Assembly: GCA_964448705.1 (NCBI GenBank)
Contig: CAYUZS010000003.1
Location: forward strand, 73,384 to 137,383
Direction: 5' to 3'
Length of the DNA: 64,000 bases
Origin: an uncultured Gammaproteobacteria bacterium
GTDB lineage: Bacteria; Patescibacteriota; Microgenomatia; UBA12405
A program made the position numbers and the translations under genes. The notes under the pieces were generated by a model that had not been told where the DNA came from, ran no database searches, and saw nothing but the letters and a program-made list of their open reading frames with translations. How positions within the stretch are numbered: position 1 is the stretch's first letter; each line of letters opens with the position of its first letter. This document shows positions 1-64,000 of the stretch, piece by piece.

Positions 1-93
1 ATCGTATCACTTTACTCTTAAACGCCATTATTAAATCCGGAGGATTTTACGAACAGCATCGTCGTCAAAACGATCTGCTATAATCAATTTCAT

Positions 94-291
94 ATGGCCA
101 ATAAAGTTGTTGTTAATCAGGATACTTGTATCGGTTGTAACACCTGTCCGCTTCTTGATCCGGAAACTTTTGAATTAGATACTACTTCATACAAAGCCAA
201 AGTTAAAAAACAACCATCCTCTATTACCCCCCAAGTCGAATCGGCAGTTGCCTCATGCCCGGTAAACGCTATTTCCATAGAATCAGATTAA
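94..291 (+). CDS. Small ferredoxin-like protein (single Cys-cluster motif CIGCNTCP ... ASCP)
   Basis: The 65-aa ORF has a CxxCxxC...CP spacing typical of 4Fe-4S ferredoxins. Confidence 0.55.
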   Translation: MANKVVVNQDTCIGCNTCPLLDPETFELDTTSYKAKVKKQPSSITPQVESAVASCPVNAISIESD

Positions 292-1296
292 TTGTTTATC
301 AAATTCCTAATGAAAGATTCTAAACTAAAAAATAATTACGTCAAAATTCCCGTTTTGGGTGTTGTCTTCTTTTGTACTCTGCTTGCCGCCAGTGCCTTTT
401 TTTCCGGAATTTCCTGGGCTAAACTTCGCAGCACTAATTCTGTAGACATCTCAAAAGCTACTGCTGTTTTCACTCCCGTCAAATCTGAAAAACCTGAATT
501 GAAATTTTTTGTTATGAGTTTTTGTCCCTACGGTAATCAAATGGAAGATATCCTTCGCCCGGTTTATGACCAGCTTCAAGACAAAGCTCTTCTCTCACCC
601 CATTACATTTTTGACAAAATTGACAATTTAAATACCTATTGTAGTGCCCGTTCCGGTGATTCAAATCAATGTGCCAGTTATGTTACCAATGGTTACTTCT
701 CTGATATCGCCAGTTGTAAAAAAACCATTTCTGAGAGCCTTAGCAGCTGTCTAAATGATAAACAATATCTAAAGACCAGCAGTGGTACTATGTATGCTTC
801 ACTTCATGGTCGTCAGGAAGCCAATCAAAACGTTAGGGAAATGTGTGCTTGGAAACAGGTAGATGACGACAAAAGCAAATGGTGGAATTTTATTGGTAAT
901 GTCAATAAAAACTGTACTAAAGATAATGCCGATGCTTGCTGGGAAAGTCAAGCCCAACAAGCAGGACTCGATACCACCAAAATCACTGAATGTTTCAATA
1001 ACGAAGCGGTCACTCTGATCGAAAATGAAATCGCCCTCACCACTAAATATAATGTTTCCGGTTCACCGACAGTTTTAATAAATGATGTCGAGTTCCCTCC
1101 GGAAAAAGCCTACACTCAAAATAGTGACGGCACTCTGGCTATCGGTAAAAAACTTGCCACTCAGGCTAAATATCGAACTCCGAATGTCATCAAAGAAGCT
1201 ATTTGTATCTCTATGAACAAAACAGCTAAGGAATGCAGCACTGTCTTAAATGAATTGACCGGAGAAGTTCCTTCAGCCGGTGGTTGTGGTAATTAA
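292..1296 (+). CDS. Secreted/membrane-anchored Cys-rich protein with thioredoxin-fold-like motif (FCPYG)
   Basis: An N-terminal hydrophobic segment is followed by many Cys residues. The 'SFCPYGNQ' motif resembles a DsbA/thioredoxin active-site region, but only one Cys lies in the motif. Confidence 0.3.
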   Translation: MFIKFLMKDSKLKNNYVKIPVLGVVFFCTLLAASAFFSGISWAKLRSTNSVDISKATAVFTPVKSEKPELKFFVMSFCPYGNQMEDILRPVYDQLQDKALLSPHYIFDKIDNLNTYCSARSGDSNQCASYVTNGYFSDIASCKKTISESLSSCLNDKQYLKTSSGTMYASLHGRQEANQNVREMCAWKQVDDDKSKWWNFIGNVNKNCTKDNADACWESQAQQAGLDTTKITECFNNEAVTLIENEIALTTKYNVSGSPTVLINDVEFPPEKAYTQNSDGTLAIGKKLATQAKYRTPNVIKEAICISMNKTAKECSTVLNELTGEVPSAGGCGN

Positions 1297-1305
1297 AATA
1301 TCTGC

Positions 1306-1845
1306 ATGGATAGACTTAATTCGCATCAACTTCGTAAAAGCAGAGTAGGGGAGGCTCAAAAAAAACAGTCCGAAATTAAACGATTTCCATTAGTCATTGT
1401 TTTAGATAATGTACTGGATACCTACAATATCGGTTCTTTTTTTCGTCTTGCCGACGCTCTTGGAGCCGAAAAATTATGTCTTTGCGGCCCTGTCGTCACC
1501 CCTCCGAATTTAAAAATTCATCGCAGCAGTATCGGCACTTGGAAATGGGTCCCTTGGCAGCATTATAATTCCACAGTCGAGTGTCTAAATCAGCTTAAAA
1601 AAGATGGATATCAAATAATTGCCTGTGAACAAGGTAAAAATACCGTTAATTATAAAAAAGCCAAATATAATTTTCCTCTAGCCATAGTTGCCGGCAGCGA
1701 ATCAAACGGAGTGGGGGAGTCTGTTCAAAAAATTTGTCATCAGATAGTCGAGATTCCCATGCATGGGATAAACAAATCTCTTAATGTCCTGGTTGCCACT
1801 TCAATTATCGCCTTTGAAGCCATCAATAAAATCACCCAAAAATAG
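1306..1845 (+). CDS. SpoU/TrmH-family RNA 2'-O-methyltransferase
   Basis: The motifs IVLDNVLDTYNIGSFFRLADALG, LAIVAGSESNGV and the C-terminal IPMHGxxxSLNV match the SPOUT methyltransferase pattern. Confidence 0.65.
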   Translation: MDRLNSHQLRKSRVGEAQKKQSEIKRFPLVIVLDNVLDTYNIGSFFRLADALGAEKLCLCGPVVTPPNLKIHRSSIGTWKWVPWQHYNSTVECLNQLKKDGYQIIACEQGKNTVNYKKAKYNFPLAIVAGSESNGVGESVQKICHQIVEIPMHGINKSLNVLVATSIIAFEAINKITQK

Positions 1846-1995
1846 GTAGTTTTTGACCTTAATTTTCCCCGTTTTTAAAAGCTTTTTTGATATATTTTTA
1901 TGCAGTGAAATTACCTATTTTTCCAGTAAATTTGCTTATTGCCAGCCTATTTTAATGTGTTACACTAACATTATCTCAATAAATAGACATTTTTT

Positions 1996-3936
1996 ATGAC
2001 AGACACACAAAATTATACCGGTGAACAAATAGTCGTCCTCGAAGGTTTGGAACCTGTTCGAAAACGTCCGGCCATGTATATCGGCTCTACCGACATCAGT
2101 GGTCTTCATCATTGTCTAACAGAAATCATCGACAATTCTATTGATGAAGCTCTGGCTGGTTTTGCCAAAAACGTTTGGATTATTATCCATCCCGATAATT
2201 CCGCCACAGTTGCCGACGATGGTCGGGGAATTCCTGTGGATATCATGCCAAAATATAAAAAACCGGCCCTCGAAGTTATCATGACCACTCTCCATTCCGG
2301 AGGTAAATTTGAAGGTGCTGCCTATAAAGTTTCCGGAGGATTGCACGGAGTTGGTGCCGCCTGTGTCAATGCCCTTTCCCGTCTATATCAAGTCGAAGTT
2401 CGCCGCGATAACAAAACCTACTTCATGGAATTTTCAAAAGGTGTTGTCAAAACTAAATTAACCACCATCACCGACACCAAAATTGAAAAACTCAATTCCA
2501 TTTTGCCGCCGAATATTACCGGAACCACCACCACTTTTTACCCTGATGCCGAAATCTTCAAAGAAACTACTGAATTCGATTCTAAAACCATCATTAAATC
2601 ACTGAAAGATCGGGCTTATTTAACCAGCAAAATATATTTTCATTTTTATGACGAAAGGGTTGGCCTCGAACGTCACTATTATTTTGAAGGGGGAATTCTC
2701 TCTCTTCTCCGCGAATTGAATAAAGGTAAAAGCGTTATTCATGAACCGATTTATATCCACAGTGATAGCGACGGTGTCGACGTGGAAGTCGCTCTGCAAT
2801 ACAACGATACTTTCCAAGAAAATACTCCTTCATACGTTAATATCATTAACACTCACGAAGGCGGTACTCATTTATCCGGATTCAAAACTGCTCTCACTAA
2901 ATCGATCAAGGATTATGCCGAACGTAAAGAAATGATTAAGGGTAAAAATGACACCATCACCGGCGATGATGTCCGCGAAGGCTTAACTGCCATTATTTCC
3001 GTTAAAATGGGCAGTAAAGATCTCCAGTTCGAAGGCCAGACAAAAGGTAAGTTGGGAAATTCCGAAGTTCAGCCGATTGTATCCAAGATTGTCCGTGAAT
3101 CTCTCGATATTTATTTTGAAGAACACCCTGATGTTGCCAAAACTATTATCGGTAAATCAATTTTAGCCATTCAAATTCGTAAAGCTGCCCGGGCCGCCAA
3201 AGACGCCATCATGCGCAAAGGTGCCTTCGATTCTATGGGTTTACCCGGTAAATTAGCCGACTGTCAATCCAAAAAACCGGAAGAATGCGAAATATACATC
3301 GTCGAAGGAGACTCCGCCGGCGGCTCTGCCAAACAGGGGAGGGATCGCAAATTTCAGGCTATTCTGCCTTTGTGGGGAAAAGCTCTTAACACAGAAGGGA
3401 TGAGACTCGATAAAATTGTCGGTTCCGACAAACTAAAAGATCTGATTATTGCCTTAGGTATGGGTATCGGTGAAACTTTTGATCAGAAAAAACTACGTTA
3501 TCATCGGGTAATTCTTATGTCCGATGCCGACGTGGATGGTGCTCATATCGCCACTTTGTTATTAACTTTTATTTTCCGTCATCTTCCGGGTATTATCGAA
3601 CAAGGTTATGTTTATATTGCCATGCCGCCGCTTTTCAAAATCAAACAAGGAAAAGAGATTGTTTATGCCTATACCGAAGAAGAAAAAGAAGTTGCCATAA
3701 AGAAGTTAGATGCCAGTAAAAATTTCGATATTCAGCGCTATAAAGGTTTAGGAGAAATGAATCCTGAACAGCTTTGGGAAACAACCATGAATCCGGAAAC
3801 CCGGCTCTTAAAAAGAATCACTATCTCTGACGCTCAAAAAGCTGACGAAACATTCCGTATCTTAATGAGTGAAGATGTTCCGCCCCGAAAAAAGTTCATC
3901 ACCACCCATGCTCATTTAGCTAATTTAGATATATAA
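1996..3936 (+). CDS. gyrB: DNA gyrase subunit B
   Basis: N-terminal [18 protein letters not shown], the GHKL ATPase motifs, the Toprim [15 protein letters not shown] motif and the C-terminal tail are all present. The gene is immediately followed by gyrA. Confidence 0.95.
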
Positions 3937-3938
3937 TT

Positions 3939-6602
3939 ATGCCGGAAAATAACGTAAAAAATACCATAGTTAATGATGCTTCGCCCTTCATCAATAACAC
4001 CGGGAAAACCATTAATGTTGACATCGTCAACGAAATGGAAAAATCCTACCTCGACTATTCCATGTCGGTTATAGTCTCCCGGGCCTTGCCCGATGTTCGG
4101 GACGGTCTAAAACCGGTTCAGCGTCGTATTATCTACGCCATGAACCAAATTGGCTTGTCTGTTTCCGGTAAAAATGTTAAATCCGCAGCTATCGTCGGTG
4201 ATGTCATGAAATCCTACCATCCTCATGGTGACAGTTCCATCTACTTTGCCTTGGTTCGTATGGCTCAGGAATTCTCTCTCCGTTATCCTTTGGTTAAAGG
4301 TCAGGGAAACTTTGGCTCAATCGACGGCGATCCTCCGGCCGCCATGCGGTATACCGAAGCCAGGATGGCTAAAATTACTCCTGAAATGGTTGCCGACATC
4401 AATAAAGAAACTGTGGATATGATGGACAACTACGATGCTTCCACCAAAGAACCCACCGTTTTACCTGTCCGTGTTCCCAACCTTCTTTTAAATGGTGCCG
4501 ATGGTATCGCTGTCGGTATGGCTACCCGTATTCCTCCCCACAACTTAAAAGAACTTTGTGCCGCTATTGAATTTATCCTGGAAAATTGTAGTTTGGAAAA
4601 GATTGAAAAAGTTCCCGAGATTAAACCCATTCTTAAAAATCGAACCACCCAGGATATTGTTCTTGAGCCGGTTATAAAACTTGGTGAAACCAATTTTAAT
4701 GTTGAAACTACAGCCACCATCGAAGATTTAACTAAATTTGTCCAAGGACCGGATTTTCCCACCTCTGCAGAAATATACGGTAAAACCGGTATTTTAGAAA
4801 TGTACAACACCGGCCGGGGAAAATTTGTCATCAGGGGCAAAACCAACATTGAAGAAACCAAATCCGGAAAAATAAGAATTGTTATCACCGAAATTCCATA
4901 TCAAGTCAACAAAGCCGAAATGGTTTCCAAGATTGCCGACTTGGTTCGTGACAAAAAAATCATCGGTATATCGGATCTTAGGGACGAAACTGATCGTCAT
5001 GGTATCCGGGTTGTCGTCGAAATCAAGAAAAACGGCAAACCAAAGTCCATTCTCAATAAACTCTACAAATATACTGCCCTACAATCATCATATTCTGCCA
5101 ATATATTGGCACTTGTGAACGGTGTTCCTCAAACCTTGAACCTTCGTCAGATGTTGTTACTTTTCCTTCGCCACCGGGAATCAATTATTCGTCGGCGTTC
5201 AATTTTTGACCTAAAGAGCGCCTATATGAGAGCTCATATTCTGGATGGTCTCAAAAAAGCCCTCGACATTATTGATGAAGTCATTAAAACTATTCGCGGC
5301 ACCAAACCAAACGAAGACGCCAAAACCAAGTTAATGGATAAATTTGGTTTCACCGATCTTCAGGCCCAAGCCATTTTGGAAATGCAGCTCAAGAAACTCT
5401 CCGGTTTGGAACGACAAAAACTTGACGAAGAATACGCCGAAGTTGAAAACACCATCAAAAAACTTACTGCTATCTTAACCCAGCCCGAAGAAATGATTCG
5501 TGTTTTGAAAAATGAAAACAAGGAAATATCGGAAAAATATGGTGACGTCAGAAAAACAAAAATCTATTCCCGTGGATTGGAAGAATTCAGTGAAGAAGAT
5601 TTGATCCCCAACGAACCAACCTTGGTCACCATCACTAAAACCGGATATATTAAGCGGGTACCGAAAGAAACTTATCGTTCACAAAAGCGCGGTGGAATCG
5701 GAGTTTCCGGAATGTCCACCAAGTCAGAAGACGAAGTTGAAAACATGCTTTTAGTTAATACCCATGATGATCTGCTTTTCTTCACCAATAAAGGCCGTGT
5801 CTTTAAGACCAAAGTATGGGATGTCCCGGAAAGTTCCCGCCAATCAAAAGGTCAGGCTGTCATCAACCTGATTAACATCGTTCAGGGTGAAACCATTCAA
5901 ACCGTTCTACCATACAGTAAAAACTTTCCTGCCAAATTTATTCTTTTAACCACTAAAAACGGCATTATCAAGAAAACCTCCATCGATAAATTCAAAAACA
6001 TTCGTCAAAGCGGATTGGCCGCCATCAAACTTGATCCTAAAGATGAGTTGATTTTCGCCAAATTAACCGGTGGTAACGATCAAATATTTCTCGTAACTTA
6101 CAATGGTAAATGCATTCGTTTTAATGAAACCGACACCAGACCTATGGGCCGTCACACCCGCGGTGTCCGGGGTATCACCTTAAAAGACAATGACCGTCTG
6201 GTTGGTGTTGATATTGTTCCGCAAACCATCGCTGCCACTAATAAAGAAAAAACAGGTGAATTCTACCGTCATTTAATGGTGGTCACTGAAAACGGAGTCG
6301 GTAAACGGACCAACGTCTATCTTTACCCCTTACAAAAGCGTGGTGGGATTGGTGTTAAAGTTGCTGCTCTCAACTCTAAAACCGGAAAAATAGCCGCTGC
6401 TCAGGTAGTTTCAGAAAAGTCAGAACAGGCAATTCTGGTTTCCAAAAAAGCTATTACCATTAATTTACCTCTTAAAAATATTCCTACCTTAAGTCGCAAC
6501 ACCAGAGGTGTCATTCTCATGAGATTTAAATCAACTGATGATAAAGTTAACGCTATGACCATCATCGAGAAGACTCCGGAAATAGAAAATTTGGAAAAAT
6601 AA
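3939..6602 (+). CDS. gyrA: DNA gyrase subunit A
   Basis: The active-site region [10 protein letters not shown], the YHPHGD motif and the C-terminal beta-pinwheel repeats are present. The gene is adjacent to gyrB. Confidence 0.95.
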
Positions 6603-6868
6603 TCTGTAATTGTCAGCCATTTTTCAACTATAAAAATTATAGGATACATGAGGGTAGGGGATTATTCCACACTTATAGGATAGATATTACGGGATAGTCA
6701 TTTTTGGCAAAGGATCAGCCTGATTGCTAGTTAGCTTTAAAGTTCTACTTTAATCCTAAAATACGGCAAATTTGATATCTCAATAAGTAGGGGAGTCGTC
6801 TCCAAAAATTTTAGCTTCCATATCCCAAACAAGGCTCAACTATAGGACATAACTGATATGTATTCTTT

Positions 6869-7801
6869 TTATTTATTTCCGTGATGAAATTTATCATGAA
6901 CTTCCCGTAATCTTGCATCAGTTACATGAGTATAAATTTGAGTAGTTGCGATATTTTTATGACCAAGCATTTCCTGAACGGACCGTAGGTCGGCTCCTGC
7001 TCTCAACAGATCGGTCGCCATTGAATGACGTAGAGTATGTGGTGTCGCCGCCACCGGAATCTTGGCCTGATGGACATATCTTTTTACAATGTTTTGTACC
7101 GAACGACTGGTTAACCTCGCTTTTTCGTCCGTCGAAATTAAGCCTCTTCGTTTGGAATAGTTTATAAACAATGGTTTCATTTTGTCAGTTCTTTCCCGAA
7201 GATATCTTTCCAACCACGTTGCCGCTTGTTTGGAAATAAACACCACTCTGGCCCGACCGCCTTTTCCGATCACTCCGAATTCTCTGGTTTTCAAATCTAT
7301 CTGATCTCTATCCAGGGACACCAGTTCTGACACCCGTAGACCGCTGGAAAATAACAATTCCAGCAATGCCTTGTCTCGTATCCCGATTGGTGTTGATACT
7401 AATGGCTGACTTAACAGTCTGTCGATTTGGTCGTCATTCAAAAACTTTAATGAATGATCCTTATTTTTGGGAACATCCAATTTTTCCGGCTCCATAACTT
7501 TCTTGTCATTTTTTACCAGCCATTTCAAAAACGACCTTAATACTATTACGTAATATCCCTGAGTCACTATCTTCATATCGCCGTAAACACCCGGCTGTCT
7601 CGATAAATACAATCTGAATTTTCTGATATTTTCACTATTAATATCCTTTAACGATGGTTTTTCAATTTTTAGTTCTTCCTCTAAATATTTTTCCAGCCGG
7701 TAAAGATAATGTTCATACTTTACCATTGTCAGTCGGGAACAGTTTCTCTCAATTTCCAAATGTTCCAAAAATCTTCTTATAAAAACGTGCAATTCATCCA
7801 T
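6869..7801 (-). CDS. Tyrosine site-specific recombinase (XerC/XerD family)
   Basis: The C-terminal HTLRHSMATDLLRAGADLRSVQEMLGHKNIATTQIYTHV motif (R..HxxR..Y catalytic residues) is present, with an N-terminal SAM-like domain. Confidence 0.85.
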   Translation of the reverse strand: MDELHVFIRRFLEHLEIERNCSRLTMVKYEHYLYRLEKYLEEELKIEKPSLKDINSENIRKFRLYLSRQPGVYGDMKIVTQGYYVIVLRSFLKWLVKNDKKVMEPEKLDVPKNKDHSLKFLNDDQIDRLLSQPLVSTPIGIRDKALLELLFSSGLRVSELVSLDRDQIDLKTREFGVIGKGGRARVVFISKQAATWLERYLRERTDKMKPLFINYSKRRGLISTDEKARLTSRSVQNIVKRYVHQAKIPVAATPHTLRHSMATDLLRAGADLRSVQEMLGHKNIATTQIYTHVTDARLREVHDKFHHGNK

Positions 7802-7910
7802 AAAGTATTCTACAAAATAAAAAACATCAATTCTAGAGCCTCTGGTGAGGTCAATGTATATTTTATCGGTATTTTAGGTATATTTCTAATACTACCCTTA
7901 AAAATCTGGT

Positions 7911-7972
7911 CAGGGGAGTCGGCTAAGAAATTTGAACCCGGGTTCAGGCAACCTTTGTCAGAGTCGGCAACG
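7911..7972. promoter_or_regulatory. Operator-like site: perfect 14-bp palindrome TGAACCCGGGTTCA flanked by direct repeats GAGTCGGC
   Basis: The palindrome lies at 7933-7946 and the two GAGTCGGC copies at 7916-7923 and 7961-7968, seen directly in the sequence. The site is ~110-170 bp upstream of the recombinase start, which is on the minus strand. Confidence 0.3.
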
Positions 7973-8588
7973 GAGGATTATGGTCATTTTTTATAAATCT
8001 AAATCAGCATTTTATCTTTTAAAGAAAAATAATTTTAAAAATTAATTTTAAAAATTAGCTTTTTTAACCACTCCCCCTGCCTCTTCACTTTCTTTATTTC
8101 GTGAAAGATACATTCTGCGAAATAAGAAATGTCTACTCTCTCTAAGAGAGGACTAAACAACTATTAATCTCCCGTCAACCGCACATATAGATCAATATAA
8201 AAGCTCTTTTATTTATTAATTACTCCTCTCAATTCCACCCCACTCTCCAAACCTAACAATCGGTGTATTGATACATTCGGTAAATACCGGGTTTTCCACA
8301 TAGACTATATCATAATATATCACCTGTCTTATAATATTATAGGATTTATTCTGTGAAAATTATAGGATATATCGTGAAAATGGCTACCCTCCTCCCCTGT
8401 CTGGGCTGTCATTAAAATTTTTTTCTGCTAATTAGCTTTGCTTAGCTTTATTTATACTTGCAAAGACACTTACTTGTCTCTAAAGTTTTAATTTAAAAAA
8501 GCTCTTTCACCGTTTCCCTAAACAACTCTCTTCCTCTCCCCTATTATTTTAGTTAAAAATTGATTTTAGACTATATATAGGCACAATT

Positions 8589-9398
8589 TTATCTCCATCT
8601 TGTTATCAGAACTATTGCTGCCAATACCGCAATTGCCACCCAGATATACATTAACCAAATCCTCTTAAAAAGCCTATCCCGAATGTCAGCCTGTATCAGT
8701 CCGCTCATCATATAAATCATCGCCACCAGATAAACTGAACCTTTAAAGATTCCTGTCGGCCAAAACGAGAACGCAATCGCCATCTCAGATAATAAAACTG
8801 CCGGCACTATTACGTAAGAAACCATTTTTTTGTTTTTCCCGTCATCCGACAGTTCAATTGCTATTGCCCAAAATTGATACAAAAATACTACCACCCCGAT
8901 TAACAACGACCACAGTCCGTTTATCCAAAAACTCAGTCTATAGGAAAATAAACTGTCAAACATAAAAAACGAAGCCAAAAGCAGGATAATCAAACTCACT
9001 GTATAAGCCGCCCGATACAATGGCACTGTTTTAAAACCGATTGCTACCAAAAACACATTTTCCACCAGAAAAATTACATAAAGTATCAGTCCGAAAAATA
9101 AACTCAATATCACCGTCCAAAAAGCACTGGAGTTTAAAAAAGCTCCGAATAATCCGAATCCGACAAAAAAGCTGGTTGGCAGTAATATTGCCATAATCCT
9201 GGTATACACGCTTTTTTCAAAAATTATTCCCAGGCCAAACCAAACACAAAATATCACCAACACTATTCCCACCATCAATCCAAAATATCTGGATTCATAG
9301 GGCAAAGATATAAATACAAAAAAACCTAAAGCCGAAATCAAAGACGATATAAAGTATTTAAACCGTTTACTCATAGTAATCAAATCCGGCAAAAACAT
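8589..9398 (-). CDS. Polytopic integral membrane protein, unknown function
   Basis: The 269-aa protein is almost entirely hydrophobic helices and carries no recognisable catalytic motif. Confidence 0.4.
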   Translation of the reverse strand: MFLPDLITMSKRFKYFISSLISALGFFVFISLPYESRYFGLMVGIVLVIFCVWFGLGIIFEKSVYTRIMAILLPTSFFVGFGLFGAFLNSSAFWTVILSLFFGLILYVIFLVENVFLVAIGFKTVPLYRAAYTVSLIILLLASFFMFDSLFSYRLSFWINGLWSLLIGVVVFLYQFWAIAIELSDDGKNKKMVSYVIVPAVLLSEMAIAFSFWPTGIFKGSVYLVAMIYMMSGLIQADIRDRLFKRIWLMYIWVAIAVLAAIVLITRWR

Positions 9399-10047
9399 TA
9401 ATCACATCATCATTATCTTCCAACTCCTCAATCATTTCCATCACTCTTTCCACTTCCTCTTCTTTTGTCAGCATCACCGGCTGTTTGGCTCTCATCGCCA
9501 ATCTTTCCTCAATAATCTCTAACCCCATACTCTTAATCTTGTCCGATACTGTTTTAAAATTTGCCGGTTCGGTTAAAACAATATTTCCATCAAAATCCTT
9601 GGCTCCAAAATCTATCAGATTTAACTGTTCTTCCTCCGTGATTTTATTTACCTCAATCTCCCCTGCTCTGTCAAAAAGAAATTGCAGCGAACCCTCTTCG
9701 CCCAAACTGGACTCGTAATTTCTAAAAATTAACCTGATTTCAGACAATATTCGATTTTTATTATCGGTTTCACATTCGATTATCATCGGCACCCCATAAG
9801 GTCCAAAACCCTCAAATTGACAGCGGATCAAATTTGCTTTCCGGCTTTCAAATCTGGTTATCAGTCTTTCGATATTCTCTTTTGGCATATTCACTTCTTT
9901 GGCTCTGGCAATCGCTTCCTGTAAACCGGTACCATTTCTTAATGCTGTCATCACGTTTTTCGATGCTTTTGTAAACGCTTCGCTTCGCTTTTTATCCTGG
10001 GCGCCTTTTCGATTTTTGATGTTTGCCCATTTTGAATGACCTGACAT
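9367..10047 (-). CDS. yebC: YebC/PmpR-family transcriptional regulatory protein
   Basis: The N-terminal MSGHSKWANIKNRKGAQDKKR sequence is the hallmark of the YebC/TACO1 family. Confidence 0.85.
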   Translation of the reverse strand: MSGHSKWANIKNRKGAQDKKRSEAFTKASKNVMTALRNGTGLQEAIARAKEVNMPKENIERLITRFESRKANLIRCQFEGFGPYGVPMIIECETDNKNRILSEIRLIFRNYESSLGEEGSLQFLFDRAGEIEVNKITEEEQLNLIDFGAKDFDGNIVLTEPANFKTVSDKIKSMGLEIIEERLAMRAKQPVMLTKEEEVERVMEMIEELEDNDDVINVFAGFDYYE

Positions 10048-10063
10048 ATTTTTTTAAATTTTA

Positions 10064-10885
10064 TTACGGACTATAACTAGGGTAGTTTAACATTTGCGAG
10101 AAGCTATCTTCAAAATATAATTCCACCTCTTTTTCGTTGACACTTCCGTTCTCTTCAAATACACAGGTATTAAATTCCCGTCGTAATACTTTTTCACCGT
10201 ATGTTCCATTAAAACCCTTTCCGTACATTATTTTGCACCCCTCCACTGTCCCGGTATAATTGTCTACTCCCACCACTGTAAAACCGGCTTTCTCCAAAAT
10301 TTTACTCATAAAATTTGCCAGCCCGGAGCTTTGGCTGGAATTATAAATTGTCAGTTTCAAATCTTCATTTAACAGCCGATTGTCGGCAAAATCCCTCTCC
10401 ATTATTTCTTCCATTTTTCCTTCATCTGTTTTATAGTTTTCCGTCAACACTTCTCTTTTGCTCATCATTTTTGATTGGGAAAACAGATATCTCAAAAAAT
10501 CAGCCAGTCCCCAGCTTCTGAGAGTTTTAGCATTATATAACCAGTTATCATGGCTGTTAAAAACAGTTACATCAGGCACAATTCCGAAATTATAAAAAAC
10601 CAATTTATCGATTAAATCATATTTCTTCTCCTGATCCAGCAGTTTTTTAATTTTATCGCTGTCATACCACCCCATTCCCTCCGGCACCCACACCGGCACT
10701 CCCTTTCCGACTACCAGCTCGTTCACCATTCTTCTTTGCCAGGATACGGATCGGATCACTATTCCCGAATCATCCACAGTCACCACTTTAAAATCACTAT
10801 CGTTGTTTTTTCTTATTTCATACCCCATCCCTACGATCACTAATCCCAAAATCAACAGTATCAGCCACCAAAATCTTTTAATCAT
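10064..10885 (-). CDS. Membrane-anchored protein with LytR_C-like C-terminal domain
   Basis: An N-terminal TM segment is present. The C-terminal pattern LTIYNSSQSSGLANFMSKILEKAGFTVVGVDNYTG resembles the LytR C-terminal domain. Confidence 0.3.
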   Translation of the reverse strand: MIKRFWWLILLILGLVIVGMGYEIRKNNDSDFKVVTVDDSGIVIRSVSWQRRMVNELVVGKGVPVWVPEGMGWYDSDKIKKLLDQEKKYDLIDKLVFYNFGIVPDVTVFNSHDNWLYNAKTLRSWGLADFLRYLFSQSKMMSKREVLTENYKTDEGKMEEIMERDFADNRLLNEDLKLTIYNSSQSSGLANFMSKILEKAGFTVVGVDNYTGTVEGCKIMYGKGFNGTYGEKVLRREFNTCVFEENGSVNEKEVELYFEDSFSQMLNYPSYSP

Positions 10886-11561
10886 TTCCCGTTAATATTG
10901 AATTTAAATCTTCCGGTAAATCAGCCTTAAAATTCATTATTTCTCCGTCCTTTGGGTTGGCAATACTTAGTTCCGCCGCATGTAAAAAAGGTCTCTCCAA
11001 ACCGGCCGTCTTTTTACCGCCGTAAGTCACATCACCTGCCAAAGGCCAGCCTAAATAACTTAAATGGACTCTAATTTGATGAGTTCTGCCGGTTAACAAA
11101 TTAATTTTTACTAAAGTGAAAATCTTGCCTTCAATATTTATCTTTTTTATGGTTTCAAATTCTGTCACTGCCTTCTTTCCGTCTTCATGGACCTTAAATT
11201 TCCCAAATCCGTATTTTGATCTGTTAATTGGCATATCTATCCTGCCATTAACAGGCAAATCTCCGGATATTAAGGCAATATAATGTTTCTTAACCAGTCT
11301 TTGTTTAAATTGTTGTTTCAGAAAATCAAGCGCTTTTTTTTCTCTGGCTATCACCAGCAGACCTGATGTTCCCTTATCTAATCGATGAACTATCCCCTCC
11401 CGCATCAAACCATTTGGGTATTCCGCCGCCATCCAATCTTCCACACTGCCCACTCCTTTTTTTCGGTTTTCATTTGTCACCACCATTCCCGCCGGTTTAT
11501 CTATCACCAGCATCAGTTCATTTTTAAAAACTACTTTTATTTTTGTCGTATCTGCTGCCAT
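10878..11561 (-). CDS. RluA-family 23S rRNA/tRNA pseudouridine synthase
   Basis: HRLDKGTSGLLVIAREKKA contains the catalytic Asp motif, with an S4-less RluA-like core. The likely true start is the Met at 11561; the ORF track extends to 11594. Confidence 0.8.
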   Translation of the reverse strand: MAADTTKIKVVFKNELMLVIDKPAGMVVTNENRKKGVGSVEDWMAAEYPNGLMREGIVHRLDKGTSGLLVIAREKKALDFLKQQFKQRLVKKHYIALISGDLPVNGRIDMPINRSKYGFGKFKVHEDGKKAVTEFETIKKINIEGKIFTLVKINLLTGRTHQIRVHLSYLGWPLAGDVTYGGKKTAGLERPFLHAAELSIANPKDGEIMNFKADLPEDLNSILTGND

Positions 11562-11821
11562 ATATATAAAATTACACCGGCAAAAATCAACCAATCATTA
11601 ATATTATTATAAATGTTAGTCATTGGTATTTTCCAATAATCAATCACATATCCCAATTGCCATCTTTGCCATAAATTAAGACCTCCGCCTAATACTATCA
11701 GTCCTACCCGCCAATTTTTACTTTTAATCAACCACCCCAGCGTTAAAAACCAGATCAATGTTGTCAATAAAAGCAGGCTTGGAATTTGCTGTCCAAAACT
11801 GACGCCAAAATTTTTGACCAT
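11537..11821 (-). CDS. lspA: Lipoprotein signal peptidase II-like protein (short LspA)
   Basis: N-terminal NFGVSFG and C-terminal GYVIDYW...NINDWLIFAGVIL resemble LspA conserved boxes. The protein is only 94 aa, shorter than the canonical ~160 aa. Confidence 0.4.
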   Translation of the reverse strand: MVKNFGVSFGQQIPSLLLLTTLIWFLTLGWLIKSKNWRVGLIVLGGGLNLWQRWQLGYVIDYWKIPMTNIYNNINDWLIFAGVILYIWQQIRQK

Positions 11822-11823
11822 TA

Positions 11824-12258
11824 CTATTTTTCCTGTTCTTTAGCACAATCGATACACAGAGTTGTTTCTGGACGGATCGTCAACCGGTCGGTATCAATCA
11901 TTTTTCCGCATTTCTCGCAAATTCCATACTTTCCCAATTTAATTCTGGTCATAGCTTTACGCAATTGAACCAGCTGTTTTTTAACAAAACTAACCTTCAC
12001 CTCAGTGTCAAATCTACCTACTTGTTCGTCGACATCCTCTTCAGGCGAATTATTTGAGGTTCTATTTTCATCCATAAAAGGATCACTCTTTTTAAAATTT
12101 CTTTCAGTTTTTTTCCATTTCACAATTTCTTTTTCTAAAAAAGTTTTGATTGGCACCAACAACCTCGCTGGTATCGTGATAGATTCAGAATTATTGTCCT
12201 TTTTTGTCACTGTTTCTCCTTTGGCCAAAGACCAACAAACTATTAAAAACCTCTCCAA
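11824..12258 (-). CDS. DksA/TraR-family C4 zinc-finger protein
   Basis: The C-terminal sequence CEKCGKMIDTDRLTIRPETTLCIDCAKE forms a C4 zinc finger and is preceded by a coiled-coil region. Confidence 0.6.
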   Translation of the reverse strand: MERFLIVCWSLAKGETVTKKDNNSESITIPARLLVPIKTFLEKEIVKWKKTERNFKKSDPFMDENRTSNNSPEEDVDEQVGRFDTEVKVSFVKKQLVQLRKAMTRIKLGKYGICEKCGKMIDTDRLTIRPETTLCIDCAKEQEK

Positions 12259-12877
12259 GAATAAACAATCCTATCATAAAAAGCAAACTCAAAACTGAAA
12301 ATATACCGGCTATTATTTTTTCCTGGAAAAATACCGCCGCTACTGCTATCAGTAAACAGACAATCATATTCACAAAGAAAAACACAAAACCCTTCTTCCC
12401 GCTTTTATACCAGATCATCGACCGATATTTTTTAGCCACCAGCCTGGCAATCACGTATCCGATAATCACTATTGTCAAATAAATCAGATTTTGAAAAACA
12501 ATCCCTTTTTCCAAAATTTCTAAAGTCAGCATTATCGCCGACAATAAATATATCAGCCTGGTAATATCCTCAAAAAAAGACCATATTTTCCAATCATTTT
12601 TCCAACAATACCACCAGGTAGTCAGAAAAATTAAACCTAAACCTCCCCAATAATTAAAACCCGGTTTACTCCAAAACAACAGCCAATCAACCGGCTGGCC
12701 GTTCCATATTCCCCAATTAATTAAACCGTAAGTTACTCTTCCGCCCAAAACGAACATTAACCAGCTTAACCAGGAATAAGCCACCAACTTCTCATCCTGA
12801 TAGTTATCTCTTAAATTCCTCCAGGTAAGGTACAGAAACAGAATTACTACTATCAATTTCAGCAGTCCAAGAATCAT
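12191..12877 (-). CDS. Integral membrane protein, possibly prolipoprotein diacylglyceryl transferase-like
   Basis: It is a multi-TM protein whose W..GGLGLIF segment is reminiscent of the Lgt 'WEGG(L/M)SxHGG' signature. It is shorter than typical Lgt and lies adjacent to the lspA-like gene. Confidence 0.3.
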   Translation of the reverse strand: MILGLLKLIVVILFLYLTWRNLRDNYQDEKLVAYSWLSWLMFVLGGRVTYGLINWGIWNGQPVDWLLFWSKPGFNYWGGLGLIFLTTWWYCWKNDWKIWSFFEDITRLIYLLSAIMLTLEILEKGIVFQNLIYLTIVIIGYVIARLVAKKYRSMIWYKSGKKGFVFFFVNMIVCLLIAVAAVFFQEKIIAGIFSVLSLLFMIGLFILGEVFNSLLVFGQRRNSDKKGQ

Positions 12878-12919
12878 ACTCTATTTTACCTTATATTTTG
12901 ATATACTAATCGGGAGATT

Positions 12920-13005
12920 GCCGGAGTGGCGGAACTGGTAGACGCGCACGACTCAAAATCGTGTGGCAGCAATGTCATCGGGGTTCGATTCCCCGCCCCG
13001 GCACC
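12920..13005 (+). tRNA. tRNA-Leu (anticodon CAA)
   Basis: The sequence gccggagtggcggaactggtagacgcgcacgaCTCAAAAtcgtg... has a 7-bp acceptor stem, a D-arm, an anticodon loop reading CAA, a long variable arm and a T-arm (cgggg ttcgatt ccccg). No CCA is encoded. Confidence 0.85.
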
Positions 13006-14313
13006 TTAATTTTTCTTTTCCACATCAAAGAAACTCACTTGTTTACCGTTAAAGTAGAGATTAAACTGTCCTGTCGGACCGTTACGGTGCTTTTCAATAG
13101 AACAGGTTACCACCTCTCTCACTTCCTCATCCTCCCGGTGTAAAAACATCACCACGTCGGCGTCTTGTTCAATGCTTCCTGATTCTCTTAAGTCCGATAA
13201 TTTAGGTTTTCCTCCCCTGCTCTCCATTTGTCTGTTCAGCTGTGCCATGGCCATCACCGGAATCTTTAATTCTCTGGCTAAATTTTTCAGACCTTGTGAA
13301 ATTTCGCTCACTTCCTGAACCCGATTGTCTCGAGACGTACCGTGCATTAACTGTAGATAGTCGACTATTACAAATTTTATGCCTTTGTCTACCTGTAATC
13401 TTCTGGCTTTTGTTCTCAGTTCAGTTACTGTTAATCCTGGAGTATCATCTATATATAGTGGTGCCTCTGCTAATATCCCCATAGCTTCGGAATAAGAATC
13501 AAAGTCAACTTCCGATAACTGGCCTGTTTTTAATTTCCAGGCGTCTATCAACCCTTGTCTCACTAATAATCTGTCAGCCAACTCTTCACGGCTCATTTCC
13601 AGGGAAAAAATACATGTCGGAATTTTCTTTTCCACTGAAACATATCTGGCAATGTTTAGACCAAAAGCTGTTTTTCCTACACCCGGTCTGGCGGCTAACA
13701 CGATCAAATTACTATCCTGCATCCCCGCCAGCATAGTATCCAATTGTATAAATCCTGTCGGAATTCCTCTTAATCCGCTGCCCATTTTTTGCAGTTCATC
13801 CAGCCTGTCAAAACTGGCAGTCAACACTTCTTTTAGAGATGTCGGGATCGATTTCAAATGTTTTTGGCTTAGGGAAAATATTTCCTGTTCGGCGTAATCC
13901 AACAATTCCATCGAAGGAATGCTTTCATCAAAAGACCTTTCCGAAATTCTTCCCGCTGCTGAAATTAATTCTCGCTTGGCAGACAAAGATTTGATAATTT
14001 TTCCGTAACTTTCGACATTAGCACTGGTCGGCACTTCGTTGGCCAAACGGCTTAAAAAAGCCTTTCCGCCTATCTTCTTGAGATATTTCATCTCCTTCAA
14101 CTTTTCTGAAACGGTCACAATATCAATCGGAGTCCTGTCCTCATACAGTTTCAACATCGCTTCATACACTTTCGCATTGTTCAGATCATAAAAATGTTCC
14201 GCTCTCAGAAATTCTGACACCGCCAATATTGCGTCATTATCAATCAATATTGATCCCAACACACAAACTTCCGTCTCGACTGAACTTGGTGGCAGCTTAA
14301 TAATATCCGCCAT
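13006..14313 (-). CDS. dnaB: Replicative DNA helicase
   Basis: The Walker A motif ARPGVGKTAFGLN, an N-terminal DnaB domain and a RecA-like C-terminal fold are present. The stop codon abuts the 3' end of tRNA-Leu. Confidence 0.9.
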   Translation of the reverse strand: MADIIKLPPSSVETEVCVLGSILIDNDAILAVSEFLRAEHFYDLNNAKVYEAMLKLYEDRTPIDIVTVSEKLKEMKYLKKIGGKAFLSRLANEVPTSANVESYGKIIKSLSAKRELISAAGRISERSFDESIPSMELLDYAEQEIFSLSQKHLKSIPTSLKEVLTASFDRLDELQKMGSGLRGIPTGFIQLDTMLAGMQDSNLIVLAARPGVGKTAFGLNIARYVSVEKKIPTCIFSLEMSREELADRLLVRQGLIDAWKLKTGQLSEVDFDSYSEAMGILAEAPLYIDDTPGLTVTELRTKARRLQVDKGIKFVIVDYLQLMHGTSRDNRVQEVSEISQGLKNLARELKIPVMAMAQLNRQMESRGGKPKLSDLRESGSIEQDADVVMFLHREDEEVREVVTCSIEKHRNGPTGQFNLYFNGKQVSFFDVEKKN

Positions 14314-14318
14314 ATTTT

Positions 14319-14894
14319 TTATTTACTTTCTTTTAAAATGACTACTTCCGTACCGTCCGGCAGGTTGTCTTTATCAATTTTTAAAGATTCAGCCGGTTCC
14401 AGTCCTTCTACGTCAGTTTCATCCATAAACTTTTTAATCGCCTCATCTCCCGGTTCATATCCAACCGGCACCACGTAGTTTGCCCCCCATTTTTTGGCCA
14501 AAGTCATAATCGATTTTGATCCCCCATTGGAAATATTAGCCATTAATACATCAACTCCTGATATTTTTTCCGCCCTCTTGTCGCTTAAAGCTTCTTGTAA
14601 TTTACCTAAAATACCGATAATTACTCCGTCGGCCACCACTGAATAAAAGGTTTCTTTTTTACCGCCGCTGAATCCGTAAATTTCTACTCCCCCGATTTCA
14701 TATTCCCCCGGACCCATCACTATTACTTTTTGGTTTTCTTTATCGTCGACTTCGATTTTTGCTTCGTTTCTGACAATAATTCTCGAATTGTTTTTATTGA
14801 TCATTTCCTCATCGGGATTAACCAAAACTGTTTCTTTTTTTCCTTTTATCAGAAAGGCATTTTTACCTAAAAACTTTATTTCCATATGACCCAT
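14319..14894 (-). CDS. Hypothetical protein (MEIKFLGKNAFLI N-terminus resembles MBL-fold UPF0173-type proteins but lacks HxHxDH)
   Basis: Only weak pattern similarity was found, and no catalytic motif. Confidence 0.25.
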   Translation of the reverse strand: MGHMEIKFLGKNAFLIKGKKETVLVNPDEEMINKNNSRIIVRNEAKIEVDDKENQKVIVMGPGEYEIGGVEIYGFSGGKKETFYSVVADGVIIGILGKLQEALSDKRAEKISGVDVLMANISNGGSKSIMTLAKKWGANYVVPVGYEPGDEAIKKFMDETDVEGLEPAESLKIDKDNLPDGTEVVILKESK

Positions 14895-14940
14895 TTTATC
14901 ATCTCTACTTGATTACTTGTGGTATCATCTAAACTAACCC

Positions 14941-15408
14941 ATGATAAAAGAATTATTGATTGCCATTACTCTCGGCGCTCTCTTGGGATTCGGAGTTACC
15001 GGCGGTATTGTTGCTCTCCGTAAAAACCAGACTACCACACCCGTCACTGCTACCGATATTTCTCCTACTCCAACTATCACCGATACTTCCGTAAATACTG
15101 ATTCTACTTCAGATTCGGATGAAAATTTAAATACCAATAGCCATCAGATTACTATCGAATCCCCTGCCGACGAATCTGTCACCGGCAATTCTCAGGTCAC
15201 TATCAAAGGTTCAACCACTCCTCAAAGCCATTTAGTTATCAGTACTCCCATAAAAACTTATTTTGTTATCGCCGATAATGCCGGCAATTTTAATACCGAT
15301 ATCGAAATCGATTCCGGTGTTAATCAGATACAAATTGACTCTGTTGATCCCCAGGACAATCAAGCTACTAAACAAATAATCATTACTTATTCCACCGCAA
15401 AATTTTAA
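14941..15408 (+). CDS. Secreted/membrane-anchored Thr/Pro-rich protein
   Basis: An N-terminal TM/signal segment is followed by a PT-rich low-complexity linker. Confidence 0.35.
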   Translation: MIKELLIAITLGALLGFGVTGGIVALRKNQTTTPVTATDISPTPTITDTSVNTDSTSDSDENLNTNSHQITIESPADESVTGNSQVTIKGSTTPQSHLVISTPIKTYFVIADNAGNFNTDIEIDSGVNQIQIDSVDPQDNQATKQIIITYSTAKF

Positions 15409-15409
15409 A

Positions 15410-16102
15410 ATGAATCCCTTATTTCTTCTTGCCCTGGCAGCTACCATCACCCCCACTCCGACTATTGTTTCCACTCCTACTTCAACCGACATTCAAAAAA
15501 TTCGGGAAGTTGTTCAGCAAAAAGTCCAGGAAAAACTGAAAGAAATCACCACCAGCACCACCACTAAAAAAGGTATCATCGGCCAAATAATTCAAATCGA
15601 CCCCAACCAAATTACCATTGAATACCAAGGGAAAACCCGGGTACTCTCCATCGACAGCACTACCGTCTATGTTGATACCAATAGAAATAAAACCACTCTC
15701 GAAAAAATAAAAATCGGTCAGGGAATTTTGGCTATGGGAACAGAAGAATCGGAAACTAATAAATTTCAGGCCACCAGAATTGTTTTTACTGATCTAAAAA
15801 CAATTGTTGTCACCAATACAATTGCTGTCGGAAAAATTGTTGACATTTCCAAGACCACATCAGTTTTTTCCTTAATACCCAGTAAAAACAAGAATACTCA
15901 ATATCAGATTAAAACCGATTCCAAAACTAAAATTTACGGACCGGATAACACCGAAATCAATCTCAAATCCATGCAGTCCGGCCATCGGATAATTGTTATT
16001 TTAACCCCCGATCCAAAAATAACTAACACCTATTACGCTTCTAAGATCTTAAATCTGGACTATTCTCCGGCGGTTTCCCCTACCCCCACTCCCAAACCTT
16101 AA
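15410..16102 (+). CDS. Secreted Thr/Pro-rich protein
   Basis: A signal-peptide-like N-terminus is present, with TPTPT linkers at both ends of the protein. Confidence 0.35.
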   Translation: MNPLFLLALAATITPTPTIVSTPTSTDIQKIREVVQQKVQEKLKEITTSTTTKKGIIGQIIQIDPNQITIEYQGKTRVLSIDSTTVYVDTNRNKTTLEKIKIGQGILAMGTEESETNKFQATRIVFTDLKTIVVTNTIAVGKIVDISKTTSVFSLIPSKNKNTQYQIKTDSKTKIYGPDNTEINLKSMQSGHRIIVILTPDPKITNTYYASKILNLDYSPAVSPTPTPKP

Positions 16103-16208
16103 TTGTTGACTTAAGTCCCATAATTGTTAAAATATCCTTGATGATCAATCTAGGCAAAATAAACCATCATCACGTCAACTAATCGTTGGCGGAATTTTGC
16201 TTGCCGAT

Positions 16209-16231
16209 CCGCCATTCAGGCGGATTTTTAG
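16209..16231 (+). terminator. Rho-independent terminator-like hairpin (ccgcc attcag gcgg + ATTTTT)
   Basis: A GC stem plus T-run lies downstream of the 15410-16102 gene. A 5' overlapping alternative hairpin, tggcgga...tccgcca, is also present. Confidence 0.4.
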
Positions 16232-16256
16232 TATTATTAGGTCATCTTTAACAATC

Positions 16257-16335
16257 TGGTGGGATTAGCTCAATTGGTTAGAGCATCTGCCTGTGGAGCA
16301 GAAGGTTGCCGGTCCAAGTCCGGTATCTCACCCCA
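16257..16335 (+). tRNA. tRNA-His (anticodon GTG) with encoded G-1 and 3' CCA
   Basis: The sequence g|gtgggat tagctcaattggttagagc a tctgc CTGTGGA gcaga aggtt gccgg tccaagt ccggt atctcac c cca forms a cloverleaf. An extra 5' G pairs with the discriminator C, which is a tRNA-His hallmark. Confidence 0.85.
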
Positions 16336-16428
16336 TGAAATTATTCATTCTACAATTCGTCCATCATTTACATACCGTGGCTGCCAAACCGGCGGGGTGT
16401 TGACGCAGCGTTTATCTTAATAATTTAA

Positions 16429-16452
16429 ATCCCCGTAAACCGGGGATTTTTT
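16429..16452 (+). terminator. Rho-independent terminator/attenuator hairpin (atccccg taaac cggggat + TTTTTT)
   Basis: A perfect 7-bp stem plus U-run lies between tRNA-His and the hisS start. Confidence 0.5.
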
Positions 16453-16478
16453 ATATCTAAATTATCAATTTATCTTCA

Positions 16479-17738
16479 ATGTTAAAATCAACTATGATTC
16501 AAAATAAACCTCAAACCCTCAAAGGTTTCCGTGATTTTTTACCTTCAGAAATGAGGGTTCGTAACTATGTCAAAAATTTACTTATCGGAGTTTTTGAAAA
16601 CTATGGTTTTGAACCTTTGGAAACCCCTGCTCTCGAATACACTTCGGTTCTTAAAGGTAAATATAGTTCAGAAACCGACGATAAACTCGGATACTTCTTT
16701 AAGGACAACGGTGATAGAGAGATTGGTCTGAGATACGATCTCACTGTTCCTGTTTCAAAAGTTTTAGCAATTTACAGCAACCAAATTCCCTTACCCTTCA
16801 AAAGGTATCAAGTCCAGTCTGTCTGGAGAGCCGACAATACTCAAAGAGGTCGATACCGCGAGTTTATCCAGTGTGATATAGATACTTTTGGTTCCACCTC
16901 CCCTCTCTCTGATGCCGAAATAATTTCTATTATTTACACCGCCACTCAAAAACTGAACTTTCAAAAGTTTACTATTCGCCTCAACAGCCGTTCTGTTTTA
17001 ATGGCCGTCCTTGCTAAAAGCGGCCTGGATGGTCAACAAAAAACAGTACTTCAAAGTCTCGATAAGTTCGACAAAATAGGTGAAAAAGGAGTAAAAGATG
17101 AACTCATATCAAAAGGCCTCACCGACCCCCAAATCACCTCTCTTTTCAAATATATCAAACTCGCACAGCCGGACGATAATCTTCAGCAGGTTTTTGCTGC
17201 TTTAAAAGCTTTCAATGTCCCGGAAAGTTTTTATTTATTCGATCCGACTTTGGTTCGCGGCCCCGACTATTACACCGGTACTATTTTTGAAACCTCTGTC
17301 ACCGAACCCCAAATCGGCGCCATCGGCGGCGGCGGTCGTTATGATAATTTAATTGAAAACTTAGGAGGGCCGAATATTCCCGCCGTCGGTTACAGTTTTG
17401 GATTCGAAAGAATTATTGATTGTGTCAACGAATTAAATCTTTTACCCGATTTACCAAAAACCGTCACCAAAGTTTTAGTTGCTAATTTTAGTCAGGAAAC
17501 TTTACCTGATTCTATGGCTTTAATTTCTCAGCTTCAATCCGCCGATATCCCCTCTTACATCTATCCGGATACCGACAAATTGGGAAAACAATTTAAGTAT
17601 GCCAGTGACAAAAACATTCCGTATGTTGCCGTCATTGGTCCGGATGAGGCTAAAAATAATCAGATCACTGTCAAAGATATGTCTACGGGTACCCAGAAAA
17701 CAGTTACCCGGGATGAAATCGTCAATTATCTGCTATAA
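16479..17738 (+). CDS. hisS: Histidyl-tRNA synthetase
   Basis: The class II aaRS motifs are present, including the N-terminal GFRDFLPSEM sequence and the GGGRYDNL motif 3. It has an anticodon-binding C-terminal domain. Confidence 0.9.
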   Translation: MLKSTMIQNKPQTLKGFRDFLPSEMRVRNYVKNLLIGVFENYGFEPLETPALEYTSVLKGKYSSETDDKLGYFFKDNGDREIGLRYDLTVPVSKVLAIYSNQIPLPFKRYQVQSVWRADNTQRGRYREFIQCDIDTFGSTSPLSDAEIISIIYTATQKLNFQKFTIRLNSRSVLMAVLAKSGLDGQQKTVLQSLDKFDKIGEKGVKDELISKGLTDPQITSLFKYIKLAQPDDNLQQVFAALKAFNVPESFYLFDPTLVRGPDYYTGTIFETSVTEPQIGAIGGGGRYDNLIENLGGPNIPAVGYSFGFERIIDCVNELNLLPDLPKTVTKVLVANFSQETLPDSMALISQLQSADIPSYIYPDTDKLGKQFKYASDKNIPYVAVIGPDEAKNNQITVKDMSTGTQKTVTRDEIVNYLL

Positions 17739-17747
17739 TACTAACCT

Positions 17748-18017
17748 ATGAAGTCAGCAATCCATCCTACCTATCACGATGACTGTTTGGTCACCTGTGC
17801 CTGTGGTAATAAATTTACCACCGGTTCGACTCTCGAAAAAATAGAAGTCGAAGTCTGCAGTAAATGTCATCCCTTTTTCACGGGCCAACACAAGTTTGTC
17901 GACATTAAAGGTCGTATCGATAAATTTAAAGAAAAACAAGCTCAAGGAGTTGCTTACGCTGCCAAAAAAGCAGCTGTCAAAAACGGAAAAAGTAAGGCCG
18001 ACCAAAAATCAAATTAG
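17748..18017 (+). CDS. rpmE: 50S ribosomal protein L31
   Basis: [12 protein letters not shown]...CxCG...[10 protein letters not shown] is the L31 Zn-ribbon signature. Confidence 0.85.
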
Positions 18018-18028
18018 ATTTTTTAAAA

Positions 18029-18068
18029 CCGCCATCAATTATTTGCTATAATTATGGCGGTTTTTTAT
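18029..18068 (+). terminator. Rho-independent terminator
   Basis: The sequence ccgccatcaattat-ttgct-ataattatggcgg forms a long stem followed by TTTTTTATTT, downstream of rpmE. Confidence 0.6.
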
Positions 18069-18099
18069 TTTAATCAAATATAAATTTAGACAAAAATAA

Positions 18100-18822
18100 G
18101 TGCCTACAGTTAATCCCAACATTGCTATTCTCGAGTTTCGACCTGGTCCCGGCGGTCAGGAGGCCTATCTATGGCTCAATGACCTCATGAACATGTATGT
18201 CCGTTATGCAAATAAGGTCGGCTGGAAAGTACAGCAGATCGACGACAGCATCATTCAAATTAGCGGTTACGATGTTTACCATCAGTTAAAATGGGAAACC
18301 GGCACTCATCGGGTTCAACGTATTCCTCTCACCGAAAAACACGGCCGCATTCAGACATCCACTGCTGCCATTGTTGTTTTACCTCAAATCACCTCTCATG
18401 AAATCAATATCAATCCTGATGATATTGAAATTACTGCTTCCCGTGCCGGCGGCAACGGCGGTCAAAATGTTAATAAAGTTTCGACTGCCATCAGATTAAC
18501 TCACAAACCCACCGGACTCACCTTTTCCGTCCGCCAGGAACGTTCCCAACAGCAAAATCGTGAAATTGCCATGGATCTTCTTCGTTCTAAATTATGGGAA
18601 ATAGAAGAAGCTAAACGTACCACCCAAATCGGTTCAGCCAGAAACCTTATAGGTCAGGCAGATCGTGCCGATAAAATTCGCACCTACAATTATTCCCGAA
18701 ACCAGGTTAAAGATCATCGAATTAATAAAGATTTTAATTTATCCAAAGTTATGGCCGGCGATCTCGAAGATATGTTGCTGGAATTAACTGTTCTCGACCA
18801 ACCCGAAGAAAAAAGTCTCTAA
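18100..18822 (+). CDS. prfA: Peptide chain release factor 1-like, N-terminally truncated (lacks domain 1)
   Basis: The GGQ motif ([11 protein letters not shown]) is present. The RVQRIPLTE sequence gives a PxT (PLT) codon-recognition tripeptide characteristic of RF1. The protein is only 240 aa and begins at the start of domain 2. Confidence 0.75.
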
Positions 18823-18865
18823 CCCGCTTTACAGACCTATAGTTTTGTAATATACTACACACTGT

Positions 18866-19189
18866 ATGGCATCACATAGTATTGAAAGAACAATTATAGA
18901 ATGCACCTTTGAAGGTGAACTTCACAAGTTTCGGCCTCCGGAAAATAAGACCTACTTTTGTCCGGAAGGTCACAGAACCAAGAGAAGTCCTTCCTTAGCC
19001 AGATTTGTTCCCGATCAAGAATATTATTTTGTCTACGATAAAGGAATTTTTACCGTCCAGATTGATGAAACACATTACATTACAACAGAAGTAGAAAATG
19101 TCGCTGTCTGCAGTGATTGTCAACTGCCGATATTTGATGAACAGTATCAACAAGCCTTGGGAATCAAAGTTCGAAAATCATCCAAGTAA
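18866..19189 (+). CDS. Hypothetical small protein with CPEGH...CSDC Cys pairs
   Basis: The ORF is supported only by its reading frame. It may be a zinc-ribbon protein. Confidence 0.3.
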   Translation: MASHSIERTIIECTFEGELHKFRPPENKTYFCPEGHRTKRSPSLARFVPDQEYYFVYDKGIFTVQIDETHYITTEVENVAVCSDCQLPIFDEQYQQALGIKVRKSSK

Positions 19190-19205
19190 AATTGATTTTT
19201 CTAGA

Positions 19206-20372
19206 TTAGCTCTGTTTCTTTTCCAACTTTACGCTCAGATTCAATTGCTTTTTGTCTCTCCACAGGACCAGGTTAACCATGTCCCCGATTTTCTTTTTAT
19301 TAATCAATTCGGCCATGGAAAAATCTTTATCGTCACCAATTTTAATTCCGTCTATTTCGGTAATCACATCCCCCACTTTCAAACCGGCTTTTTCCGCCGG
19401 GCTATTTTCTAAAACTTGCTGCACATAGGCTCCGGCAGCCATTTCATTCATCAATGCTGTCTCTTTATCAATCATCCGATAACCTACTCCCATATACGGT
19501 CTATCGAATTCACCTGTCGTTCTGAAATTATCAATCGACTGTTTCACTAAATTTATCGGCAGAGCAAAACCTATATTTTGACCGGATTGAGACACTGCCA
19601 CGTTCACTCCGATCACTTGCCCTGATGAATCTATTAACGGACCTCCGGAATTACCGGAATTAATCGCCGCATCAGTCTGAATTACATTATCAAGTTTTTC
19701 CGAACCTCCGGATAATAATGAACCTGCCACAATTGCTCTTCCCAAGCCGGAAACCACTCCGGTAGTTACCGTTGACCTGAATTCACCCAATGCCGTGCCG
19801 ATAGCAATCACCGTTTGCCCCACTTTAACCTGATCCGAATCGCCTAAATTCAAAGGCGTTAATCCTGTCTTATTTACTTTTAAAATCGCCAAATCGGTTG
19901 AAGGGTCACGGTAAATATCCACTACCTCTTCTGTTTCGTCTTTACCGATTAACACCCGATATTTAGCCTCAACATTATCAACCACATGTTTATTGGTCAC
20001 AATTAATCCGTCGCTGCTGATCACAAAACCCGTCCCGATGTTCTGATAATTTTCTTCAGGACTTTTTGAAGGTACCGGAATATTAAAAAAATTATTAAAT
20101 AAATCATTGGTAATATTGACGGTGTTTTTATTGCTGATTGCCACTGTCACCACGCTTGGCGAAGACTCCTCCACCACCTTAGTCACCACCGATTCTTCGT
20201 CCATCACTACCGTCTTTTGATTAGTCAATTCGACTCCGCTTTTGTTTAACAATTTATCCAATAAAGGAAACCCTTTTAATTTCTCGTAAGCCGCCCCTCC
20301 GATAGTTGTCATCACCAACAATATCGCTACTCCAAATCCCAACCAAAAATTTTTTCGGGTTTCGTTTTTCAT
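19206..20372 (-). CDS. htrA: HtrA/DegP-family serine protease with PDZ domain
   Basis: The trypsin-like catalytic motifs (GNSGGPL Ser box) and a C-terminal PDZ domain are present, with an N-terminal TM anchor. Confidence 0.85.
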   Translation of the reverse strand: MKNETRKNFWLGFGVAILLVMTTIGGAAYEKLKGFPLLDKLLNKSGVELTNQKTVVMDEESVVTKVVEESSPSVVTVAISNKNTVNITNDLFNNFFNIPVPSKSPEENYQNIGTGFVISSDGLIVTNKHVVDNVEAKYRVLIGKDETEEVVDIYRDPSTDLAILKVNKTGLTPLNLGDSDQVKVGQTVIAIGTALGEFRSTVTTGVVSGLGRAIVAGSLLSGGSEKLDNVIQTDAAINSGNSGGPLIDSSGQVIGVNVAVSQSGQNIGFALPINLVKQSIDNFRTTGEFDRPYMGVGYRMIDKETALMNEMAAGAYVQQVLENSPAEKAGLKVGDVITEIDGIKIGDDKDFSMAELINKKKIGDMVNLVLWRDKKQLNLSVKLEKKQS

Positions 20373-20413
20373 AATTCAGATTTTAACTTTTTAATGCTGA
20401 AAAAAAACTGAAA

Positions 20414-21634
20414 TTATTGCTGCAATAATACTTCTATTGCTTTGTTAAGCTGATTATCGACTTTATTGTCAGTTTCATTAGCCTCGTATTTAACCTCCAC
20501 ATCAGGATCAACTCCTACTCCATGGATATTTTTTCCATCCGGCAGCAGCCACTTGGCAATAGTCACATGTAATCCCGAACCATCCGGAAAATCTTCAGGT
20601 TGTTGCACTGTCCCTTTTCCGAAAGTTGTCACTCCTACCAGCTTGGCTCTGTTATAAGCCTTCAAGGCTCCGGCCAAAATTTCTGAAGCCGAGGCAGAAC
20701 CGCCGTTGATTAAAACTACCAATTTGTCGTTTAATAAATTTCCCATGCTTTTATCTACCTCATATTTTTCCACACTACCGTCAGCTGATTGTTGAGACAC
20801 CACTATTCCCTTATTCAAAAAATCAGAAGCCACCATCACACTCGCCTGCAGATAACCTCCCGGATTATCTCTTAAATCCAACACTATCCCGGCTACATCT
20901 CCGTTACTTTTTTCTTTATTAATTTGAGAAACAATATCCGACCATTCTTTTACTAGCTGATCGCTGAATTTATACATTTTTATCCAGGCCACTTTTTTCC
21001 CTCCGGTTACTTTTGAATTAACCCATTCCAACTCCACCCCGGGAACTACAATATTGTCTCTTTTTAAAGTTACTTCCCAACTATCAGCTTTACCTTCCCG
21101 ATAAAGTTTTAATGTCACTTCGCTGCCGATTTTTCCCCTGATTAATTTAACCGCCTCATCCAAAGTAATTCCGGTAGTGTCTTTGTCAACTCCGTTAGCC
21201 TTATCGGTAATCTTTAGAATCAGATCGCCGGCCATTATCCCTGCTTTTTCTGCCGGACTTTTGGCTAAAGGTGCCATCACCGCCAATGTTTTGTCTTTAT
21301 ATCCCAAACTGATTCCCACTCCTCCGAATTCGCCGGCCAAATCCTCGTTAGTGTTTTTATTTTGTTCCGCCGATAAATAAACTGTATAAGGATCACCTAA
21401 ACTAGACACCATCCCGCTGATAGCCCCGTCAACCATACTTTGATTATTAATTTTGTCTTTCTCCAAAAATGTCTGTTCCAGTTTATTCTTAACCGTCCAC
21501 ATCATCGACAGATCAAGTTCACTGCTGCCATTTGCTTGTTTTATCGGATTTACTTTTTCCCCTGCTTTAAAACTAACCAGTGATACTACTGCCAATAAAG
21601 CCAAACCTAAAAATATATTCCTGATTTTTGTCAT
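20414..21634 (-). CDS. ctpA: Carboxyl-terminal processing protease (S41 family)
   Basis: A PDZ domain and the S41 catalytic region GGSASASEILAGAL are present, with an N-terminal signal/TM segment. Confidence 0.85.
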   Translation of the reverse strand: MTKIRNIFLGLALLAVVSLVSFKAGEKVNPIKQANGSSELDLSMMWTVKNKLEQTFLEKDKINNQSMVDGAISGMVSSLGDPYTVYLSAEQNKNTNEDLAGEFGGVGISLGYKDKTLAVMAPLAKSPAEKAGIMAGDLILKITDKANGVDKDTTGITLDEAVKLIRGKIGSEVTLKLYREGKADSWEVTLKRDNIVVPGVELEWVNSKVTGGKKVAWIKMYKFSDQLVKEWSDIVSQINKEKSNGDVAGIVLDLRDNPGGYLQASVMVASDFLNKGIVVSQQSADGSVEKYEVDKSMGNLLNDKLVVLINGGSASASEILAGALKAYNRAKLVGVTTFGKGTVQQPEDFPDGSGLHVTIAKWLLPDGKNIHGVGVDPDVEVKYEANETDNKVDNQLNKAIEVLLQQ

Positions 21635-21640
21635 TTATTC

Positions 21641-22393
21641 CTAAATTACTAATATCAGTCGCCCTTTGGCTGCATTCATCATCGCTCTTTCAACCCCCTC
21701 CACATTCTTTTTCAATTCCTGCCACTCATCGCTCTCTATCGCCAAAATGGGTAACTTGGAATTAATTCTATCACTTTCCTCTGCCTCTTGTTTATCTATC
21801 ACAATCACTCCTTTGGCCCCGATTACTTCTGCTTTCATCAACCAAATTTGATCCAAATCTTCAGTCATTAAGATTTGGTCTTTGTATACCGAGGACAGGC
21901 TGACAATGTCATGGACATAACTTATTCCTTTGGTTGCCCACACTCTACCTTCATTAATCCCCTTTCCTTCATATTCGATTGCTTTAAATTCCAATTCTAA
22001 TAATTCGTCTTCTTTTTTGGTAACTTTGGCTGTCACCGGGCTGGTTATTTTTTTAGGTTTATCGGTTTTTTCTTTATAATGAAGATTCTCAAATTCATCA
22101 ATTTTAATTATTTCTCCGTTGATAGGTAAAAATACTTTTTTGCCAAAAATGCCGCTTGTTTTAAATACTGCCTCACCTTCCGACACATACAATCCTTTTA
22201 TTTCTTCTGCCATTTTTTCTTTTTCCGTCCCGGACAACCCTTTTATCCTCTCAGAGATATTGATTGTTTTTACCTGCTCCTGGATTGTTTCTACCAACTC
22301 CTGATCAGCCATCACTTCCTGGCCTAAATTAACCAGAATTTTATTTCCCTTTGGAACAGTCACTACCCACTTTGTTTTTACTTTCTTTGCCAC
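21641..22393 (-). CDS. Hypothetical protein
   Basis: The 250-aa Lys/Glu-rich soluble protein carries no recognisable motif. Confidence 0.3.
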   Translation of the reverse strand: MAKKVKTKWVVTVPKGNKILVNLGQEVMADQELVETIQEQVKTINISERIKGLSGTEKEKMAEEIKGLYVSEGEAVFKTSGIFGKKVFLPINGEIIKIDEFENLHYKEKTDKPKKITSPVTAKVTKKEDELLELEFKAIEYEGKGINEGRVWATKGISYVHDIVSLSSVYKDQILMTEDLDQIWLMKAEVIGAKGVIVIDKQEAEESDRINSKLPILAIESDEWQELKKNVEGVERAMMNAAKGRLILVI

Positions 22394-22420
22394 TTTAAAG
22401 ATTATAAAGACAAATCACAC

Positions 22421-22660
22421 TTATTCCAAGCTGACAAAAGGCACCAATCCTAAATGACGGGCTCTCTTGATTGCTTTAGCCAGGATTTTTTGGTGTTTAA
22501 CACACACCCCGGTAAATTGAGAAGGTAAAATTCTGCCTCTCACCGAGAGGTATTCTTTTAATTTTTCCGGATCGTTCCACACCGGTTCCGACTTGGATTT
22601 GCAAAAAGCACATTCCTTCGATCGGGGTTTAATTTGTTGTTTTTTTGGTTTAATAGACAT
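22421..22660 (-). CDS. rpsR: 30S ribosomal protein S18
   Basis: The conserved S18 core LSVRGRILPSQFTGVCVKHQKILAKAIKRARHLGLVPF is present. Confidence 0.85.
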   Translation of the reverse strand: MSIKPKKQQIKPRSKECAFCKSKSEPVWNDPEKLKEYLSVRGRILPSQFTGVCVKHQKILAKAIKRARHLGLVPFVSLE

Positions 22661-22671
22661 ACTTATTAAAA

Positions 22672-23154
22672 TTATTCAATTGGAGTTTCTGAAACTTCAC
22701 CGATTTCGTCAGGAATAACGATATCCTCAAGTTCTCCATTCGGAGCAACGGTTTCATCAATCGGTTGATCCATGACTTCTGAAGATTCATTCATCATTTT
22801 TTCACCGTTGGCTACACCTTTATTATCGAGAATTATCATGTCATCGATTACGATCTCGGAAACTTGTTTTTTAATTCCGGTTGAATCGACAATCTCCCGA
22901 TATTGAATCCGGCCTTCAACATATATTCTGCGGCCTTTTGATAACAATTGAGAACAAAGTTCAGCCAGCTTGTTCCAAGCTACGATTCGGTGAAACTGAG
23001 CATCTTCTTTCTTTTCACCTTGTTTGGTTACCCAAACTCTGTTGGTAGCCAACCCAAACGAAACTACGGCCATTCCCCCTGGGGTGTACCGTAATTCAGG
23101 ATCACGGGTTAAATTACCGATTAACATTACTCTATTAAGACAACGACTAGGCAT
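22672..23154 (-). CDS. ssb: Single-stranded DNA-binding protein
   Basis: An OB-fold N-terminus (NRVMLIGNLTRDPELRYTPGG) and an acidic C-terminal tail are present. The gene sits between rpsF and rpsR. Confidence 0.85.
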   Translation of the reverse strand: MPSRCLNRVMLIGNLTRDPELRYTPGGMAVVSFGLATNRVWVTKQGEKKEDAQFHRIVAWNKLAELCSQLLSKGRRIYVEGRIQYREIVDSTGIKKQVSEIVIDDMIILDNKGVANGEKMMNESSEVMDQPIDETVAPNGELEDIVIPDEIGEVSETPIE

Positions 23155-23171
23155 ATTTCCTTCCCTTACAA

Positions 23172-23501
23172 TTAAATTTTTAAAATTAAATAACGAATAA
23201 CGTTTATTTCCCGATTTAGAAACAAATTAAGCTCTTGGAGTTTCAAAGGCACTTCTCCGGCCACATCTAACACCCAAAAATCACCCTTTCGGTTTTTGGC
23301 AATCTCGTATACTAATTCTTTATTGCCCTGATGATCTTTATTAGTCACTTTGGCTTTTGCCGCCTCCAACCAGGATTCAACCTTGGCCAGAACTTTTTCT
23401 TTGTCTTTCTCTTCAGTTTTGGGAGCCAAAACTAAAATTATTTGATAATTGTGATTATTTTCTTTCATAAAACTCTCTAATTTAACATAAAATCTATCCA
23501 T
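23172..23501 (-). CDS. rpsF: 30S ribosomal protein S6
   Basis: Size, position in the rpsF-ssb-rpsR arrangement and an S6-like N-terminal beta-strand pattern support the call. Confidence 0.65.
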   Translation of the reverse strand: MDRFYVKLESFMKENNHNYQIILVLAPKTEEKDKEKVLAKVESWLEAAKAKVTNKDHQGNKELVYEIAKNRKGDFWVLDVAGEVPLKLQELNLFLNREINVIRYLILKI

Positions 23502-23517
23502 TTACAATGGACTTCTC

Positions 23518-24912
23518 TCATTGTTTTCTAATTTTACAATCATTCTTTAAATCTTCAACTACATATCCTTTCTCATTTATAAGATCCCGCAATCGGTCCG
23601 ATTCCGCCCAATCCTTATTTTCCCTAGCCTGAATTCTTTCCGCTGCTAACTTTTGGATTTCTTCAGGAATCTCTTCTTCATTTTCTTTTTCCTGTAAATT
23701 CAACCCCAGCACCCGATCAAAATCCAGAATAGTCGCTTTTTTATCCTGTTCCTCTACATTTTCATCTTTTAACAATTTCCATGCCAGGGCAATAACCTCC
23801 GGCATAGCTAAATCGTCACTGATTTTTTCAATAAACTTCTCCCGATATTCTTCATTTATTTGCCCCCCATCCGGCAGATTCGATACCAATTTTTTCATTT
23901 TTTTATATGTAGTTTGGGCTACCTTTAAACTTTCCAGGGTAAATTCTAAACCTTTTCTGTAATGACTGGTCAACACTAAATATCGGTAAGCCAAAGGTTC
24001 AATTTCCATTTTTACTAATTCCTGAGTTGTAAAAATGTTACCCAAAGATTTCGACATTTTAGTACCGTTCTTCCCTGTTACCCAAGCGTTGTGTACCCAA
24101 AAATTAGCTGTCTGATGTCCAAAAGCTCCATACCCTTGGGCAATTTCATTAGTGTGATGAACCGGAATATGATCTATTCCCCCGGTATGAATATCAAAAG
24201 TCTCTCCTAAATATTTTACCGACATTGCCGTACATTCAATATGCCATCCCGGAAAACCAACCCCCCAAGGACTTTCCCATTCCATTTGTCTTTTAGGTAA
24301 CCCCGAATCCACTGCCGGAGAAAATTTCCACAAAGCAAAGTCGCTGGGATTTCTTTTTTCTCTATTTATGTCATCTCTGTCGGTATCTTTTAATTCTTCC
24401 AATTTTAAATTAGCAAAGTTTCCGTAATCAGGAAACTTGCTGGTATCAAAATAAATCCCATCAGAGGTTTTATAAGCAAAACCATTCGACTCAATTTTTT
24501 TGATTAACTCAATTTGCTCCGGAATATGATCGGTCGCAGCGCAGACAACGTCCGGACGGACTATATTAAGCAATTCTTCACTTTCAAAAAACTGTTTCTC
24601 GTATTTTTTCGCCAATTCCCACACTGTTATCCCCTCTCTTTTTGAACCTTTTTCCATCTTATCATCACCGCTGTCGGCATCTGAAGTTAAGTGTCCGACA
24701 TCGGTCAAATTCATCACCAGTTTTACTTCATAACCCAAATAACGAAAAACCCTCACCATTACGTCCCAGGCAATATAAGCATACATATTCCCCAAATGTT
24801 GATCCCAATAAACTGTCGGTCCGCAGGCATAAATCCCCACTTTTCCTTCGTTTATCGTTTTCAGTTCCTCTTTTTTTCTGGTTACAGTGTTATAAAGAAT
24901 TACCTTTTTCAT
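23518..24912 (-). CDS. cysS: Cysteinyl-tRNA synthetase
   Basis: The class I aaRS motifs are present: YACGPTVY...HLGN (HIGH-like) and KMSKSLGN. Confidence 0.9.
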   Translation of the reverse strand: MKKVILYNTVTRKKEELKTINEGKVGIYACGPTVYWDQHLGNMYAYIAWDVMVRVFRYLGYEVKLVMNLTDVGHLTSDADSGDDKMEKGSKREGITVWELAKKYEKQFFESEELLNIVRPDVVCAATDHIPEQIELIKKIESNGFAYKTSDGIYFDTSKFPDYGNFANLKLEELKDTDRDDINREKRNPSDFALWKFSPAVDSGLPKRQMEWESPWGVGFPGWHIECTAMSVKYLGETFDIHTGGIDHIPVHHTNEIAQGYGAFGHQTANFWVHNAWVTGKNGTKMSKSLGNIFTTQELVKMEIEPLAYRYLVLTSHYRKGLEFTLESLKVAQTTYKKMKKLVSNLPDGGQINEEYREKFIEKISDDLAMPEVIALAWKLLKDENVEEQDKKATILDFDRVLGLNLQEKENEEEIPEEIQKLAAERIQARENKDWAESDRLRDLINEKGYVVEDLKNDCKIRKQ

Positions 24913-24929
24913 CTTTAATAGGCTTTATT

Positions 24930-25421
24930 TTAATCTATTTTTCCCTTAAATTCACTTGTCTGCGACATTTGTGACTGGTCGGGAGCGCTTTTTTTCTTTC
25001 CCTGCGGCATCATTCTTATTTTCGCCAGCTCTCTTTGGCTTTTATCTTGGATTATTAATTGTTGTTTTTCTTTTTCTTCCGCTTCTCTTTGTTGTTTAAT
25101 TTGTTCCAACAGTTTTTCCTGTTCCTCTGCTTCTTTTTGTTTTTCATCCCTTACTTGTTCAATTTCCTCCTCCACATTTCTTCCTGTTTCCGGTTTTGGA
25201 TTATTCAGGGCTGCCATTTCCTCTTGTTTTCTTTTTTCGTCTTCAGCTTTTTTCGCGGCTAATTCCGATTCTGACATTGGTTTTAAATTTCCCACCAATT
25301 CAGTCCCGGTTATTATTGAATCCGCCACAGTCAGCGTCTGCTTCACCAATCCTTCCCCGGTTTCTTCAACAATTTTTCCGAGATTTTGTACAACTTGTTT
25401 TGGAATATTATTATCTGTCAT
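24930..25421 (-). CDS. Hypothetical Lys/Glu-rich coiled-coil protein
   Basis: The charged repeats (EEQEKLLEQIKQQREAEEKEK) are low-complexity. Confidence 0.3.
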   Translation of the reverse strand: MTDNNIPKQVVQNLGKIVEETGEGLVKQTLTVADSIITGTELVGNLKPMSESELAAKKAEDEKRKQEEMAALNNPKPETGRNVEEEIEQVRDEKQKEAEEQEKLLEQIKQQREAEEKEKQQLIIQDKSQRELAKIRMMPQGKKKSAPDQSQMSQTSEFKGKID

Positions 25422-25429
25422 AAAATATT

Positions 25430-26050
25430 TTACAGCATAGTTCTGCCTTCCATGGCTCTGGATATAGTTGCCTGGTCGGCAAACTCCAAATCGGCCCCCA
25501 TCGGTAAACCGCTGCCGATTCTGGAAACTTTTATTTCTTCATTCAACTCTCTTATTTTTTTTCTGATATACAAAGCTGTCGCCTCCCCCTCCATAGTCGG
25601 ATTAGTTGCCATTATTATTTCTAATTTAGAATTCTCTCCATTAATTAATTGGCCTATCCTGTCAAGTAATTCGTTTATTCTTAAATCATCAGGACCCACG
25701 TGATCCAAAGGATTAATCACTCCTCCCAAAACATGATAAACACCATTAAATCCTCCCATATTTTCAATCGCCAACACATCAATCGCTTTTTCTACCACAC
25801 AAATTATTTTTTTATCCCGTTTTTCATTGTCGCAGATTTCGCAAACTTCATTAGTGCTTACCCCACCGCATGTTCGACAAATCTTGATTTCTTTTTTAAG
25901 CCGCAACAGGTCTGTACTTATTTCTTCCACAAAACTGTTCGGAGTATTTAATAAATAAAAAGCCAGCCTGGTAGCGCTTTTCGGGCCTATACCCGGCAGT
26001 CTTTCAAAAACGTTAACCAAATCAGTGATTGCTTTCGGTAAACTGGCCAT
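25430..26050 (-). CDS. recR: Recombination protein RecR
   Basis: A helix-hairpin-helix N-terminus, the C4 zinc finger CRTCGGVSTNEVCEICDN and a Toprim domain are present. Confidence 0.9.
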   Translation of the reverse strand: MASLPKAITDLVNVFERLPGIGPKSATRLAFYLLNTPNSFVEEISTDLLRLKKEIKICRTCGGVSTNEVCEICDNEKRDKKIICVVEKAIDVLAIENMGGFNGVYHVLGGVINPLDHVGPDDLRINELLDRIGQLINGENSKLEIIMATNPTMEGEATALYIRKKIRELNEEIKVSRIGSGLPMGADLEFADQATISRAMEGRTML

Positions 26051-26298
26051 TAAAACAATCCTTCCAAACCCCCCATATCCTTCATTTTTTTAGCCGCAAC
26101 TTCCTGAGACTTTTTCATCGCTTTATTAATCACTTCTACCAACACTTTGTTTTCTATTCCGTTCACAGACAAAAATTTAACTTTCTGGTCACCACTGACA
26201 GTCACTTTTACTCCGTTTTCTTCAAGTTCCACCACTTCTGCTTCCACAGCTTTTTTTAATTTTAAGGCCTGAGCCAACATTTTTGCTTTATCAAACAT
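26050..26298 (-). CDS. ybaB: YbaB/EbfC nucleoid-associated protein
   Basis: The size, the MFDKAKMLAQALKLKK N-terminus and the position between dnaX and recR all fit. Confidence 0.85.
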   Translation of the reverse strand: MFDKAKMLAQALKLKKAVEAEVVELEENGVKVTVSGDQKVKFLSVNGIENKVLVEVINKAMKKSQEVAAKKMKDMGGLEGLF

Positions 26299-26335
26299 AA
26301 GTTTTAAAAAATATATTAACCTCCAATTTTAACAC

Positions 26336-27898
26336 CTATCCGAATATCTGTTTGGCCACGTCATAGATATCTCCGCCCTCAGCTTTTGTCTCTTCTTCCA
26401 ACTTTTCACTCACTGCCGTCATCGGTGTCTCATTATTTATTACCAAAGGTTTCTCTTTTCCGCTGCTCAAAACACACTCGAATCCGATTTCTATTCCAAA
26501 AACAGTATTCAATCCTTTCTCTACAATTTGCCGGTTTTTTGGTTCTTCTAATTTATCTTTGTGAAACGGATAAAACACTTCTAAAATTACTCTGTTTGCT
26601 TTTATTTTTTTGGGTCTGGCAGCTCTTAAAAACGCCTCCACTGAATGATTGTAAGGTTTAACTGCCGTCAACACTTTCATCCATTCCCTTTCCACTTCTT
26701 CAATTTCCAGATTTATATTTTTTGCCGGCTTTATCGTTTCTATCTTAACATCCTCTGCAATTTCATCCTTAATTTTGGCTTCAGCTTCAATCTTCACTTC
26801 TGTTTGCTCTTCTTTTTTCGCTTCAGTTGGGTTTTTTTTTACCAAAAATTCCTCCCCTATTCGGTTCTTAAGCATTTCCACCACGGCTAATTCCAACGGT
26901 AATTGGTCTATATTCACCTCTTTTTCCTGTTTTCCGGCGGCAATCAATAAACCTAACCATTTTTCTAAATCAGCTGCACTTAATACAGACTCCTGTTCAT
27001 TTTTAACCCCATAAACTTCCAATAGTTTTTCCTGAAAATATTTCAACAGATTATCTCTGTAGGCTTTAAAATCAATTCCTGCCTCGGCCATTTTTTCGAT
27101 TTTTTCAAGTATTTTTTTAATCTCACCTTTTGCTAAATCATCTTCCAATTCTTTTTCTGAATATACTCCGGTTCTTTTTTCAAAAAATAGTTCTGTTTCT
27201 CTAAGAGTAATTTTTTTTCCTACCTCTAAAAATATTTCATTAAAAGTTTTTTGTAGATTTCTAAAACTTCCGTCGCTTTTTGTCACTATCAAATCAATAG
27301 CTTCTTTTTCAATTTCCACCTTCTCCCCCTCGATCACCCTTTGCAATGATTTTTTTAATTCTTCTTTGTTTCCCCTCCGAAAACCGACCTTTATCAACCT
27401 CGACAACACTGTTTCCGGTATCTTTTCCTCATCAGTGGTACACAATACAAATATTGTATGTTCCGGAGGTTCCTCTATCAATTTTAAAAGAGCGTTAAAA
27501 GCCTCTTTTGTCAGCATGTGAACTTCATCAATAATAAACACTTTCTTCGCTAATTTACTCGGTAATAAATAGGCCTTGTCTTTTAAGGCTCTGATATCTT
27601 CAATTCCCCTATTAGATGCAGCATCAATTTCTACCACATCAATCGAATTTCCTTTTAAAATCTCCTGACAATTTTCACATTCTCCACAAGGTTCCTTATT
27701 TTTTAAATGCTGGCAATTCACCGCTCGTGCCAAAATTCTTGCAGCTGAAGTTTTTCCCGCTCCCTTTGGTCCTGTAAATAAAAATGATTGCGGCACTTCC
27801 TTTGCCGACAAAATATTTTTTAAAGTTTCAGAAACTTCTACCAAATCCAGATCTGAAAATTTTTGTGGTCTATACTTTAAATGAAACACTGACATCAA
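26336..27898 (-). CDS. dnaX: DNA polymerase III subunit gamma/tau
   Basis: The Walker A motif GPKGAGKTSAARILA, the zinc module CxxC (CGECENC) and the AAA+ clamp-loader motifs are present. Confidence 0.9.
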   Translation of the reverse strand: MMSVFHLKYRPQKFSDLDLVEVSETLKNILSAKEVPQSFLFTGPKGAGKTSAARILARAVNCQHLKNKEPCGECENCQEILKGNSIDVVEIDAASNRGIEDIRALKDKAYLLPSKLAKKVFIIDEVHMLTKEAFNALLKLIEEPPEHTIFVLCTTDEEKIPETVLSRLIKVGFRRGNKEELKKSLQRVIEGEKVEIEKEAIDLIVTKSDGSFRNLQKTFNEIFLEVGKKITLRETELFFEKRTGVYSEKELEDDLAKGEIKKILEKIEKMAEAGIDFKAYRDNLLKYFQEKLLEVYGVKNEQESVLSAADLEKWLGLLIAAGKQEKEVNIDQLPLELAVVEMLKNRIGEEFLVKKNPTEAKKEEQTEVKIEAEAKIKDEIAEDVKIETIKPAKNINLEIEEVEREWMKVLTAVKPYNHSVEAFLRAARPKKIKANRVILEVFYPFHKDKLEEPKNRQIVEKGLNTVFGIEIGFECVLSSGKEKPLVINNETPMTAVSEKLEEETKAEGGDIYDVAKQIFG

Positions 27899-27944
27899 TC
27901 CATTTTAAGTTGAAAATCTTTTTGAAGCAATATCACTTTCTACA

Positions 27945-28310
27945 TCAATCATCTTTGAGTAGATTCTCTACTCCGTGTATCATCCATTCATCCAAAACAT
28001 CTTTCAAACTTTTGTTTTGAAAAACAGTTTCATATTTTAGTTTTTGAGTGCATATTACTACATCACCCAATCTGATCATCCCATCATCATCTGCCTCTCT
28101 CGTCATCGGGAACCCTAGTACTTGGGGTATATAATCTTTGTTTCGATAGTTAATATTTAATTCCTTGGCTTTTTTTCGACCGACAAACACTACACTCAAT
28201 TCCACTGACTGCATCTTCTTTTTTTTGAGTGCCGATATTGCCGAATCTCTGACCATTTCTTCATCCAAACCCCAATTACGTGGGTGTTTTATCAGTACCA
28301 CATTTTTCAT
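27945..28310 (-). CDS. YbeY-like protein with degenerate metal-binding site
   Basis: Against YbeY, ELSVVFVGRKKAKELNINYRNKDYIPQVLGFP aligns with ExxIRxVD..ExxxLNxxYRGKDKPTNVLSFP and LGDVVICTQ aligns with LGDLVICRQ. The HGxLHLxGYDH zinc motif is replaced by IHGVENLLKDD, which keeps only the first His. Confidence 0.5.
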   Translation of the reverse strand: MKNVVLIKHPRNWGLDEEMVRDSAISALKKKKMQSVELSVVFVGRKKAKELNINYRNKDYIPQVLGFPMTREADDDGMIRLGDVVICTQKLKYETVFQNKSLKDVLDEWMIHGVENLLKDD

Positions 28311-28315
28311 AAGAG

Positions 28316-28744
28316 TTAATTTAATTTTTCTTTGACAATCATCGAAATCTTGTCTCCACCAACTCTGCCGGCAGTTTTTGTCATCACAGCTTTCATCACC
28401 AACCCAAAATTATTTCCTACTTCAGCAATCGACTCTTCAACTATCTTTTCCAATTCGTCATTACTCATTTCCTGGGGTAAATATTCTTTCACCACTTTTA
28501 TTTCGTAATCCAGTTCCGAAACCAAATCATTTCTTTCTGCTTTTAAAAACATTTCTCTGGATTCTTCTTTGTCTTTCAATTCTTTTCTCAGTACCGAAAC
28601 CTCATCAGACTCCTTCATCTGTCCGGGTGGAAGCTGTAATTCTTTTTTATCGATTAAAGAAATTAAATACCTCAAAACCCCCACCCGAACAGTGTCATGA
28701 TTTTTCAAAGCTACAATCGAATCTGCTTTTATTTTATCTTTCAT
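28316..28744 (-). CDS. GatB/YqeY-domain protein
   Basis: The N-terminal IKxDxxxALKxxDxxRxxxLR pattern is typical of the YqeY family. Confidence 0.65.
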   Translation of the reverse strand: MKDKIKADSIVALKNHDTVRVGVLRYLISLIDKKELQLPPGQMKESDEVSVLRKELKDKEESREMFLKAERNDLVSELDYEIKVVKEYLPQEMSNDELEKIVEESIAEVGNNFGLVMKAVMTKTAGRVGGDKISMIVKEKLN

Positions 28745-28950
28745 TAATATCTTCTTTTTTTAGCTCTTTTACGGCATTTTTCCCGCCATAAAATAATTTT
28801 TTTCTTAGCGTATCTCTTAACTGCCGGTTTTTCGTAAGCAGTTCTTTTTTTGACTTCCTCGGTTATATCTTCTTCAACACTCAATCTTCTGAATTTTCCG
28901 ATTACATCATCTTTTGTTTCGCCTTTCTTTTTTTTGACAATAATGGGCAT
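28744..28950 (-). CDS. rpsU: 30S ribosomal protein S21
   Basis: MPIIVKKKKGE...YEKPAVKRYAKKK...RKRAKKRRY fits the S21 signature. Confidence 0.8.
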   Translation of the reverse strand: MPIIVKKKKGETKDDVIGKFRRLSVEEDITEEVKKRTAYEKPAVKRYAKKKIILWREKCRKRAKKRRY

Positions 28951-29003
28951 TAACCCACCTCCTTAACAATTTTTTTGCTTAAATAATGTTGTTATTCTAC
29001 CGA

Positions 29004-29660
29004 TTATTGGCTGTTTTGTAAACACTTTGACTTGTCCAGACTGTTTACAATTCCGTTGTTGTCATAATCGACATTATCTTTACAGCTTGTAGCTGATGAA
29101 GTAGTTGCCGGTGCTATAGTTCCACCGCCCCCTCTGACACAGATGATATAGTCTGCCGTATTTATTGCACCGTCTTTGTTATAGTCAGTTGTTTTATTGC
29201 AGCTTCCACTTTGAGTCGCTATAGCGGTTGGTGCTGCTGTCGGTGCCAAAGTTGCTGTCGGAGACGCACCTGCACCGGCTTTAAAGGTATAAGGAATCCC
29301 TCCATTATCAAAAACTTCTTCGCCTACTTTAATTCTAAAATAATAGCTTTGACCCGGTTTCAATGAATTTAAAACCACCGAGTGATTAACAGTTGATACC
29401 GTTTCCGGCACTGAAAGCAGTAATGCCGCTGAAGACGTTCCATATTGAACTACACTTTGAGCTTCTTTGTCTGTCGTCCAGGTTATAGTTGCCGATTTAC
29501 CATCTTCTGAAGGATTGGATACTACCCCTTTTGGTTCTGTATTGCCCGATGCTCCGCTCAGATATGTTCTTGCTGTTCCGACTCCCAAAACTCCCAAGAC
29601 ACCTACCAATATTAAAATCAGAATCGTAATAATTGTTTTTATTGATATTTTTTCTTTCAT
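29004..29660 (-). CDS. Secreted protein with FN3-like domain and C-terminal dockerin-like double EF-hand module
   Basis: A signal/TM segment is followed by a beta-rich FN3-like domain (WTTDKEAQSVVQYGTS...YYFRIK). The C-terminus carries DYNKDGAINTAD and DYDNNGIVNSLD, both matching the dockerin Ca-loop pattern DxNxDGxxNxxD. Confidence 0.5.
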   Translation of the reverse strand: MKEKISIKTIITILILILVGVLGVLGVGTARTYLSGASGNTEPKGVVSNPSEDGKSATITWTTDKEAQSVVQYGTSSAALLLSVPETVSTVNHSVVLNSLKPGQSYYFRIKVGEEVFDNGGIPYTFKAGAGASPTATLAPTAAPTAIATQSGSCNKTTDYNKDGAINTADYIICVRGGGGTIAPATTSSATSCKDNVDYDNNGIVNSLDKSKCLQNSQ

Positions 29661-30415
29661 TATGCAGATTTTAAATATAATGCCACAGACATTCCGCTGA
29701 TACCTAATAATACCAGAGCCAAAGTTTCCGCAATTCCTCCGGTTTCAGGTAGAGTTTCTGCCGTTGTATTGGCTGTAGTTGGTGTTGCAGACACTGTATT
29801 GTTAGTTGTGTTGTTTGTTGAAGTTGAAGTCGGGACCGGAGTTAAAGTTGGAGTCGAAGAGGGTGTAGTCGATGATGTTGTTGATGAAGTTATAGTGTAC
29901 GAACCGCTTTGATTCGATGAACAATCCACCACATCATTACCTGATTCATTAATAATATTAGTCTCAGCTACCGAACCGGCTTGACAGACATAATTTAAGG
30001 TCGCCGTCCCAGCTGCTTTTGCCTTAAAAGTAACTTTCAGAAGTTCATGTTTTGCTACCACTCCCACATAGACATTCGAGCTTAATGAAGGCAGTGTCAC
30101 TTCAAATGTTCCGGCAGCGTTATCGATAATCGGTGAACCTGTTGAGTATGTAAATTGATAGCCGTCATCAGGCACATCAGCTTTCACAATCGACACCACT
30201 TCCAGCTTTGAAGCATCAAATGTCGATTTGATATCCAGACCTATTACTTTATCAGCATTGGAATCAACTCCCAAAATTACGTCAAAAGTATCATTCACTT
30301 GTTTTGTCGCCGAAGTCGGATCCAAAGTAAAATGAGGCGCTGCCCAGGCTTTTACTGGAGTCACCGCCATTAAAGCGGCCGCCATCATTATTACTAATAA
30401 TCTTTTAGAATTCAT
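29660..30415 (-). CDS. Cell-wall-anchored surface protein: signal peptide, cohesin-like beta-sandwich domain, Thr-rich stalk, LPXTG sortase signal
   Basis: The C-terminal LPETGG is followed by a hydrophobic span and KSA, the classic sortase sorting signal. The core segment DVILGVDSNADKVIGLDIKSTFDASKLEVVSI resembles the cohesin consensus. Confidence 0.55.
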   Translation of the reverse strand: MNSKRLLVIMMAAALMAVTPVKAWAAPHFTLDPTSATKQVNDTFDVILGVDSNADKVIGLDIKSTFDASKLEVVSIVKADVPDDGYQFTYSTGSPIIDNAAGTFEVTLPSLSSNVYVGVVAKHELLKVTFKAKAAGTATLNYVCQAGSVAETNIINESGNDVVDCSSNQSGSYTITSSTTSSTTPSSTPTLTPVPTSTSTNNTTNNTVSATPTTANTTAETLPETGGIAETLALVLLGISGMSVALYLKSA

Positions 30416-31039
30416 TTATTTTGTCACCCTAACCGATAATTCATTACTTGAGAATGGCAAAACCTTGCTGGTTGCACTCTCTACAAACATAGTAGCAGAT
30501 TCTTTTGACTCATTGCCAGTACTTATTTTGAATGTAAAATCTCCCGATTTTAATGGCTTTACGGAAAAACTCATCAGGTTTAATTCATCATCCTTGTTTA
30601 CAGTTAAACCATCATCTTTAGAGATCAAAAATGTCGCTACTACTAATCCTTTTGTGTCACTGGCTTTACTAAAAACCGGTTCCGGCAAACGATCATCAAA
30701 AGTTAAACCGCTCACGGTAAAAGCCGAAGGATCATATTCCAGATAAACATTGATTGAATCCAAAGATCGATCCTCCTCTGCTTTTGCTTTAACTTCAATT
30801 TTTTCTGCTTTTCCTACAGTCATTTCCTCAGACGTTGCACCCAATTCAATCATATAAATCGGTTCAGTCGAAGTTGGTTTAACTCCTTCTGTTGGCGTAG
30901 AATTATCTACCACCTCACCTTTCCCGATTTTTACCTTGTTTATATTCAAGATCAACATCAGACTTTCTGCTAATACCAGAACTGCTATTACCGGAATAAC
31001 TTTTTTAACCCAATTTTTATTTTTATTGTTCATAATCAA
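30416..31039 (-). CDS. Secreted protein with cohesin-like segment (YLEYDPSAFTVSGLTF)
   Basis: An N-terminal TM/signal segment is present. The cohesin-like domain is supported only by beta-strand pattern similarity. Confidence 0.35.
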   Translation of the reverse strand: MIMNNKNKNWVKKVIPVIAVLVLAESLMLILNINKVKIGKGEVVDNSTPTEGVKPTSTEPIYMIELGATSEEMTVGKAEKIEVKAKAEEDRSLDSINVYLEYDPSAFTVSGLTFDDRLPEPVFSKASDTKGLVVATFLISKDDGLTVNKDDELNLMSFSVKPLKSGDFTFKISTGNESKESATMFVESATSKVLPFSSNELSVRVTK

Positions 31040-31053
31040 GTTTATTTAAACAT

Positions 31054-32277
31054 TTAATATAGCTGACTCTGTCTTTCACTTAACGATAACATCAGCAGAG
31101 ATAAATCCTGGGATTCCAGCTTACAGTTACCGTTCAAATCAGCTAACATATAACCACCTGTCCCAACTTCAGTTCTTTTAATCGATTCAGTCTTTACAAA
31201 AGAAAAGTCCAAACCGTCCACTACTCCATCTTGGCTTTCAGCAGTAGTGCCTGTCACATCGCCGGATAACAACGGATAACCGGTAAAATCAAAATTCTGG
31301 GTCGTCGCGGCGGAATTTGTCAGTCCGGATAATTCCCCTCCGGCTTTTTCGTAATAATCTGACTGATTATTAACTCCGTACTTCACTTGTAAATGTTTTG
31401 GACTCTTCACAAACACAGCCAAATTGTCGGTTGAATTGAAATTTCCCATATCTAATAAGATTTGGTAAACACCCAAACCATTTTTGTTTTCTTCTAGTTT
31501 ATTTGCAATCACATTTTCAAATACTTTGCTGGTGCCATTAGCTGCTCTTACTGTCACAGTTAAAGGCATATCCTGGGCGTCAGTACAATTATAATCAGCC
31601 CTCATTCCCAAAAAAGACATTTTGAATTTTAGTTGTAGACCTGTTTGCGTCGGTACCTGTGTTGGGGTCGGAGATAACGTCATTACTTGTGTTGGAGTCG
31701 GTGATGGTTGTTGTTCATTAACCAGATCCACAATTTCATAGCTTGTTCCCTCAACGCCTGTTACAGTGATATTTTTGTCGGTGTCACTCGCAGAGTTATC
31801 CCCTGTCATCATCGATTTTGTTTTATCAAGTTTTATTAGTCCCGAACCAAGACTGTTGCCTTTAAAAGTCATCGTCAAAGCTTTGCCTGTTGATAATAGT
31901 TGGTCTGCTGATCTCGATGAAGTTACCACTATCGTGGTACAAGTTTGGTCGGCGACATCGTTGGTTGCCATTATCGGACTGTCTCCAAACCCTGATTCAG
32001 TGTTGGGAACAACGCTTTCCAGGCTAATATTTTTTCCGTAACAAACTGTCGTCTGTACTCCGTCAACTTTAGAATCACTGGAAGTGTAATACCATAATTG
32101 TGTTTGGAAAGTACCTCCAACCACATCCCTGATCTTTGCCCCTGGTAAGACTTTCAAAGTTGAAGTGTCAAATGCCGCCCCTTTTCTCATCTCCTGATTT
32201 TGGTTTACCAAAACAAGACCTCCGACTAAAGCGCCTAAAATCAATAGTATTGGCAATATTATTTTCGTTTTTGTCAT
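31054..32277 (-). CDS. Secreted protein with C-terminal dockerin-like repeat
   Basis: A signal peptide and a PTPTQ linker are present. The C-terminal DLNGNCKLESQDLSLL matches a single dockerin Ca-binding repeat. Confidence 0.4.
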   Translation of the reverse strand: MTKTKIILPILLILGALVGGLVLVNQNQEMRKGAAFDTSTLKVLPGAKIRDVVGGTFQTQLWYYTSSDSKVDGVQTTVCYGKNISLESVVPNTESGFGDSPIMATNDVADQTCTTIVVTSSRSADQLLSTGKALTMTFKGNSLGSGLIKLDKTKSMMTGDNSASDTDKNITVTGVEGTSYEIVDLVNEQQPSPTPTQVMTLSPTPTQVPTQTGLQLKFKMSFLGMRADYNCTDAQDMPLTVTVRAANGTSKVFENVIANKLEENKNGLGVYQILLDMGNFNSTDNLAVFVKSPKHLQVKYGVNNQSDYYEKAGGELSGLTNSAATTQNFDFTGYPLLSGDVTGTTAESQDGVVDGLDFSFVKTESIKRTEVGTGGYMLADLNGNCKLESQDLSLLMLSLSERQSQLY

Positions 32278-32283
32278 TTATTT

Positions 32284-34269
32284 TTATAAACCATTTATAA
32301 AGTTTGTTCTCCAAATAGAGATATCATTTATTGTAATCAAACCATCACAGTCAAAATCTGCCCGCCAATCATTTCTATTAACTTCTCCCAGCTGTCCAGT
32401 AATGAATTCTGATCTCCAAATTGATGCATCATTAATGGTGATTGAACCACTGCAGTCAGCATTTCCTTTCCCTTTTGCCGTCGGATCATTGGCGCATTGA
32501 GTACATTTAAGTGGTAAAGCCGGACAGGCAGTCATATCTGTTGTCCAGGTACCGTTGGCTGATGGACAACAATATTGTCTGCCGCCGCAGGATGCTATTA
32601 GTTTTGCAGCACTACAAATTGTTTCATTAGCTGTACCGTCACTATCCGGAGGAGTGCAGCTTCGCAGGACACTTTGATTAAATCCGTTTGCATTAGTAAT
32701 TCCCGGACACTCTTCACGGCAGCTGTTTCCTGATCCTGTTGTTGGTGTTGCTGTTGGTGTTCTTCCGCCACCGGTTGTTGGTGTTGCGGTAGGTAATCTT
32801 ATTGAACCGCTAGTTGGAGTTAATGTTCTGGTTGGGGTTAATGTTCTGGTTGGACTTAATATTCTGGTTGGAGTTGGAGTATTACATGGATGGTCCAACA
32901 GATTTCCACAGCCTGTACCGGAATAATATCCACCAATGCATCTACAAGTTGCTGTCGGCACTGCAGTTACCGTAATTTGTCGACAACATATTCCTCCGGC
33001 AATTATTCCTGTTCTTTCATAGCCGGATCCGCAGTCAGAAATTCCGTATCGGGCCGTTGATCCGCTGGGACATGAACCTGCTAAAGTTGGAGTTGCTGTC
33101 GGTCTGCGTGTCGGAGTTGCTGTTGGTCTGGTTGTCAGAGTCGGAGTTCGTGGTATACAGCATCTTGAAGACGGAGAAGAACAATTGCTTTGTCCGACAT
33201 CAGTTTCTCCGCTGTTGCATGGTGTCCGACACACTCCAGTTGTGCCATTATACTGACAGTTATTCACCGGGGTTTGTTCACAACAAATTCCACCGGCAAT
33301 ATTTCCTGTCTTATCGTAACCCGAACCGCAATCGGAAATTCCGTATCGGGCTGTTGAACCGCTGGGACAAGCTGCTAAATTACAATCACCAGTGGAAGCG
33401 TTACACGAAGTGCTGCAGGTTTTCACAAATGTCCAAAATTTATTTGTCGACATATTGGCCTGGTTACAGTGATACAGATCATTTCCGGTGCATTTATAGG
33501 CATTTAGAGTACTACAAGCTGAAGAAGTTGGGGTCGGAGTTAAAGCTCTACAACAAATTCCCCCGGCAATTGTTCCTTCGTTTTTATATCCGGATCCGCA
33601 GTCTAGAATTCCGTATCGGGCTGTTGAACCGCTGGGACAAGCCGCTAAATTACAATCAGCTATTGAGGAATTACATGAAGTGCTGCAGGTTTTCACAAAT
33701 GTCCAGAATTTATTTGTCGACATGCTGGCTTGATTGCAGTGATAGAGGTCGTTTCCGGTACATTTATAGGTATTAACTGTACTACAAGCTGAAGAAGTTG
33801 GACCTGCCGTCGGTGCTCTGGTCGGAGTTAATGTTGCTGTTGCACAGCTGGAATCACTGACACAATTTGAAGCCGGACAAGCCGAACTGGAATTTATTGT
33901 TACTGTTGAGGAGTTACATTTCCCACTGCCGCAAGTTCTAACTGTACACTGTCTAGTTGCTGGAGTCGCTGTCGGGTTAACTACTGGCCTTTTACAAATA
34001 CAGGTGGCATAAGAACCGGAACCCGTACAGTCTTGCGGAGTAAATCCGGGACAACATGACAAACCGTTAGCATAAGTTCCACCCTCTGGGACACAGTAAG
34101 ACGCCAAATTTCTGGTATCCTGGTTATTTTGCACCAATTTTGTCGCTGCCGGAACCGCAATTGCCATCAGCAATAAGCCAATTAACAGAGGAATTTCTGC
34201 CAAACCTTTATTTTTCTTAAAAAAAACTGAAAACATTTTTTCTTGTAAAGAATGAGTCATTTTCGACAA
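32284..34269 (-). CDS. Large secreted Cys-rich repeat protein with Thr/Pro linkers and C-terminal dockerin-like module
   Basis: An N-terminal TM/signal segment is present. Two ~90-aa tandem Cys-rich repeats (KFWTFVKTCSTSCN...CPSGSTARYGI.DCGSGY...IAGGICC) are followed by a third partial copy. TPTRTLTPT linkers are present. The C-terminal NADCSGSITIND and DFDCDGLITIND are dockerin-like. Confidence 0.5.
   Translation of the reverse strand: MSKMTHSLQEKMFSVFFKKNKGLAEIPLLIGLLLMAIAVPAATKLVQNNQDTRNLASYCVPEGGTYANGLSCCPGFTPQDCTGSGSYATCICKRPVVNPTATPATRQCTVRTCGSGKCNSSTVTINSSSACPASNCVSDSSCATATLTPTRAPTAGPTSSACSTVNTYKCTGNDLYHCNQASMSTNKFWTFVKTCSTSCNSSIADCNLAACPSGSTARYGILDCGSGYKNEGTIAGGICCRALTPTPTSSACSTLNAYKCTGNDLYHCNQANMSTNKFWTFVKTCSTSCNASTGDCNLAACPSGSTARYGISDCGSGYDKTGNIAGGICCEQTPVNNCQYNGTTGVCRTPCNSGETDVGQSNCSSPSSRCCIPRTPTLTTRPTATPTRRPTATPTLAGSCPSGSTARYGISDCGSGYERTGIIAGGICCRQITVTAVPTATCRCIGGYYSGTGCGNLLDHPCNTPTPTRILSPTRTLTPTRTLTPTSGSIRLPTATPTTGGGRTPTATPTTGSGNSCREECPGITNANGFNQSVLRSCTPPDSDGTANETICSAAKLIASCGGRQYCCPSANGTWTTDMTACPALPLKCTQCANDPTAKGKGNADCSGSITINDASIWRSEFITGQLGEVNRNDWRADFDCDGLITINDISIWRTNFINGL
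33274..33795. repeat. Tandem ~270-nt intragenic repeat (2 copies) encoding the Cys-rich module
   Basis: The nucleotide segments 33274-33525 and 33526-33795 are near-identical, seen directly in the sequence. The spurious + strand ORF 33057-33776 is the antisense of this repeat. Confidence 0.6.
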
Positions 34270-34352
34270 TCGTTTTATAAAAACCGTATATTACTAATAA
34301 AAAAGTAAACCATTTTTGATTTTTATCGTCAATGTATCAAATGTGAACATCT

Positions 34353-35000
34353 TTACCGTACATTAAAAAATACCTCTCTTACCAGCAATTTTGTTACCAT
34401 TACCCCCGATTTTATTACTAACGAAATGTCATATTTAACACTTTTGTTTCGCACATAATTCATATCGCTTTTCATCCATTCCTCAAATTTCATCCGGTGA
34501 TAGCCTTCCACTACCCAGGGAGAAACTATCCCCGGCATAACCTTTTCCCTTTCTTTCCGATACTTATCCTCAATTTTCTTCTCTTCCCCTACCGGCAATG
34601 GTCTCGGTCCGATAAAAGACATTTCTCCGCCTAAAATATTAAACAACTGCGGCAGTTCATCCAAACCGGTGTGAAATAGAAATCTTCCGATTTTGGTAAG
34701 TCTGGGATCATTGTGAATTTTAAAAACCGGACCGTCAGCTTCGTTCAGATAAGCATAATCCACTTGTTGTTTATCCGCCCCTTTTCTCATTGTCCTGAAT
34801 TTATACATTTTAAAAATTCTTCCTTTCCAACCGACTCTTTTCTGAATATATAAAATCGGCCGCCCTTCACCTATTAATAGTATTAATGACAAAATAACAA
34901 TTACCGGCAATAATATGATTATCAAAACCAGTGCCAAAAACCTTTCTATTTTCATTTTTCTTTCCTTCCTTCTTATCTTACCAATCTTTGGCAAATCCAT
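34353..35000 (-). CDS. Undecaprenyl-phosphate sugar phosphotransferase (bacterial sugar transferase, WbaP/EpsL C-terminal type)
   Basis: RVGWKGRIFKMYKFRTM and DELPQLFNILGGEMSFIGPRP are present. The likely true start is the Met at 34955. Confidence 0.8.
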   Translation of the reverse strand: MDLPKIGKIRRKERKMKIERFLALVLIIILLPVIVILSLILLIGEGRPILYIQKRVGWKGRIFKMYKFRTMRKGADKQQVDYAYLNEADGPVFKIHNDPRLTKIGRFLFHTGLDELPQLFNILGGEMSFIGPRPLPVGEEKKIEDKYRKEREKVMPGIVSPWVVEGYHRMKFEEWMKSDMNYVRNKSVKYDISLVIKSGVMVTKLLVREVFFNVR

Positions 35001-36186
35001 TGATTACCAAGAGTCGATCATTTTTTACGGCCTGCCTTTTTTCTTCTTTCTGAATATTATTCCTCAACTTAAAACTTTTCGTCTTTCTCGTTTGTCTGTT
35101 TTTGTTCAAATTACTCTGATTATCCTGTATATTATTTCTGCCATTTTATCTTTCAATCCCGGATATTCCTATTATTCATTTTTTATTTTTCTTACTGTCC
35201 TGTCCATTCTCAACCTCTCTTTCGTTTATATTCAGGATTTTGATATTTTCTACCGATTCATTATCATTTTTTCCTGTTTCTACTCCCTTATTTTTATCCT
35301 TTCCAGGAATGGAATTATTTCCCTACTTCCCAAAATTAGTAATGATAATTTTATTCTCCAAAACTGGGGTCATAGTTACCTGGCTGATTTTCTAATTTTC
35401 CCCATCATTATTCTTATTTCTAAAATTAGTAAAAATAATTTCAAATACTTTCTACCTTTAGTTGTTTTTCTGTCAACTTCTTTAATCCTCACCAATTCCC
35501 GTTCTGTTCTGGTAGCCGTTATTTTGGGAATACTTTTTCTATCCCCCAAAAACAAACTTTATTCGCATTTAAAAGAAGTTACCTTAATTTGTTTAGTCTT
35601 CGGTCTTGTTTATATCTTTCAACACAAAGATCCTACCAGTTATCGTTTCACTTATTGGCAGCAGGCCATCGTCAATTTTCAAGAATCGCCTTTGTGGGGC
35701 AAAGGCCCGGAAACTTTCAATGCTTTTAATACCAGATATGCCCACAATTCCGTTTTGGAATATCTTTCCGGCAATGGTCTTATTTTCACCTTTATTTTTT
35801 GCCTATCCGTTCTCTCGGGTCTTGTCCGCCAATATCGAAAAAATAATCTTCTTTTTTGCCTCGGTCTGGCTGCATTTATTAATTCTCTTCTTGGTTCCTC
35901 TTGGTCCTCTCCGGGAATTCTTGTCATCAGCCTGATATTTTTATTTCATGGCGGTCATCCATCAAATCGATTCAAGCAAAGCCCTGTTTTTTTAACCGTT
36001 TTATCAGTTTTGATTTTCCTTTTCTTTCTCTCTAAAACTTCTTCTGACTATTTTTTTCTCCAAAAGAATTATTCTCTTAGTTTGAAACTCGATCCGTTTA
36101 ATCTCAATTCTCTTTTAATGACTCCCGACTCTCCCAACCTTCAAAGGTTTTATCCCCACCGACAGAAATTTTATTTCGTTCCCTAG
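34915..36186 (+). CDS. O-antigen ligase/polymerase (Wzy)-like polytopic membrane protein
   Basis: It has more than 10 TM helices. The periplasmic loop WGKGPETFNAFNTRYAHNSVLEYL matches the Wzy_C/O-antigen ligase motif. The 5' end overlaps the divergent neighbour, so the start is uncertain. Confidence 0.5.
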   Translation: MIIKTSAKNLSIFIFLSFLLILPIFGKSIDYQESIIFYGLPFFFFLNIIPQLKTFRLSRLSVFVQITLIILYIISAILSFNPGYSYYSFFIFLTVLSILNLSFVYIQDFDIFYRFIIIFSCFYSLIFILSRNGIISLLPKISNDNFILQNWGHSYLADFLIFPIIILISKISKNNFKYFLPLVVFLSTSLILTNSRSVLVAVILGILFLSPKNKLYSHLKEVTLICLVFGLVYIFQHKDPTSYRFTYWQQAIVNFQESPLWGKGPETFNAFNTRYAHNSVLEYLSGNGLIFTFIFCLSVLSGLVRQYRKNNLLFCLGLAAFINSLLGSSWSSPGILVISLIFLFHGGHPSNRFKQSPVFLTVLSVLIFLFFLSKTSSDYFFLQKNYSLSLKLDPFNLNSLLMTPDSPNLQRFYPHRQKFYFVP

Positions 36187-36194
36187 TAAAACAA

Positions 36195-37481
36195 ATGAAG
36201 CTTAAAATCACTTCCCGTAAATCCCAACTCTACCTCTTTGTAATTATCGAAATAATTTTTCTTGTTCTCTGTATTTTTGTTAAAAAACCACTAATTACCA
36301 CCACTCCTTTCGAATATGATGAACCGGATTATGTGGCAAATTCAATCCTTCTGAGCCACTTTCGACAATATCACCCCGACGACATCTATTGGTCCCAAAT
36401 AATTGCTTACGATCAGCCCCATCTGTATCACTATCTCTGTGGTTTGTTTTTGGAAAATACATATCATCAGCCGATTGATCAGATTCTTAAAAATAATGAT
36501 TTATTCAATAGCCCAGGAAATCCGTTTCTGGGCATTGGCAAAAAAGTCGACGGAAAATCTTTGGACGATCCGTTCATCCAAACCCATGAAAAAGCCTTTC
36601 GGGTTATCCTCTCTGCGCGCACTTTATCTTTCATCTTCTATTTCCTAACCGGTACAATTTTAATTTCTATTTTTTATTGCCTGAAAATTATTGGATTCAG
36701 CCCCTTGCTGTTGGTTATTCTTTTATCACCATATGTATTTTCCACCTCTATTTATGCCATTTCAGACGGACTGCTTCTCTTAACAATTTCCCTATCTACT
36801 CTTCTCTCGATTCTTTATCTCCGGTATCCTAAAAAACACTTCCTATTTATAGTTTTACTTGGAATTAGCTGCGGCCTGGCTCTTTCTACCAAGCTCAACG
36901 GCGGCCTGACTATCTTCACCGGACTTTTGGCAATTATAGTCTCAATCAAATCTTCCAAAAACATTAAAATTCATATTCTGGATACATTTATTTTATTAAC
37001 TACATCACTTTCTGTTTTTATTTTTCTGAATCCTTTCCTCTATATCAACACTTTTCAAAATATTATTCATATTTTTCAATACAGAATGTATGTTGGGGAT
37101 ATAAATAGTGTAATGCTTCCCGAAGAAGCCTTACCCGGCAGTTACCTCAACAAATTTATATTTTTTTCAAAAAGGATCTATTCCATAGTTGGTCTTTCCC
37201 CCACCACATCATTTCTTCTTATCATTTTTTCCATTTTTGCATCCCTCTACATTATCTGTTTCTACGCTTTCAATAGAATAAACAGCCTTCACCGCCCCAA
37301 ACTAAATTTACTTCTCAGTTCCCTCCTTACTTTTACTATTGTTTTTCTTTATATCCCCATGGATTGGCAGCGATATTATCTTCCGGCTCTAATTTCTAAT
37401 GTTTTCCTATTAGCCCTTGATCTTTATTTTTTAATAAAAATTTTTGGAAAAAGATTTTTACTAAAAACCATCCGATCCTAA
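36195..37481 (+). CDS. Polytopic membrane protein, possible GT-C-type glycosyltransferase
   Basis: It has many TM helices. Family assignment rests on context only. Confidence 0.3.
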   Translation: MKLKITSRKSQLYLFVIIEIIFLVLCIFVKKPLITTTPFEYDEPDYVANSILLSHFRQYHPDDIYWSQIIAYDQPHLYHYLCGLFLENTYHQPIDQILKNNDLFNSPGNPFLGIGKKVDGKSLDDPFIQTHEKAFRVILSARTLSFIFYFLTGTILISIFYCLKIIGFSPLLLVILLSPYVFSTSIYAISDGLLLLTISLSTLLSILYLRYPKKHFLFIVLLGISCGLALSTKLNGGLTIFTGLLAIIVSIKSSKNIKIHILDTFILLTTSLSVFIFLNPFLYINTFQNIIHIFQYRMYVGDINSVMLPEEALPGSYLNKFIFFSKRIYSIVGLSPTTSFLLIIFSIFASLYIICFYAFNRINSLHRPKLNLLLSSLLTFTIVFLYIPMDWQRYYLPALISNVFLLALDLYFLIKIFGKRFLLKTIRS

Positions 37482-38115
37482 GATACCTTTTTCCCAATCT
37501 TTCTGGCTCCTCTAGCAATCTAAACAGCCATTCACCTCCGTTATTTCTAATCCACTTGGGTGCCTGTCTCTTGTTTCCGCTCAAAAAATCAAACGCCGCC
37601 CCCACTGTCACATAAGTATTGTTAGGAATTTCCCTAAACAGTCTATCCGCCATTTCAATTTGTTTTTTAGCGCCTAAACCAATCCAGACAATCTTTTTGT
37701 TTCTGTCTTTTAACTCCCGAACTATTTTTCGATAATCTTTCTCCTCAAATTTTTCTTTATATGGCATCACCACATATTCCCCAAACTTGGAAAAATAATC
37801 CTTGTTTTTTATATCTCCGATAAATACATTATTTTTCCACCCGCTTTCCAAAACAGCTTTCATCAAATCAGGGCCGTAAACTCTTTCTGCTTTTTTATTT
37901 GTTTTTCTTAAAGCCCAAACCAAAGGCACTCCGTCTGCAGTTAATAAGTTTCCTTTTTCCAATATATTCTTAATATTTTTATCTTTCTCCGCCATCATCA
38001 TCTCATTTAAAGTACAGCAATACACTACCCCCTTGTTCTCAAGCATCCATTCTCTGGTTTCCATTAAACTCAAACTACTTATATCCAACCCTAAAATGTT
38101 AACTTTATTCTTCAC
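37396..38115 (-). CDS. WecB/TagA/CpsF-family glycosyltransferase
   Basis: The family pattern is present: ILGLDISSLSLMETREWM...LLTADGVPLVWA...IGLGAKKQIEMA...GAAFDFLSGNKRQAPKWIRNNGGEWLFRL. Confidence 0.75.
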   Translation of the reverse strand: MKNKVNILGLDISSLSLMETREWMLENKGVVYCCTLNEMMMAEKDKNIKNILEKGNLLTADGVPLVWALRKTNKKAERVYGPDLMKAVLESGWKNNVFIGDIKNKDYFSKFGEYVVMPYKEKFEEKDYRKIVRELKDRNKKIVWIGLGAKKQIEMADRLFREIPNNTYVTVGAAFDFLSGNKRQAPKWIRNNGGEWLFRLLEEPERLGKRYLRIGWFLVKIFFQKFLLKNKDQGLIGKH

Positions 38116-39215
38116 TCTGGAATCAAATTCTTAATTTGTTTTGTAAAAATTGCCTCCGAAAATTTATTCGCCGACTTTCTACACTCGCCTTCACTAATCT
38201 TCAGTCTGTCTAATCTTTTCATGGCCTCAAACAAACCATCTTCCGTATAATTAGAAAACAAAACACCATTCTTTCCATCATCAACAGTTTCTTTAACTCC
38301 ACCGGAGTTATAAGCCACCACTGGAATTCCTGTTTTTAATGCCTCTACCGGCACTATTCCAAAATCCTCATCCTTTGAAGCAAATAACAAAGCTTTGGCC
38401 TGACTCATAATCTCTAGTTTTCTTTTTTCCTCGCAATTTCCAACAAATTTTATCGTTTCTCCGGCTGCCTTTTGAAGTTTTTGACTCTCATCGCCATCCC
38501 CCACCACCACCAATGAAATTTTATTTTTACTGCAGGTTTTCACTGCCAAATCAATTCCCTTTTGTTTTACTAATCGGGAAAGACAAACATAATAATCTTT
38601 TCTCTCGCCGGCTTCCCCAATACTCTTAACTTCCACCGGTGGGTATACTATTTCAGCTTTTCGTCGGTAATATCTTTTAATTCTCTGTTGTACATTTCTG
38701 GAATTTGCAACTACTATATCAGCTCTTTTTGATCCATTTTTATCTATTGCCCTTAATATCTCTTTTATCGGCCAAAATAAATATTTCCAGACTCCTGATC
38801 TTATCCAGTTTATTTCATTGAATTCTTCGTATAAATATCGTGGTGGTGTATGGATATAAGATAAGTGAAAGGCCCCTTTTCTTTTTTTTACATTTTTCGA
38901 CATAAATGAGTGTGATGAAGAAATCACTAGATCATAATCCTGTAAATTTAGAAACTCCCAATAAATCCAAGAAAAAATTTTAATTACTGAAATATATTTA
39001 CTAACTTTATTTTTATGAATCAATCCTTGAAAAACGGAAGTATAAATTCTAATTGCCGGATATTTTTTCTCGATTTTTTGTCTGGCTGCCGGAACTATAA
39101 ACAATGTATAAACATCTGCTTTTGGATAAATTTTCAAAAAACTGTCAATCACTTTTTCAGCCCCGCCAAATTCCATAATTATATCCGATATTATCGCCAC
39201 CTTCTTTTTCTTCAT
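38112..39215 (-). CDS. Glycosyltransferase family 4
   Basis: The C-terminal GT-B motif FASKDEDFGIVPVEALKTGIPVVAYNSGGVKE (E-x7-E) is present. Confidence 0.8.
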   Translation of the reverse strand: MKKKKVAIISDIIMEFGGAEKVIDSFLKIYPKADVYTLFIVPAARQKIEKKYPAIRIYTSVFQGLIHKNKVSKYISVIKIFSWIYWEFLNLQDYDLVISSSHSFMSKNVKKRKGAFHLSYIHTPPRYLYEEFNEINWIRSGVWKYLFWPIKEILRAIDKNGSKRADIVVANSRNVQQRIKRYYRRKAEIVYPPVEVKSIGEAGERKDYYVCLSRLVKQKGIDLAVKTCSKNKISLVVVGDGDESQKLQKAAGETIKFVGNCEEKRKLEIMSQAKALLFASKDEDFGIVPVEALKTGIPVVAYNSGGVKETVDDGKNGVLFSNYTEDGLFEAMKRLDRLKISEGECRKSANKFSEAIFTKQIKNLIPE

Positions 39216-39240
39216 CTTACTAATTATAATCTACTCAGAC

Positions 39241-40323
39241 ATGGAAACCTCTCCAAAAAAAATTTTCGTTGTATTTAATAGTCTAAACATTGGCGGTATC
39301 GAAACTAAAATTGTCGACCTATGTCGCTACTACTCTAAACAAAAAGATATTCAACTCACTCTCCTCCTTAAACAAAAAACCGGTCCTTTAATCTCTAAAA
39401 TACCCCCAAACATTACCATCATTTCCCCGTTAAACTCGTCACCGGTCTATTTTCCTTTATGGTTGTCAATTCAGTTTTTTTATTCTCATCCCCAATTGGT
39501 CGTTTCTTTTGGCAACTATTCTTCAATTTGTACCATTTTCAGCAAACTATTTTTCAACCCCGGCATTAAAGTAATTATCAGTGAAGACTCCAGTATTATT
39601 GAACAAATTGATTCCGACACTTTTCCCGGATTAAGAAGGTTACTGGTCAAAATAACCTATCCTCTGGCCAACCTGATTATTACCCTCACCAAAGCAGGGA
39701 AAAATAAATTAGTAAAACTTGTCCCCAATACAAAAAACAAAACCATTATTCTCAACAACTGGTTACCTCTTAGTTTCAAATCTACGGGCATTTCCAAAAA
39801 AGATATTGATATTTTATATATAGGCCGTTTTGAACCCCAAAAAAACCCTTTAGCCTTCTTAATTATTTCCAAAAATCTGATAAAAACCATTCCCGGGATT
39901 AAAATTGTTATGATTGGACAGGGATCCCTCCGGACAATTATTCAGGAATTTATAATCAAAAATAAATTGGTCAAAAATATTTCCTTACTCCCGGCAACCA
40001 CCCATCCGGAAAAATTCTATCAACGTTCTAAAATCCTCCTCCTCACCTCCCGGCATGAAGGTTTCCCGTTAACCATTCTCGAAGCCATTTCCGGTTACTG
40101 TCTCCCGGTTTGCCGTCAACTCCGGGAATTAGACAATTTTTTTAATTATAAAAAAAAGAGTTTACTATTTAATTCATCTCAATCAGCAATTGATCTGATC
40201 AACCGACTCTTCTCCAGCCCGGAGCTCCGCAAAGACTTGATTCATCATTATTGGAAAAAAGTTATCAAACAGCAAAACCTTAACTTCAATAAAACTTTAA
40301 CAGTTTTTTCTAAGTACCTATGA
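39241..40323 (+). CDS. Glycosyltransferase family 4
   Basis: RHEGFPLTILEAISGYCLPV is a GT4 motif. Confidence 0.75.
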   Translation: METSPKKIFVVFNSLNIGGIETKIVDLCRYYSKQKDIQLTLLLKQKTGPLISKIPPNITIISPLNSSPVYFPLWLSIQFFYSHPQLVVSFGNYSSICTIFSKLFFNPGIKVIISEDSSIIEQIDSDTFPGLRRLLVKITYPLANLIITLTKAGKNKLVKLVPNTKNKTIILNNWLPLSFKSTGISKKDIDILYIGRFEPQKNPLAFLIISKNLIKTIPGIKIVMIGQGSLRTIIQEFIIKNKLVKNISLLPATTHPEKFYQRSKILLLTSRHEGFPLTILEAISGYCLPVCRQLRELDNFFNYKKKSLLFNSSQSAIDLINRLFSSPELRKDLIHHYWKKVIKQQNLNFNKTLTVFSKYL

Positions 40324-41420
40324 AGCCAAAAAAAATAATGATTGTCTTTTTCGATATGGCACTCGGCGGTATTCAAAGAAAGATTCTCGACATCATTAAC
40401 CACCTTCACAACCATTATTCGAATATTCAAATTACCTTATGTTTAATCGAAAAAAAAGGTATTTTTATTGATCGTATTCCAGATTATGTCAAAATAAAAA
40501 AGCCTCCATTTAGAACTCCCATTCTTTACTTACCTTGGTTTACCTTGTGGATTACCAAGGAAATTATCAGTAATAAGCCGGATTATATTTTACCGTTTAT
40601 GGATGTCAGTGCTGTTGCCGTCCTGGCCGCCAAACAACTTCTGTTTTGGAAAAAACCTCTTGTCTGTATCGGTGAAGACATCCTCACTTCAAAATACTTA
40701 CTCACCGAATCACAGCCCGATCTTCGTCGAAAAATGATTCGTTATTTTTATCCAAAATCCGACAAAATTTTAGTTCAAACACCCGTCCAGAAAGCTGATC
40801 TTATCGATATTGTCGGACAAAACATCGCCGACAAAATAATCGTTTCCCCAAATTGGCTGCCTCTGGAATTTCCACCCCAAAAATTACCTCCGCGTTCTGA
40901 TCGCTCAATTGACATTCTTTATCTTGGCCGTTTTGATTCCCAAAAAAACCTTTCTTTATTTATCACCATTATTTCCCAACTTCAGCACAGCATTCCCCGT
41001 CTTAAAGCTGTATTAGTCGGTAGTGGACACGAAACCAGAAAACTCAAGAGGCTTACCAAACATCTGGGACTTTCTAAAAATATCCAATTTTTCCCCGCCA
41101 CCACAGATCCTACCTCTTTCTATACCCAATCTAAAATATTTCTTCTTACCTCAGATTATGAAGGCTTTCCTCTTACCCTTCTGGAAGCCATCTCCTGTGG
41201 TTGCATTCCAATTTCCAGAAATTTATCCGAAATAAAACAATTTTTTAACCAGGATTCCAAGCATTATTTGTTTTCCAATCCCGACGAAGCCGCGGTTCTC
41301 CTCAACTACACTCTCACTCATCCACCCAAACCTTCGTTGAAACTTTATTATCAGCGAATCCTCACACTTCAGAACAAATATCTGCATCTCTATGTTAAAC
41401 ATCTCCTTTTTAAAAAATGA
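40320..41420 (+). CDS. Glycosyltransferase family 4 (paralog of preceding gene)
   Basis: DYEGFPLTLLEAISCGCIPIS is a GT4 motif. The domain order matches the 39241-40323 gene. Confidence 0.75.
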   Translation: MKPKKIMIVFFDMALGGIQRKILDIINHLHNHYSNIQITLCLIEKKGIFIDRIPDYVKIKKPPFRTPILYLPWFTLWITKEIISNKPDYILPFMDVSAVAVLAAKQLLFWKKPLVCIGEDILTSKYLLTESQPDLRRKMIRYFYPKSDKILVQTPVQKADLIDIVGQNIADKIIVSPNWLPLEFPPQKLPPRSDRSIDILYLGRFDSQKNLSLFITIISQLQHSIPRLKAVLVGSGHETRKLKRLTKHLGLSKNIQFFPATTDPTSFYTQSKIFLLTSDYEGFPLTLLEAISCGCIPISRNLSEIKQFFNQDSKHYLFSNPDEAAVLLNYTLTHPPKPSLKLYYQRILTLQNKYLHLYVKHLLFKK

Positions 41421-43297
41421 AGTTATCTTCATCGCTCACAGTCGCAGTTATCACCTGTCGTCGTCCCAAACTTCTTAAACGTTGTCTTTTTAGTTTTTTA
41501 AAACAAAAAACTGCTTTAAGAATTATTATTATTGACAACGATTATCAACAGACTTCAAAAAAAATTTGTCAATCATTCTCAAAAAAGCTGTCTTTAAAAT
41601 ACTTGGTCTGTCCGATAAAAAGTATCCCCAGGGCAAGAAGTTTAGCCATTGAATCCTGTGAAACTAATTATTTGGCTTTTATCGACGACGATTGCTGTAT
41701 CGATCGTCACTGGTCAGAAATTGCCCGGGAACTCATTTCCGCCAATCCAAACACCGCCTATTGGCAGGGACAAACTTATCCTCCCGCCAAACCTTCCTTG
41801 CTTGATTCTGCCCATTTCCAAATCTATTCCCAATGGCTGCTTCATCCCCACCAGGGATTGGATACAAAAAATATCATTATTAATTTATCTGTGGTCAAAA
41901 AATATCATCTTTCTTTTGACCCCAACTTTCCAATCTTTGAGGATATAGATTTTGGCCTTCAACTGAATCAGCATCATCTTTCCGGAATGTTTATCCCTAA
42001 ATTAATAGTCAGCCACCATGAATATATAAAATTGTTCCCATTAATCCGAAAATATTTTTATCGCGGTCAAATCAAATTTGCTATCAATCAAAAATGGGGC
42101 AATTTTGATAACTATCAGCCTACTCTCGACTTCTTTACCATCATTAAAAAATTAGCTACCAACTTTTTCAAAGCACTTCTGGAAATTTCATTTGACTCTG
42201 GTTTCAAATATGCCCAAAAGTATCAGATTCTTCCCAACGACAACCATCTTTCTATAATAAATCGCCATGACCGGGGAGCCAACCAAGAACGCCTTGAAGC
42301 CATAACTAATTTTCTCCACAAAAACAATTTTCAGGTAACCAATATTGATTCGGAAAAAATTCTTCTCGATTGCCAATTGCATCGACGTCAGTTCTTAAAA
42401 GAAAATCCCCTAGCCTACCTATTAATTCATTTATCTCTACTTAATAATCCACCTTTCAGATATTTTTTTAGCCTACTTCTTCGCGGTTATCTTCTCAATT
42501 TTTATCTTCATCGTTTGCATACCAAAAAAGTAATTTCTCAATATTCCGAAGACATTTTTGTCGCCATATATCCACACCGCTTTCAACTTATCCTTGATTT
42601 ACCGACCATTTTTTCTGAAGAATTAAAACTCAGTCACCGGCTGCCTCTACCGATTATTAATATAATAACCCGTCTGGAAAACCTCGCCTATTCCAAAGCC
42701 GATCATACTTGCTTCCATTGGTCCGGCTTTCTTAATTATGCACGTAAAATTGGAAAAAAAATTCCAAACAGTTTTATCCTCAACTGGGGGTGTAATTCAG
42801 TTTCAAAAGTAGCTGTATTTAAAAAACATCCCAAAATAATTTATCTTGGCGATTTTACTTCACCTTGGACCAATCCCTCATTACTACTCAGACTGCAGAA
42901 AACATCTTCTATCGACATTTTTAGCTATCAAACTTCATCCAAATTTAAAACCAAAGGCTATTTAAAAAATCTCCAAAAACTCAGCCTTTATCAATTTGGT
43001 CTAATAACTATCACCAATGATCCGCTCAGAAACAATGGTTTTTCTGCCAAGTACTTAAAATATCTTGAGCATGGTCTACCGGTTCTTTGCCCTGAATGGC
43101 GTCGGGATCCCCTGCTAAAACCAGCCACCATTTACTATAATGAAAGAAATTTTGTCAAACAGCTTAAAAAATATTCTCAAAAAAAACTTTGGTTAAAAAA
43201 ACACCAAGCTGCCCTAAGAATTTCCAAAAATTTAAATTGGAACAAAACTCTACTTCCATTGTTACCGAAAATTAATTCATCTAAAAATGAATATTAG
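41417..43297 (+). CDS. Glycosyltransferase family 2 with large C-terminal extension of unknown function
   Basis: The N-terminus (VAVITCRRPKLLKRCL...IIIDND...AFIDDDC) is a GT-A fold with a DxD motif. The ~350-aa C-terminal region is unassigned. Confidence 0.6.
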   Translation: MKLSSSLTVAVITCRRPKLLKRCLFSFLKQKTALRIIIIDNDYQQTSKKICQSFSKKLSLKYLVCPIKSIPRARSLAIESCETNYLAFIDDDCCIDRHWSEIARELISANPNTAYWQGQTYPPAKPSLLDSAHFQIYSQWLLHPHQGLDTKNIIINLSVVKKYHLSFDPNFPIFEDIDFGLQLNQHHLSGMFIPKLIVSHHEYIKLFPLIRKYFYRGQIKFAINQKWGNFDNYQPTLDFFTIIKKLATNFFKALLEISFDSGFKYAQKYQILPNDNHLSIINRHDRGANQERLEAITNFLHKNNFQVTNIDSEKILLDCQLHRRQFLKENPLAYLLIHLSLLNNPPFRYFFSLLLRGYLLNFYLHRLHTKKVISQYSEDIFVAIYPHRFQLILDLPTIFSEELKLSHRLPLPIINIITRLENLAYSKADHTCFHWSGFLNYARKIGKKIPNSFILNWGCNSVSKVAVFKKHPKIIYLGDFTSPWTNPSLLLRLQKTSSIDIFSYQTSSKFKTKGYLKNLQKLSLYQFGLITITNDPLRNNGFSAKYLKYLEHGLPVLCPEWRRDPLLKPATIYYNERNFVKQLKKYSQKKLWLKKHQAALRISKNLNWNKTLLPLLPKINSSKNEY

Positions 43298-44360
43298 TAA
43301 AAAAATTAAATCAACCGGAATCAATCTCTCCATTTGGTGGCAGAATCTTTTAATAAAAGTCTCTCTCAATCTTAATAAACCTCTAAACAAACCTACTTCC
43401 ATTACTTTTGACCTAACTCCAAATTGTGTTCTAAAATGCAAGCAATGCGATATTTGGAAAAGTCCTCCAGAAACACAACTCTCACTAAAAGAAGCTAAAA
43501 TTATCATTGACCGGCTTCACTCTTGGTTAGGTAGTTGCTACCTCTTTTTTACCGGCGGTGAACCGTTAACAAACACAGACCTACCCGAAATAATTGGTTA
43601 TGCCTACAGAAAAGGCATCCTTTCTCACATCAACAGTAATGCCGTCCTGATAGACAAGTCACTGGCAAAAAAACTCACTCTAAACCACCTTTATGCTATT
43701 TCCATCTCTCTTGATGGGGCTACAGCCAAAACTCACGATTATCTCCGTGGTGTTTCAGGAACATTCGATAAAGTCATCAAAGCTATTAATTATCTTCAAA
43801 AAACAACTCATTCTCCTAAAATTTACATCAATACAGTCATAATGAAAAATAACACTATGGAATTAGAAAAATTAATAGAACTAACCAAAAAATACCACAC
43901 TAACGGCATTATGTTTCAATGTTTACTTCCCAATCTCGGACAAAACAGTGTCAAAGCTATTTCCAAAAACAATCCTTTATGGCCAAACAAAACTAAAATT
44001 ACAGCCGTTATAAAAAGGATTATCCAAAAAACCTCTTCTGAACCTCTTATTCTAAGTTCCAAACAGGATTTGGAAACCTCTCTGAAATATTATAAAAATC
44101 CCGGACTATTTAATAAATTTGTCTGTGCCGCCGGAATAAATAATTTTATTGTTGATCATCATGGAGACGTTAGGCTTTGTTTCGACTTTCCTGCTATCGG
44201 AAATATTATCAGGGAAAACCCCCAATCTATCTGGTGGAGCCAAAAAGCTGTTACCCAGCGTCAACAAATCCGCCACTGTCAACGAAATTGCAAGCTTATT
44301 GCCTGTAACAAAGCTGATACTGCCAGAAATAAAACTGTCGCTGCTAATCTTTTTGAATAA
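43287..44360 (+). CDS. Radical SAM enzyme with C-terminal SPASM/twitch-like Cys cluster
   Basis: CVLKCKQCDIW is the CxxxCxxC motif and GGEPL is a SAM-binding motif. The C-terminal Cys-rich segment reads CAAG...C...CQRNCKLIAC. Confidence 0.7.
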   Translation: MNISKKIKSTGINLSIWWQNLLIKVSLNLNKPLNKPTSITFDLTPNCVLKCKQCDIWKSPPETQLSLKEAKIIIDRLHSWLGSCYLFFTGGEPLTNTDLPEIIGYAYRKGILSHINSNAVLIDKSLAKKLTLNHLYAISISLDGATAKTHDYLRGVSGTFDKVIKAINYLQKTTHSPKIYINTVIMKNNTMELEKLIELTKKYHTNGIMFQCLLPNLGQNSVKAISKNNPLWPNKTKITAVIKRIIQKTSSEPLILSSKQDLETSLKYYKNPGLFNKFVCAAGINNFIVDHHGDVRLCFDFPAIGNIIRENPQSIWWSQKAVTQRQQIRHCQRNCKLIACNKADTARNKTVAANLFE

Positions 44361-45015
44361 TTCCTACTCCCGGATCCTCTAATATCTCGAATAGTTTGTA
44401 TTTTCCTGAGTCTTTAATTTCTTTCCAAAATTTTCTGGTTCCATAAAAGTTTCCATCCTTGTCCGGACTTCCGATATCATGGATCGCCAAAAATCCGCCT
44501 TTTTCCACATTCTGCCAGAACATTTCAAAATCTTTTTTCACCCCTGTATAAGAATGGTCGCCGTCAATATGAACGTAACCATATTTTATTTTTTCATTTT
44601 TTGCGTAATATTCATCTGATTTCATCACCCTCAATTTTATATACTTCTCCAAACCAAATTTTCCAAAATGTTTTTTTTCATCTACCTTCTTCCAAAAACC
44701 AACTCCTCCCCAATGTTCTCCAGCAACTTTATCATAATCATCCATATCAAATCCGGCATCAACAAAATCAACTAAACCCATCCCGTTATCTTTGCACGCC
44801 AAAGCGCATACGGCCGGAATATATCCGTATTTACTGCCAACACATAGTACCTTATCCGGTCTGATTTGCCTAATCAGTGAATAATGGATCCAGCCATAAC
44901 CTAAACCTCCCCGATTGTTATCCCAGTGATGCCAATTGTCATCTTTTGCATAATTCTCAATAAATTTCCTGACATTTTTCTTATCTATTAAATCTTTTGT
45001 CCCGCTGAATATCAT
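44344..45015 (-). CDS. Class I SAM-dependent methyltransferase (TylF/CmcI-like)
   Basis: VLCVGSKYG and the C-terminal YVHIDGDHSYTGVKKDFEMF...GGFLAIHD fit a macrocin-O-MTase-like fold. Confidence 0.55.
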   Translation of the reverse strand: MIFSGTKDLIDKKNVRKFIENYAKDDNWHHWDNNRGGLGYGWIHYSLIRQIRPDKVLCVGSKYGYIPAVCALACKDNGMGLVDFVDAGFDMDDYDKVAGEHWGGVGFWKKVDEKKHFGKFGLEKYIKLRVMKSDEYYAKNEKIKYGYVHIDGDHSYTGVKKDFEMFWQNVEKGGFLAIHDIGSPDKDGNFYGTRKFWKEIKDSGKYKLFEILEDPGVGIIQKD

Positions 45016-45041
45016 TCTCCATTATAATACTATCATTCTCT

Positions 45042-46196
45042 ATGCTTTCAACCTTCTTCAAATCATCTCCATCCAAACCAATCGACTTTTCTTTTTTTCC
45101 CTCCTTAAATCAAAATCTTTTTATCCATTCCACCCCTTTTTTTCTAACAAATAAATCAATTGTAAAAAATCGTTTACTAGAACTGCATCAAACAATGTCT
45201 CAATTTCACCTGGCTCAGGCAAAAATTGCCTACTCATTCAAAACCAATTACGACGTCGCCAAAAATATCAGATTTGACATGGCTGAAGTTGTTTCTCAAA
45301 GAGAATTAAAAATGTCACTCCATAATCACTACCATTATTCACAAATTATTTTTAATGGACCAAACAAAGGCAATTTTCTTCCACTTTTGTACCGTCCAAT
45401 CACTCTCAACCTTGACCATTTTTCTGAAATTGAAAATCTTCCTCCATACTCCTCAAAAATAACCGCTAAAATTGGTCTCCGTTTTAACTCACTCTCCTCA
45501 CCTAGTCGTTTTGGCTTCAATCTTGAAAACGGCCAAGCCAGCCAAGCATTTTCTCTTTTAAAACAGAAAAAATACCCCCTTTCCGGAATCCACTTTCATC
45601 TTGGCAGCGATATTCAAAACTCTGACCTCTATCAGCAATGTTCTCTGGCCATTTCTTCCTTCATCAAAAAACACCATCTCTTTGCTGACCTTGTTTATAT
45701 CGACTTTGGTGGTGGTTTTCCCTCACACGGTTTAATCCACCAAACCGACATCCAATCTTTACCAAAGATATCGAATTATATTAATAGTATCGTTCAACCA
45801 CTGTCCAAAATTGTTGATTTTTCTAAGACAGAAATTATTCTGGAACCCGGTAGATATTTAGTCGACGACTCAACTGTCATGATAACCAAAGTTCTTAGCA
45901 CTATTGAAACTAGTAACCATCAGTTAATTACTGTCGATGCTGCAAACACTATGTTGCCCTCAACATGGTATCGACGCCATCTAATCAAAAATTTATCTGC
46001 GAATAATAACTTTAAAACTATAGAAACAATTATTTATGGCAGCAGCTGCCAGGAAACAGACATTTTATATCGCGGAAAATTCCAAAAGGTTTCTATTGGA
46101 GACCTTCTTGTTTTTTATTGTGTTGGTGCCTACAATCAAAGTCAAACTTCTTCGTTTATTTTTAATAAACCCAAAACCTATTTTATATATGACTAA
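45042..46196 (+). CDS. Fold-type III PLP-dependent decarboxylase (DAP/Orn decarboxylase-like)
   Basis: AYSFKTNY (Lys-containing), GIHFHLGSD, EPGRYLV and YGSSCQETD match family conserved boxes. The likely start is an internal Met near 45194. Confidence 0.55.
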   Translation: MLSTFFKSSPSKPIDFSFFPSLNQNLFIHSTPFFLTNKSIVKNRLLELHQTMSQFHLAQAKIAYSFKTNYDVAKNIRFDMAEVVSQRELKMSLHNHYHYSQIIFNGPNKGNFLPLLYRPITLNLDHFSEIENLPPYSSKITAKIGLRFNSLSSPSRFGFNLENGQASQAFSLLKQKKYPLSGIHFHLGSDIQNSDLYQQCSLAISSFIKKHHLFADLVYIDFGGGFPSHGLIHQTDIQSLPKISNYINSIVQPLSKIVDFSKTEIILEPGRYLVDDSTVMITKVLSTIETSNHQLITVDAANTMLPSTWYRRHLIKNLSANNNFKTIETIIYGSSCQETDILYRGKFQKVSIGDLLVFYCVGAYNQSQTSSFIFNKPKTYFIYD

Positions 46197-46950
46197 AAGA
46201 TTTAATCACCACTATTTTACCCTCCTCTCTGTTATGACCAAAACAGAGTTTATGAGCCGTTACAAAAGGGCTATTTTTGGTTTTCTATGGTTGTTTCTTA
46301 ACCCACTCTTTCAAATGCTAATCATCGGTACTGTCTTCTCTCACTTTATTAGTCTTCCAAACTACTATTTGTTCCTCTTTGGAGGTCTCCTTTTATGGCA
46401 GTTCTTTTCCTCCTCAATCACCAAATCAACCTATAGCTTTGTTTCTAACCGAAATCTGCTTCAAAAAACTCCTTTTCCTTTAGAAATAATCCCTATCTCT
46501 ATTATTCTTGCTGATTATATTAATCTACTCTTTTCCCTTCTGCTTTTTCTAACGACCACCGCCTTTGTAACTGGTCTCTCCTTAAAAGCTCTCTTGATTA
46601 TTCCCATTCTGCTATGGCTGCTGACTTTCTCAGTTGCTTTCTCCTTAATCACTTCTACTCTTAATGTTCGTTTCCGCGATACCAACTTTTTTGTTAACAC
46701 TCTTCTCATGCTTTGGTTTTATGCCACTCCCATCCTCTATCAAACCAACAGTCTACCTGGGTTTCTACAAAAATATCTGATTATCAATCCTTTGGCTTCA
46801 CTTTTCTCCCTATTTCATTATATTTTCTTTAATGCTCCTTTTCCAAACACTATTCTTATAATCACTAATCTTTTTACCACCATTGTAATCTTATTTTTAG
46901 GTATTTTTCTTTTCCGAAAAAATTACTCCTATTTTGTTGATTGGTTATAA
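46189..46950 (+). CDS. ABC-2-type transporter permease (Wzm/TagG-like polysaccharide exporter)
   Basis: The N-terminal EFMSRYKRAIFGFLWLFLNPL sequence is followed by 6 TM helices. The start is re-set to the Met at 46189; the ORF track started at 46036. Confidence 0.7.
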   Translation: MTKRFNHHYFTLLSVMTKTEFMSRYKRAIFGFLWLFLNPLFQMLIIGTVFSHFISLPNYYLFLFGGLLLWQFFSSSITKSTYSFVSNRNLLQKTPFPLEIIPISIILADYINLLFSLLLFLTTTAFVTGLSLKALLIIPILLWLLTFSVAFSLITSTLNVRFRDTNFFVNTLLMLWFYATPILYQTNSLPGFLQKYLIINPLASLFSLFHYIFFNAPFPNTILIITNLFTTIVILFLGIFLFRKNYSYFVDWL

Positions 46951-47956
46951 AACTATGTCAAAAGTTATTAAAATAAAACATTTATCCAAAAAATATTCTC
47001 TTCATTCTTCAAAACCCACTTTGATTGAACAGTTAAACCCAAAAGATAAAATTTACTGGGCTCTTAAAGACATTAACCTTACTGTAGAATCCGGAGAACG
47101 TGTCGGTTTTTTTGGTCCAAACGGTGCTGGTAAAACTACTCTACTCAAAATAATTTCCCACATTACCACTCCTGCTTCAGGAACAGTCACCACTAGTGGA
47201 AAAATAATTTCTCTAATTGAATTAACCGCTGGTTTTGACCAAGAGCTTACCGGTTATGAAAATATCAAACTTCAATTGGCACTTATGGCCGATTTCAATC
47301 AGGACCAAACCTCTCAGGTTATTTCAGACTGTATAAATTTTTCGGAACTATCAGATTTTATTCATCAACCGCTTTATACCTATTCCTCCGGTATGATTCT
47401 TCGTCTGGCTTTTTCGATTGCAACAGTCATTCCTGCTGATATTTTCATCGTTGACGAATTTTTGGCAGTTGGGGACACCGAATTTAAAAGTAAATGTGCC
47501 GAATATTTCAATCAACTTAAACTAAGTCATAAGACTATTCTTGCCTCCTCTCACGATCTTCAATGGCTGATTTCTTTTTGTGATAAGGTATACCCTATCA
47601 ATCATGGTCGCCTTGATCGGGAAAATTTTGTCACCCCCCAACATCTGGAATTCTTTCGGCGATCCCTCCAAAAAAACAGTTCTTCTGTCACGGTTACTAC
47701 CGGCAGTATGCTACCAACTCTTAATATTGGTCAGGTTGTTCCAATTAAAAATATCTCTTTCTCTAAAATAAAACCCGGCGACATTATTGCCTTCATGTTT
47801 ACCAATTTTCCTCAACCTATTGTTCATCGGGTAATCGCCATTGGCATCAACAACCGCCAACCTATTTTAGTTACCAAAGGAGACGCCCACAGCCAACCGG
47901 ACTCCTGGATGGTCACCAAAAAAGAATATCTTGGAATTATTCAATTTAATCACTAA
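46934..47956 (+). CDS. ABC transporter ATP-binding protein (Wzt/TagH-like) fused to C-terminal S26 signal-peptidase-like domain
   Basis: The Walker A motif GPNGAGKTT, the signature YSSGMILRL, the Walker B motif IFIVDEF and the H-loop SSHD are present. The C-terminal ~110 aa carry GSMLPTL (SPase box B Ser), GDIIAF, HRVIA (His in place of the catalytic Lys, as in ER/archaeal-type SPases) and KGDAHSQPDS (box E-like). Confidence 0.65.
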   Translation: MLIGYKTMSKVIKIKHLSKKYSLHSSKPTLIEQLNPKDKIYWALKDINLTVESGERVGFFGPNGAGKTTLLKIISHITTPASGTVTTSGKIISLIELTAGFDQELTGYENIKLQLALMADFNQDQTSQVISDCINFSELSDFIHQPLYTYSSGMILRLAFSIATVIPADIFIVDEFLAVGDTEFKSKCAEYFNQLKLSHKTILASSHDLQWLISFCDKVYPINHGRLDRENFVTPQHLEFFRRSLQKNSSSVTVTTGSMLPTLNIGQVVPIKNISFSKIKPGDIIAFMFTNFPQPIVHRVIAIGINNRQPILVTKGDAHSQPDSWMVTKKEYLGIIQFNH

Positions 47957-48914
47957 GTCTGTCCTTTATTTTCACATACATTGTCTCCCAAAACTCGCCT
48001 AACTTTTCAGCACTTTTCCTTATTCCTAGCCGAAGTTTCATCTCTGGAAATATCTTTTCAGTCATTTTTTCTTTCTTCCGTGAAATTTTCATTCTTTCAA
48101 AAACATCCGCCCTTTGTTTACAGGAAGAACATACCCCGCAAGGATACTTGTTTCCATTTGTACAGCTCCAAGTCTTTTCCAAAGGCAGACAATATTTTTT
48201 TCCCATTTCTACCACCTCTTCTTTTTCCATCCAGTTTCCAAACTGAGGCTCAAAAAATAGTGAATAATATTCAAAATTGGTATCGTCTCCAATCTCCCGA
48301 ATCAAATCTTGATATAACCTAATTCGGCTTAATGTCTGGCCTTTTATGGTTAACCCGTCAGTCGGTAATATCGCGGTTAAAATTGTCTTTACGGTTATAT
48401 CGTACCGGTATTTCAAATAAAAAGAATATTGTAATGCATAAATTGGGTATTGATAGAGAATATCCGGCAATAACCAAAACGACATCTTATTATTTACTAC
48501 TTGTGACAATAAATATTTATGATGAAAAAATTTTCCTGGTTTAATCATCCTGTATTCTTCCAAAATATTAGCAGGATAGGTATAAACATCCATTTCTTTT
48601 ACCGGCCAACTTAAACCCGGATATTTTTTTTGAAAATATTTATCAAAAAATTTCACCGATCTAGTGCTACCATTAAGGTTACCTCTCGTATATTTCTGTC
48701 TAATATAAACCGGATACACTTTTGTTCCATTACAAAGTAGATATTCCCATAACACAGTCGAGTCGATGCCTCCGGAAACCAACAGTATCGCCTCGTCCAA
48801 ATTCAAGTAATCTTTTAAGTTTCTATTTATTTCACTTTTATCAACTTTTTCAATCGGATTATCTTTTAACCTCTTTCGAAATTCACTTGAAGAAATCCTT
48901 GCTATTTGATTCAT
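47946..48914 (-). CDS. QueC-like PP-loop ATP pyrophosphatase (7-cyano-7-deazaguanine synthase family)
   Basis: The SGGIDS PP-loop is present. The C-terminal TWSCTNGNKYPCGVCSSCKQR matches the QueC Zn-binding CxxC..C tail. No other que genes were seen in the window. Confidence 0.55.
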   Translation of the reverse strand: MNQIARISSSEFRKRLKDNPIEKVDKSEINRNLKDYLNLDEAILLVSGGIDSTVLWEYLLCNGTKVYPVYIRQKYTRGNLNGSTRSVKFFDKYFQKKYPGLSWPVKEMDVYTYPANILEEYRMIKPGKFFHHKYLLSQVVNNKMSFWLLPDILYQYPIYALQYSFYLKYRYDITVKTILTAILPTDGLTIKGQTLSRIRLYQDLIREIGDDTNFEYYSLFFEPQFGNWMEKEEVVEMGKKYCLPLEKTWSCTNGNKYPCGVCSSCKQRADVFERMKISRKKEKMTEKIFPEMKLRLGIRKSAEKLGEFWETMYVKIKDRLSD

Positions 48915-49186
48915 TTTTCTTCTCTAATTATCCCAGTTTTAATACCTTTTTTCAAAAAAGACTTCACATCTTCCCTCGCCTCATCTTTTTCCACCTTATA
49001 GTGTTTATATAAAAAACTAACCATTTCTTCGATACTTTTTGGACTAACCAACAACTTCCATAAATCCACTGCCGTCCCTGAAAGAATCGTAATTCTCGAC
49101 TCACCTTCCACCGCAATCAACACCTCATCATTTCGATACTCGGAATAACATTTCTCCACCTTAACAAAAACATCCCTATCTCTCAT
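48911..49186 (-). CDS. PqqD-like peptide-binding protein (RiPP recognition element)
   Basis: The 91-aa protein has TAVDLWKLL...SIEEMVSFLYKHYKVEKDEAREDVKSFLKKGIKTGII, which fits the PqqD-family pattern (winged-helix RRE). A strong RBS (AAAGGATGGG) precedes it. Confidence 0.6.
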   Translation of the reverse strand: MRDRDVFVKVEKCYSEYRNDEVLIAVEGESRITILSGTAVDLWKLLVSPKSIEEMVSFLYKHYKVEKDEAREDVKSFLKKGIKTGIIREEK

Positions 49187-49201
49187 GTTTTCCCATCCTT
49201 T

Positions 49202-49309
49202 TTATCTCGCACAAGCACAGGACGCACAGACACATGATCCATCGGGACACTGTTTGGGTGTTTCTCCACCACATGCCAAAACAGAATTTAAAGAAATCAC
49301 TTTAATCAT
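49202..49309 (-). CDS. Unannotated 35-aa Cys-rich small peptide MIKVISLNSVLACGGETPKQCPDGSCVCASCACAR (candidate RiPP precursor)
   Basis: I found this by manual translation of the minus strand. It is absent from the ORF track because it is under 60 aa. It has six Cys in the C-terminal 23 residues after a hydrophobic leader-like N-terminus. It ends 15 nt upstream of the PqqD-like gene start. Confidence 0.4.
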   Translation of the reverse strand: MIKVISLNSVLACGGETPKQCPDGSCVCASCACAR

Positions 49310-49396
49310 CGGTTTTTGATAATCATTCCTATTTTGTTGCACCATAAAATAAATATACAAAAACCTTATCTTAAATGCAAATACCAGTTCTAATTT

Positions 49397-50461
49397 CTAT
49401 TTTACTAGTCTCATCACATCTCCCACAGTTATCAACACAATCAATAGCAGCAAAACCATCATTCCCACATTGTTTACCGCCATCTCCAGCTTTTGATTAG
49501 CTCTTTTTCTGGTAATCATTTCATAAAGTACAAAAATTATTCTTCCTCCGTCCAAAGCCGGAAAAGGCAGAACATTTACAATTGCCAAATTAACCGACAC
49601 TATTCCAAAAAAGTGAATCACCGCCAGCATCCCTTGGTTGGCTTTTATACTGCTGGTTGCTTCAAACATTCCAATCGGACCGGAAACATCTTTAGGCACC
49701 TGCCCTTGAAACAATCCACCGACCATCGACATTACTCCTCCGAAAATAATTTTGCCCCAATAATAGGCTTCCTTAAATCCGGCTCCGATCCCTTTGTAAA
49801 ACTCATACCATTTCACTTTCATCATTTCCGTATTGGAAATCGCCACCCCCAAACTCCCCTCACCTTCAGGAGGATTATCCCGCACTTGTACTTGTACGGA
49901 TAGGGCATTGCCCTGTCCCTCCCTAGAAATCTCCAATTCCACCTCTTTTCCTTTGTATTTCCCCACTTCTTCGGTTAATTGTTGTGGTGTTTCTATTTCC
50001 ACACCACCGACCTTTTTTACCTGGTCATCAACTTTTAATCCGGCAATTTCCGCCGGAGAATTCTTAGCCACTTCCAAAATTTTAACTTTATTTGTCTCTG
50101 TCGGTACTCCCAACACCGAATAAACGATTGAAAAAATTACCACCGCTGTCACCAAGTTCATCAGCACTCCTCCCAAAACTATCAGGGCTTTTTGCCACGG
50201 ATTTTTTGCTGCAAATGAATTTTTGTTTTTTGTCGCTCCTTTTTCGTTCAGATCCTCTCCGAACAACTTGCAAAATCCGCCGATCGGCAGCCAGTTTAAA
50301 CTCCATTCTGTTCCTTTCCACTTTTTAGCCTTTATTCTCGGTGGTAGTCCCAATCCAAACTCTTCCACTTTTACTCCTGTCAGCTTAGCTGCAAAAAAAT
50401 GGCCGAATTCATGAACCAAAACTAAAATCGACAATGCCACTACAAAAATAATGATATCCAT
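49397..50461 (-). CDS. rseP: RIP metalloprotease RseP (site-2 protease, M50) with PDZ domain
   Basis: The HExxH motif VHEFGHFFAAK is within the first TM. A PDZ domain and a C-terminal LDGG motif region are present. Confidence 0.85.
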   Translation of the reverse strand: MDIIIFVVALSILVLVHEFGHFFAAKLTGVKVEEFGLGLPPRIKAKKWKGTEWSLNWLPIGGFCKLFGEDLNEKGATKNKNSFAAKNPWQKALIVLGGVLMNLVTAVVIFSIVYSVLGVPTETNKVKILEVAKNSPAEIAGLKVDDQVKKVGGVEIETPQQLTEEVGKYKGKEVELEISREGQGNALSVQVQVRDNPPEGEGSLGVAISNTEMMKVKWYEFYKGIGAGFKEAYYWGKIIFGGVMSMVGGLFQGQVPKDVSGPIGMFEATSSIKANQGMLAVIHFFGIVSVNLAIVNVLPFPALDGGRIIFVLYEMITRKRANQKLEMAVNNVGMMVLLLLIVLITVGDVMRLVK

Positions 50462-50497
50462 AAGATTTATTATTCTATCAATTCTTCTCTCTCAATC

Positions 50498-51049
50498 CTA
50501 TCCTCTAATCTCAGTTTCTTTCTTTTTTGAAATCTCTTCCAGTTTATCGATAAACTGATCCGTTAATTTTTGCAATTGTTCCTCATCTCTTTTAAATTCA
50601 TCCTCCCCGATTTCTTTTGCATTTTTTGCATCCATTATTTTTTTCCGAAAATCTGCTCTGGCATCCCGTATCATTCCTCTGGCACCTTCTAATTTTCTTC
50701 CCAAAAGTTTAATATAATCCTCTCTCTGTTCCTGAGTTAACATCGGCAGTGACATTCGGATCACCTGGCCGTCAATTGCCGGTGTCATTCCAATATTTGC
50801 CGCCTGAATGCCATTGGCAATTTCTCTAATTAAAGCCTGATCCCATGGTTGAAAAGTCAAACTTCTCACATCCGGAACACCAATCGATCCCAACTCTATC
50901 AGTCTCATTTTTTGAGCGCCGTACACTGTCACCGCCACATTTTCTATTAGTCCCGGAGTTGCCCTCCCTGTCCTGATCGATGAAATATCATTCACAAATA
51001 AATCTCTTATCTTGCCCATTCGGGTATTTACGTCGCTGAAGTTGATCAT
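50498..51049 (-). CDS. frr: Ribosome recycling factor
   Basis: The 183-aa protein carries the conserved RRF pattern (IRTGRATPGLIENVAVTVYG). Confidence 0.9.
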   Translation of the reverse strand: MINFSDVNTRMGKIRDLFVNDISSIRTGRATPGLIENVAVTVYGAQKMRLIELGSIGVPDVRSLTFQPWDQALIREIANGIQAANIGMTPAIDGQVIRMSLPMLTQEQREDYIKLLGRKLEGARGMIRDARADFRKKIMDAKNAKEIGEDEFKRDEEQLQKLTDQFIDKLEEISKKKETEIRG

Positions 51050-51136
51050 ATAGCAAAATTATACCAAACCTTTAAGCTAATGTTTTTCTCAAAAAAAATA
51101 CCCCCTCTTTAAAAAAAGAGAGGGTATCCATTAATT

Positions 51137-51595
51137 TTAAATTTCAAATCTTTGAAATCTACTTATTTTTATATTTTCTCCGAATTTAGCTACCAGTCCG
51201 GTCACTAAATCTTTAATTTTTTTAGTGCTGTCTTTTATAAACTCCATTTCCATCAAATCCTCTACATTTTCCGGATTCATAGCCGCCACCTGCAAACAAA
51301 CATCTTTGGCCACTGCCACAAATTCTTCATTTTTAGCCACAAAATCTGTCTCGCAGAGCATTTCCACCATCACCCCGACTTTTCCGGTAGAATGGGTATA
51401 AGTAGCCACCAAACCTTGATGTGTCTCTCTTTCAGCTTTGGTTTCAGCTTTTTTAAAACCTTTTTCTTTCAAAATTTCTTTGGCTTTTTTTTCATCGCCG
51501 TCAGCCTCTTCTACTGCTGCTTTGATTTCCATTATTCCCAAACCGGTTTCGATTCTGATTTTTTTAACTAATTCAATTATTTGTTTTTGTTCCAT
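51137..51595 (-). CDS. tsf: Elongation factor Ts (short form)
   Basis: The N-terminal UBA-like sequence ELVKKIRIETGLGIMEIKAAVEEADGD is present. The probable start is the Met at 51595; the ORF-track extension to 51649 overlaps a noncoding repeat. Confidence 0.8.
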   Translation of the reverse strand: MEQKQIIELVKKIRIETGLGIMEIKAAVEEADGDEKKAKEILKEKGFKKAETKAERETHQGLVATYTHSTGKVGVMVEMLCETDFVAKNEEFVAVAKDVCLQVAAMNPENVEDLMEMEFIKDSTKKIKDLVTGLVAKFGENIKISRFQRFEI

Positions 51596-51619
51596 TTTTT
51601 TATTTAATTTTTTAAAGTC

Positions 51620-51675
51620 CCTCTTGCTTGCCCGCCTCTGGAGGGTCAAAGAAGGATTTAGGGAGATTGTTTCGG
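51620..51675. repeat. GC-rich ~53-nt repeated intergenic element, copy 1 (copy 2 at 63347-63400)
   Basis: CCCTCTTGCTTGCCCGCCTCTGGAGGGTCAAAGA(A/G)GG(A/G)TTAGGGAGATTGTT is near-identical at both loci, seen directly in the sequence. Both copies lie in the 5' leader of a minus-strand gene: tsf and the dprA-like gene. Confidence 0.6.
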
Positions 51676-52563
51676 TTAAACCCCTGCAGCTTTAATTGCC
51701 CGACCAACTTCTTCGACGATTAAATTGATCGACTTAACACTGTCATCGTTGGCTGGTATCGCCAAATCCACTTTTCTTGGATCAGCGTCAGTGTCCACAA
51801 TTGCTACCGTTTTCAGATTTCTCATCTTCGCCTCTTTATTAGCTGTTTTTTCAAAACCGGCATCAACCATAAAAACTATATCAAAGAGCTTCTCCAAATG
51901 TGTCAAACCGCCGATAATTCTTTCCAGTCTGATTTGTTCCTTATTTAAATCCAACAATTCTTTTTTAGTTTTATCCGTATACAAATTTTTACTTAATGCT
52001 TCTTTAGTATCGTTGAATTTTTTTATATTTTTGCGAATTTGTTCCCAGTTGCTGATTGTTCCGCCCAGCCATCTGTCGGTTACATAAGCCACACCGGCAT
52101 CTTCGGCTACTCTTTTTACTACTTCTCTGGCTTGTCTTTTGGTACCTACCAACACAATTTGTTTGCCGTTTCTTCGGGAATTATATATATAGTTGCAAGC
52201 TTTCTCTAATCCATCCAAAGTCTTAACCAAATCGATAATCTGAATTCCGTCTTTGGCTATATAAATATTTTCTTTGGCTTTAGGATGAGTTTTGGAAATT
52301 TTGTGCCCTAAATGACAACCCGCTGCTAACAAATCTTTTAATCCTATAGTTAAAGAGTATTTCTTATCTTCTTTAACCAACTCTTTTTTAACAACTTCCT
52401 TTTCTGTCTGTTCTGCCACCTTAGCGCTGGCCTTATCCAATTTAACTTTCTCGTTAAGTTTTTTAATGTTTTCAGCAGTAATATTGCTCTGCTTTTTGGC
52501 CTTAACTACCAATGCTTTTTTAACCAGCTTTTTGCCGGTTCTGTTGACTGTTTTTGTTTTCAT
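51676..52563 (-). CDS. rpsB: 30S ribosomal protein S2 with ~75-aa Lys/Ala-rich N-terminal extension
   Basis: The S2 core begins at LLAAGCHLGHKISKTHPK and the protein sits in the conserved rpsB-tsf-frr order. The N-terminal KA-rich extension is low-complexity. Confidence 0.85.
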   Translation of the reverse strand: MKTKTVNRTGKKLVKKALVVKAKKQSNITAENIKKLNEKVKLDKASAKVAEQTEKEVVKKELVKEDKKYSLTIGLKDLLAAGCHLGHKISKTHPKAKENIYIAKDGIQIIDLVKTLDGLEKACNYIYNSRRNGKQIVLVGTKRQAREVVKRVAEDAGVAYVTDRWLGGTISNWEQIRKNIKKFNDTKEALSKNLYTDKTKKELLDLNKEQIRLERIIGGLTHLEKLFDIVFMVDAGFEKTANKEAKMRNLKTVAIVDTDADPRKVDLAIPANDDSVKSINLIVEEVGRAIKAAGV

Positions 52564-52697
52564 ACTAAGCTTTTATTTTACCCGTCGAAGCTTAAAAAAT
52601 TAATAATAAAATTTTTAAGCGAAGTCGGGTTATCTGATTTGGGGTAAATTTAACCCAAAGCTTGATAAATTTTCAAATTTTTAACTTACGGATTATA

Positions 52698-52946
52698 TCA
52701 CAGCTGGAATTGTCGGGTGTATCTTACCGGTCGGACATCTATCACTTCCCTCCCGGTTATCTTATCAATATAAGGTCCCGATACTGACGGACAACAACTT
52801 TCTCTGAAAGTTCCCATATCAATTGTGATTATCTCTTTCAGTGAAATATCGAAATTTTTTTGGCCCTGTTGTAAAGCTCTTAAATGAATCTCCGTTAGAC
52901 AATTTCCTAACGTTTGTTTGCATATTTCACATTTTTCAATTTTCAT
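52698..52946 (-). CDS. Hypothetical small Cys-containing protein (CEICK...CCP)
   Basis: The call rests on the ORF only. Confidence 0.25.
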   Translation of the reverse strand: MKIEKCEICKQTLGNCLTEIHLRALQQGQKNFDISLKEIITIDMGTFRESCCPSVSGPYIDKITGREVIDVRPVRYTRQFQL

Positions 52947-52959
52947 ATTTTTGATTAAT

Positions 52960-53400
52960 TTATAATTTATTTTCTCTCGCTGAAATAAAAAATTTTCCTT
53001 TCTCCACCTTACTTCCCTGCATCACCGTTAATACCCCTTTATCAGTCCGTAAACACATTACCTCCGTAGTTTCATCTTCTTTAATTTTACCCCTAGTTTC
53101 ACAATATTCTTTATAATTTTTCCAGTCTTGTATTTTCCCCCCGATTTTTTTCCCGGTTAATCTTTTTATATATTCAAAAGTATCTTTCCTCATTTCACAA
53201 AGACTGCAATTAGGTTCCATTCCTCCGGCGAACGGACAAATCTTTCTCGGTACCTCTCCCCTTAAAACCGGACACTGTCCCAATACAAAATTTCTCGAAT
53301 CGAGGGCATCTTCATTTTCCATATATCTTAATACTTGATTTACACCTTCAATCGGCAGTGTTAAACAGTTAATTTCTATTGTTCGGCGGAATGTTGACAT
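52960..53400 (-). CDS. Hypothetical Cys-rich protein (CPVLRG...CPFAGG...CSLC)
   Basis: The ORF has a tight arrangement with its neighbours (4-nt overlap with the next gene). Confidence 0.25.
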   Translation of the reverse strand: MSTFRRTIEINCLTLPIEGVNQVLRYMENEDALDSRNFVLGQCPVLRGEVPRKICPFAGGMEPNCSLCEMRKDTFEYIKRLTGKKIGGKIQDWKNYKEYCETRGKIKEDETTEVMCLRTDKGVLTVMQGSKVEKGKFFISARENKL

Positions 53401-54545
53401 TACTGACCTCCCCCTGCAGAGATTTTTTTATATGTTTCATTTTTTATTTCCAAATATCTTTGCCTGCTGGCTGCGTTCGCGGCAGCAATCGCATTTCTTA
53501 CCTCTCTTGGAGTCATCGATAAGTCAGGTGATCCGCTAATTTCACCCAATAATCTGTATGTTGTATAAAGATTCAACCAGGATGCCGTCTGGATTGCTCC
53601 TGCCAAACCGGTAATTGCCAGCATTGGAATTGCCGTTCCTGCAACCAAATTTGCCTGTTGAGCCATCACTATCGATCTTGAAGCTGCTGCCATTGCCTGT
53701 ACTGCTGCCGTGTCAAACATATCTGTCGCAGTTGCCTGCAGCACTCCTTTAATCGCTTCATTTGATTCCTTAGCCATTATCGGTATTTTTGACAGCCTGG
53801 TTTTTTCCCTAACAATTTCTTTCGCTATCTCACTTACACTTCTATCCCCCATAGATAATGCCGCTATCATACCCTGTCCTAATTTAGAAAGGTTGTCCTG
53901 AATCTCTTTTACTTCTTTGTCCATACCTAATTGTTTATCATATTTATCGGCATTATCCGCCAATTTTGATCCGCTAGATTTTATTATTTTTCCTGCCGTT
54001 TCCAACATTTTTCCATTTCTCTCCACTGCCCTATCCAAACTGGTCATATTTTGCAATACTGCTTTTTTACTATCGGCCACCACCTTTACTAAATCCACCC
54101 AAGGTTCAAATATTATCGGATATTCTTTGGCTATCTTAGCCATATTTGAGCTACCTCTCTGTTTTGCCAGCGACTCACAAATCTCAAATGCTATTCTCGA
54201 TCTCTCTACCAAATCCTTATTCGGATCCATCACTTTTATCAAATCTTTAGTTGCCACACTCAAATCCACCGCTAAATTTCCACCGGCAATATTAACCTCT
54301 AAACATGTCTTAATTAAAGTCGCATAATAACTGCCGGATAATGCACTGGTATCTAATCCTGTTCCCAAACCCAGATTGGCCATTTCTTTAATCACCCACT
54401 GTTTCTGTTCAAACGTTTCTCTCGGTCCTCCGAATTTTTCAATTTCCTTGCTCTCAATCATTTGATCCCGCAAACTCAGCGCCACATTTTGCACCGGAGC
54501 CGGCTCCACAGTACGATTTCTTAATCTCTCAATAAAATTTGGCAT
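53400..54545 (-). CDS. Hypothetical protein with C-terminal hydrophobic segment
   Basis: The 381-aa protein has a long alpha-helical body and the VAGTAIPMLAITGLAGAIQ TM-like segment near its C-terminus. Confidence 0.3.
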   Translation of the reverse strand: MPNFIERLRNRTVEPAPVQNVALSLRDQMIESKEIEKFGGPRETFEQKQWVIKEMANLGLGTGLDTSALSGSYYATLIKTCLEVNIAGGNLAVDLSVATKDLIKVMDPNKDLVERSRIAFEICESLAKQRGSSNMAKIAKEYPIIFEPWVDLVKVVADSKKAVLQNMTSLDRAVERNGKMLETAGKIIKSSGSKLADNADKYDKQLGMDKEVKEIQDNLSKLGQGMIAALSMGDRSVSEIAKEIVREKTRLSKIPIMAKESNEAIKGVLQATATDMFDTAAVQAMAAASRSIVMAQQANLVAGTAIPMLAITGLAGAIQTASWLNLYTTYRLLGEISGSPDLSMTPREVRNAIAAANAASRQRYLEIKNETYKKISAGGGQ

Positions 54546-54689
54546 TTTTATTTTTAATCAATAATTTTTAATTTCTAAAAAAAGTCGAAAAAAGGAGGAG
54601 GAAAGTGAAAGTTGGGTTTGGGTTGGGTTTTTGGTGTTTCGGTTTTGTTTGCTTTTTGTTTAATCCCCCCGGAGGGGGTTTCCCCCCTC

Positions 54690-55076
54690 CTAGCCTCCAT
54701 CCAGTCCTTGCAGCCACTCCCTGACGGGGGTGACCAAGAATGCTAAATTCTCAATCGCCAGCAGGGTCAATAAAGCCATGCTGACAAACCAGATCCCCAT
54801 CATCGATAAGATAATGGCGGCACAAACCAACAACACTTCGAGTGCAGATAAGAATCTGCTACTTTCGAAGGCCGCCAATGTGGCAACAACTGCCAGTAGT
54901 ACCATCGCCAGTACGTTCGTTTCCTCCGATGTACCAATCAGGTACATCGAAAAAAACAGTAAACCCGCTTGAATTATATTTTTTAACATTTTAAATTCCC
55001 TTTCTTTTCCCAAAAATCCCCTTTCGAGGTTAATCCAAACCAATTCCAATATATTTTTGGCGCTGGTTTGGACCAA
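54690..55076 (-). CDS. Small two-TM membrane protein (VirB2/TrbC pilin-like topology)
   Basis: The 128-aa protein has two long hydrophobic helices. The resemblance to pilins is topological only. Confidence 0.25.
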   Translation of the reverse strand: MVQTSAKNILELVWINLERGFLGKEREFKMLKNIIQAGLLFFSMYLIGTSEETNVLAMVLLAVVATLAAFESSRFLSALEVLLVCAAIILSMMGIWFVSMALLTLLAIENLAFLVTPVREWLQGLDGG

Positions 55077-55245
55077 CCTCTATCCTTTTTTCGACTTGTT
55101 AAAGTTCTCCCTCTCGGGATATAAAAAAAGCCCCACTCCACCCGGCGCATTACCGAATTTCGTTTAAGGCTTCTGATTGTTTCAAACAACTGCTTTCAGC
55201 ATCTTTCTGAAACATAAGGAAATATACACCACCAATACACACAAG

Positions 55246-56319
55246 TCAATCGTCCAAGCTTACTCTTCTACCCGCTATATAATTCACCGCAGGTGAATAG
55301 AAATACCTGTCATAATAATCCAACATTGCCCCAGACCAACCGGACATAACCAATTGACTAAACGCTTTTAAATTATCTCCACCAATCTTATTGCTAACAC
55401 CAGAATTATAATTTTCAGAAAAGTAGGTAGCTAGCTGTGCTGAAATTAACGCTGTCTTTTCAATAAAAGGCACATATACTCTCTTCATATTCTTAATCAT
55501 ATCGGCAGCCAATCCAGCATTTGTCCTTACCTTTTTTCCTGGTTCAAATTTCTTCCACCCCCATTCTGGATAGGTCGCCCCTCCCAGTCTCCCTTCAACC
55601 AGGGCAGAAAAAGTACTAGTCCGTGACCAGTAACCGCCAGTTGTCCCATCCTCATCTACCAGACCTCCTCCATGAAAACCTCTCTTAATTTTCGAAGCTT
55701 CATTAAGAATGAATAAACCGCCGGCAAAACTGTCCGTCAGATTTCCGACTTTATTCCATTGAGATAAACCCATATCCCGGTTATAAAAAAACAATGGCGA
55801 ATAACCTCTCGTCCATGTCGGATATTTATTCAGATTTATATCTTCTTTGCCAGTCGGCACCACCATAATGTCTGCCATCCTCCAACCATTGCCTATCTCT
55901 ATTGTTGGAGACATCTGATGTAATTGGTATTCTTTTCCATTAACCACCCTTGTTGTTAACATGTTAGATTCAATAACTGGATCTAAAGTAAACCTAGTCG
56001 TCAATTCTCGATTATTAAACGCCCTCCACATATTAGTCACTTCAAATTTTGAATAATCACCCCACTGCGAAATTAACTTTGAAGTTCTTGCCATCCAGGC
56101 AGAGTATTTTGAGGTATCACTAAACAAACTCTTCTCGCTTACTATCTTAACACCCTTAAAAGCACCTTTCCTATCAAACTTAACCAGTGGATTGTCATCA
56201 ATCATTTTTGGAATCAATCCACTGGCCATCAAAAAGACCAATGGGCTTCGGCTAACTAATTCATTTCGACGTTCAATCATATTTAATTCAACCCCTTTGG
56301 ATTTTTTCTCTAGAAACAA
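55246..56319 (-). CDS. Hypothetical protein
   Basis: The 357-aa protein is Trp/Gly-rich and has no known motif. Confidence 0.3.
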   Translation of the reverse strand: MFLEKKSKGVELNMIERRNELVSRSPLVFLMASGLIPKMIDDNPLVKFDRKGAFKGVKIVSEKSLFSDTSKYSAWMARTSKLISQWGDYSKFEVTNMWRAFNNRELTTRFTLDPVIESNMLTTRVVNGKEYQLHQMSPTIEIGNGWRMADIMVVPTGKEDINLNKYPTWTRGYSPLFFYNRDMGLSQWNKVGNLTDSFAGGLFILNEASKIKRGFHGGGLVDEDGTTGGYWSRTSTFSALVEGRLGGATYPEWGWKKFEPGKKVRTNAGLAADMIKNMKRVYVPFIEKTALISAQLATYFSENYNSGVSNKIGGDNLKAFSQLVMSGWSGAMLDYYDRYFYSPAVNYIAGRRVSLDD

Positions 56320-56559
56320 TTACTCCTCCCAGTTTCAAAGCCGCTTGAACCACTGGTCCATATCCACCTTTTACCACTGACTCCACTACTGGCATTTTGC
56401 TTTTTCCTGCCGGGAAAAAATGTCCGGCTTCAGCTTCAATTTCTGCCATTTGTCTACCAGTCGGATACATTCCTTCTTTTGGTTTCATTTTTTTATTTGA
56501 TTAAATATTAATTTAATAAATTTCCAAACGACAACCTGCAAAACAATTTTTCCACCACT

Positions 56560-57250
56560 AGGCGGCTCTTTTTTTTCTTTTTCCACATACTGTGGGGGAA
56601 GGCTTTCGCCCCCCCCACATATACCCTACCGTGGGGTTCCGTCAAATGACGGAGAATCCCACTGGAGCGACCCTAGTCCATTTCGGTCGGCCTCCTTTTG
56701 GGCCCCCCGAATATCAGGAGACTCACCGAGCTCTATCTCTCGGCATCGAGAAAAAAATTTGCAACGGGAGCAATGACCTTCCGGCTGCTGACACTCGCTC
56801 GGTGAAGGTGGTTGTTGAAACACTAACATTTTGCCACCTTGCCCTGGGTAACGCCTTTCCGACGTCGTAGTCGGTTTTCTTCTTTTTTCTTTTGATTTTC
56901 TTTCTGTTTCTTGTCGCTTTTACACATTTGAAGCCCCTTTCTTTTGGTCGAGGAGACCCGATCTTTTTCACCTTCCCCTATGGAAGTGAAACCTCGAAAA
57001 ATCCGTTTCTACGAACTTTTCGAGGCCCACTTCTACTCCCTGCCCGAGTTTTGGGAAGGGTTGGGAAAGAGTTAGAGAAGGGTTAATTTAGTTTTGCAGG
57101 TTGTTAAAGTGCAACCCGGCTAGGCCGGATTTGCCATCCGCCGATGAGGCGGAAGTTTCTCGACTTCAACAGTCCCGCATTCATTGTTTCCATACCGCTT
57201 TTGGTAATCGGCGGTACTGCTGTTTCGAATTAGACTTATAATATCACACT
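56560..57250. ncRNA. GC-rich noncoding island; candidate large structured RNA (RNase P RNA-like motifs weakly present)
   Basis: GC content rises sharply in an AT-rich genome, with multiple GC hairpins such as tgtggggg...ccccccaca. The short motifs GGTAACGCC, GAAGTGAAAC and GCAACCCGGCTAG echo RNase P conserved regions in the right order. Only short overlapping ORFs occur on both strands. I could not identify the RNA class. Confidence 0.25.
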
Positions 57251-57465
57251 ATCATGAATATTCAATACACATAAGAGCGCATTCTGCTCTTATGTAATTT
57301 ATGTGAGATTATACGAAAAAAATAGTTTTTATCCCCCACCAGATTCCTTACAGATTTTTCTGTTGCCTCTATAAACTTAACTCCCGTTTTCATTTTTCAG
57401 ACTAACACATTTTCTAATAATCATACAATATGAAAATAAACACCATCTTTAATATATAATTAACC

Positions 57466-59694
57466 ATGTCTTCTAATTCTGCCTTCACTTTCATGGAAGT
57501 CCGTCTTCCACAAGACAACGAAACTACTCTCGAATCCATGTCCTCTCTCTTGTCCAACTTTACTCAATTTGCCAAACTCAGTTTTTGGGAAAAATTATCC
57601 GGCAAACATTCTCTGGTAGCTTCTCTTGAAGTTGTCCTTATCAACGGTCAAATTCATTTTTATGTTGTCGTCCCCGTCCAAAATTACGATTTCTTTCGTT
57701 CCCAAATTCTCGCCCAATACCCCTCCGCCGTCATCAAAGAATCAAATAATTATTTAATTGACGCAGCAAACAATTTTTCGGAGCACAGCGAACGCGAAGT
57801 TCAATCTCCATCGAACAAGCCCGAAGGTAGCGAGCACCGCAAAAATTTGTTTGCCAGTCAATTAGCTTTAGCCCGCCCATACTCCTATCCCCTCAAAACC
57901 GCCCGTGATTTCCGAGATACCGACCCTCTCTCTTCAGTTCTGGCTCCCCTTTCCCGTTCCACTTCTTCCTCCGATTTTTTTCTCTATCAAATTTTAATCA
58001 GCAATGCTCCTAAAAATTGGCAGGGTAGTATTATTTCCGTCATTCAAAATGGAGTTTTAGTCGACAAAGAAAAAAATTTCCGTCAGGCCCATCCCGACAA
58101 ACAAGTTTTTGAAACCAAAATTCAGTTCCCCGGTCTGTTAACCCAGATCAATATTCTTTCCAATAATCCCACTCTCATCAGTTCGGTCTCCTCCTCTTTT
58201 GGAATCTACACCAGTCCTCGGGGCAATTTTATTCGTACCGTCTCTCCCGGTCTTTTTACCCGTAAAAAAATTCTCAAATCAATTGAAAATCGCCAGTTAA
58301 CCATCAACACCCAAGTTCTAAACACTGAAGAACTGGCTGTTCTTTGGCATTTTCCCAATCAACTCACCAAACTTCCCAACATCGCTTGGGGTAAAAAACT
58401 CTACGCCGATCCGCCGGAAAATCTGCCGGTAGCCACCGGTCTTAGTGATGAAGAAAAATCTCATCTCACCTTTTTTGGCAAAACAGAATTTCATAATCAG
58501 GAAACTATTTTCGGTATCAAAGAGGGTGAAGACCGCCGTCGACATACTTATATTATCGGTAAAAGTGGTACCGGAAAATCAACTTTAATTGCCAACATGG
58601 CTATTGATGACATCCGCAAGGGCCGTGGTGTCGCTATTATCGATCCTCACGGAGACCTTTGCGACAACATCCTCAACTATATTCCCGCCTCCCGCCTCAA
58701 CGATTGCTGTTATTTCAATCCCGCTGATCCCGACTATGTTTATCCTCTAAATGTTTTGGAAGCCAAAAATGAATCTCAGGCAGAACTGGTGGCTTCCGGA
58801 GTTCTTTCTATTTTCAAAAAACTTTACGGCAATTCCTGGGGTCCCCGATTGGAATATATTTTAAGAAATGCCATTCTTACCCTGGTCTTCACCCCGGGTT
58901 CGGACATGACCCATATCGTCGAGATTCTTACCAACAAAGTCTTTCGCGCCAAAGTAGTCGATCAGCTTAAAAATCAAACTCTCAAAAATTTTTGGCTCAA
59001 CGAATACAATGTCATGGATGAAAAGTTCCGGGTGGAAACAATTTCTTCGATCCTCAACAAAGTTGGACAATTTATTGCTTCATCTAATATCAGAAACACC
59101 GTTGCCCACGCTCATTCCAAAATCAATATTGAAGAAATAATGAATCAAAAAAAGATTCTTATTGCTGATTTATCCTCCGGAAAATTAGGTGAAGACAACT
59201 CTGCTCTTCTCGGCGCCATGCTGATTACTCAAATCCAGTTGGCCGCCATGAATCGGGTGTTCCAATCTCAGGACGAACGCTCTGATTTTTACCTCTATGT
59301 TGACGAGTTTCAAAATTTCGCCACCGAAGCCTTTATTAAAATTCTCTCTGAAGCCCGCAAGTTCAAACTTAATCTTATTGTCGCCAATCAGTATATGAGT
59401 CAGCTGGACCGAACCATTCAGGATGCCATTTTTGGCAACGTCGGCTCTTTCCTTTCTTTTGTCGTCGGCAACCAGGATGCTTTTATTCTTCAAAAAGAGT
59501 TTGGCACCAAATTCCCCGCCGAAGATCTGGTTAAAATCGGCAAGTACCAAATAATTTGCAAACTCAGCATTGATTCCGAAACCACCCAGCCGTTTTATGC
59601 CACCACCCTGCCTCCTCTGGATTGCAAAAACCAACAAAAGGATAAACTGATCAAAGTTTCTCAGGAACGTTGGGGAAAGAAAAAGAATTCATAG
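57466..59694 (+). CDS. FtsK/HerA-superfamily P-loop ATPase (VirB4/TraC- or HerA/DUF87-like)
   Basis: The Walker A motif IIGKSGTGKST is mid-protein, followed by IIDPHGDL, the Walker B motif LYVDEFQNF and ARKFKLNLIVANQYMSQL (the conserved Gln of FtsK/HerA/VirB4/VirD4 ATPases). There are no N-terminal TM helices. Confidence 0.5.
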   Translation: MSSNSAFTFMEVRLPQDNETTLESMSSLLSNFTQFAKLSFWEKLSGKHSLVASLEVVLINGQIHFYVVVPVQNYDFFRSQILAQYPSAVIKESNNYLIDAANNFSEHSEREVQSPSNKPEGSEHRKNLFASQLALARPYSYPLKTARDFRDTDPLSSVLAPLSRSTSSSDFFLYQILISNAPKNWQGSIISVIQNGVLVDKEKNFRQAHPDKQVFETKIQFPGLLTQINILSNNPTLISSVSSSFGIYTSPRGNFIRTVSPGLFTRKKILKSIENRQLTINTQVLNTEELAVLWHFPNQLTKLPNIAWGKKLYADPPENLPVATGLSDEEKSHLTFFGKTEFHNQETIFGIKEGEDRRRHTYIIGKSGTGKSTLIANMAIDDIRKGRGVAIIDPHGDLCDNILNYIPASRLNDCCYFNPADPDYVYPLNVLEAKNESQAELVASGVLSIFKKLYGNSWGPRLEYILRNAILTLVFTPGSDMTHIVEILTNKVFRAKVVDQLKNQTLKNFWLNEYNVMDEKFRVETISSILNKVGQFIASSNIRNTVAHAHSKINIEEIMNQKKILIADLSSGKLGEDNSALLGAMLITQIQLAAMNRVFQSQDERSDFYLYVDEFQNFATEAFIKILSEARKFKLNLIVANQYMSQLDRTIQDAIFGNVGSFLSFVVGNQDAFILQKEFGTKFPAEDLVKIGKYQIICKLSIDSETTQPFYATTLPPLDCKNQQKDKLIKVSQERWGKKKNS

Positions 59695-59711
59695 TGTAGT
59701 AGAATAAATTT

Positions 59712-59912
59712 ATGAACGATAAAGTCAATTCTGAAGCCATTCCCTACAACCCTAATCAAATAGAACCTCAAATCATTGATCCTCACACCATTGGTCGTAT
59801 ATCTGCAGCTACCCGTGTTTTTGAGACAGTCCCTGTCAACACTAGAGAGATAATCGATCGTGCTGCTGCCAAAACTGCCCTAGAACAGATCAAAAAACAA
59901 AGGTCAGGCTAA
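59712..59912 (+). CDS. Hypothetical small protein
   Basis: The call rests on the ORF only. It immediately follows the ATPase gene. Confidence 0.2.
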   Translation: MNDKVNSEAIPYNPNQIEPQIIDPHTIGRISAATRVFETVPVNTREIIDRAAAKTALEQIKKQRSG

Positions 59913-60057
59913 TTTTTTGTCAACACATTTTCTCTAAAGTAGGAATTTTTTCCCCAACCCTCAAATTATATCCTTTAGCCGGCCTCAAAGAAATTCCTTG
60001 ATTTAACTTTCTTCTCTTTTCATAATCACCCTACATTACATATTAACTAAGTAAATT

Positions 60058-60276
60058 ATGGCCACTTCCAATGCTGAACTTATAGAAAGATTAAATCAAA
60101 CCGGTTCACATATTGTCAATTCTAAAAAAGAAGCCTGTTCTATTTGTCCTTCACTTCCTATTTGCCGTAAGGTTCGTTCCTGTGAACATGTCAGAATTGA
60201 ACCTGGTGATCGAACATGTCTTGAAACTTTAAAATCCGAAGAAGAAACTTCACTTTATAAAAAAATAAAACGCTAG
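60058..60276 (+). CDS. Hypothetical small Cys-containing protein (CSICPSLPIC...C..H)
   Basis: The call rests on the ORF only. Confidence 0.2.
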   Translation: MATSNAELIERLNQTGSHIVNSKKEACSICPSLPICRKVRSCEHVRIEPGDRTCLETLKSEEETSLYKKIKR

Positions 60277-60897
60277 TCTAAATTTGCCTCTTGACACATC
60301 TTATAAGACATCCTATATTTAATTATTACTAATTAAATAATTCACATGTCAGAAAAAAAGTTCACTCCTGAATCGGCAGTGAAACCTACCTCGGCATCTC
60401 TGCCGGAAACCATAAAGATCGTAGAATCAGGCGATAAACTAGGGATAGCCATTAGGAAAATTATTCCTCTTGATGCCACTCCGGAAGAACTCCAGATCCT
60501 AGACTTGATACTTAATAATTAATCAACCTATATAAATATGCCAGAAAAATTTATAGCCCCTAAAACTTTTTATAAGATAGAATCTCCTACTAGGATTGAT
60601 TTGGAAGTTATTTCTCCCAAACCTAATTTTAGCGGAGAAATTCAAATTCGTTTGCCCGCCGATAAAAAATAAGTTATTTTTTCAAAAAACTATGGCAGAT
60701 TGCAAAGAATTTAACTCCATGTTCGCTGTCGAGGGTAGTTTAAAAACCTGTGGAGTGTGCAGTAAAATAAATGACTGTCAGCTCCCAATGGCACTTCAGA
60801 GGAAGCCATCTATGGAACGCAGTCTCAAACTTCCTAAGCAGGAAAAAGATTTTTACCCTCAATATCCTAACAAAAATCACTAATTTTCGTTAACAGC

Positions 60898-62889
60898 TTA
60901 CGGTCGTTTCCATGCTGCCCACTTACAGTTTGGATAATCCGAACAGCCGAAGAATTTTCTCCCGGTTTTAGTCTTTCGAACCACACCGTCTTTTCCGCAT
61001 ACCGGACATTTAAAACCCGCATCTTCTTGGTATTGACGGGTATATTTGCAGTCAGGAAACCGGCTGCACGACACAAATTTTCCGAATTTTCCCACTCTGA
61101 TCACCAACTCCCCTTCATGGCATTCCGGACATTTTTCACCGGTTTTTTCCACTTCAACTTTCACCCTGTCTGCCGTCTTTTCTACTATTTTAACTTCGCC
61201 TCCAAATTTCTTCCAAAATGTTTCCATCATTTTTTTCCAATCCAATTTGCCCAAAGCTACTTTATCCAAACTTTCCTCCATTTCTGCTGTAAAAGGCAGC
61301 GACATTATTTCCACAAAGTTTTTAACCAAAAATTTAGTTACCGCTGTTCCCAAGCTTGTCGGTTTAAAACGTCCCTCATCCTTTTCCACATATTGTCTCA
61401 CTTGAATCGTAGAAATAATCGGTGCGTAAGTTGACGGCCTGCCGATCCCCTGTTTCTCCAAACTGGCCACCAGAGAAGCATCTGAATATCTTGGCGGAGA
61501 TTGAGTTTCCGACTCTTCAATTTTTATTTTTTGGCTCTTAATTTTTTCTCCAATTTCCATTTTTGGCAGCATTTCTTCTTCAAACTTTTCTCCGGAAATT
61601 TTTAGGAATCCGTCGAATAACATTCTTATTCCGACTGATTTAAATAATCCGGTTCCATTGGAAAAATAAACAGTGGTATTTTTCATTTTTGCCCCTGCTG
61701 CTTGGGTCGCCACTGCCCTTTTCCAGATCATTTGATAGAGTTTTAGTTCTTTGGCATCGACTTCCTCCGGGTTTTCTTTTGATACATTTGTCGGTCTGAT
61801 TGCCTCGTGTGCCTCCTGGGCATTTTTTGAAGTATTTTTATAGGTCCTTACTTTGCCGGCTACATATTCCTCTCCCCATTTGTCAGCAATGTAGTTTCTG
61901 AATTCATCAATCGCCTTAGCCCCCAAATTGACCGAATCGGTACGATGGTAGGTTATCAACCCTTTTTCGTACAATCGTTGCGCTAAGGTCATTGTCTGCT
62001 TTCCCGACCAGCCAAATCTCCTGGCAGCCGTTTGCTGCATTTTAGAAGTGGTAAACGGAGGCAATGGAGTTCTGTTTATTTCTTTTTCTTCAATTTTATC
62101 GATTATGAATTCTTTGTTAAGCCCGGCCACAAATTTATCCGCCTCTTCTCTTAATCCAAAAATAGATTTTGTAAAACTGTAGTCACCATCAAATAATTTC
62201 AGTTTTTGGCTAATATTTACATTTTTATCATTTACTTTAATCAAATCTGCACTAAAAGCGTTTTTACCTTCCTTTTTCAGGATTGCCGTTATTTTGTAAT
62301 ATTTTTCTTTTTTAAAGGCTTCAATTTCTTCCTCTCTTTCCACAATTAGTCTCACTGCTACGCTTTGGACTCGTCCGGCGGACAAACCTTTTCTTATTTT
62401 TTTCCATAATATTGGGCTTAACGAATATCCGACTACTCGATCTAAAACTCTTCTTCCTTGTTGAGCATTAACTAGATCCATGTCTACTTTTCTTTGGTTT
62501 TTCAGAGCTTCTTCTACTGCTGCTTTGGTAATCTCGTGAAAAGTAATCCGGGAAATATTTTTTTCTGTTTTCCTCTTCGTCTGATTTTCTAAAATCCATT
62601 GAACATGCCAGGAAATGGCTTCTCCTTCCCGATCAGGGTCGGTTGCCAAATATATATTTTTAACTTTTTCTGCCGATTTAATTAACGAATCAACCACTTT
62701 CTTTTTTTCCCGGTCAACCACATAGTCCACCACAAAACCATTCTCCACTTCCACTCCCATTTTACTTTTCGGCAAATCCCGCAGGTGGCCGACAGTAGCT
62801 ATCACCTCATAATCAGCTCCCAAATATTTTCCAATCGTTCGCGCCTTGGTCGGAGATTCCACTACTAATAAATTTTTCATACTTGCCAT
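60898..62889 (-). CDS. topA: DNA topoisomerase I
   Basis: A Toprim N-terminus (LLVVESPTKARTIGKYLG) and an active-site Tyr region are present, with C-terminal C4 zinc ribbons (CPECHEGE..C, CPVCGKDG..C). Confidence 0.9.
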   Translation of the reverse strand: MASMKNLLVVESPTKARTIGKYLGADYEVIATVGHLRDLPKSKMGVEVENGFVVDYVVDREKKKVVDSLIKSAEKVKNIYLATDPDREGEAISWHVQWILENQTKRKTEKNISRITFHEITKAAVEEALKNQRKVDMDLVNAQQGRRVLDRVVGYSLSPILWKKIRKGLSAGRVQSVAVRLIVEREEEIEAFKKEKYYKITAILKKEGKNAFSADLIKVNDKNVNISQKLKLFDGDYSFTKSIFGLREEADKFVAGLNKEFIIDKIEEKEINRTPLPPFTTSKMQQTAARRFGWSGKQTMTLAQRLYEKGLITYHRTDSVNLGAKAIDEFRNYIADKWGEEYVAGKVRTYKNTSKNAQEAHEAIRPTNVSKENPEEVDAKELKLYQMIWKRAVATQAAGAKMKNTTVYFSNGTGLFKSVGIRMLFDGFLKISGEKFEEEMLPKMEIGEKIKSQKIKIEESETQSPPRYSDASLVASLEKQGIGRPSTYAPIISTIQVRQYVEKDEGRFKPTSLGTAVTKFLVKNFVEIMSLPFTAEMEESLDKVALGKLDWKKMMETFWKKFGGEVKIVEKTADRVKVEVEKTGEKCPECHEGELVIRVGKFGKFVSCSRFPDCKYTRQYQEDAGFKCPVCGKDGVVRKTKTGRKFFGCSDYPNCKWAAWKRP

Positions 62890-62895
62890 TGTTAT

Positions 62896-63303
62896 CTATT
62901 GTAAACTGTGTGTCAAGTCGGTCATTTCCAATAAAGGTACTGCTCCGTTTTTAATCAGATAATTTGTCATTCGTGAATTTTCATCAATAATCCTTCCCGG
63001 CACTGCCCATACTTCTTTCCCTAGATCTAAAAAACATTTGGCTGCCAATATGGTTCCGCTTTTCAAACTTCCTTCAATTACTACCAACAAATCGGAATAA
63101 TTAGCCAAGTCATTATTTAATTTTTCAAAATTATCCCCCTTAAACACTTTATCCGCTCCTAATCGGACCACTTCCCGGTTACAGCCGGCCACTAAAATTG
63201 TCACCACCTCCGCTTTATCTTTCAGCTCCTTCATCACCATCCCGATTACTGTTTTCCCGTAAGGACTCATCCTCCGACTCCCTATTATCGCCACCCGTTT
63301 CAT
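62896..63303 (-). CDS. Minimal DprA/Smf-like (SLOG/Rossmann) protein
   Basis: AIIGSRRMSPYG and LLVVIEGSLKSGTILAAKCFLDLGKEVWAVPGRI match the DprA Rossmann-domain ends. The central GIDAAAH segment is absent. It shows the classic dprA-topA adjacency. Confidence 0.45.
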   Translation of the reverse strand: MKRVAIIGSRRMSPYGKTVIGMVMKELKDKAEVVTILVAGCNREVVRLGADKVFKGDNFEKLNNDLANYSDLLVVIEGSLKSGTILAAKCFLDLGKEVWAVPGRIIDENSRMTNYLIKNGAVPLLEMTDLTHSLQ

Positions 63304-63346
63304 GACATATTAAAACCCTTGTTTTCCCCTCTTGTCAAAGTCTTAT

Positions 63347-63400
63347 TCCCCTCTTGCTTGCCCGCCTCTGGAGGGTCAAAGAGGGGTTAGGGGAGATTGT
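63347..63400. repeat. GC-rich ~53-nt repeated intergenic element, copy 2
   Basis: See copy 1 at 51620-51675. It lies in the 5' leader of the dprA-like gene. Confidence 0.6.
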
Positions 63401-64000
63401 TATTCTCCCATTTCATTATTACTGTATCTTGGTACCACTGTATTCGGTTCGTCAAACCATTCTTTCAGAATATCTCCCACAATCGGTGCGGCCACATCGC
63501 TTCCTTCACCGCCCCTCTCCACCATCACCGTAATCGAAATTTCCGGATCATCCGCCGGTGCAAAAGCTGTCAGCCAGGCATGAGAATCGCCGCTGCCGTC
63601 GCCCACCTCGGCTGTTCCGGTCTTGCAGGCAATTTGAGTTTTGAAATTATACAAAGGCCACGCAGTGCCTCCGGGTTTACAGGCCGCCAGCATTCCTTCT
63701 TTTATTGTTTGTATTGTTTCCCGGCTTATCCCTAAATTTTGGCATTCAGTTTGATTGTCGTTAATCACACTCATCTTACATTTCACCCCATTATTGGCAA
63801 TAATATTGGTTGATTGATTAACCTGTAACGGAGTAACATCCAAAAATCCCTGTCCTATCGAAAAATGATATGTGTCTCCCAGATACCACCTTTCCCCCCG
63901 ATTATCCCGTTTCCACTGGTCATCCGGAACAATTCCGGAATTTTCACTCGTCATCTCAACTCCGGTTTCCTGTCCATAACCGTATTTCATTGCCCAATTC
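63400..64000 (-). CDS. Penicillin-binding protein transpeptidase domain, C-terminal part (gene continues beyond window end)
   Basis: The KTGTAE motif (CKTGTAEVG) and the FGYGQETG motif are present. The ORF runs to the window edge, so the gene is partial. Confidence 0.7.
   Translation of the reverse strand, partial: NWAMKYGYGQETGVEMTSENSGIVPDDQWKRDNRGERWYLGDTYHFSIGQGFLDVTPLQVNQSTNIIANNGVKCKMSVINDNQTECQNLGISRETIQTIKEGMLAACKPGGTAWPLYNFKTQIACKTGTAEVGDGSGDSHAWLTAFAPADDPEISITVMVERGGEGSDVAAPIVGDILKEWFDEPNTVVPRYSNNEMGE

Follow-up and report, generated by a model that had tools for sequence, protein, structure and literature searches.

A core VirD4-like ATPase gene and its variable neighbours between rpsB and topA in a Shapirobacteria-type Patescibacterium

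Genes and features of the region

The region described here occupies positions 52698-60890 of the window, the whole stretch of 64,000 nucleotides that was analysed. Its host is an ultra-small (CPR) bacterium, a Shapirobacteria-type Patescibacterium. The features are collected in Table 1, where loci of other genomes carry the prefix L. The ORFs named in the original prediction, which was made from the letters alone, are all present at approximately the right coordinates, but several details changed. Protein E has 344 rather than 357 residues, a supposed 95-aa ORF at 60596-60883 is two genes (K44 and L63), and the tiny ORFs placed on the opposite strand are on the plus strand, co-directional with the ATPase gene. 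At least five small Cys-rich proteins are encoded (A82, B146, ORFb, I72 and L63) where two small CxxC proteins had been counted, and the GC-rich island of ~0.7 kb that was thought to be noncoding contains a structured RNA, ORFa and the conserved ORFb.

Table 1. Positions of genes and other features in the window
Feature	Position	Strand	Description
A82	52698-52946	-	Small Cys-rich protein (C6-x2-C9-x6-C16); final gene of the left cargo, adjoins rpsB
B146	52960-53400	-	Cys-rich protein, 146 aa, 7 Cys including a CxxC
C381	53400-54545	-	Charged near-orphan; single C-terminal hydrophobic, TM-like segment (residues 300-318)
D	54690-54989	-	Small polytopic membrane protein with two long hydrophobic stretches; probably 99 aa (start ATG 54989; ORF reaches 55076)
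Promoter and leader of D	54990-55249	-	TTGACT-17-TATATT at 55249-55221, 10/12 matches (promoter scan)
E	55246-56280	-	Soluble protein of a rare family, 344 aa
F66	56288-56488	-	Small protein immediately upstream of E; gene call on an independent assembly
ORFb	56626-56829	-	Unannotated 67-aa Cys4 mini-protein (C13-x6-C20-x2-C23-x5-C29)
ORFa	56823-56927	-	Mini-ORF of 34 codons, rich in Lys and Arg, located between the RNA and ORFb
Structured RNA (leader or sRNA)	57094-57231	-	Covariation-supported
Candidate promoter, RNA/cargo transcript	57238-57265	-	TTGAAT-16-TATTAT, extended -10 TG (consensus scan)
ATPase	57466-59694	+	742 aa, soluble TrwB/VirD4-like P-loop ATPase, N-terminal DUF8128
H66	59712-59912	+	Small unique protein
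I72	60058-60276	+	Small Cys-rich protein (C27-x2-C30-x5-C36-x5-C42)
Conserved promoter	60280-60345	+	TTGACA-17-TATATT at 60291-60319, overlapping palindrome TATTTAATTATTACTAATTAAATA; immediately before J58
J58	60346-60522	+	Fast-evolving mini-protein downstream of the conserved promoter
K44	60538-60672	+	44-aa mini-protein; gene call on L082
L63	60692-60883	+	63-aa Cys-rich protein (CGVCSKINDC); gene call on L082

The ATPase belongs to the VirB4/VirD4/HerA superfamily, as predicted and as confirmed by Pfam, a phmmer search of the PDB and Foldseek. It matches TrwB_AAD_bind at 30 bits (cut-off 20.5) and DUF87 at 24.3 bits, just over the cut-off, and its N-terminus is annotated as DUF8128 (PF26449, precomputed annotation). 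TrwB is its sole PDB sequence match (3e-5), while the Foldseek structure matches are TrwK/VirB4, HerA, DotL and TrwB at 1e-7 to 1e-5. Both Walker motifs (A, GKSGTGKST; B, YLYVDEF) are preserved, and a search for a TM segment found none, which leaves the protein without a membrane anchor. It is probably a hexameric, NTP-driven translocase.

The left cargo proteins are near-orphans, and no protein of the block other than the ATPase gave a convincing match in Pfam, NCBIfam, PHROGs or PADLOC. Among 5.8 billion proteins, C381 retrieved itself and one homologue at 70% identity, and E, by word-index search, itself and one at 84%. Both of these sole homologues lie on the sister contig (genome L085), in the same order and beside rpsB. 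An exhaustive HMMER search added seven relatives of E at 27-42% identity. The AF2 model of E (pLDDT 77.5, pTM 0.81) had no PDB or BFVD match at E < 0.07 in Foldseek, a PDB sequence search with C381 found nothing, and a pattern scan of IMG/VR did not find the E family. Conservation of E in the sister genome (84%) is close to that of the core proteins (84-91%); judged by sequence, E is therefore kept by purifying selection rather than decaying. The same genome has A82 at 55%, B146 at 74% and a partial match to F66 at 38-50%, and there the body of gene D is replaced. Gene D is flanked by an 18-nt inverted repeat, and a homologue with 50% identity adjoins a serine recombinase in L004, L005 and L012. 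The promoter and leader of D are ~73-85% identical in DNA to L004, L010 and L027, although the neighbouring genes are not conserved.

Farther away, similarity is mostly positional. A82 is 28% identical to a protein of 82 aa that takes its place in L010, and the L010 analogue of B146 (189 aa) has a Cys pattern that is similar by eye. The analogues of C381 in L088, L092 and L010 have 399-421 residues and a hydrophobic tail, with undetectable sequence similarity. BLAST matched none of B, C and D to their positional analogues, and the likeness is one of size, order and hydrophobicity only.

The RNA folds into a closing stem (AAUUC/GAAUU), a hairpin (UACCGC/GCGGUA), two GAAACAG loops and a long helix, GCGGGACUGUUGAAG/CUUUAACAACCUGC, around variable hairpins. 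Its covariance model matches 13 loci, six of them outside the training set (E 4e-11 to 7e-5), and all lie upstream of the ATPase gene on the opposite strand. In the alignment, 91.7% of cells are paired, compared to 31-46% in slid controls; eight pairs show double changes, and the minus strand folds more stably in 11 of 12 sequences. A search of Rfam gave no match, and the RNA is previously undescribed. Upstream of it, ~25 loci share a TATAAT box and its flanking AATACACA, which is consistent with a promoter. The position of ORFa is filled by 47-aa counterparts in L050, L092, L010 and L021, but it is uncertain whether the window copy is coding, since it is shortened and diverged. The ORFb family HMM finds 17 distinct loci besides the contig of the window, each beside the ATPase gene (about seven with E between 1e-9 and 6e-6), and such Cys4 proteins adjoin the ATPase gene, on either side, in at least 16 species.

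On the right, the promoter before J58 is the best match of the region (11/12). Its DNA is 77-91% identical in ~26 species, in each of which it lies between the ATPase gene and topA. The J58 position is held by a family of 55-80 aa in 13 loci; the window copy is weakly similar, with 36% identity to L006 and, by eye, an N-terminal peptide in common with L050. The K44 family occurs in 15 loci (iterated HMM; window copy E 5.6e-14), with 48% identity to L084. Homologues of I72 with 38-47% identity occupy the corresponding slot in L010, L050 and L092. Neither H66 nor L63 has a homologue among the loci compared.

A core gene between variable slots

The ATPase has 6939 homologues, of which the best 120 are 71-84% identical and carry Shapirobacteria or Microgenomates names; among ~70 Shapirobacteria-type species identity is 62-84%. 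Synteny was compared in 76 species-level loci (81 locus records at the time of the gap counts). Upstream of the ATPase gene, rpsB was found in 39 of the 81 records at 175-9166 bp, and downstream topA was found in 67 at 7-2782 bp. The position is the same in the 76 species loci, in the order rpsB, ATPase, topA, and in most relatives the ATPase gene stands alone between the other two. Since this order is kept even where the gaps shrink to 175 bp and 7 bp, the ATPase gene is a core gene of the lineage and not cargo. Between the window and L092, the ATPase is 71% identical, comparable to rpsB (71%), topA (67%) and frr (77%), while E is only 27% identical.

It had been proposed that the whole 8-kb block was inserted between conserved neighbourhoods. 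This does not hold for the ATPase gene, which is conserved like rpsB, topA and frr at one position in ~70 species and lies between rpsB and topA in relatives; a gene order conserved in relatives, which had been named as grounds for refutation, applies to this gene only. The flanking genes are lineage-specific, absent from most relatives and, as expected, without a housekeeping role.

Both slots beside the ATPase gene are variable. Clustering of their 313 ORFs gave 256 clusters, including 230 singletons, and there is a strong strand bias; a search of the 76 species loci gave no match to B, C, E, F, H, J or K. Other species carry TA pairs, a type IIG RM system, AbiE, M23 peptidases and serine recombinases in these slots. 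The cargo of the window is absent from L084 (ATPase 80% identical), the next-nearest genome with upstream sequence; the record of L083 (82%) is without such sequence. Very distant versions of the cargo occur in L092 and L010, in the same order and slot. In many species, the ATPase gene is accompanied by the divergent unit of RNA and Cys4 protein and by the downstream promoter with mini-proteins.

We consider it reasonably probable that the region is a VirD4-like core ATPase gene between two hypervariable slots, with a remnant cargo on the left and an array of mini-proteins on the right. In the centre, the ATPase gene would have been inherited vertically, with rpsB (divergent) and topA (convergent) as ancestral neighbours. 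Nearest to it on the left would be a resident divergent unit, in which a promoter is followed by the ~138-nt RNA leader, ORFa and ORFb, and beyond it the lineage-specific cargo F-E-D-C-B-A. The cargo may be transcribed by read-through from the leader promoter and from the internal conserved promoter before D. On the right, H, I, J, K44 and L63 would form a short array of fast-evolving mini-proteins, with J58, K44 and L63 behind a conserved sigma-70-type promoter with a palindromic, operator-like site.

Origin of the cargo and role of the ATPase

The left cargo looks like the fixed remnant of an integrative element, from a module family that is rare and appears to diverge extremely fast. It is read in this way because related modules or slots carry a recombinase that is gone here. 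The last gene on L088, a contig with E, encodes a large serine recombinase, 48% identical to slot recombinases of L004 and L024, and in L010 a recombinase lies at the distal end of the module. In the window itself, no recombinase was found, and a check of the cargo and block ends for att-like direct repeats gave none that was convincing. As no intact, bounded element of this type was seen, mobility and delivery by a recombinase are inferred from the neighbours. Thus the suggestion of a mobile-element remnant survives for the left-hand set and fails for the ATPase gene. The recurrence of the module at the same slot with E at 27% could equally mean that it was inherited vertically from early on, diverged rapidly and was often lost; such a history would suggest that it is functionally tied to the ATPase.

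Such a tie is central to an alternative that we regard as rather unlikely, in which the divergent operon RNA-ORFa-ORFb-F-E-D-C-B-A and the downstream mini-proteins are fast-evolving functional partners of the ATPase in a machine that translocates DNA or protein. In this machine, which would be specific to these epibiotic bacteria and shaped by an arms race, C and D would sit in the membrane and the Cys-rich mini-proteins would serve as adaptors or substrates. This would explain why the E-type module keeps its slot, order and orientation in the window, the sister genome, L092 and L010, and it fits the Cys4 proteins beside the ATPase gene, the conserved promoters and RNA leader that drive variable genes, and the purifying selection on E. 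In addition, coupling proteins such as VirD4 and TrwB normally select substrates for a membrane channel. However, the module is missing in most species, including the relative with 80% ATPase identity, and in several species the gap between rpsB and the ATPase gene is just 175-270 bp with ATPase conservation undiminished. Moreover, homologues of E occur away from such an ATPase (L089-L091) or with a recombinase (L088), and the ATPase has no membrane anchor.

It is highly improbable that the block derives from a type IV secretion or conjugation system (MPF-FATA-like) that has degenerated, with its other components too diverged to be recognised. The ATPase does fit TrwB, TraD and VirD4 profiles and VirB4/TrwB structures, D recalls PrgI/VirB3 as a small polytopic membrane protein, and three other species have M23 peptidases in the slot. 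Nevertheless, there is a single ATPase, which in most relatives stands alone, and Pfam, NCBIfam and PHROGs gave no signal of VirB4, VirB6, VirB8, relaxase or hydrolase in the block proteins; VirB3 is likewise undetectable. With no component detectable in the block, this part of the original prediction is left without positive evidence. A recent survey reports VirB6 as scarce and possibly highly diverged in Microgenomatia, which speaks for this reading, but it also reports that patescibacterial T4SS clusters lie near dnaA/dnaN and most T4CP homologues are distant from virB4 (PMC12102498).

A HerA- or MADS-like anti-phage system around the ATPase, also raised at the outset, is similarly hard to credit. 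The P-loop domain has weak PADLOC matches (mad8 63.6 bits, HerA 28.6 bits), DUF87/HerA is barely above its Pfam cut-off, and TA, RM and Abi genes gather in the same slots of other species, but no HerA-type effector partner (SIR2, NurA, DUF4297) or other mad gene is adjacent, and the ATPase gene is vertically inherited and conserved like its ribosomal neighbours, unlike patchily distributed defence genes. Serine recombinases are common as phage integrases, and distant members of the ATPase family are found in Bacillus phage G (gp156) and SPO1-like phages (phrog_5156, 4e-63 in PHROGs), but it is very improbable that the left cargo is what remains of a cryptic prophage, in which E would be a structural and D a holin-like protein, as terminase, portal, capsid and tail signals are absent from all cargo proteins, E resembles nothing in BFVD, PDB or IMG/VR by the searches above, and the phage-like matches belong to the core ATPase, not the cargo.

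Comparison with known systems

Type IV coupling proteins (TrwB of R388, VirD4, TraD, DotL) share with the ATPase a P-loop NTPase domain and an all-alpha domain, both recognised by TrwB_AAD_bind. In place of their N-terminal membrane anchor it has a soluble DUF8128 domain of ~330 aa, and it scores far under the curated TraD/VirD4 equivalog cut-offs (44 vs 366 bits). Whereas coupling proteins are plasmid- or ICE-borne, the ATPase gene is a chromosomal core gene, with no adjoining relaxase or T4SS genes. In Patescibacteria, 5,713 VirD4-like T4CP homologues have been counted in 2,918 genomes, only 148 of them near virB4, and the authors state that exaptation "cannot be ruled out" (Quinonero-Coronel et al. 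2025, PMC12102498). The ATPase gene almost certainly belongs to this population of "orphan" homologues; the rpsB/topA synteny, variable flanking slots, RNA and Cys4 mini-protein families are not mentioned in the available text of that paper.

The best full-length structural matches are the VirB4/TrwK and HerA ATPases, which are likewise soluble, two-domain proteins in which an N-terminal domain precedes a RecA-like ATPase at the C-terminus, although TM-scores are low (0.22-0.29). Unlike them, the ATPase has no CagE_TrbE_VirB Pfam match and no NurA, SIR2 or VirB3 partner. Homology to gp156 of Bacillus phage G and phrog_5156 extends over 60-91% of the length, including part of the N-terminal domain, but at only 20-23% identity.

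The slots resemble serine-recombinase integration hot spots or genomic islands in their fixed site between core genes, their presence or absence among close relatives, their content of TA, RM, Abi and orphan genes, and the distal serine recombinases of several species. They differ in that the window has neither recombinase nor att repeats, in that both sides of one core gene are hot, and in that the slots hold conserved promoters and a conserved structured RNA, which apparently drive any cargo present.

The ATPase gene and its fixed neighbours

The original prediction described an 8-kb block of genes inserted between the rpsB and topA neighbourhoods. All of the ORFs that it listed were found in the window, and both flanks of the ATPase gene are indeed variable. 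The ATPase gene itself is not part of any insertion pattern, but lies in a fixed place between rpsB and topA in relatives as well. Coordinates of the features discussed here are collected in the table.

Features in and near the block (window positions unless a locus is named)
Feature	Position	Strand	Description
Permease and ATPase of RiPP-type cluster	46036-47956		ABC-2 permease and ABC ATPase fused to S26 peptidase-like domain
PP-loop protein of RiPP-type cluster	47946-48914		QueC-like, with CxxC motifs
PqqD-like protein of RiPP-type cluster	48911-49186		
Precursor-like ORF of RiPP-type cluster	49202-49360		52 aa, Cys-rich, ends ...CPDGSCVCASCACAR
Block	52698-60890		between rpsB and topA neighbourhoods
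Inverted repeat around gene D	54579-54596 and 55083-55100		18 nt, 94% complementary
GC-richest region	56250-57250		
Perfect inverted repeat	56531-56544 and 57091-57104		14 nt, ACAACCTGCAAAAC / GTTTTGCAGGTTGT, 546 nt apart
ORFb	56626-56829	minus	Cys4 mini-protein, 67 aa, downstream of RNA
ORFa		minus	Lys/Arg-rich mini-ORF downstream of RNA, 34 aa (47 aa in L050, L092, L010)
Structured RNA	57094-57231	minus	
Candidate RNA promoter	57265-57238	minus	TTGAAT-16-TATTAT with TG, consensus-type
ATPase	57466-59694	plus	742 aa
Right-slot promoter	60291-60319		TTGACA-17-TATATT, overlaps 24-nt palindrome at 60316-60339
K44	60538-60672		member of 44-aa family
dprA	62896-63303		135 aa
Toxin-antitoxin insertion, L004	9411-9963		Phd/ParE-type
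Toxin-antitoxin insertion, L010	9364-9892		Phd/ParE-type
Toxin-antitoxin insertion, L084	9417-9984		Phd/ParE-type

A word-index search returned 6939 homologues of the ATPase. The best 120 of these are 71–84% identical over their full length and contain domains PF26449 (DUF8128) and PF10412. The window is low in GC, and the closest homologues carry the names Candidatus Shapirobacteria or Microgenomates. In three long contigs the ATPase gene adjoins topA-dprA-PBP2-mreB with its orientation kept, and the rpsB-ward sequence is wholly different. In a sample of 76 loci, taken as one genome per species with rpsB and topA placed by tblastn, the ATPase gene was found with synteny in every case. topA lies downstream of it in 67 locus records (gap 7–2782 bp, median 753) and rpsB upstream in 39 (gap 175–9166 bp, median 1407), and the corresponding gaps in the window are 1204 bp and 4903 bp. 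Between the window and the relative L092 the ATPase is 71% identical, compared to 71% for rpsB, 67% for topA, 73% for tsf, and 77% for frr. These neighbours, gaps, and core-like identities point to an ancestral order in which a leftward rpsB is followed by a rightward ATPase gene and a leftward topA. By synteny and sequence, then, the ATPase gene is a core gene and not an insertion. That it is a core gene flanked by variable slots is very probable, and the composite explanation of the locus is, on balance, favoured.

The dprA of the window is very short, its match to the DNA_processg_A profile being confined to the C-terminal third; it has the same length in L004 and L083, and is 215 aa in L002. 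Many contigs of this clearly Shapirobacteria-type locus (L013, L014, L015, L021, L075, L076, and others) are deposited under the unrelated names “uncultured Gammaproteobacteria”, “Candidatus Methanoperedens”, “Bacteriovorax”, and “Pseudobdellovibrionaceae”, a sign that the source MAGs were mis-binned or carry placeholder taxonomy. A likely RiPP-type peptide cluster (46036-49360) lies beside rseP.

Variable slots and the left cargo

The genes on either side of the ATPase gene are rarely shared. In the 76 species loci, tblastn gave no match to B, C, E, or F of the left cargo (the orphan genes F-E-D-C-B-A on the rpsB side) or to H, J, or K of the right slot (the gap between the ATPase gene and topA), while D matched one species, I two, and A one, weakly. 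When ORFs with an ATG start and no overlap were counted across the slots of 76 distinct loci, 313 were obtained, which group into 256 clusters, 230 of them singletons. Most upstream-slot ORFs are divergent from the ATPase gene (139 of 172), and most downstream-slot ORFs are co-directional with it (121 of 141). A further 105 ORFs from the slots and from loci with E-containing modules were scanned against Pfam and PADLOC, and the majority have no Pfam domain. The remaining matches comprise PIN, Phd, and ParE toxin-antitoxin genes, AbiEi/Eii, a type IIG RM system, DUF4143 ATPases, M23 peptidases, bAvd-like four-helix proteins, and large serine recombinases; these domain-bearing ORFs are typical island cargo. 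In four species (L032, L036, L030, L047, and other loci) the ATPase-topA gap carries a 120-aa “23S rRNA intervening sequence protein”, which is a bAvd-like four-helix bundle. Such proteins elsewhere accompany diversity-generating retroelements.

The left cargo is found in the window and in one sister genome only. C and E each have a single homologue in 5.8 billion proteins (70% identity for C, 84% for E), and both lie on one sister contig (L085-L087) whose gene order next to rpsB is that of the window and whose DNA is 73–85% identical to it. Of the genomes that include upstream sequence, L084 is the next closest (80% ATPase identity), and it does not have the cargo, nor do the other loci of the 76 species; L083 (82% ATPase identity) is missing the sequence upstream of the ATPase gene and is therefore uninformative on this point. 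This distribution amounts to a presence/absence polymorphism at a fixed chromosomal site. The preferred reading of the left cargo, with about an even chance, is a recombinase-delivered, fixed remnant of a rare integrative-element family that uses the ATPase-rpsB slot. In the main rival reading, it would be a long-standing set of partner genes of the ATPase that evolves fast.

Divergence within the window-sister pair is uneven. The core proteins Frr, Tsf, RpsB, and RseP are 84–91% identical, compared to 84% for E, 74% for B, 70% for C, 55% for A, and 35% for ORFb. An exhaustive HMMER search found seven more relatives of E at 27–42% identity. In L092, an E homologue (27%) lies between the ATPase gene and rpsB. 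Beyond it come genes for a small CxxC protein, a TM protein, a hydrophobic-tailed protein of 421 aa, and one of 186 aa. In L010, the series that runs away from the ATPase gene on the cargo side consists of a toxin-antitoxin pair, a Zn-ribbon protein, ORFa, ORFb, two distant E paralogues, a D-like gene, genes for 362-aa, C-like 401-aa, B-like 189-aa, and A-like 82-aa proteins, and a large serine recombinase. In L088, an E-like gene, a multi-TM protein, and a 399-aa protein precede a convergent large serine recombinase, which shares 48% identity with recombinases from the slot upstream of the ATPase gene in L004 and L024; BLAST of C and D against their positional analogues in L088 gave zero similarity. 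In L089-L091, an E homologue is at another genomic site, flanked by ychF and rpsF, where no ATPase gene is close by.

Recombinases are present in related contexts (L010, L088, L004, L024); in the window, neither a recombinase nor convincing terminal repeats were found. Three slot-associated recombinases searched by tblastn against the whole window gave no match, and of att-like direct repeats only short AT-rich or chance-level ones are present at the cargo ends. The att sites of serine integrases share just a few bases, so such sites may be present all the same. No tRNA or tmRNA that could serve as an integration target lies near the block. The predicted structure of E is confident (pLDDT 77.5, pTM 0.81) and has zero matches in PDB and BFVD. 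Pattern scans gave no member of the E family in IMG/VR and next to none in JGI metagenomes, and a viral-contig scan for the ATPase gave nothing or almost nothing.

Gene D is bracketed by an inverted repeat. Among the cargo genes, it alone has had its body replaced in the sister genome. A homologue (50%) lies beside a serine recombinase in L004. D may be an exchangeable cassette.

Structured RNA, mini-proteins, and resident promoters

Of the 20 kb whose GC content was profiled, the region just before the ATPase gene is the richest (0.44–0.47, compared to 0.32–0.44 elsewhere in the block). The GC-rich stretch of about 0.7 kb there had been described as noncoding, a label that no longer fits, as it holds a structured RNA, ORFa, and ORFb. 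BLAST revealed about 100 nt of conserved DNA 200–800 nt upstream of the ATPase gene in several species. The motif GCAGGTTGTTAAAG is found upstream of the ATPase gene, in the same orientation, in about 30 loci, and over all loci it has 42 matches compared to 12 expected. Single-nucleotide indels between species rule out a small peptide as the source of this conservation.

Plain MAFFT alignment misaligned the variable hairpins for RNAalifold, and single-sequence folds with a hand-specified structure were therefore used. Folds of 12 versions on the minus strand have a common architecture, with z-scores of −1.5 to −5.6, and in 11 of the 12 the minus-strand energy is below that of the plus strand, in some by 12–18 kcal/mol. 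A plus-strand RNA or ATPase 5′-UTR was rejected, since both G-U pairing and folding energy speak for the minus strand. A covariance model trained on seven sequences (26 pairs) found six further loci (E 4e-11 to 7e-5). All matches lie upstream of the ATPase gene on the opposite strand, and no second copy was found in the window. In the resulting 13-sequence alignment, 91.7% of cells pair, compared to 31–46% with partners slid, eight pairs are changed on both sides, and shuffles match the observed values in 0 of 500 cases on four of five measures and in 1 of 500 on the fifth; these statistics are support rather than proof, because the sequences are relatives of one another and were aligned to fit the model. 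They support a conserved secondary structure on the minus strand, that of a putative cis-regulatory leader or sRNA.

Rfam 15 at gathering thresholds matched only two tRNAs in the window, and a permissive search (E up to 10) of 56300-57480 gave nothing above 18.5 bits. Over both intergenic regions, both kinds of threshold gave chance-level matches only. A 16-base pattern from the RNA had 15 matches in viral contigs, all chance by the covariance model. A candidate promoter precedes the RNA.

The perfect 14-nt inverted repeat was rejected as a pair of element ends, since it involves the 3′ strand of the long helix of the RNA; the start of F66 is 43 nt downstream of its other arm. The arms could pair over a long range on a read-through transcript, in competition with that helix. 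The repeat is kept in the sister genome, where overall identity is high anyway.

The RNA probably has clade-specific variants. Type B loci (L013, L023, L025, L040, L010) and type C loci (L031, L063, L073) retain the 3′ motif CUUUAACAACCUGC, a TATAAT box, and ORFb upstream of the ATPase gene, and have a different, shorter RNA body that the covariance model misses. Three species carry a Phd/ParE-type toxin-antitoxin pair placed precisely in the gap from the RNA motif to the start of the ATPase gene; its insertion moves the motif from about 200–400 nt to about 800–1200 nt upstream.

An HMM of the ORFb family found 17 distinct loci besides the window’s own contig, about seven of them at E 1e-9 to 6e-6. 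ORFb-type genes always adjoin the ATPase gene, mostly upstream and at times downstream. By eye, A82, I72, and L63 share C-x2-C-x5/6-C-like signatures. The right-slot promoter is the best sigma-70-type match of the region, overlaps a 24-nt palindrome, and is kept between the ATPase gene and topA in about 26 species. It precedes two mini-protein families, J-type (13 loci) and 44-aa (15 loci), the latter including K44 (E 5.6e-14). In L083, the right-slot genes are of the same size with similarity that is not recognisable.

Comparison with known systems

It is unlikely, although worth stating, that the ATPase, the RNA, the Cys4 mini-proteins, and the promoter-equipped slots together form a dedicated Shapirobacteria platform. 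In one version, a soluble translocase might handle diversifying small proteins or the E-D-C membrane proteins for epibiotic host interaction. In the other, resident promoters and the RNA leader might control recombinase-delivered cargo beside the ATPase gene, as an integron-like “expression dock”.

The earlier reading as a degenerate T4SS finds no positive support, as the ATPase is the only T4SS component detectable. The parts sought (MPF-FATA) were a VirB4 signature ATPase, VirB6/PrgH, VirB3/PrgI, VirB8/PrgL, and a cell-wall hydrolase, and A-F and H-L gave none in Pfam, NCBIfam, or PHROGs, although extremely diverged versions could have escaped these searches. Relaxase and virB4-cluster domains were absent from the block proteins (Pfam, NCBIfam), the rest of the window being viewed through the 25 leading Pfam families listed. 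Apart from the ATPase, no block protein has a credible match in Pfam, NCBIfam, PHROGs, or PADLOC, and the block has no prophage hallmark. A HerA-based or MADS defence system is very unlikely, as the block holds no effector or nuclease partner domain (Pfam, PADLOC), no MADS partner lies beside the ATPase, and a gene syntenic in all 76 species loci has the distribution of a core gene rather than the patchy one of such systems.

The ATPase matches Pfam PF10412 (TrwB_AAD_bind) at 30 bits (cut-off 20.5), PF01935 (DUF87) at 24.3 bits over 77 residues only (cut-off 23.2), PADLOC HerA at 28.6 bits, and phrog_5156, to which no function is assigned, at 4e-63. TrwB is its sole PDB sequence match. In its AF2 model (pLDDT 68.6 overall), the N-terminus is a well-modelled soluble alpha/beta domain (pLDDT about 80–90). 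Foldseek matched the model to TrwK/VirB4, HerA, DotL, and TrwB at E 1e-7 to 1e-5, with TrwB and DotL at 1e-5 to 3e-6 and HerA in the same range as VirB4, DotL, and TrwB. Phage G of Bacillus encodes a distant homologue of the whole DUF8128-ATPase, gp156 (JN638751.1 90958-93111), as do the SPO1-like Bacillus phages Shanette, JL, and CP-51; these jumbo and SPO1-like phage homologues are 20–23% identical with coverage up to 91% and are annotated as hypothetical.

Like the coupling proteins VirD4, TrwB, and TraD (T4CP), the ATPase has a RecA-like nucleotide-binding domain, an all-alpha domain, and intact Walker A/B motifs, with GKSGTGK and VDEF invariant across 58 homologues. Unlike them, it has no N-terminal membrane anchor (no 19-residue window of the entire protein reaches Kyte-Doolittle 1.6), its gene lies between rpsB and topA in relatives without relaxase or virB4 neighbours, and it scores far under the curated NCBIfam cut-offs for TraD and VirD4 (TIGR03743, 44 bits, cut-off 366; NF045973, 34 bits, cut-off 250) and for CedD. 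It is a T4CP relative with a predicted T4CP-like working that lacks several typical T4CP features. Its gene almost certainly belongs among the orphan VirD4-like homologues of Patescibacteria treated in PMC12102498, according to which such a homologue is non-essential in S. epibionticum and exaptation of a T4CP “cannot be ruled out”.

Patescibacteria hold thousands of these orphan ATPases with no assigned role, and one large lineage has the gene fixed in its core, with both flanks serving as hot spots for lineage-specific genes. The locus adds a structured RNA, a widespread Cys4 mini-protein family always accompanying the ATPase, conserved promoters before hypervariable genes, and the E family, which has a confident model and no fold relative in the libraries searched. 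If the neighbours are clients or partners of the ATPase, they would suggest the job of an exapted coupling protein in host-dependent bacteria; if they are hitch-hikers only, the locus would serve as a well-defined integration hot spot for studying CPR gene flow. The overall arrangement is that of a chromosomal integration hot spot, an already-known type. Unusually, insertions collect on either flank of a single orphan coupling-protein gene, the variable cargo lies behind resident promoters and a structured RNA, and a family of Cys4 mini-proteins goes with the gene throughout.
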